Made by a program: the position numbers and the translations under genes. DNA of 5,690 nt from a virus: positions 1 to 5,690 of the IMG/VR virus record IMGVR_UViG_3300045988_031857, one strand, 5' to 3'. The notes beneath the pieces are model-generated. The model was not told the origin of the DNA, did no database searches, and saw only the letters and a list, made by a program, of their open reading frames with translations. This document shows positions 1-5,690 of the stretch, one piece after another; positions within the stretch are counted from its first letter, which is position 1, and each line of letters starts with the position of its first letter.

Positions 1-85
1 GTTTTTTTTTTTTTTTGGTAAAATGGAACTATAAACAAAATTATCGAAAGGAGGTTGAAAAAAATGGTAACTATGCAGGACATCA
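1..85. repeat. Terminal redundancy (copy 1) marking a circular genome. Bases 1-85 equal 5606-5690, giving a unit length of 5605 nt.
   Basis: Base-by-base comparison: G + T15 + GGTAAAATGGAACTATAAACAAAATTATCGAAAGGAGGTTGAAAAAAATGGTAACTATGCAGGACATCA occurs at both window ends. The repeat cuts through a terminator (stem at 5583-5606, T-tract at 2-16) and through the 5' end of an ORF, as expected for an assembly overlap rather than a biological repeat. Confidence 0.95.
16..24 (+). promoter_or_regulatory. Possible extended -10 promoter (TGgTAAAAT) immediately after the terminator T-tract. It would drive the 64->3895 gene chain.
   Basis: TGGTAAAAT at 16-24 (duplicate at 5621-5629) matches TGnTATAAT at 8 of 9 defined positions, and a T-rich tract lies upstream. 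There is no good -35 box. The predicted start near 31 lies upstream of the AGGAGG at 49-54. Confidence 0.3.
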
Positions 86-171
86 ACGCAATTTTCAGGC
101 ATCTCAAGAAAATCCTGGACATGCTGGATAAGATTTACAACGCACTGGAACACGACAAGGAGGAAGAGTAA
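64..171 (+). CDS. Hypothetical 35-aa peptide MVTMQDINAIFRHLKKILDMLDKIYNALEHDKEEE. It looks like a single amphipathic helix with an acidic tail; function unknown.
   Basis: AGGAGG at 49-54 sits 9 nt before the ATG at 64. The stop TAA at 169-171 overlaps the next ATG (TAATG), which suggests translational coupling. It is too short for the supplied ORF track. I recognise no family. Confidence 0.55.
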   Translation: MVTMQDINAIFRHLKKILDMLDKIYNALEHDKEEE

Positions 172-290
172 TGGCATACCGCAGCACTGTAAAACCGAAG
201 ACCGACAAGAAGGTGTTCACCAACACGGCAAAAAAGACCAAAAAAATCAATGTCAATCCGAAGCCCAGCAGGGGAGGAATCCGACTGTGA
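171..290 (+). CDS. Small basic DNA-binding/packaging peptide (gokushovirus ORF8 type, the phiX174 protein J analogue), 39 aa: MAYRSTVKPKTDKKVFTNTAKKTKKINVNPKPSRGGIRL.
   Basis: GGAGG at 159-163 sits 7 nt before the ATG at 171. The peptide is highly basic and ends in the RGGxR(L/F) C-terminus. It also carries the K-x-F-x-x-TA-x-x-T-x-x-x-N pattern that I recall from Chlamydia-phage, SpV4 and gut gokushovirus ORF8 peptides. Not in the ORF track (under 60 aa). Confidence 0.85.
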   Translation: MAYRSTVKPKTDKKVFTNTAKKTKKINVNPKPSRGGIRL

Positions 291-487
291 AAAGCATCAG
301 GAACATGGCATGCTGCACACTGACAGTCAGACTGAGATACGACACAGCAGCCGAAATTGATGATCTGGCGGAAGAACTGGGATGCAGCGTGCCGGCAGCG
401 ACACGAAAAGCAATCGAATATGGGATGAGATATCACAAAAAAGATATCATCAACGAAGTTATGGAGGATAACAACAATGACCTTTGA
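287..487 (+). CDS. 66-aa protein with a ribbon-helix-helix (CopG/Arc/MetJ-like) sequence pattern; putative DNA-binding regulator.
   Basis: A GTG start at 287 lies exactly 9 nt after GGAGG (273-277), the same spacing seen for three other genes here. It overlaps the upstream stop (GTGA). TLTVRL looks like a beta-strand, DTAAEIDDLAEELG like helix A, and CSVPAATRKAIEYGMRYH like helix B (G-x-S ... IR-x-A pattern). An alternative ATG start lies at 305. The fold assignment is by eye only. Confidence 0.7.
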   Translation: MKSIRNMACCTLTVRLRYDTAAEIDDLAEELGCSVPAATRKAIEYGMRYHKKDIINEVMEDNNNDL

Positions 488-734
488 ACTTTATGCAATC
501 AAGGACGAACTGGCGGGCACCTTCGGCAACATCATGGTCATCAATCCGATCGTCAAAGAACGCACCTTCAAGTGGATGACACAGGAGATGGAGAAAAGCG
601 ACTGCGAGGATAAGCGGGTCTACCACCTGGGACAGTACGACACCGAAACTGGCCTGATCACGCCGTGCATGCCGGAGCTGGAATGGAACATCGAGCAGGT
701 CAAGAAGACCATGGAGGAAAAAAAGGATGGTTAA
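477..734 (+). CDS. VP5: VP5-like non-structural protein of gokushoviruses, 85 aa (proposed functional analogue of phiX174 protein C).
   Basis: GGAGG at 463-467 sits 9 nt before the ATG at 477, which overlaps the upstream gene by 11 nt. The pattern LYAIKD...G.F......N....ER.F ... YHLGQYDTETG...P matches the VP5 signature I recall ([FY]-x-[IV]-x-D ... A-x-R-x-F ... L-x-x-x-G-x-[FY]-D-x-x-TG). Confidence 0.7.
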   Translation: MTFELYAIKDELAGTFGNIMVINPIVKERTFKWMTQEMEKSDCEDKRVYHLGQYDTETGLITPCMPELEWNIEQVKKTMEEKKDG

Positions 735-1218
735 AATCTTTACACCCTATGAAGATGAAAAACCAAAAAAGAAGCCGAACGAGCCGGGAAATATTATGGA
801 GCCGCAATACAGAGAGCGGTACGATGAAGACGGCAGACCTTACCTTGAACAGGTCGGAGAGGTCAACACGTATGAAAAAATCCAAAGCTACAAAGACGAA
901 GTCGACCCCATGAGCATCCTAGCAAGGTATGCAGCAGGTGATACAACGGTCATGGCTAATCCTGGCTGGTACATCGACACCAGCAAGCTGCCTGCAAACT
1001 ACATCGAATGGCGAAACCTGATGAACGAGCAAAAAGAAAAGTTCGAGACACTGCCGCTGGAAATCCGAAACAAATTCAACAACAGCTTTGACCAGTGGGC
1101 AGCAACCGCAGGAGAAGAAAGCTGGATGAAGGCAATGGGGTTTGAAAAACAGCAAGACGCACAAACAGAGCCAGCTGCAGCAACGGAAACGATTGTCCAA
1201 AAAGGAGAAAATAAATGA
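727..1218 (+). CDS. VP3: Internal scaffolding protein VP3, 163 aa.
   Basis: GGAGG at 713-717 sits 9 nt before the ATG at 727. The position immediately upstream of VP1 and the ATGA overlap with the VP1 start fit VP3. The motifs IQSYKDEVD, ILARYAAGDTTV and FETLPLEIRNKFNNSFDQW resemble the Chlamydia-phage-type scaffold family. Confidence 0.85.
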   Translation: MVKIFTPYEDEKPKKKPNEPGNIMEPQYRERYDEDGRPYLEQVGEVNTYEKIQSYKDEVDPMSILARYAAGDTTVMANPGWYIDTSKLPANYIEWRNLMNEQKEKFETLPLEIRNKFNNSFDQWAATAGEESWMKAMGFEKQQDAQTEPAAATETIVQKGENK

Positions 1219-2909
1219 ACAGAAATAGCGAACAGCATTATAACCAGGTACCACACGCAGAAATCCGGCGAAGCCGTTTCAAAAGAGATTTTTCGCTGCT
1301 GACCACACTCAACGAAGGCGACCTAGTACCGATCTACGTGGACGAGGTATTGCCCGGCGATACCTTCAAGATCGATGTAAACGGCCTAGTGCGCATGGCC
1401 ACTCCGCTGTATCCAGTTATGGATAACTGTAACATGGATATTTTCTTCTTCTTCGTACCGTGCCGACTGCTCTGGGAACACTTCGTGAACATGATGGGCC
1501 AGAACGACAAAAGCTTCTGGGCCGAAAATGTAGAATACACCACACCAAGAGCAAAAGCACCTACAGGAGGATGGAAAACAGGATCAATCGCAGACTATAT
1601 GGGCATACCAACCGGAGTGGAAAACATCGAAGTAAACCGAATGCCCTTCAATGCCTATGCGAAGATCTGGAACGAGTGGTTCCGGGATGAAAATTTACAA
1701 CAGCCTGTAGACGTGTACACCGGAGACGAAACGCTAACCGAGACACCCGTACACGGACCACTAACAGAGATGGAAAAACCGGAAAGAGGAATAGACATCC
1801 TCAAAGTCTGCAAACACAAAGACTACTTCACCAGCAGTCTACCGCAGCCACAGAAAGGCCAGGCCGTTCCGCTGCCACTGACGGGAAATGCACCGTTAAG
1901 AGCTTACAACACACAAGAACTAAACCAACAAAAAATAGGAACAGGCTTTTTTAACAACGAATATAACACCGGAGTTGTAAACCACACAAGTATATCGTTC
2001 ACAAAACAAGGAACGAAATTCTCCGTAAACAAAAACAACAACGGAAACACAGCACCGACAAGCGAAGGGCAGTATCTCGAGACAATGAGCCAAGACGATG
2101 CAAATTTTCTTGACGCATGGTTAGGCACAGACCTCACAACAGTAACCGCAACCACGATCAACGAACTTCGCAACGCCATCGCAGTGCAGCACATCCTGGA
2201 ACGAGACGCACGAACCGGAACCAGGTACAAAGAAATCCTAAAAGGGGCCTGGGGTGTAACCTCACCGGACGCACGACTTGACCGAAGCGAATACATCGGC
2301 GGATACAGAATGCCGATAAACATAAATCAAGTCATTCAAACATCAAGCAGCAGCCAGATCAGCCCGCAGGGCAACACAGCAGCATACAGCATGACAACCA
2401 TGTCCAAACACATGTGCACATACAGCGCAACAGAGCACGGCTATGTCCTGGGCCTGTGCTGCGTGCGAGTAGATCACAGCTATCAGCAAGGATTGAGCAA
2501 ACTGTGGACGAGAAGCACACGGTTCAGCTATTATGACCCGATGCTTGCAAACCTGGGAGAACAGCCGGTGCTCAATCAGGAAATCTATGCACAGGGCAGC
2601 GAAAAAGACGAGGAGGTTTTCGGCTACCAGGAGGCCTGGGCCGATTACAGGTACCGCACAAACATGGTAACATCCGAAATGCGGAGCACCTACGCACAGA
2701 GCCTGGATGCCTGGCACTATGCAGACCACTACACGAGCCTGCCGACACTCTCAAGCGACTGGATCAAAGAAGGCAGCGAGAACATCGCCAGAACGCTGGC
2801 AGTTGAAGACACCAACCACAACTATCAGTTCATCTGCAACTTTTACTTTGACCAAACCTGGACACGGCCCATGCCGATCTACAGCGTGCCTGGCCTTGAT
2901 ACGATCTAA
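1215..2909 (+). CDS. VP1: Major capsid protein VP1 (phiX174 F-protein family), 564 aa.
   Basis: The N-terminus has the hallmark QVPHAEIRRSRF...TTLNEGDLVPIYVDEVLPGDTF. Downstream lie INELRNAIAVQHILERDARTGTRYKEIL and RLDRSEYIGG. Both size and gene order are typical of gokushovirus VP1. Confidence 0.97.
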   Translation: MNRNSEQHYNQVPHAEIRRSRFKRDFSLLTTLNEGDLVPIYVDEVLPGDTFKIDVNGLVRMATPLYPVMDNCNMDIFFFFVPCRLLWEHFVNMMGQNDKSFWAENVEYTTPRAKAPTGGWKTGSIADYMGIPTGVENIEVNRMPFNAYAKIWNEWFRDENLQQPVDVYTGDETLTETPVHGPLTEMEKPERGIDILKVCKHKDYFTSSLPQPQKGQAVPLPLTGNAPLRAYNTQELNQQKIGTGFFNNEYNTGVVNHTSISFTKQGTKFSVNKNNNGNTAPTSEGQYLETMSQDDANFLDAWLGTDLTTVTATTINELRNAIAVQHILERDARTGTRYKEILKGAWGVTSPDARLDRSEYIGGYRMPININQVIQTSSSSQISPQGNTAAYSMTTMSKHMCTYSATEHGYVLGLCCVRVDHSYQQGLSKLWTRSTRFSYYDPMLANLGEQPVLNQEIYAQGSEKDEEVFGYQEAWADYRYRTNMVTSEMRSTYAQSLDAWHYADHYTSLPTLSSDWIKEGSENIARTLAVEDTNHNYQFICNFYFDQTWTRPMPIYSVPGLDTI

Positions 2910-2920
2910 GGAGGTGCACA

Positions 2921-3895
2921 ATGGCAGGATGGGGAGCAATCGCTTTACAGCTACTGCCGAGCGTGGTAGGAGCCCTGGGAAACGTTGCAAGCAGCTATAT
3001 CAACTCGAAAGGGTCAAACAGCAGCGCAATGAACCAAAGCACCATGAACCAACAGGTTGGAAACACGACCATGTCAGGAAACATGAGCCAAGCAACCGGA
3101 ACCCAAGGCGGACAGGTAACGCAGGGTAACACGTCTGGAATATCAGACATCCTGGGAAAGGCTTTAACAGGCATCACGGGAAACAACTCAGGGGCAGCAG
3201 CCAACTTTAACGCCGGACAGGCACAGACCGCAAACAATCTCCAGAACGGACAGTGGGCACTAGGAAATCTAATAAACCTATGGTCAAACGCCAGGGCAAA
3301 CGAGCTGACAGCACAGAGCCAAGCTTCAGCAATGGCATTTAACCGGGAAGAGAGCCAAAAAAATCGAGACTGGCAACAGATGATGTCCAGCACAGCCTAC
3401 CAAAGAGGGGTAGAAGACCTAAAGAAAGCAGGTCTGAACCCAGCACTGGCAGCATACAACGGATTTGGTGCAAGCTCAGGCAGCGGAGGCCAGGCAGCTG
3501 TAGGAAACACAACCTTTAGCCACGCTCAAGCATCAGGAGTTCCAGCAGCACACACGGCCACCATGCAAGCGATGTACGACTACGGGAACAATACATCTCA
3601 GTTCCTGCAGAACGCCATGCAGGCGATCAACACAGCAAAGGAAACAAAAAACTGGGAAGAAGCCGGTTACATGCAAAGTATCATGCAGAATATCGGCTCA
3701 ACATCAGCAAAGACCGTTGGAAACATCGCACAGACCGCAAACAACACCTACAACAACGAACAGTCTGGCAGACAGACTAAAACGCCGACAACCGTAGAAG
3801 CAGGCAAAAAGCTCACAGACGCTGGAAACAATGCGAAAACGAAGGCAGCAGGTGCAGCCCTGTACGGTCTCGGAAAAGCAATGCGAAAATGGTAA
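2921..3895 (+). CDS. VP2: Minor capsid / DNA pilot protein VP2, 324 aa.
   Basis: GGAGG at 2910-2914 sits 6 nt before the ATG. It has a hydrophobic N-terminus (WGAIALQLLPSVVGALGNVA) and a body rich in N, Q, G, S, T and A. The conserved MMSSTAYQRGVEDLKKAGLNPALA motif is typical of gokushovirus VP2, and the gene lies directly after VP1. Confidence 0.9.
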   Translation: MAGWGAIALQLLPSVVGALGNVASSYINSKGSNSSAMNQSTMNQQVGNTTMSGNMSQATGTQGGQVTQGNTSGISDILGKALTGITGNNSGAAANFNAGQAQTANNLQNGQWALGNLINLWSNARANELTAQSQASAMAFNREESQKNRDWQQMMSSTAYQRGVEDLKKAGLNPALAAYNGFGASSGSGGQAAVGNTTFSHAQASGVPAAHTATMQAMYDYGNNTSQFLQNAMQAINTAKETKNWEEAGYMQSIMQNIGSTSAKTVGNIAQTANNTYNNEQSGRQTKTPTTVEAGKKLTDAGNNAKTKAAGAALYGLGKAMRKW

Positions 3896-3924
3896 TTGAC
3901 AGACACAAAAAGGAGGTGTATAAT
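3896..3924 (+). promoter_or_regulatory. Promoter P1: perfect sigma70 consensus, TTGACA (3896-3901), 17-nt spacer, TATAAT (3919-3924).
   Basis: Read directly from the sequence. It begins the base after the VP2 stop (TAA 3893-3895). The predicted start near 3931 lies upstream of the 3966 ORF and rep. Confidence 0.8.
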
Positions 3925-3965
3925 ATGGGTGTAAGAATCGCACACCTAAAGTAGGAGGGCATACC

Positions 3966-4133
3966 ATGAGAAGCCAAATGGCAAAAAGAATGAACATCAA
4001 CCTAACACAAAAACAAATCGAAGAACTAGAGTTCATCAAAACATGCAAACTGTATGATAAATACATCGACAGCGATATCATAAGGGATGCAATTGATGTA
4101 TACGCAGAAGCGCTAGGGTACAAAACAGCATGA
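3966..4133 (+). CDS. 55-aa protein with an RHH-like pattern (MRSQMAKRMNINLTQKQIEELEFIKTCKLYDKYIDSDIIRDAIDVYAEALGYKTA); putative small regulator upstream of rep.
   Basis: GGAGG at 3954-3958 sits 7 nt before the ATG at 3966, and this is the first ORF after promoter P1. RMNINLT looks like a beta-strand, QKQIEELEFIK like helix A and SDIIRDAIDVYAEAL like helix B. Not in the ORF track (under 60 aa). The fold call is by eye and weaker than for 287-487. Confidence 0.65.
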   Translation: MRSQMAKRMNINLTQKQIEELEFIKTCKLYDKYIDSDIIRDAIDVYAEALGYKTA

Positions 4134-4208
4134 GTTACGGCTACCGCCTCACTCAGGGAAGCAACATTTATCCATCACGAGAAGCGAGCAGCATCTAAAT
4201 TTTGTGTC

Positions 4209-4249
4209 AATGGGCCCCAATAAGATCAAGAAGGTTATTGGGGCCCATT
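4209..4249. repeat. Perfect inverted repeat / hairpin: AATGGGCCCCAATAA (4209-4223), an 11-nt loop GATCAAGAAGG, then TTATTGGGGCCCATT (4235-4249).
   Basis: The two 15-nt arms are exact reverse complements. The repeat ends 6 nt before the rep AGGAGG (4256-4261). No T-run follows it, so it is not a canonical intrinsic terminator. Confidence 0.9.
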
Positions 4250-4273
4250 CAGGGAAGGAGGAATGAAACATCT

Positions 4274-5377
4274 ATGCCATGTACGAGGCCGTTGGTTAGA
4301 ACCGTCATCAACAGACAAGAAAGAGTTGTCAGCCTGAAGGCATACTTATCAAAAACAGGCGAAAGGCTAGAGTTTGACGCAGATCAAAGACAGCAGAAGT
4401 GGAACGAACAGCGAGTTAAAAAGCTGCTCAAAGAACAGAATGCTCAGCTGCTACCATGCGGGCACTGTCCTGGATGCAAAATGGCAAACGCAGCATCATG
4501 GGCGAACCGAATGGAAATGGAGCTACCATACCATGAAAACGCCTGGTTTCTAACACTCACATATGATAACGAAAATGTCCCATATCGAGCGACATGGGAC
4601 ACACTGACAGGCGAAGTGATAACAGAAAACCTCAGTCTATGCTATGAGGACATGCAAAGATTCTGGAAACGATTGAGAAGGCACATAGAATACCACGAAA
4701 AAGGAAAAGGAAAGCTGATGTATTTCCAAGCTGGCGAATACGGCAGCCAAACACACAGACCACACTATCACGCAATCGTATACGATCTACCAATAAAACA
4801 GGAAGATTTAAAAGTTTACAAGAAAGAAAGAGGATTCACGTGCTATAACTGCGAATGGCTAGAAAAAATCTGGGGCATGGGACACGTCATCCTAGCACCA
4901 GCAGAATGGCGATCTATGGCATACACAGCAAGGTACACAACAAAAAAGATTTACGGAAAGGACGGCAAAAAATTTTATGAAGAACTAGGTATCATGCCGG
5001 AACAGTGCAATATGAGCAAAAAACCGGCAATCGGCGCACAATACTACTATGACCATGCAGCGGAAATCTACGAAAAAGATCAAATACAGCTAAAGAACGG
5101 AAAAATCTGTAAACCGCCAAGATACTTTGACAAGCTATTTGACATCGACCATGGAGCAAAGCCACTGACAGATGAAGAAGTGCAAAAAATCGAGGATATA
5201 ACAGAAAAAACCGAATCCGAAGAACTGAAAGCAATCAAACGAGAACGCCGAAGAATCGCAAACGACACTCTCTTTGCTCAGCTCAAGCAGACCGGCCTGA
5301 CCATGCAAGATTATTATAAACTGAAAGACGAAAAAATACAAGAACGAATGAGCAAATTGATTCGCACAGAGGTCTAG
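4274..5377 (+). CDS. VP4: Replication initiation protein VP4 (HUH rolling-circle endonuclease, phiX174 A-protein superfamily), 367 aa from the ATG at 4274.
   Basis: It carries PCGHCPGCKMANAASWANR (Cys cluster), FLTLTYD (motif 1), RPHYHAIVY (HUH, HYH at 4763-4771) and AYTARYTTKK (Y-x-x-x-Y-x-x-K, Tyr codons at 4922 and 4934). The track's start at 4202 is a TTG that reads through the hairpin. The ATG at 4274 has AGGAGG 12 nt upstream. The start is less certain than the gene identity. Confidence 0.93.
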   Translation: MPCTRPLVRTVINRQERVVSLKAYLSKTGERLEFDADQRQQKWNEQRVKKLLKEQNAQLLPCGHCPGCKMANAASWANRMEMELPYHENAWFLTLTYDNENVPYRATWDTLTGEVITENLSLCYEDMQRFWKRLRRHIEYHEKGKGKLMYFQAGEYGSQTHRPHYHAIVYDLPIKQEDLKVYKKERGFTCYNCEWLEKIWGMGHVILAPAEWRSMAYTARYTTKKIYGKDGKKFYEELGIMPEQCNMSKKPAIGAQYYYDHAAEIYEKDQIQLKNGKICKPPRYFDKLFDIDHGAKPLTDEEVQKIEDITEKTESEELKAIKRERRRIANDTLFAQLKQTGLTMQDYYKLKDEKIQERMSKLIRTEV

Positions 5378-5440
5378 GGCATCTACAAACAACGAGAACG
5401 GCCAATAAGAGCACAAACCGAAATCTAACCTAAAAGCTAT

Positions 5441-5482
5441 GCTGTCCTCTATTCGTCGGCCGACCACGGCCGACCGGACAGC
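5441..5482. repeat. GC-rich composite stem-loop. The outer stem is GCTGTCC (5441-5447) / GGACAGC (5476-5482). The inner stem is GTCGGCCG (5455-5462) / CGGCCGAC (5467-5474) with loop ACCA.
   Basis: Complementarity was checked base by base. There are 15 bp in total, with an asymmetric internal loop (TCTATTC against C). It is a GC island in the otherwise A-rich rep-downstream intergenic region, about 20 nt upstream of the P2 -35 box. Confidence 0.8.
5457..5475. repeat. Tandem direct repeat CGGCCGACC-A-CGGCCGACC (10-nt period). The first copy lies within the 10-nt palindrome GTCGGCCGAC (5455-5464).
   Basis: Read directly from the sequence. This is the same DNA as the inner stem above, so it can act either as a hairpin in ssDNA or as a repeated site on one face of the helix in dsDNA. 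Confidence 0.85.
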
Positions 5483-5501
5483 CAAAAAATTAAAATAATA
5501 C

Positions 5502-5530
5502 TTGACAAGTGTATATTTTAGGTGTATAAT
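5502..5530 (+). promoter_or_regulatory. Promoter P2: perfect sigma70 consensus, TTGACA (5502-5507), 17-nt spacer, TATAAT (5525-5530), with an A/T-rich UP-like tract at 5484-5500.
   Basis: Read directly from the sequence. It shares the 12-mer AGGTGTATAATA (5520-5531) with P1 (3914-3925). Confidence 0.8.
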
Positions 5531-5536
5531 AGATGC

Positions 5537-5621
5537 AATCTGTGAAAAACTCAAAGAATACGAAACAAATAACTAAAATCAGCAAGGTGGACAAAATCCC
5601 ACCTTGTTTTTTTTTTTTTTT
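5537..5621 (+). ncRNA. Candidate short transcript (roughly 76-85 nt) from the P2 start to the intrinsic terminator. Alternatively it is a leader/attenuator for the downstream operon.
   Basis: This is defined only by P2 lying next to the terminator. The body (5537-5582) is A-rich with no obvious internal structure, and the 3' end is a hairpin plus U-tail. The boundaries are predicted, not observed. Confidence 0.3.
5583..5621 (+). terminator. Rho-independent terminator: stem CAAGGTGG (5583-5590) / CCACCTTG (5599-5606), 8-nt loop ACAAAATC, followed by T15 (5607-5621, equal to 2-16).
   Basis: The stem complementarity was checked base by base, and the T-run is an uninterrupted 15 T. It is the only hairpin-plus-T-tract I can find on the + strand, so it probably ends rep and whole-genome transcripts. 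It straddles the linearisation point. Confidence 0.85.
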
Positions 5622-5690
5622 GGTAAAATGGAACTATAAACAAAATTATCGAAAGGAGGTTGAAAAAAATGGTAACTATGCAGGACATCA
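5606..5690. repeat. Terminal redundancy (copy 2). It includes a truncated second copy of the 64-171 ORF start (ATG at 5669).
   Basis: Identical to 1-85 (see above). Confidence 0.95.

What the first reader, a model, noticed from the sequence alone, without database searches (positions are those of the whole stretch)
3896..5377. Consensus promoter -> 55-aa RHH-like protein -> hairpin -> HUH Rep: a copG-repB-like control cassette in a microvirus
Seen in the sequence: a perfect promoter (3896-3924) is followed by an SD-preceded 55-aa ORF with a beta-strand/helix/helix pattern (3966-4133). A 140-nt spacer containing a perfect 15-bp hairpin comes next, and then the rolling-circle Rep (4274-5377). 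Established knowledge: in rolling-circle plasmids of the pMV158 family, a single promoter drives copG (a 45-aa RHH repressor) followed by repB (an HUH initiator). CopG represses that promoter, and the copG-repB spacer is the target of translational control. Inference: this phage may autoregulate Rep dosage in the same way. That would be a copy-number or lifestyle control layer outside the canonical VP1-VP5 gokushovirus gene set, as far as I know. It could fit a carrier-state or low-level persistent infection better than a purely unregulated lytic cycle.
Basis: partly seen in the sequence, partly recalled or inferred. Interest (0 to 1): 0.72.

Follow-up and report, generated by a model that had tools for sequence, protein, structure and literature searches.

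The report
Microvirus repressor-Rep operon, inverted origin
A small gut ssDNA phage carries a conserved, previously unannotated CopG-like DNA-binding gene in front of its replication gene, and the hairpin between them looks like the phage's replication origin, flipped so that the strand it copies and packages is probably the non-coding one.

Summary
These are a 12/12 sigma-70 promoter (3896-3924), a 55-aa ORF with an SD (3966-4133), a perfect 15-bp hairpin (4209-4249) and the HUH Rep (4274-5377). All four are conserved in about 70 related microvirus genomes.

- **The ORF is a real gene.** dN/dS is 0.03-0.2. Its profile aligns in register with CopG and other RHH proteins. It is unannotated in GenBank relatives and confined to this clade.
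- **Autoregulation is plausible but untested.** GTGTA repeats 13 bp apart overlap the -10 and the transcription start of P1. The same repeats occur in the paralogous promoter P2.
- **The hairpin is not a translational-control element.** The same module occurs in RHH-less microviruses. It consists of a covarying Watson-Crick stem, a CTTCTTGAT loop matching the phiX174 nick site CAACTTG^AT, and a TGACAC flank. In those genomes it lies on the coding strand; here it is reverse-complemented.
- **Orientation tracks strand composition.** Across 60 genomes there is no overlap. Motif on the coding strand goes with T-rich third codon positions; motif on the opposite strand goes with T-poor ones.

The hairpin is therefore most likely the replication origin, and this clade probably nicks and packages the antisense strand. 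The lifestyle inference has no support.

The parts
3896..3924 (+). Promoter P1: -35 TTGACA (3896-3901), 17-nt spacer, -10 TATAAT (3919-3924)
   Evidence: 12/12 consensus match. Conserved about 70 nt upstream of the RHH ATG in relatives whose RHH is only about 40% identical.
3915..3946 (+). Candidate operator: direct repeats GGTGTA at 3915-3920 (overlapping the -10) and 3928-3933 (around the expected +1), 13 bp apart, plus inverted ACACC at 3942-3946
   Evidence: The sequence GGTGTATAWTATGRGTGTAnnAATCRYACACY is more conserved than the protein. GGTGTA occurs 7 times against 1.6 expected, and 3 of the 4 plus-strand copies sit at P1 or P2. Binding is inferred, not shown.
3953..3958 (+). Shine-Dalgarno AGGAGG for the 55-aa gene
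   Evidence: Read directly from the sequence; 7 nt before the ATG at 3966.
3966..4133 (+). 55-aa RHH-like (CopG/Arc-class) DNA-binding protein gene
   Evidence: Homologues. dN/dS 0.03-0.2. hhalign against CopG gives 79% probability in register. RHH_1 is hit by 14 of 33 members below threshold. aCcr1, NikR and ORF56 are hit weakly. The AF2 monomer has helices at 15-26 and 36-49 after an extended N-terminus, pLDDT 68.
4202..4209 (-). Conserved flank TTGTGTCA on the + strand, which reads TGACACAA on the - strand, immediately 3' of the hairpin on that strand. Putative Rep recognition element.
   Evidence: Invariant in 33 diverse relatives. The same (G/C)TGACAC follows the hairpin on the coding strand in RHH-less microviruses.
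4209..4249 (-). Origin-like hairpin: arms 4209-4223 and 4235-4249, loop 4224-4234. The - strand loop reads CCTTCTTGATC. The putative nick CTTG^AT is at 4225-4230, between the - strand bases opposite 4227 and 4226.
   Evidence: Perfect inverted repeat. 14 of 19 pairs change compensatorily, 94% of cells are paired, and there is no wobble in the core. The loop TCAAGA is invariant. The motif equals the phiX174 origin CAACTTG^AT, whose RefSeq rep_origin is at 4306. The hairpin sits 64-70 nt upstream of the Rep ATG in all relatives.
4253..4261 (+). Shine-Dalgarno-like GGAAGGAGG for rep, 3 nt after the hairpin and 12 nt before the ATG
   Evidence: Read from the sequence and seen in the spacer alignment.
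4274..5377 (+). Rep (VP4), an HUH rolling-circle initiator. HUH codons at 4763-4771; catalytic tyrosines Y217 (4922-4924) and Y221 (4934-4936).
   Evidence: Pfam PF23343 at 2e-15 and phrog_942 at 3e-96. Invariant columns in the Rep alignment. Conserved M-x-C-x-R-P start.
5502..5530 (+). Promoter P2, a paralogue of P1: TTGACA-AGTGTAT-N6-GGTGTATAAT, with GTGTA repeats at 5509 and 5522, 13 bp apart
   Evidence: 12/12 consensus match. The architecture is conserved in many relatives, which add a third GTGTA 13 bp further on.
5581..5621 (+). Intrinsic terminator (stem 5581-5608 plus T15), the likely end of the P1 RHH-rep transcript
   Evidence: Terminator scan. Hairpin plus T-run is conserved in relatives.

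Best explanation
The region is the replication module of a gut gokushovirus-like microvirus. A strong, conserved sigma-70 promoter (P1) transcribes a two-gene operon. The first gene encodes a 55-aa ribbon-helix-helix protein of the CopG/Arc class, and the second encodes the HUH Rep.

The RHH protein most likely binds the GTGTA repeats, spaced 13 bp apart, that overlap the -10 element and the transcription start of P1. The same repeats occur in the sister promoter P2. Binding there would repress its own synthesis and Rep's, which is the logic of CopG. This step is inferred.

The perfect hairpin in the spacer is not a translational operator. It is the phage's strand-specific replication origin. 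It has a GC-rich stem that presents the loop CTTCTTGAT, carrying the phiX174-type nick site CTTG^AT, followed by a TGACAC recognition flank. The module is shared by a wide range of microviruses.

In this clade the module is reverse-complemented relative to the genes. Rep would then nick the non-coding strand, and rolling-circle synthesis would displace and package the antisense strand. The mirrored base composition of the coding strand fits this. P1 transcripts must read through the origin to reach rep.
For: Cassette conservation:
- Promoter, RHH ORF, hairpin and Rep are present in all relatives examined.
- The ORF is under purifying selection.

RHH assignment:
- all point to RHH families.
- Secondary-structure order is compatible.

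Operator candidates:
-.
- The 5' arm of the small inverted repeat lies at or before the expected +1. That favours a DNA operator over an mRNA hairpin (sequence).

Origin:
- Stem covariation is strong, with 14 of 19 pairs compensatory, 0 of 500 shuffles reaching the observed score, and no wobble pairs in the core.
- The loop and the 5' flank are invariant.
- The identical module, with CTTCTTGAT on the coding strand followed by TGACACC, lies between VP2 and rep in six GenBank microviruses that lack the RHH gene.
- Chp2 and SpV4 carry CTTGAT/CTTGTT-loop hairpins on the coding strand.
- The phiX174 RefSeq origin is CAACTTG^ATATT.

Strand flip:
- In whole genomes retrieved with a Rep profile, 46 with the motif on the coding strand have third-position (T-A)/(T+A) from -0.05 to +0.72, median +0.50.
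- The 14 with the motif on the other strand have -0.45 to -0.27, median -0.42. The ranges do not overlap.
- Opposite-orientation lineages occur at three or more places in a rough Rep tree, next to same-orientation sisters with the opposite skew.
- ssDNA phages are known to over-use NNT codons because of C-to-T pressure on the single strand (PMC3278643).
- The only plus-strand CTTGAT in the window (2895-2900) varies synonymously among relatives, so it is not an origin.
Against: - No experiment exists. DNA binding by the RHH protein, nicking by Rep and virion strand polarity are all inferred.
- The window protein itself has no Pfam hit. The AF2 model has only moderate confidence (pLDDT 68) and Foldseek found nothing.
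- GTGTA repeats could be intrinsic promoter features or Rep iterons, since TGACAC and TACACC are similar.
- The hairpin could be the complementary-strand origin rather than the nick site, as proposed for other microvirus hairpins in PMC9865509.
- phiMH2K is an exception. It has a CTTGTT-loop hairpin on the coding strand but a T-poor coding strand.
- Opposite-orientation lineages are few and mostly come from one pig-gut data set. The Rep tree is a crude neighbour-joining tree.
- Skew could reflect host codon usage.
- Microviridae are described as positive-sense (my own knowledge).
Confidence: 0.6

Rival explanations
1. This is a pMV158-like copG-repB copy-control cassette in which the spacer hairpin acts at the RNA level, by translational control or attenuation, to set Rep dosage, enabling a carrier-state lifestyle.
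For: - The gene order and single strong promoter match pMV158 logic.
- The hairpin is necessarily transcribed and ends 3 nt before the rep SD.
- The SD-to-ATG spacing for rep is long (12 nt), hinting at weak translation.
Against: - The hairpin module is present in microviruses without the RHH gene and lies downstream of rep in the L137/L163 clade.
- There are no G-U pairs in the stem core despite 14 covarying pairs.
- The loop matches a DNA nick motif, and its orientation tracks DNA strand skew.
- The SD is not sequestered in the predicted fold, and the spacer's overall z-score is only -1.8.
- No antisense promoter, Rfam family or U-tract was found.
- Nothing bears on lifestyle.
Confidence: 0.1
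2. The hairpin is the complementary-strand (single-strand) origin. It would be a structure on the packaged ssDNA that host primase, PriA or RNA polymerase recognises to start second-strand synthesis, rather than the Rep nick site.
For: - phiX174, G4 and RC-plasmid single-strand origins are hairpins with conserved loops (my own knowledge).
- PMC9865509 proposes this for conserved-loop, covarying-stem hairpins next to rep in small microviruses.
- Strict Watson-Crick pairing fits a DNA hairpin.
Against: - The loop motif equals the phiX174 nick core.
- A conserved duplex-type flank (TGACAC) and constant proximity to rep fit initiator recognition.
- No second origin candidate was found in the genome.
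- Under this rival the strand inference still holds, because the loop must be on the packaged strand.
Confidence: 0.2
3. The 55-aa RHH protein is mainly a replication accessory factor rather than a transcriptional repressor. It would bind near the origin or promoters and recruit or titrate a host protein.
For: - 15 of 97 distinct family sequences carry an acidic C-terminal tip (EEEDLPF, DDLPF, DDDDLPF, DDDDLPY). These sit on linkers of different length and sequence and resemble the SSB C-terminal hexapeptide DDDIPF.
- SSB-Ct as an interaction hub is described in PMC5872125.
- The gene sits directly beside the origin.
Against: - The window protein and most family members lack the tail.
- The best-conserved candidate DNA targets overlap promoter elements.
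- RHH proteins of this size are typically repressors (my own knowledge).
Confidence: 0.2
4. The hairpin orientation and the A-rich coding strand are unrelated. The skew reflects host codon usage or shared ancestry, and the coding strand is packaged as in all known Microviridae. The hairpin would then work in an orientation-independent, double-stranded form.
For: - phiMH2K combines a T-poor coding strand with a coding-strand CTTGTT hairpin.
- Opposite-orientation lineages are few and come mostly from one sample.
- GC3 skew separates the groups less cleanly than AT3 skew.
Against: - The AT3 skew ranges of the 46 and 14 genomes do not overlap.
- Sister lineages differ in both orientation and skew: L240/L244 against L239/L241, and L231 against L272.
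- HUH nicking and single-strand origins are inherently strand-specific (my own knowledge).
Confidence: 0.3

Closest known systems
pMV158 copG-repB copy-control cassette (streptococcal rolling-circle plasmid)
   Same: One promoter drives a roughly 45-55-aa RHH protein followed by an HUH initiator. The RHH family here aligns in register with CopG. The replication origin with a nick-site hairpin lies close by.
   Different: - The Rep is phiX174-A/VP4-type (PF23343), not the RepB family.
- No antisense RNA was detected.
- The origin lies between the RHH gene and rep instead of upstream of the promoter.
- The candidate operator is a set of 13-bp-spaced GTGTA direct repeats over the -10 and +1. In pMV158 it is a pseudosymmetric element at the -35 (my own knowledge).
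phiX174 viral-strand origin (gene A protein nick site CAACTTG^ATATTAATAAC)
   Same: The loop carries CTTG^AT. The Rep is a distant homologue of gene A protein with HUH and two tyrosines.
   Different: The phiX174 origin lies inside gene A with no hairpin, on the coding (viral) strand. Here it sits in the loop of an intergenic perfect hairpin with a TGACAC flank, on the non-coding strand.
Conserved-loop hairpins next to rep in roodoodoo- and reekeekeeviruses (PMC9865509)
   Same: Intergenic hairpin adjacent to rep, with identical loops and compensatory stem substitutions across divergent genomes.
   Different: Those authors suggested a minus-strand origin and left the function open. No nick motif, orientation or skew analysis was reported in the passages read.
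CRESS-DNA virus and geminivirus origins (stem-loop with a nonanucleotide, next to rep)
   Same: An HUH Rep gene lies beside a stem-loop whose loop carries the nick site, with a flanking recognition sequence.
   Different: The Rep lineage, loop motif and host domain all differ. Those viruses are often ambisense, so origin orientation relative to the genes is not an issue for them.
Phage and plasmid RHH repressors (P22 Arc/Mnt, pSM19035 omega, pRN1 ORF56, archaeal aCcr1)
   Same: Small beta-alpha-alpha proteins that bind short repeated sites overlapping promoters. Family members give weak hits to ORF56, NikR and aCcr1.
   Different: No member passes a curated threshold. The operator and oligomeric state are unknown. 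Some family members carry an SSB-Ct-like tail, which I do not know from those repressors.

Membership tests
Ribbon-helix-helix (CopG/Arc/MetJ) superfamily, Pfam RHH_1 PF01402 | Profile match above the curated threshold | tested here: not met
   The window protein has no Pfam hit at E<=1. 14 of 33 family members hit RHH_1, but the best E-value is 9e-4, below the 20.5-bit gathering score.
Ribbon-helix-helix (CopG/Arc/MetJ) superfamily, Pfam RHH_1 PF01402 | Remote homology in register across strand, helix A and helix B, including the S/T N-cap of helix B | tested here: met
   hhalign of the family profile against CopG gives 79% probability over 40 columns, pairing KRININLT with KRLTITLS and SDIIRDAI with SKSAMISVAL. 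PDB profile hits are TTHA0139, ParD and CopG, all full-length. NCBIfam gives aCcr1, NikR and ORF56.
Ribbon-helix-helix (CopG/Arc/MetJ) superfamily, Pfam RHH_1 PF01402 | Beta-alpha-alpha fold that dimerises through an antiparallel beta-ribbon | tested here: inconclusive
   The AF2 monomer has an extended N-terminus, then helices 15-26 and 36-49, pLDDT 68. The natural tandem homologue P0044 is predicted as E-H-H-E-H-H, but pLDDT is only 54. Foldseek found no significant match. No multimer prediction was available.
Ribbon-helix-helix (CopG/Arc/MetJ) superfamily, Pfam RHH_1 PF01402 | Sequence-specific binding to repeated operator sites | not testable with these tools
   Only candidate sites were found, namely the GTGTA repeats.
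pMV158-type copG-repB control cassette | A single promoter co-transcribes the RHH gene and rep | tested here: met
   P1 is conserved. No promoter-like site (9/12 or better) and no terminator lie in 4134-4273. Gene order is invariant. Co-transcription itself is inferred.
pMV158-type copG-repB control cassette | Antisense RNA that targets the rep translation-initiation region | tested here: not met
   No minus-strand promoter or terminator pair lies in the spacer. No Rfam match at E<=1.
pMV158-type copG-repB control cassette | Initiator of the RepB (Rep_2) family | tested here: not met
   The Rep hits PF23343 REP_ORF2-G2P and phrog_942, the microvirus initiator families.
phiX174-type (superfamily I HUH) viral-strand origin | Nick-site core CTTG^AT | tested here: met
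   CTTGAT lies in the hairpin loop at 4225-4230 on the minus strand. It is invariant as TCTTGA in 33 relatives. The phiX174 reference is confirmed.
phiX174-type (superfamily I HUH) viral-strand origin | The motif lies on the coding strand, which is the packaged strand | tested here: not met
   The motif is on the non-coding strand in the window and in all clade members.
phiX174-type (superfamily I HUH) viral-strand origin | Cleavage by the cognate Rep | not testable with these tools
   This needs a biochemical assay.
Gokushovirus-like Microviridae | VP1 (Phage_F), VP3 (Chlamy_scaf), VP5 (Phage_ORF5), VP2 pilot and VP4 Rep on one strand of a 4.5-6 kb circle | tested here: met
   Pfam and PHROG hits. 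Circular genome of 5605 nt.

The most novel reading that the evidence does not exclude
This clade, and at least two other lineages of gokushovirus-like microviruses, have flipped their replication origin. Rep would then nick, displace and package the strand complementary to all genes, making these negative-sense Microviridae whose replication runs head-on against transcription. The clade-specific RHH proteins would control the strong P1 and P2 promoters in that context. In some relatives the RHH carries an SSB-C-terminus mimic that would tie it to host replication factors.
Probability: 0.5. Interest if true: 0.85.

Novelty: new variant of a known kind. Interest (0 to 1): 0.72.

Why it matters
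Microviridae are among the most abundant gut phages, yet outside phiX174 their origins and regulation are essentially undescribed.

- **A common origin module.** The analysis identifies a module shared by many gokushovirus-like genomes: a hairpin with a CTTG^AT loop plus a TGACAC flank. It gives a simple sequence rule for predicting which strand is replicated and packaged.
- **Possible negative-sense microviruses.** If the inverted-origin lineages do package the antisense strand, the textbook description of the family as positive-sense is incomplete. It would also explain why these phages break the NNT codon bias of ssDNA phages.
- **Consequences for virome work.** Strand-aware virome protocols and annotation would need adjusting.
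- **A dedicated regulator.** The unannotated RHH gene shows that some microviruses carry a transcription or replication regulator beyond the canonical VP1-VP5 set.

Tried and rejected
- **Composition of a single genome as a polarity clue.** Rejected at first because phiMH2K is also A-rich on its coding strand. The question was settled only by the 60-genome comparison.
- **Plus-strand CTTGATAC at 2895-2901 (end of VP1) as the origin.** Rejected because the codons vary synonymously among relatives.
- **Terminator-associated CCACCTTGTTTT (5597-5608) as an origin candidate.** Not pursued. The motif match is weaker, and the element behaves as a terminator plus T-run conserved in that role.
- **A 5'-mRNA hairpin formed by GGTGT...ACACC downstream of P1.** Considered because G..C, G..T and A..T combinations occur and A..C never does. 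Judged less likely because the 5' arm lies at or before the expected transcription start.
- **Structure-based confirmation of the RHH fold.** Foldseek against PDB and BFVD gave nothing significant. Single-sequence AF2 of the natural tandem homologue had low confidence.
- **Link between the RHH gene and origin inversion.** Rejected. Other inverted-origin lineages lack the family.
- **Homology between the 55-aa and 66-aa RHH-like proteins.** No direct similarity was found.
- **Rfam scan.** No hits.
- **Literature on gokushovirus origins or microvirus RHH proteins.** Nothing relevant was found in the searchable library.
Full report
**What the window is.** Bases 1-85 repeat at 5606-5690, so the window is a circular genome of 5605 nt. 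All genes are on the + strand:
- two tiny ORFs (64-171 and 171-290; the second is basic and J-like, phrog_10695)
- a 66-aa ORF (287-487)
- VP5 (477-734), VP3 scaffold (727-1218), VP1 (1215-2909), VP2 pilot (2921-3895)
- the 55-aa ORF (3966-4133) and Rep/VP4 (4274-5377).

This is a gokushovirus-like microvirus. Its nearest GenBank records are pig-faeces Microviridae.

**Checking the observation.**
- TTGACA-17-TATAAT at 3896-3924 scores 12/12. The only other perfect site is 5502-5530.
- AGGAGG lies 7 nt before the ATG at 3966.
- The hairpin arms 4209-4223 and 4235-4249 are 15 bp, 100% complementary, with an 11-nt loop.
- The spacer is 140 nt.
- Rep starts at 4274 with a conserved M-x-C-x-R-P N-terminus. 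It carries HUH at residues 164-166 and tyrosines 217 and 221.

Promoter-like matches as a class are not enriched (9 against 6.0 expected). The case for P1 therefore rests on perfection plus conservation.

**The 55-aa ORF is a real, conserved, unannotated gene.**
- A word-indexed search found 23 homologues at 73-98% identity on 5.1-5.9-kb contigs.
- An exhaustive profile search found 30 cluster representatives.
- The family signature is M[KR]SQxxKRININLTxxE..L..I...SDIIRDAI..Y.
- Pairwise dN/dS is 0.03-0.2.
- The synteny VP2, ORF, Rep is kept in every relative examined. That includes all 41 IMG/VR loci whose Rep is at least 48% identical.
- In four GenBank records the ORF is present but not annotated.
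- Full-text searches found no paper linking Microviridae with RHH or CopG.

**Is it an RHH protein?** The window protein alone has no Pfam hit. The family evidence is nevertheless consistent.
- RHH_1 is the only recurrent Pfam family, hit by 14 of 33 members, all below threshold.
- NCBIfam hits are aCcr1 (9 of 33), NikR and ORF56, all RHH proteins.
- The family profile hits TTHA0139, ParD and CopG in the PDB over the full domain.
- hhalign against CopG gives 79% probability in register.
- The AF2 monomer has an extended N-terminus followed by helices 15-26 and 36-49, pLDDT 68.
- A natural tandem homologue is predicted as strand-helix-helix twice, but with low confidence.
- Foldseek was uninformative.

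I accept an RHH fold at about 0.8.

**Promoter and candidate operator.** The sequence GGTGTATAWT-ATG-RGTGTA-nnAATCRY-ACACY, from the -10 to about +20, is more conserved than the protein across relatives.
- It contains two GTGTA direct repeats 13 bp apart (3916 and 3929) and an inverted ACACC (3942-3946).
- P2 (5502-5530) has the same design: TTGACA-AGTGTAT-N6-GGTGTATAAT.
- In relatives a third GTGTA lies another 13 bp downstream of P2. In some, a 5'-UTR homologous to that of P1 follows.
- GGTGTA occurs 7 times in the window against 1.6 expected, and three of the four plus-strand copies are at these promoters.
- The 5' arm of the small inverted repeat lies at or before the expected transcription start. 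A DNA operator is therefore more likely than an mRNA hairpin.

The nearly invariant beta-strand (KRININLT) fits a conserved DNA target. Autorepression of P1, and control of P2, by the RHH protein is thus a reasonable inference, though still only an inference. Rep or the second RHH-like protein could equally be the binder.

**The hairpin is an origin-like DNA module, not a translational operator.** In 33 distinct relatives the stem covaries strongly.
- 14 of 19 pairs show compensatory changes and 94% of cells are paired.
- None of 500 shuffles reaches the observed covariation score.
- No G-U pairs occur in the core.
- The loop TCAAGA and the 5' flank TTGTGTCA are invariant.
- The hairpin sits 64-70 nt upstream of the Rep ATG. 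Its distance from the RHH stop codon varies between 26 and 101 nt.

Six GenBank microviruses with Rep only 30-39% identical, and with no RHH gene, have a perfect hairpin between VP2 and rep. Its coding-strand loop reads CTTCTTGAT, CCCCTTGATAT or CTCTTGA, and it is followed by (G/C)TGACACC. The window element is the exact reverse complement of that module.

The loop motif equals the phiX174 viral-strand origin, CAACTTG^ATATT, annotated at 4306 in RefSeq. Chp2 and SpV4 also carry CTTGAT/CTTGTT-loop hairpins on the coding strand. In the L137/L163 clade the inverted module lies downstream of rep, which rules out a rep-leader role.

A published study saw comparable hairpins beside rep in tiny microviruses and left their function open (PMC9865509).

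**Orientation tracks strand composition.** A Rep-profile scan returned 80 microvirus loci, and the 77 of at most 7 kb were analysed, oriented with rep on the + strand.
- A CTTG-loop hairpin with a perfect stem of at least 9 bp was found in 60 of them.
- In 46 the motif is on the coding strand. Their third-codon-position (T-A)/(T+A) ranges from -0.05 to +0.72, median +0.50.
- In 14 the motif is on the non-coding strand. Their skew ranges from -0.45 to -0.27, median -0.42.
- The two ranges do not overlap.

The window itself has T3 = 0.11 and A3 = 0.31-0.36.

Opposite-orientation lineages appear at three or more places in a rough Rep tree, next to same-orientation sisters with the opposite skew. 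Examples are L240/L244 against L239/L241, and L231 against L272.

ssDNA phages are known to over-use NNT codons because of C-to-T pressure on the single strand (PMC3278643). The simplest reading is that the motif-bearing strand is the one that is nicked, displaced and packaged. In this clade that strand is the antisense strand.

Three caveats apply:
- phiMH2K is an exception.
- The inverted lineages are few and come mostly from one sample.
- No virion data exist.

**How it most likely works.**
- P1 fires on the double-stranded replicative form and produces one mRNA for RHH and Rep. It reads through the origin hairpin and ends at the terminator at 5581-5621 (inferred).
- The RHH protein accumulates and binds the GTGTA repeats across the -10 and +1 of P1 and P2, limiting Rep synthesis (inferred, about 0.5).
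- Rep recognises TGACAC plus the extruded hairpin and nicks CTTG^AT on the minus strand (about 0.6 for the exact site; about 0.8 for a strand-specific replication element).
- Rolling-circle synthesis then displaces the minus strand, and the replication fork moves head-on against transcription. This could be one reason for tight promoter control, which is speculation.

**Comparison with known systems.** The cassette works like pMV158 copG-repB in layout and probably in logic, but it is not a member of that family.
- The Rep is phiX-A/VP4-type.
- No antisense RNA was found.
- The origin lies inside the operon.

The origin resembles that of phiX174 in its nick core. It differs in being a hairpin-loop element and in its strand.

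**Verdict.** It is a widely shared microvirus origin module whose inversion, together with mirrored codon skew, points to antisense-strand packaging in this clade.

Noticed in passing
window 287-487 (+): A second small RHH-like protein (66 aa) lies between the J-like gene and VP5. hhalign against CopG gives 88% probability, and the PDB profile hits pRN1 ORF56 (2k9i, E=0.004) and CopG. It is conserved in the clade. It shows no direct similarity to the 55-aa family.
   Followed up: partly
homologues of window 3966-4133, e.g. L026:3001-3213, L061, P0024, P0030, P0048: 15 of 97 distinct family sequences end in an acidic tip (EEEDLPF, DDLPF, DDDDLPF, DDDDLPY). The tips sit on linkers of varied length and resemble the SSB C-terminal interaction hexapeptide DDDIPF/DDDLPF. 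The window protein lacks the tip.
   Followed up: partly
window 5502-5629 (and 1-24): In this genome P2 is followed after about 50 nt by a strong terminator (5581-5608 plus T15), with no ORF between them. In relatives P2 drives a 47-64-aa gene, so the window and L007 seem to have lost it.
   Followed up: partly
window 5607-5629 (= 2-24): The T-run varies from 8 to 20 T among relatives. It is always followed by G[GAC]TA[AG]AAT, so that TGGTAAAAT reads as an extended -10. This may be the promoter for the structural genes, with a homopolymer of variable length directly upstream.
   Followed up: no
window 4134-4200: The upstream part of the spacer holds a conserved CAACA-N3-5-ATCCAT motif. In several relatives it also holds a separate GC-rich hairpin of variable sequence. 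In a few relatives a frameshift extends the RHH ORF through this stretch (...SYGYRLTQGSNICP).
   Followed up: no
window 4262-4273: TGAAACATCYATG, immediately before the Rep ATG, is conserved at nucleotide level. The SD-to-ATG distance is unusually long at 12-14 nt.
   Followed up: no
L039 (phiMH2K, AF306496) 3296-3335: This cultured gokushovirus has a CTACTTGTT-loop hairpin on the coding strand but an A-rich, T-poor coding strand. It is the only exception to the orientation-skew rule.
   Followed up: partly
L137, L151, L163 (IMG/VR 3300045988 contigs): A separate clade has rep abutting VP2, and the inverted origin hairpin lies immediately downstream of rep.
   Followed up: partly

Follow-up and report, generated by a model that had tools for sequence, protein, structure and literature searches.

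Among the ssDNA phages of gut and aquatic viromes, gokushoviruses are the most abundant. The initiators of rolling-circle replication that are relevant here belong to the HUH nucleases, which cut single-stranded DNA, and many rolling-circle replicons have their origin upstream of rep. The phiX174-type origin is a linear element of 30 nt that consists of a key sequence, an AT spacer and a recognition sequence and lies inside the initiator gene; the packaged strand of phiX174 is the coding strand. In the phiX174 record, the origin of viral-strand synthesis is annotated at 4306, within CAACTTG/ATATTAATAAC (here and below, the slash marks the annotated or predicted nick). The Reps of pC194/pUB110-family plasmids have one Tyr plus Glu. 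The heptamer CTTGATA is present in the rolling-circle origin sequence of pC194 (PMC7072734).

For gokushoviruses, our search of the full-text literature found no account of an origin or of the hairpin treated here; the classical SpV4, Chp2 and phiMH2K papers were outside its reach, and an older mention is possible. The EC6098 paper and the global-diversity paper mention neither of the two, and the PhiCA82 paper contains only the general statement that Rep binds the origin. Hairpins have been described in other Microviridae, and the authors link them tentatively to complementary-strand priming and leave their function open (PMC9865509). Here, we analysed a 5,690-nt stretch of viral DNA (positions 1 to 5,690 of the IMG/VR record IMGVR_UViG_3300045988_031857; the whole stretch is called the window). 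A prediction made earlier from its letters (the original prediction) had drawn attention to a perfect palindrome next to the ribosome-binding site of rep, and had offered four roles for it: a dyad operator, an mRNA structure, a complementary-strand priming signal and a Rep recognition element.

Results

A perfect hairpin in front of rep

The window is a complete circular genome of the gokushovirus type, in which an exact 85-nt terminal overlap closes a circle of 5,605 nt. All recognisable genes are on the plus strand. The features are, in order of position:

477-734, plus strand: ORF5
727-1218, plus strand: VP3 scaffold, Chp2-type
1215-2909, plus strand: F/VP1 capsid
2921-3895, plus strand: VP2
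3896-3924, plus strand: sigma-70 promoter TTGACA-17-TATAAT, 12/12, a consensus match only
3966-4133, plus strand: 55-aa ORF from the ORF list, called RHH-like in the original prediction; no Pfam/PHROG match
4163-4175, plus strand: clade-specific motif AACATTTATCCAT (AACAnnnnTCCAT), about 30 nt from the flank motif
4202-4209, minus strand: flank motif TGACACAA (TTGTGTCA on the plus strand), candidate Rep recognition sequence, directly adjoining the 3' side of the hairpin as read on this strand
4209-4223: 5' arm in plus-strand coordinates (3' arm on the minus strand), AATGGGCCCCAATAA, 15/15 complementary to its partner and covarying with it
4224-4234, minus strand: loop of 11 nt, CCTTCTTGATC (plus strand: GATCAAGAAGG); its homologues in other gokushoviruses are the ..CTNCTTGAT.. 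loops
4225-4230, minus strand: CTTGAT, predicted Rep nick core, an exact minus-strand match with the predicted cut between G (4227) and A (4226)
4235-4249: 3' arm in plus-strand coordinates, TTATTGGGGCCCATT, with 15/15 complementarity and covariation
4253-4261, plus strand: SD of rep, GGAAGGAGG, with the AGGAGG core at 4256-4261, read from the sequence
4274-5377, plus strand: Rep/VP4, HUH rolling-circle initiator (Pfam PF23343, 2e-15; PHROG 942, 3e-96)

Rep carries the HUH motif H164-Y-H166 (RPHYHAI) and, four residues apart, the tyrosines Y217 and Y221; these residues are invariant in the alignments, Chp2 included. In hhalign, the Rep profile matched that of phiX174 gpA with 92.6% probability over the HUH motif, the tyrosine region being outside the aligned stretch. 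A Pfam search of Rep found no SF3 helicase domain. Translation of rep almost certainly starts at ATG 4274, downstream of the SD (4253-4261). The ORF track, in contrast, contains a call of 391 aa that starts at TTG 4202 and reads through the hairpin, masking it as had been pointed out originally; since this TTG lies inside the conserved TTGTGTCA flank, the call overextends Rep. With the promoter at 3896-3924 upstream of it, the hairpin is inside the rep transcript. This promoter and the strong SD sequences suggest that the host uses canonical sigma-70 promoters and SD-led initiation. The two small ORFs with an RHH-like beta-strand/helix/helix pattern (3966-4133 and 287-487) had no significant match in Pfam or PHROG, the best one being RHH_1 with E = 0.08 for the 66-aa ORF.

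The geometry of the palindrome was as predicted: a 15/15 perfect stem (4209-4223 with 4235-4249), an 11-nt loop and a stem end at 4249, about 6 nt upstream of the SD with its AGGAGG core at 4256-4261. It was the sole inverted repeat of at least 10 nt in a scan of the whole window. In 200 dinucleotide-preserving shuffles (loop of 3-20 nt) the longest perfect stem had a mean of 7.7 bp and a maximum of 11 bp, which bears out the claim that the palindrome is far beyond chance. The proposed calculation of folding energies gave -15.7 kcal/mol for the ssDNA hairpin (z = -4.8; 0/200 shuffles were equally stable) and -31.5 kcal/mol for the RNA in a 96-nt context. The absence of a T-tract also held, as neither strand has a T-run and no terminator was called at the hairpin; we rejected an intrinsic (rho-independent) terminator, in which a T-tract follows a G+C-rich stem. 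A reading of TTGTGTCA/ATCAAG as the -35 and -10 elements of a promoter was rejected too, their spacing being wrong. No Rfam family matched the hairpin, and there were no convincing direct repeats of the iteron kind flanking the stem. The flank 8-mer has a single exact occurrence in the window. CTTGAT is found at four further places, all within genes, which corresponds to the chance level (expected 3.8).

Two other repeats lie nearby. A second, imperfect hairpin (GAGTTACGGCTACCGCCTCACTC) occupies 4132-4154, before the motif at 4163-4175, and relatives (e.g. L009) have a perfect stem of other sequence there. Furthermore, both hairpins are followed by a copy of a 27-nt direct repeat (CAYTCAGGGAAG...; 4150-4176 and 4246-4272), the copies being 70% identical and separated by 96 nt. 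Either a small duplication or chance could account for it.

Conservation and covariation in close relatives

A search of IMG/VR with Rep returned 55 loci with 32-97% identity. The original prediction had named conservation with compensatory changes as a check of the structure, and both were found: a perfect hairpin of 12-19 bp is present in 50/50 close relatives at the same site, 20-30 nt before the rep ATG, and 14 of the 18 stem pairs change on both sides in an alignment of 21 sequences. A covariance model built on 21 relatives had one plus-strand match per genome in 50/50 close relatives (56-88 bits), with a palindromic echo on the other strand. Standard pairs filled 94.7% of the cells, compared with 79% in shuffles (0/500 reached the observed value) and 30-48% with slid partner columns. 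G.U-type pairs were found in 1/376 cells of the 21-sequence alignment, and mismatches in 1.4% of the pair cells across 114 unique modules. The stems themselves differ outright among subclades (AATGGGCCCCAATAAC, TCACCTAGCCCCAATAAC, AGTGGGGGGAATAGAC and CACTGGGGGGAAATGT). The relatives have one additional stem pair (C-G or G-C, leaving a 9-nt loop), at a position where the window has a G.G mismatch.

The unpaired parts behave differently from the stem. Among close relatives, neither the loop core TCAAGA nor the 5' flank TTGTGTCA varies; the plus-strand loop ATCAAGAGG is nearly invariant, as is the core ATCAAGA(G/A)G in the 50 relatives. The GATC to which the original prediction had pointed is indeed in the window loop but is not conserved, most relatives having CATC instead. 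The purine-rich SD is conserved in the relatives as well. Because the stem covaries while the sequences of loop and flank are fixed, we read this pattern as the signature of a structure-presented recognition site, in which selection maintains base pairing in the stem and the sequence itself where the DNA is unpaired.

A stem-loop module in two orientations

In distant gokushoviruses, the strongest hairpin of each genome has a coding-strand loop ..CTCTTGAT.., followed by (G)TGACAC. This module is carried in the forward orientation by Chp2 (2904-2941, loop TCTACTTGAT), KT264760, Dulem virus 186, MG945454 and about 140 others, and SpV4 probably has the same coding-strand hairpin. The coding-strand module of these distant genomes is the reverse complement of the TTGTGTCA-stem-ATCAAGAGG-stem arrangement of the window. 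Read on the minus strand, the arrangement is stem-CCTCTTGAT-stem-TGACACAA, and that of the window itself is stem-CCTTCTTGATC-stem-(T)GACACAA. The pattern of the module can thus be given as a strictly Watson-Crick hairpin with the loop ..C-T-N-C-T-T-G-A-T.. and TGACAC directly 3'. The window has the ..CTNCTTGAT.. loop with TGACAC on its 3' side, in a single copy and in non-coding DNA. From these sequence matches we conclude that the window palindrome is a copy of a stem-loop module common to most gokushoviruses. Both the informative minus-strand reading and the homology to the subfamily-wide module were missed in the original prediction.

We surveyed 229 genomes, with Rep always placed on the plus strand, using a detector that anchors on TGACA and looks for a hairpin directly 5' of it. 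The module was called in 200/229 genomes, namely forward (on the coding strand) in 146 and inverted in 54, the window included; 29 had no call. Detector scores were 12-23 on the called strand and 0-10 on the other strand. As VP1 and Rep were co-oriented wherever both were found, it is the module that changes orientation, against a gene block that stays together. Forward and inverted modules alike are located mostly in the non-coding stretch upstream of rep (upstream of VP1 in a few forward genomes), and in forward genomes the module is often 80-560 nt away from rep. The AACATTTATCCAT/AACAnnnnTCCAT motif is conserved in the 34-genome clade to which the window belongs and is absent from forward genomes.

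Several variants of the module were observed. In environmental genomes (L135, L155, L161, L174, L177, L181, L189, L194, L195, L201, L203, L209, L210 and L215), CTAGAT replaces CTTGAT in an otherwise identical module, AGCACAGTTAC-..CTAGAT-GTAACTGTGCT-AGGTGACACC, in which the G/A step is kept; other loop variants are CTTGTT (SpV4, phiMH2K, L204 and L206) and CTTGCT (L124). In many genomes, among them the forward genomes L114, L127, L086, L062 and L122, TGACAC forms the first arm of a second small hairpin (TGACACC...GGTGTCA) immediately after the main one, and the full origin region may be a two-hairpin unit. In four contigs (L119, L121, L136 and L137), the module occurs twice, with a spacing of about one genome length; these contigs were probably assembled past one full circle and are not larger genomes. 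One inverted call in a T-rich sequence, L053 (IMGVR_UViG_3300045988_007630), was set aside because its 6,870-nt locus is part of a 10.9-kb contig with almost the same VP1 as L055, for which no module was called. The contig has roughly double the length of a microvirus genome, and its inverted-type hairpin (4035-4076) closely follows rep. L053 may be a chimeric or concatenated assembly.

Possible roles of the module

The module is probably the rolling-circle (viral-strand) origin, which Rep would nick in the loop: the window loop holds the same CTTG/AT core as the annotated nick site of phiX174. Supercoiling of a replicative form allows long perfect palindromes to extrude, so that their loops are exposed. 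Here, the palindrome would extrude as a cruciform and present the loop as ssDNA, and the HUH protein Rep/VP4 would dock on the stem and the TGACAC flank, TGACAC being the likely docking sequence. Rep would then cut CTTG/AT as protein A of phiX174 does, at the predicted position, and re-ligate the strand after one round. In the window, where the module is opposite all genes, the strand that is nicked, displaced and presumably packaged would be the antisense strand. Points against this assignment are that the match to phiX174 comprises the 6-nt core and a few following bases, that the origin of phiX174 itself lies within gene A and forms no hairpin, that the loop also occurs as CTAGAT, CTTGTT and CTTGCT, and that 29/229 genomes are without a call. 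Among the four roles that had been put forward, the Rep recognition element is favoured by the subfamily-wide conservation of loop and flank, the covarying stem and the phiX174-type nick core in the loop; the operator and the mRNA structure received no support as primary functions.

The hairpin could instead be a complementary-strand origin, a signal on the packaged ssDNA for host primase, primosome or RNA polymerase to begin the second strand. It would then resemble the phiX174 n'/PriA site, G4 oric or plasmid ssoA, where a variable stem likewise accompanies a conserved loop. A stable ssDNA hairpin with a conserved loop and a covarying stem would also fit sso-type signals, such a role could coexist with that of a nick site, and PMC9865509 proposes it, while leaving the matter open, for hairpins with a conserved loop that precede Rep in other small microviruses. 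Yet priming signals are host-specific, while this loop and flank are common to Chp2 and to gut, marine and soil contigs; host priming fits less well because phages of very different hosts share both, and a phage-encoded partner, Rep, is favoured over it because the module is kept across Chlamydia, gut and environmental phages. In addition, the loop motif is matched by the nick core of phiX174, whose initiator is homologous, and reading the sequence by eye revealed neither a CTG-type primase start nor an ssoA CS-6/RSB motif. We therefore regard priming as unlikely. As an element of the mRNA 3-6 nt before the SD, the hairpin might tune the translation of rep, protect the transcript or be bound by a protein at the SD-like AAGAGG. 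The 12/12 promoter at 3896-3924 puts it in the rep leader, its RNA fold is very stable, and throughout the clade of the window it keeps its place beside the SD. Still, the module is reversed relative to the genes in 146 genomes, where the RNA would be the complement, and it is often located 80-560 nt from rep or upstream of VP1. RNA helices tolerate G.U pairs, but these are essentially absent from the stem (1/376 cells), nor does Rfam contain a matching family. An mRNA structure is thus very improbable as the primary function, which was one of the original suggestions; a secondary effect on rep expression in the clade of the window is possible.

We give hardly any credence to a dyad operator for a dimeric regulator, which had been envisaged for the RHH-like 55-aa protein and for which the copG-repB arrangement of pMV158 would be the model. 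A perfect palindrome does adjoin a small ORF with a beta-strand/helix/helix pattern, but this ORF matches no RHH family, and it is the arms that vary freely from clade to clade, whereas fixed sequence is confined to the asymmetric loop and one flank. Perfect complementarity over 16-19 bp exceeds what half-sites need. The ORF upstream of the hairpin is replaced by unrelated ORFs in relatives with the same hairpin, identical arms being found behind three different upstream ORFs; conversely, the window and L015 share the C-terminus of the ORF and differ in the distal arms. An operator of the RHH (CopG/Arc) type would have half-sites conserved along with the regulator and would overlap the promoter that it controls; here the arms vary independently of the upstream ORF, and the site is about 285 nt downstream of the sole strong promoter and does not overlap it. 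A strand-independent DNA site, either for XerCD/dif-like recombination or integration or for a host factor that binds duplex DNA, would explain both orientations without a change of the packaged strand, and dif-like motifs have been found in non-coding regions of some gokushoviruses (PMC7062461). Against such a site, the asymmetric loop and the one-sided flank imply a polar element, and a strand-neutral site would not predict a substitution asymmetry that flips with orientation (see below). The dif layout is 11-6-11, which arms of 16-19 bp and a loop of 9-11 nt do not resemble. We consider this explanation very unlikely.

Module orientation, base composition and substitutions

As long as the module acts in a single-strand-specific way, whatever its exact role, its orientation tells which of the two strands becomes single-stranded; in the window this would be the antisense strand. 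We lean slightly towards the view that a 34-genome gut clade and at least two or three other lineages have their origin opposite the genes and package antisense (negative-sense) ssDNA. The clade includes Human gut gokushovirus KX513873 and Dulem virus 202; the other lineages are the L092, L113 and L176/L197 groups.

The coding strand of the window contains 36.6% A and 16.6% T, with 11% T at third codon positions. Its AT skew at 4-fold sites is +0.72, which mirrors the value for phiX174 (-0.75). The AT skew of whole genomes was dropped as a proxy for the packaged strand, since several forward environmental genomes are A-rich, and we used the skew at 4-fold sites and substitution spectra instead. 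The 4-fold AT skew was positive in 52/54 inverted genomes (medians +0.57 and +0.70) versus 49/145 forward genomes (34%; medians -0.18 and -0.25). Within one gut metagenome, the compositions of the two classes did not overlap. Codon-usage selection could contribute to the skew.

The substitution spectra were determined from singletons at 4-fold sites. In forward gut clades, C>T was found at 38/196 C sites and G>A at 2/73 G sites, and in inverted gut clades the corresponding values were 5/127 and 18/122. The ratio of C<->T to G<->A transitions was 69:7 in the forward and 6:52 in the inverted gut clades (Fisher p = 2e-22). Five further inverted groups had C>T and G>A counts in the same direction: 2 vs 22 (L092), 4 vs 12 (KX513873), 3 vs 7 (L113), 0 vs 12 (L176) and 6 vs 14 (L197). 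Per site, the rate of G>A was higher than that of C>T in 8/8 inverted groups, and the reverse was true for 6/8 forward groups, of which the environmental ones have few singleton counts. Among the few mismatches in the stems, G.T and A.C occurred in a ratio of 4 to 3 in forward modules and of about 6 to 1 in inverted modules when L015 and L027 are counted, which gives no clear strand bias.

On the VP1 tree, the inverted state is found in the 34-genome gut clade (100% support, with the window in it), in L092, in the L113 and L176 groups and in L216/L164. This corresponds to about four changes of orientation, so that only 3-4 independent pairs are available, too few to reach significance. One genome is a counter-example: L216 (IMGVR_UViG_3300020043_004275, module at about 4187-4216) has an inverted module and a T-rich coding strand (4-fold AT skew -0.65). 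It could represent a recent inversion or be evidence against a strand switch; no relative closer than 58% Rep identity was found for it. Taken together, the packaging of antisense DNA is supported because synonymous-site skew and substitution spectra flip with the orientation of the module, and weakened because of L216 and the small number of independent inversions.

Discussion

The viral-strand origin of gokushoviruses has apparently never been mapped, and the module described here is a concrete candidate that is common to most of the subfamily. It offers a biologically meaningful choice of zero coordinate and of strand when microvirus genomes are numbered, and it flags ORF calls that wrongly read through the hairpin, such as the 391-aa Rep call. 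If the inverted lineages do package the antisense strand, they would be the first negative-sense members of Microviridae, and the assumption that all Microviridae are positive-sense would be overturned. Replication forks would then run head-on against transcription, strand-specific virome data and analyses of mutation bias would have to be read differently, and the two orientations would provide a natural experiment on how the single-stranded strand shapes base composition.

How does the element compare with known systems? Other Microviridae, the reekeekee- and roodoodooviruses, likewise have a hairpin between the last gene and Rep with an identical loop and compensatory stem changes (PMC9865509). 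They belong to other clades, and the part of that paper available to us reports neither a CTTGAT loop nor a strand inversion. The phiX174 n' (PriA) site, G4 oric and the plasmid ssoA are stable ssDNA hairpins too, with a conserved loop in ssoA; unlike the window element, they are read by the host, host-specific and unrelated to the nick core of an initiator. The double-strand origins of pC194/pUB110-family plasmids share the CTTGAT(A) core (PMC7072734 for pC194) and adjoin rep, but are without a comparable long perfect hairpin or a TGACAC flank. The origins of CRESS-DNA viruses and of pT181/pMV158 resemble the window element in having a conserved nick sequence in the loop of a covarying stem, just upstream of the gene of an HUH enzyme. 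However, the CRESS-DNA nonanucleotide NANTATTAC is different from the window loop CCTTCTTGATC, no iterons were found in the window, and its Rep lacks an SF3 helicase match. Judged by these features, the window element is not a member of the CRESS-DNA, pT181 or pMV158 origin families.

A further close counterpart is the origin of phiX174. The initiators are homologous, with an aligned HUH motif and two tyrosines, and both elements occur once per genome and have the CTTG/AT core followed by an A/T-rich stretch. As in phiX-type origins, a gpA-like HUH initiator and a CTTG/AT core in a conserved context are present. The phiX174 origin, however, is inside gene A, on the coding strand and not in a hairpin, whereas the core in the window and its relatives is in the loop of a 15-19 bp hairpin, intergenic, followed by TGACAC and, in the window, on the non-coding strand. 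The window element is therefore outside the phiX-type origin as defined, though it may work in a similar way. In our analysis, the module is best explained as an element with the architecture of a stem-loop origin that would function as the phiX174 origin does.

Follow-up and report, generated by a model that had tools for sequence, protein, structure and literature searches.

We suggest, with good confidence, that the short promoter-terminator unit located between the replication gene and the structural genes of a gokushovirus-like microvirus (IMG/VR record IMGVR_UViG_3300045988_031857) is what decay has left of a moron-like cassette for an accessory gene. The window (the whole stretch of DNA analysed, 5,690 nucleotides, positions 1 to 5,690 of that record) carries a consensus promoter, P2, closely followed by an intrinsic terminator, a layout which an earlier sequence-only reading had taken for a phage small RNA gene or, alternatively, for an attenuator of the structural operon. 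Comparison with related genomes shows that the A-rich body of the putative RNA is the tail (the last 14 codons) of a former protein gene, and that P2 together with its cargo forms an optional cassette inserted next to a terminator that belongs to the phage backbone. We conclude that the P2-terminator unit is a case of ordinary gene decay, and that the accessory slot in which it lies is itself modestly interesting.

Layout of the genome and of the P2-terminator unit

Positions 1-85 of the window repeat positions 5606-5690 (an 85-nt terminal repeat), and the genome is therefore a circle of ~5605 nt; as a consequence of this circularity, the structural operon beginning at position 64 lies directly 3' of the terminator. 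The gene content (Phage_F capsid, Chlamy_scaf, ORF5, pilot protein and Rep; Table 1) is that of a gokushovirus-like microvirus, with no integrase-type gene among the ORFs scanned. Searches with the 55-aa ORF against Pfam, PHROGs and PDB sequences returned nothing informative, and the AlphaFold model of its product reached a pLDDT of only 66. A gap of 291 nt separates the Rep stop codon from the first structural gene, and the P2-terminator unit is contained within it.

Table 1. Coordinates of genes and of predicted regulatory and structural elements in the window
Feature	Position	Strand	Basis
35-aa ORF, first gene of the structural block	64-171	+	
Basic 39-aa protein, phrog_10695	171-290	+	
66-aa ORF	between the 39-aa protein gene and ORF5/VP5	+	
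ORF5/VP5	477-734	+	
Scaffold protein VP3, Chlamy_scaf	727-1218	+	
Capsid protein VP1, Phage_F	1215-2909	+	
Pilot protein VP2	2921-3895	+	
P1, the other perfect sigma-70-type promoter (predicted)	3896..3924	+	present in all close relatives, including those without P2
55-aa ORF	3966-4133	+	
Rep protein VP4	4202-5377	+	
GC-rich hairpin, CTGTCC...GTCGGCC-loop-GGCCGAC..GGACAG, 3' of the Rep stop codon	5442..5481	+	DNA fold; conservation
Left TAAAAT direct repeat	5491..5496	+	
P2, predicted promoter of the accessory (moron-like) cassette	5502..5530	+	12/12 match; same 29-mer in 28/28 informative relatives
Deletion junction TATAAT/AGATGC, 1 nt of microhomology	5530..5531	+	alignments
Cargo ORF remnant, reading DAICEKLKEYETNN and a stop	5532..5576	+	DNA homology to the C-terminus of the MZ821031 ORF
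Right TAAAAT direct repeat	5574..5579	+	
Intrinsic terminator (predicted), backbone element	5581..5621	+	common to full, stub and empty alleles
TGGTAAAAT, candidate extended -10 promoter P3 for the structural operon	5621..5629 (= 16-24)	+	conservation
RBS AAAGGAGG and ATG (= 64-66) of the first structural-operon gene	5652..5671	+	genes called identically in relatives

All of the signals that the sequence-only reading had described, namely the promoter, the A/T tract, the hairpin with its T15 and the extended -10 further downstream, are present where it had placed them. P2 matches the consensus at 12 of 12 positions (TTGACA at 5502-5507, a 17-nt spacer and TATAAT at 5525-5530) and is preceded by A/T-rich DNA at 5483-5501 (CCAAAAAATTAAAATAATAC). 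Two such perfect sites exist in the window (5502-5530 and 3896-3924), compared with 0.01 expected from 200 dinucleotide shuffles. The second of them, P1, is located just upstream of the 55-aa ORF and the Rep gene. As a separate observation, the -10 region and leader of P1 are paralogous to the P2 leaders of relatives of the L007 type. The promoter pattern gave 0 matches in 185,579 species genomes, and thus no prophage or host lead. The activity of P2, of the terminator and of P3 is predicted from consensus and conservation.

The stem of the terminator is formed by CAAGGTGG (5583-5590) and CCACCTTG (5599-5606), separated by the loop ACAAAATC and followed by T15 (5607-5621); it can be extended to 10 pairs over 5581-5608, with an 8-nt loop. 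Nowhere else in the genome does the coding strand show a terminator-like site. For the putative transcript 5537-5621 the folding energy is -18.3 kcal/mol (z = -3.24), which was not matched by any of 200 shuffled sequences. In each of 19 distinct relatives, per-sequence folds gave a hairpin of ~10-17 pairs ahead of at least nine T, with three different stem sequences represented among them. RNAalifold, run on an unrefined MAFFT alignment of 13 terminators, recovered 4 pairs, 2 of which show two-sided changes; the low number of pairs results from the outer stem being out of register between hairpin types. A G+C-rich hairpin, a T-tract directly 3' of it, a position at the end of the unit and a structure kept in relatives are all in line with an intrinsic terminator.

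On the left, the cassette insertion point adjoins the GC-rich hairpin at 5442-5481, which is kept in full, stub and empty alleles and in one relative (L041) shows a two-sided change that preserves the pair. Two TAAAAT direct repeats bracket the cassette, and genomes with an empty site hold a single copy, reading ...CCAACAAC(C/T)(A/T)TAAAATCAGCAAGG... at this place.

Downstream of the T-run, TA[AGT]AAT is found in 22/22 distinct relatives and is accompanied by TG at -15/-14 in 19 of them, genomes without P2 included, and the sequence 3' of this motif differs between clades. This conservation suggests that the motif functions as P3, a promoter of the structural operon, and it agrees with the earlier proposal that a separate extended -10 past the T-tract would make the P2-terminator unit an independent transcription unit. 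Two other assignments for the sequence after the T-run were tried and rejected. Reading TTG(G/A)TA as a -35 box gives a weak TTGATA-16-AAAAAT in L033 and misfits where an RBS follows within 12 nt, and for TTG(A/G)TA...CTATAAAC as a phiX174-like Rep origin, the 30-mer scores at the level of shuffled sequence throughout the window and four relatives.

P2 and its cargo form an optional cassette

Relatives carrying P2 were gathered with the exact promoter 29-mer, leaving two positions free, which yielded 17 contigs from human-gut metagenomes and 12 from IMG/VR; this exact-pattern collection accounts in part for the seeming invariance of P2. All 28 informative relatives show the same succession of P2, a leader, an RBS, a variable ORF of 51-84 aa, the same kind of terminator and the TGnTAnAAT motif. 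The stretch from the -10 box to the T-run measures 220-448 nt and includes an ORF of at least 51 aa in 28/28 relatives, as compared to 76 nt and no ORF in the window. Distant BLAST matches of the intergenic region came from gut and pig gokushoviruses and extended over the GC hairpin and the promoter, and the loci found by BLAST carry the same promoter, an RBS, an ORF of ~50-60 aa, and a hairpin with a T-run followed by TGGTAAAAT. One match fell inside the small ORF of MZ821031, with positions 5531-5579 of the window being homologous to its C-terminal codons.

The cargo is diverse. By inspection, it falls into at least seven families with no evident mutual similarity, one relative (L009) carries two cargo ORFs, and comparison of the cargo proteins with Pfam, PHROGs and PDB sequences gave no informative match. 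The GC content of the cassette is 31-42%, against 46-50% for the genomes (13 relatives). For one family (family C, ..AAALYDGGWRS..AICEKLKEYE), 49-aa homologues with ~65% identity are present on siphovirus-like contigs of 30-56 kb, which encode Sipho_Gp157, ERF, HTH regulators and lysins of the GH25 type (plus CHAP or M15).

Other close relatives do without the cassette. L033, a complete 5.5-kb circle recovered by a terminator-anchored search and 85-94% identical to the window, possesses P1 and has neither P2 nor the ORF; after its GC hairpin come ...CCAACAACCATAAAATCAG and the terminator shared with the window, then T17, TGATAGAAT and the structural operon. Look-up of the window's exact 55-aa protein added ten more genomes (L039-L048). 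The site is empty in seven of these (L039-L043, L045 and L048) and holds a full cassette in one (L046), and in the remaining two (L044 and L047) a promoterless stub of 6-7 codons is left, reading CCAAAAACT(C/T)AAAGAATACGAGAACAAATAA. The latter allele is explained by a putative deletion between 7-nt AAAAACT repeats, one in the left flank and one in the ORF tail. In L035, which is more distantly related, yet another promoterless stub keeps 31 codons. Eight closely related genomes (L033, L039-L043, L045 and L048) are thus without P2 and keep both the terminator and the operon, the hairpin and T-run being present unchanged at the empty sites. As the terminator exists in genomes lacking P2, it must be a backbone element that is merely shared by the cassette. 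With full cassettes in L004, L005, L006, L022, L032 and L046, the site presents a full series of gain, loss and decay, in which the window is one stage where the promoter happens to survive.

How the window came to its present state can be read from three relatives (L004, L005 and L006) with 89-91% genome-wide identity to it. BLAST alignments break at 5531 for L004 and L006 and at 5531-5535 for L005, and in the multiple alignment the difference is a single clean gap, of 143 nt relative to L004 and L005 and of 155 nt relative to L006, L022 and L032, plus a 1-nt loss in an A-run. The gap begins directly 3' of TATAAT and runs up to the final 14 codons of the ORF (DAICEKLKEYE...), so that the leader, RBS, start codon and ~37 codons present in these five relatives are missing, with ~3/4 of the ORF gone. 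The relatives read TATAAT-AAAGGTGTAGAAAGGA...(RBS)...ATG...GAATGGAC-AGATGCAATCTGTGAAAAACTCAAAGAATACGAAAACAAATAA, and the window reads TATAAT-AGATGCAATCTGTGAAAAACTCAAAGAATACGAAACAAATAA at the junction. The remnant at 5532-5576 has no start codon and no RBS, and the 1-nt loss (GAAAAC to GAAAC) shifts its last codons; the same stretch in relatives reads EWTDAICEKLKEYENK and a stop. At the ORF tail, L005 differs from the other relatives by synonymous and conservative codon changes, as expected of coding sequence. That the event was a deletion, rather than a gain in the relatives, is suggested by parsimony and by the start-less 3' ORF fragment. A peptide from the ATG at 5533 was considered and rejected: this codon lies upstream of the expected start site and has no RBS, and its frame differs from that of the remnant and runs through the terminator.

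An exact search for the junction gave 0 matches in IMG/VR and JGI metagenome contigs. Via an exact-protein look-up of the neighbouring 35-aa gene, which in its exact form is carried by six contigs, the identical junction together with the identical 1-nt loss was located in a 5660-nt ENA contig (L049, ERZ1304816), listed for 2 samples, with 4 more similar places. The identical allele in another assembly indicates a circulating variant. A stub allele with a perfect promoter in more than one assembly is compatible with a recent origin or with some selective value, for which an exapted RNA or additional read-through into the structural operon would be examples.

We propose the following order of transcription for this group of phages. 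An optional cassette, made up of P2, a short leader with an RBS and one small ORF (rarely two), sits between the Rep gene and the backbone terminator. P1 would transcribe the 55-aa ORF and Rep, the transcript ending at the single terminator, and P2, where present, would transcribe the cargo and make use of the same terminator, which would keep RNA polymerase from running round the circle. Transcription of the structural operon most likely begins from an extended -10 of its own (TGnTAnAAT), and some read-through may add to it; with no terminator after VP2, transcripts from P3 would run through Rep up to the terminator at 5581-5621. In the window's lineage, the deletion of 143-155 nt fused the -10 box of P2 to the last 14 codons, with the 1-nt slip occurring afterwards. 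If active in the host, P2 would still yield a non-coding RNA of ~77-85 nt (from ~5537 to ~5613-5621). Such a short RNA is probably still made in this lineage, presumably as a by-product of gene decay with no function of its own.

Alternative readings of the short unit

One alternative, that the structural operon is transcribed mainly from P2 and that the terminator acts as a leaky or regulated attenuator setting entry into it, as in phiX174, appears improbable. Among the promoters upstream of the structural genes, P2 looks the strongest, with the terminator lying in between, and since any intrinsic terminator probably lets some polymerase through, P2 may contribute to transcription of the structural genes in the genomes that have it. 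Yet most of the closest relatives have no P2 at all and still keep the terminator and the operon, and the eight such genomes described above make P2 dispensable. In cargo-bearing relatives a complete ORF stands between P2 and the terminator, which is the layout of a gene end and not of a leader, and a conserved extended -10 follows right after the T-run. No competing leader structure was seen in the window: the MFE and centroid structures coincide, both consisting of the terminator and a weak 5' hairpin, no other segment could pair with the arms of the terminator, and Rfam gave no match to a riboswitch or leader family.

The parallel with phiX174 holds in part. That phage is likewise a unidirectional circular microvirus in which few promoters and intrinsic terminators define the transcripts, and there too a terminator lies upstream of highly expressed structural genes. 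Its four weak-to-moderate terminators (TJ, TF, TG and TH) stop only 20-70% of transcription and are placed inside the structural region (bioRxiv 10.1101/2020.03.05.979765). The window, on the other hand, has a single hairpin between the end of Rep and the start of the structural genes, with its own -10 after it; the G+C-rich 10-pair stem with T15 looks canonical and efficient, unlike the weak phiX174 elements, and the promoter directly upstream of it is optional.

There is also a low probability that the gutted cassette has been recruited after its decay, either as an abundant trans-acting sRNA of ~80 nt, stabilised by the terminator and directed at host or phage mRNAs, or by retention of P2 for read-through that boosts the structural genes above the level of empty-site siblings. 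If true, the recruited RNA would be a newborn sRNA just out of a protein gene and the first in Microviridae.

That the unit is a functional trans-acting sRNA gene, producing an RNA of ~80 nt that regulates mRNAs of host or phage through an A-rich single-stranded seed and possibly newly exapted from the remnant, we regard as very unlikely. The layout of a promoter, a weakly structured body of ~50 nt and a hairpin with a U-tail is that of many bacterial sRNAs, the promoter is intact, the allele occurs in more than one assembly, and, as far as sequence goes, the promoter and intrinsic terminator delimit a non-coding transcript within the range of ~50-300 nt. But in every relative with P2 the body corresponds to the 3' part of an intact protein gene, and the layout is confined to one deletion allele, the junction of which has no exact match in IMG/VR or JGI metagenome contigs; moreover, the closest relatives manage without the promoter altogether. 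Where conservation of 5537-5621 would be expected from the RNA-gene reading, the site in relatives is instead occupied by a protein gene or another stub, or is empty. An Rfam 15 E-value scan of the whole window gave SIB_RNA as the best match, at 17.5 bits against a gathering score of 56 (E = 7.4), and when the stub RNA was scanned for duplexes with transcripts of the phage itself, the energy was -16.6 kcal/mol, no better than chance given a mean of -16.2 for the shuffled null.

We likewise give little credence to the hairpin, the T-run and TGGTAAAAT acting mainly as an element of the single-stranded DNA, for complementary-strand priming or as a Rep nick site. The hairpin does form in the fold of the viral-strand DNA as well, and the block is kept across clades that are only ~70% identical. 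To our knowledge, no gokushovirus origin has been mapped. Against such a role, a stem that runs directly into 12-18 T, in many relatives preceded by an A-tract, is a specific signature of intrinsic terminators, the element lies just where the Rep or cargo transcription units end, and the 30-nt phiX174 origin found no match above the shuffled level in the window and four relatives. A role at the DNA level would in any case leave the verdict on P2 and the stub unchanged.

Finally, an origin of the deletion in assembly or multiple-displacement amplification is hardly credible, for although the window is evidently a metagenomic assembly (as its 85-nt terminal repeat indicates) with a junction where the microhomology is limited to 1 nt and for which IMG/VR and JGI contigs gave no exact match, the same junction and A-run loss recur in the independently recorded ENA contig, which differs in length and has 2 samples listed for it. 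Further deletion alleles, independent of this one, show such events at the site to be natural.

Relation to known systems and significance of the slot

Considered as a decayed cassette, the unit is best compared with morons, as defined for tailed phages on the type of HK97 gene 15 (PMC3594210). Like morons, the cassette is inserted in some genomes between genes that in close relatives are direct neighbours, the genomes compared as a whole (L004, L005, L006 and L033) being ~85-94% identical to the window. It also shares with them a strong sigma-70-type promoter and an intrinsic terminator at the end, a GC content lower than that of the surroundings, and variable cargo shared horizontally with unrelated phages; the predicted 12/12 promoter comes and goes with the cargo. 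The differences are that morons carry their own terminator, whereas here the terminator belongs to the backbone and the cassette supplies the promoter only; that morons are found in dsDNA tailed phages, whereas this cassette resides in a 5.6-kb ssDNA microvirus; and that morons are linked to lysogeny and expression from a prophage, of which there is no sign here (0/185,579 species genomes with the promoter pattern). With 14 codons left, no start, no RBS and a frameshift, the window has no expressible cargo gene, and it is a moron remnant, not a working moron.

Small RNAs may, as reportedly proposed by Raghavan and colleagues, arise from decayed genes or transcriptional noise. Similarly to such proto-sRNAs, the window has a promoter and a terminator around a non-coding ORF fragment, giving a short transcript that selection could recruit. 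It differs from them in showing no sign of recruitment: it is confined to one allele, gives neither a seed nor a target signal and, apart from the terminator, has no structure.

The defensive hypervariable regions that Kirchberger et al. (2021, PNAS) reportedly described in gokushoviruses are located within VP2, the gene for the DNA pilot protein. The present slot resembles them as a hypervariable, presumably conflict-related gokushovirus locus, and differs as a distinct cassette, with a small ORF under its own promoter, placed between Rep and the terminator. Literature on gokushovirus morons, promoters, terminators and hypervariable regions yielded no description of a slot at this position.

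A tidy sRNA-gene layout can thus arise by deletion of the coding part between a promoter and the next terminator, and when phage genomes are screened for it, related genomes should be compared before the unit is declared an RNA gene. For the biology of the phages themselves, the analysis points to a group of human-gut gokushoviruses with an optional consensus-promoter slot, at least seven small cargo ORFs and frequent gain, loss and decay. A review of microvirus diversity describes their accessory repertoires as very limited (PMC9239249), which would make this moron-like slot a natural place to seek anti-defence or exclusion genes. The series of full, stub and empty alleles amounts to a natural experiment on what the cargo and P2 contribute.

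Paralogous leaders of P1 and P2

The perfect promoter P1, which lies ahead of a 55-aa ORF and the Rep gene, and P2, the 12/12 promoter heading the optional cassette between the Rep gene and the terminator, can have related leaders. The module at P1 (window 3896-3965) is paralogous to the P2 leaders found in certain relatives (L007, L010 and L013 were compared), the two having in common the pattern GGTGTATAATA.GGGTGTAAGAA..GCACACC....TAGGAGG...ACCATGA.AAGC. A full P2 carries three copies of the pentamer GTGTA at a 13-nt spacing, the third of which has been lost by deletion from the P2 of the window. The common module might act as an operator for both promoters or form a hairpin that stabilises the 5' end, and it gives the two sites homology through which to recombine.

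The ORF behind P1 is strongly conserved, being contained in 229 collection blocks, and a search for a family match to it found none. An AlphaFold model of the protein, of low confidence (pLDDT 66), shows an extended N-terminus that leads into two helices, a predicted layout compatible with a possible role as a ribbon-helix-helix regulator.

Features of the window discussed in this part
Feature	Position (window)	Strand	Location
55-aa ORF	3966-4133	+	downstream of P1
GC-rich hairpin	5442-5481		between Rep stop codon and cassette site
Terminal repeat, 85 nt	1-85 and 5606-5690

Flanking hairpin and terminal repeat

The GC-rich hairpin is kept across full, stub and empty alleles of the cassette and has no T-run behind it. 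In the empty-site relative L041 a two-sided change (GTCGgCC/GGcCGAC to GTCGaCC/GGtCGAC) preserves the pairing. The hairpin could mark the 3' end of an RNA or add to its stability, or it could be a structure in single-stranded DNA.

The terminal repeat of the window is a signature of circular assembly; those of relatives measure 55, 85 or 119 nt. Since the repeat encloses both the T15 tract and the TGGTAAAAT motif, each of them occurs twice in the window.

Decay alleles and variants of the cassette slot

The same cassette has decayed independently in a second allele (L044, ~3430-3470; L047, 4515-4560), where the promoter is absent and 6-7 codons are left. A deletion running from one copy of a 7-nt AAAAACT repeat, in the left flank, to another in the ORF tail explains this allele. 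A third decay allele, in the more distant gokushovirus L035 (2980-3170), has lost P2 together with the first half of the ORF and keeps 31 codons, the remnant being annotated by a gene caller as a 35-aa protein.

Other relatives carry variants of the slot. In MZ821031 (1-621) the promoter geometry differs (TTGAAA-17-TATAAT), because the TTGACA box lies 5 nt from the -10 box, and a Peptidase_M15_3 gene directly follows the cargo ORF of family C (the type whose tail remains in the window), taking the terminator's place. Behind the promoter of L009 (4445-4473), two consecutive small ORFs (54 and 71 aa) precede the terminator, so the slot is able to hold more than one gene.

Cargo family C in tailed-phage-like contigs

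Homologues of family C (49 aa, ~65% identical) are found at 6001-6150 in L036-L038, within a small-gene cluster of these 35-48 kb siphovirus-like contigs. The contigs encode Sipho_Gp157, HTH regulators and GH25-type (plus CHAP or M15) lysins, with ERF in one contig, and the lysin types hint at a Gram-positive host. The occurrence of family C homologues in siphovirus-like contigs indicates that microviruses and tailed phages share genes.
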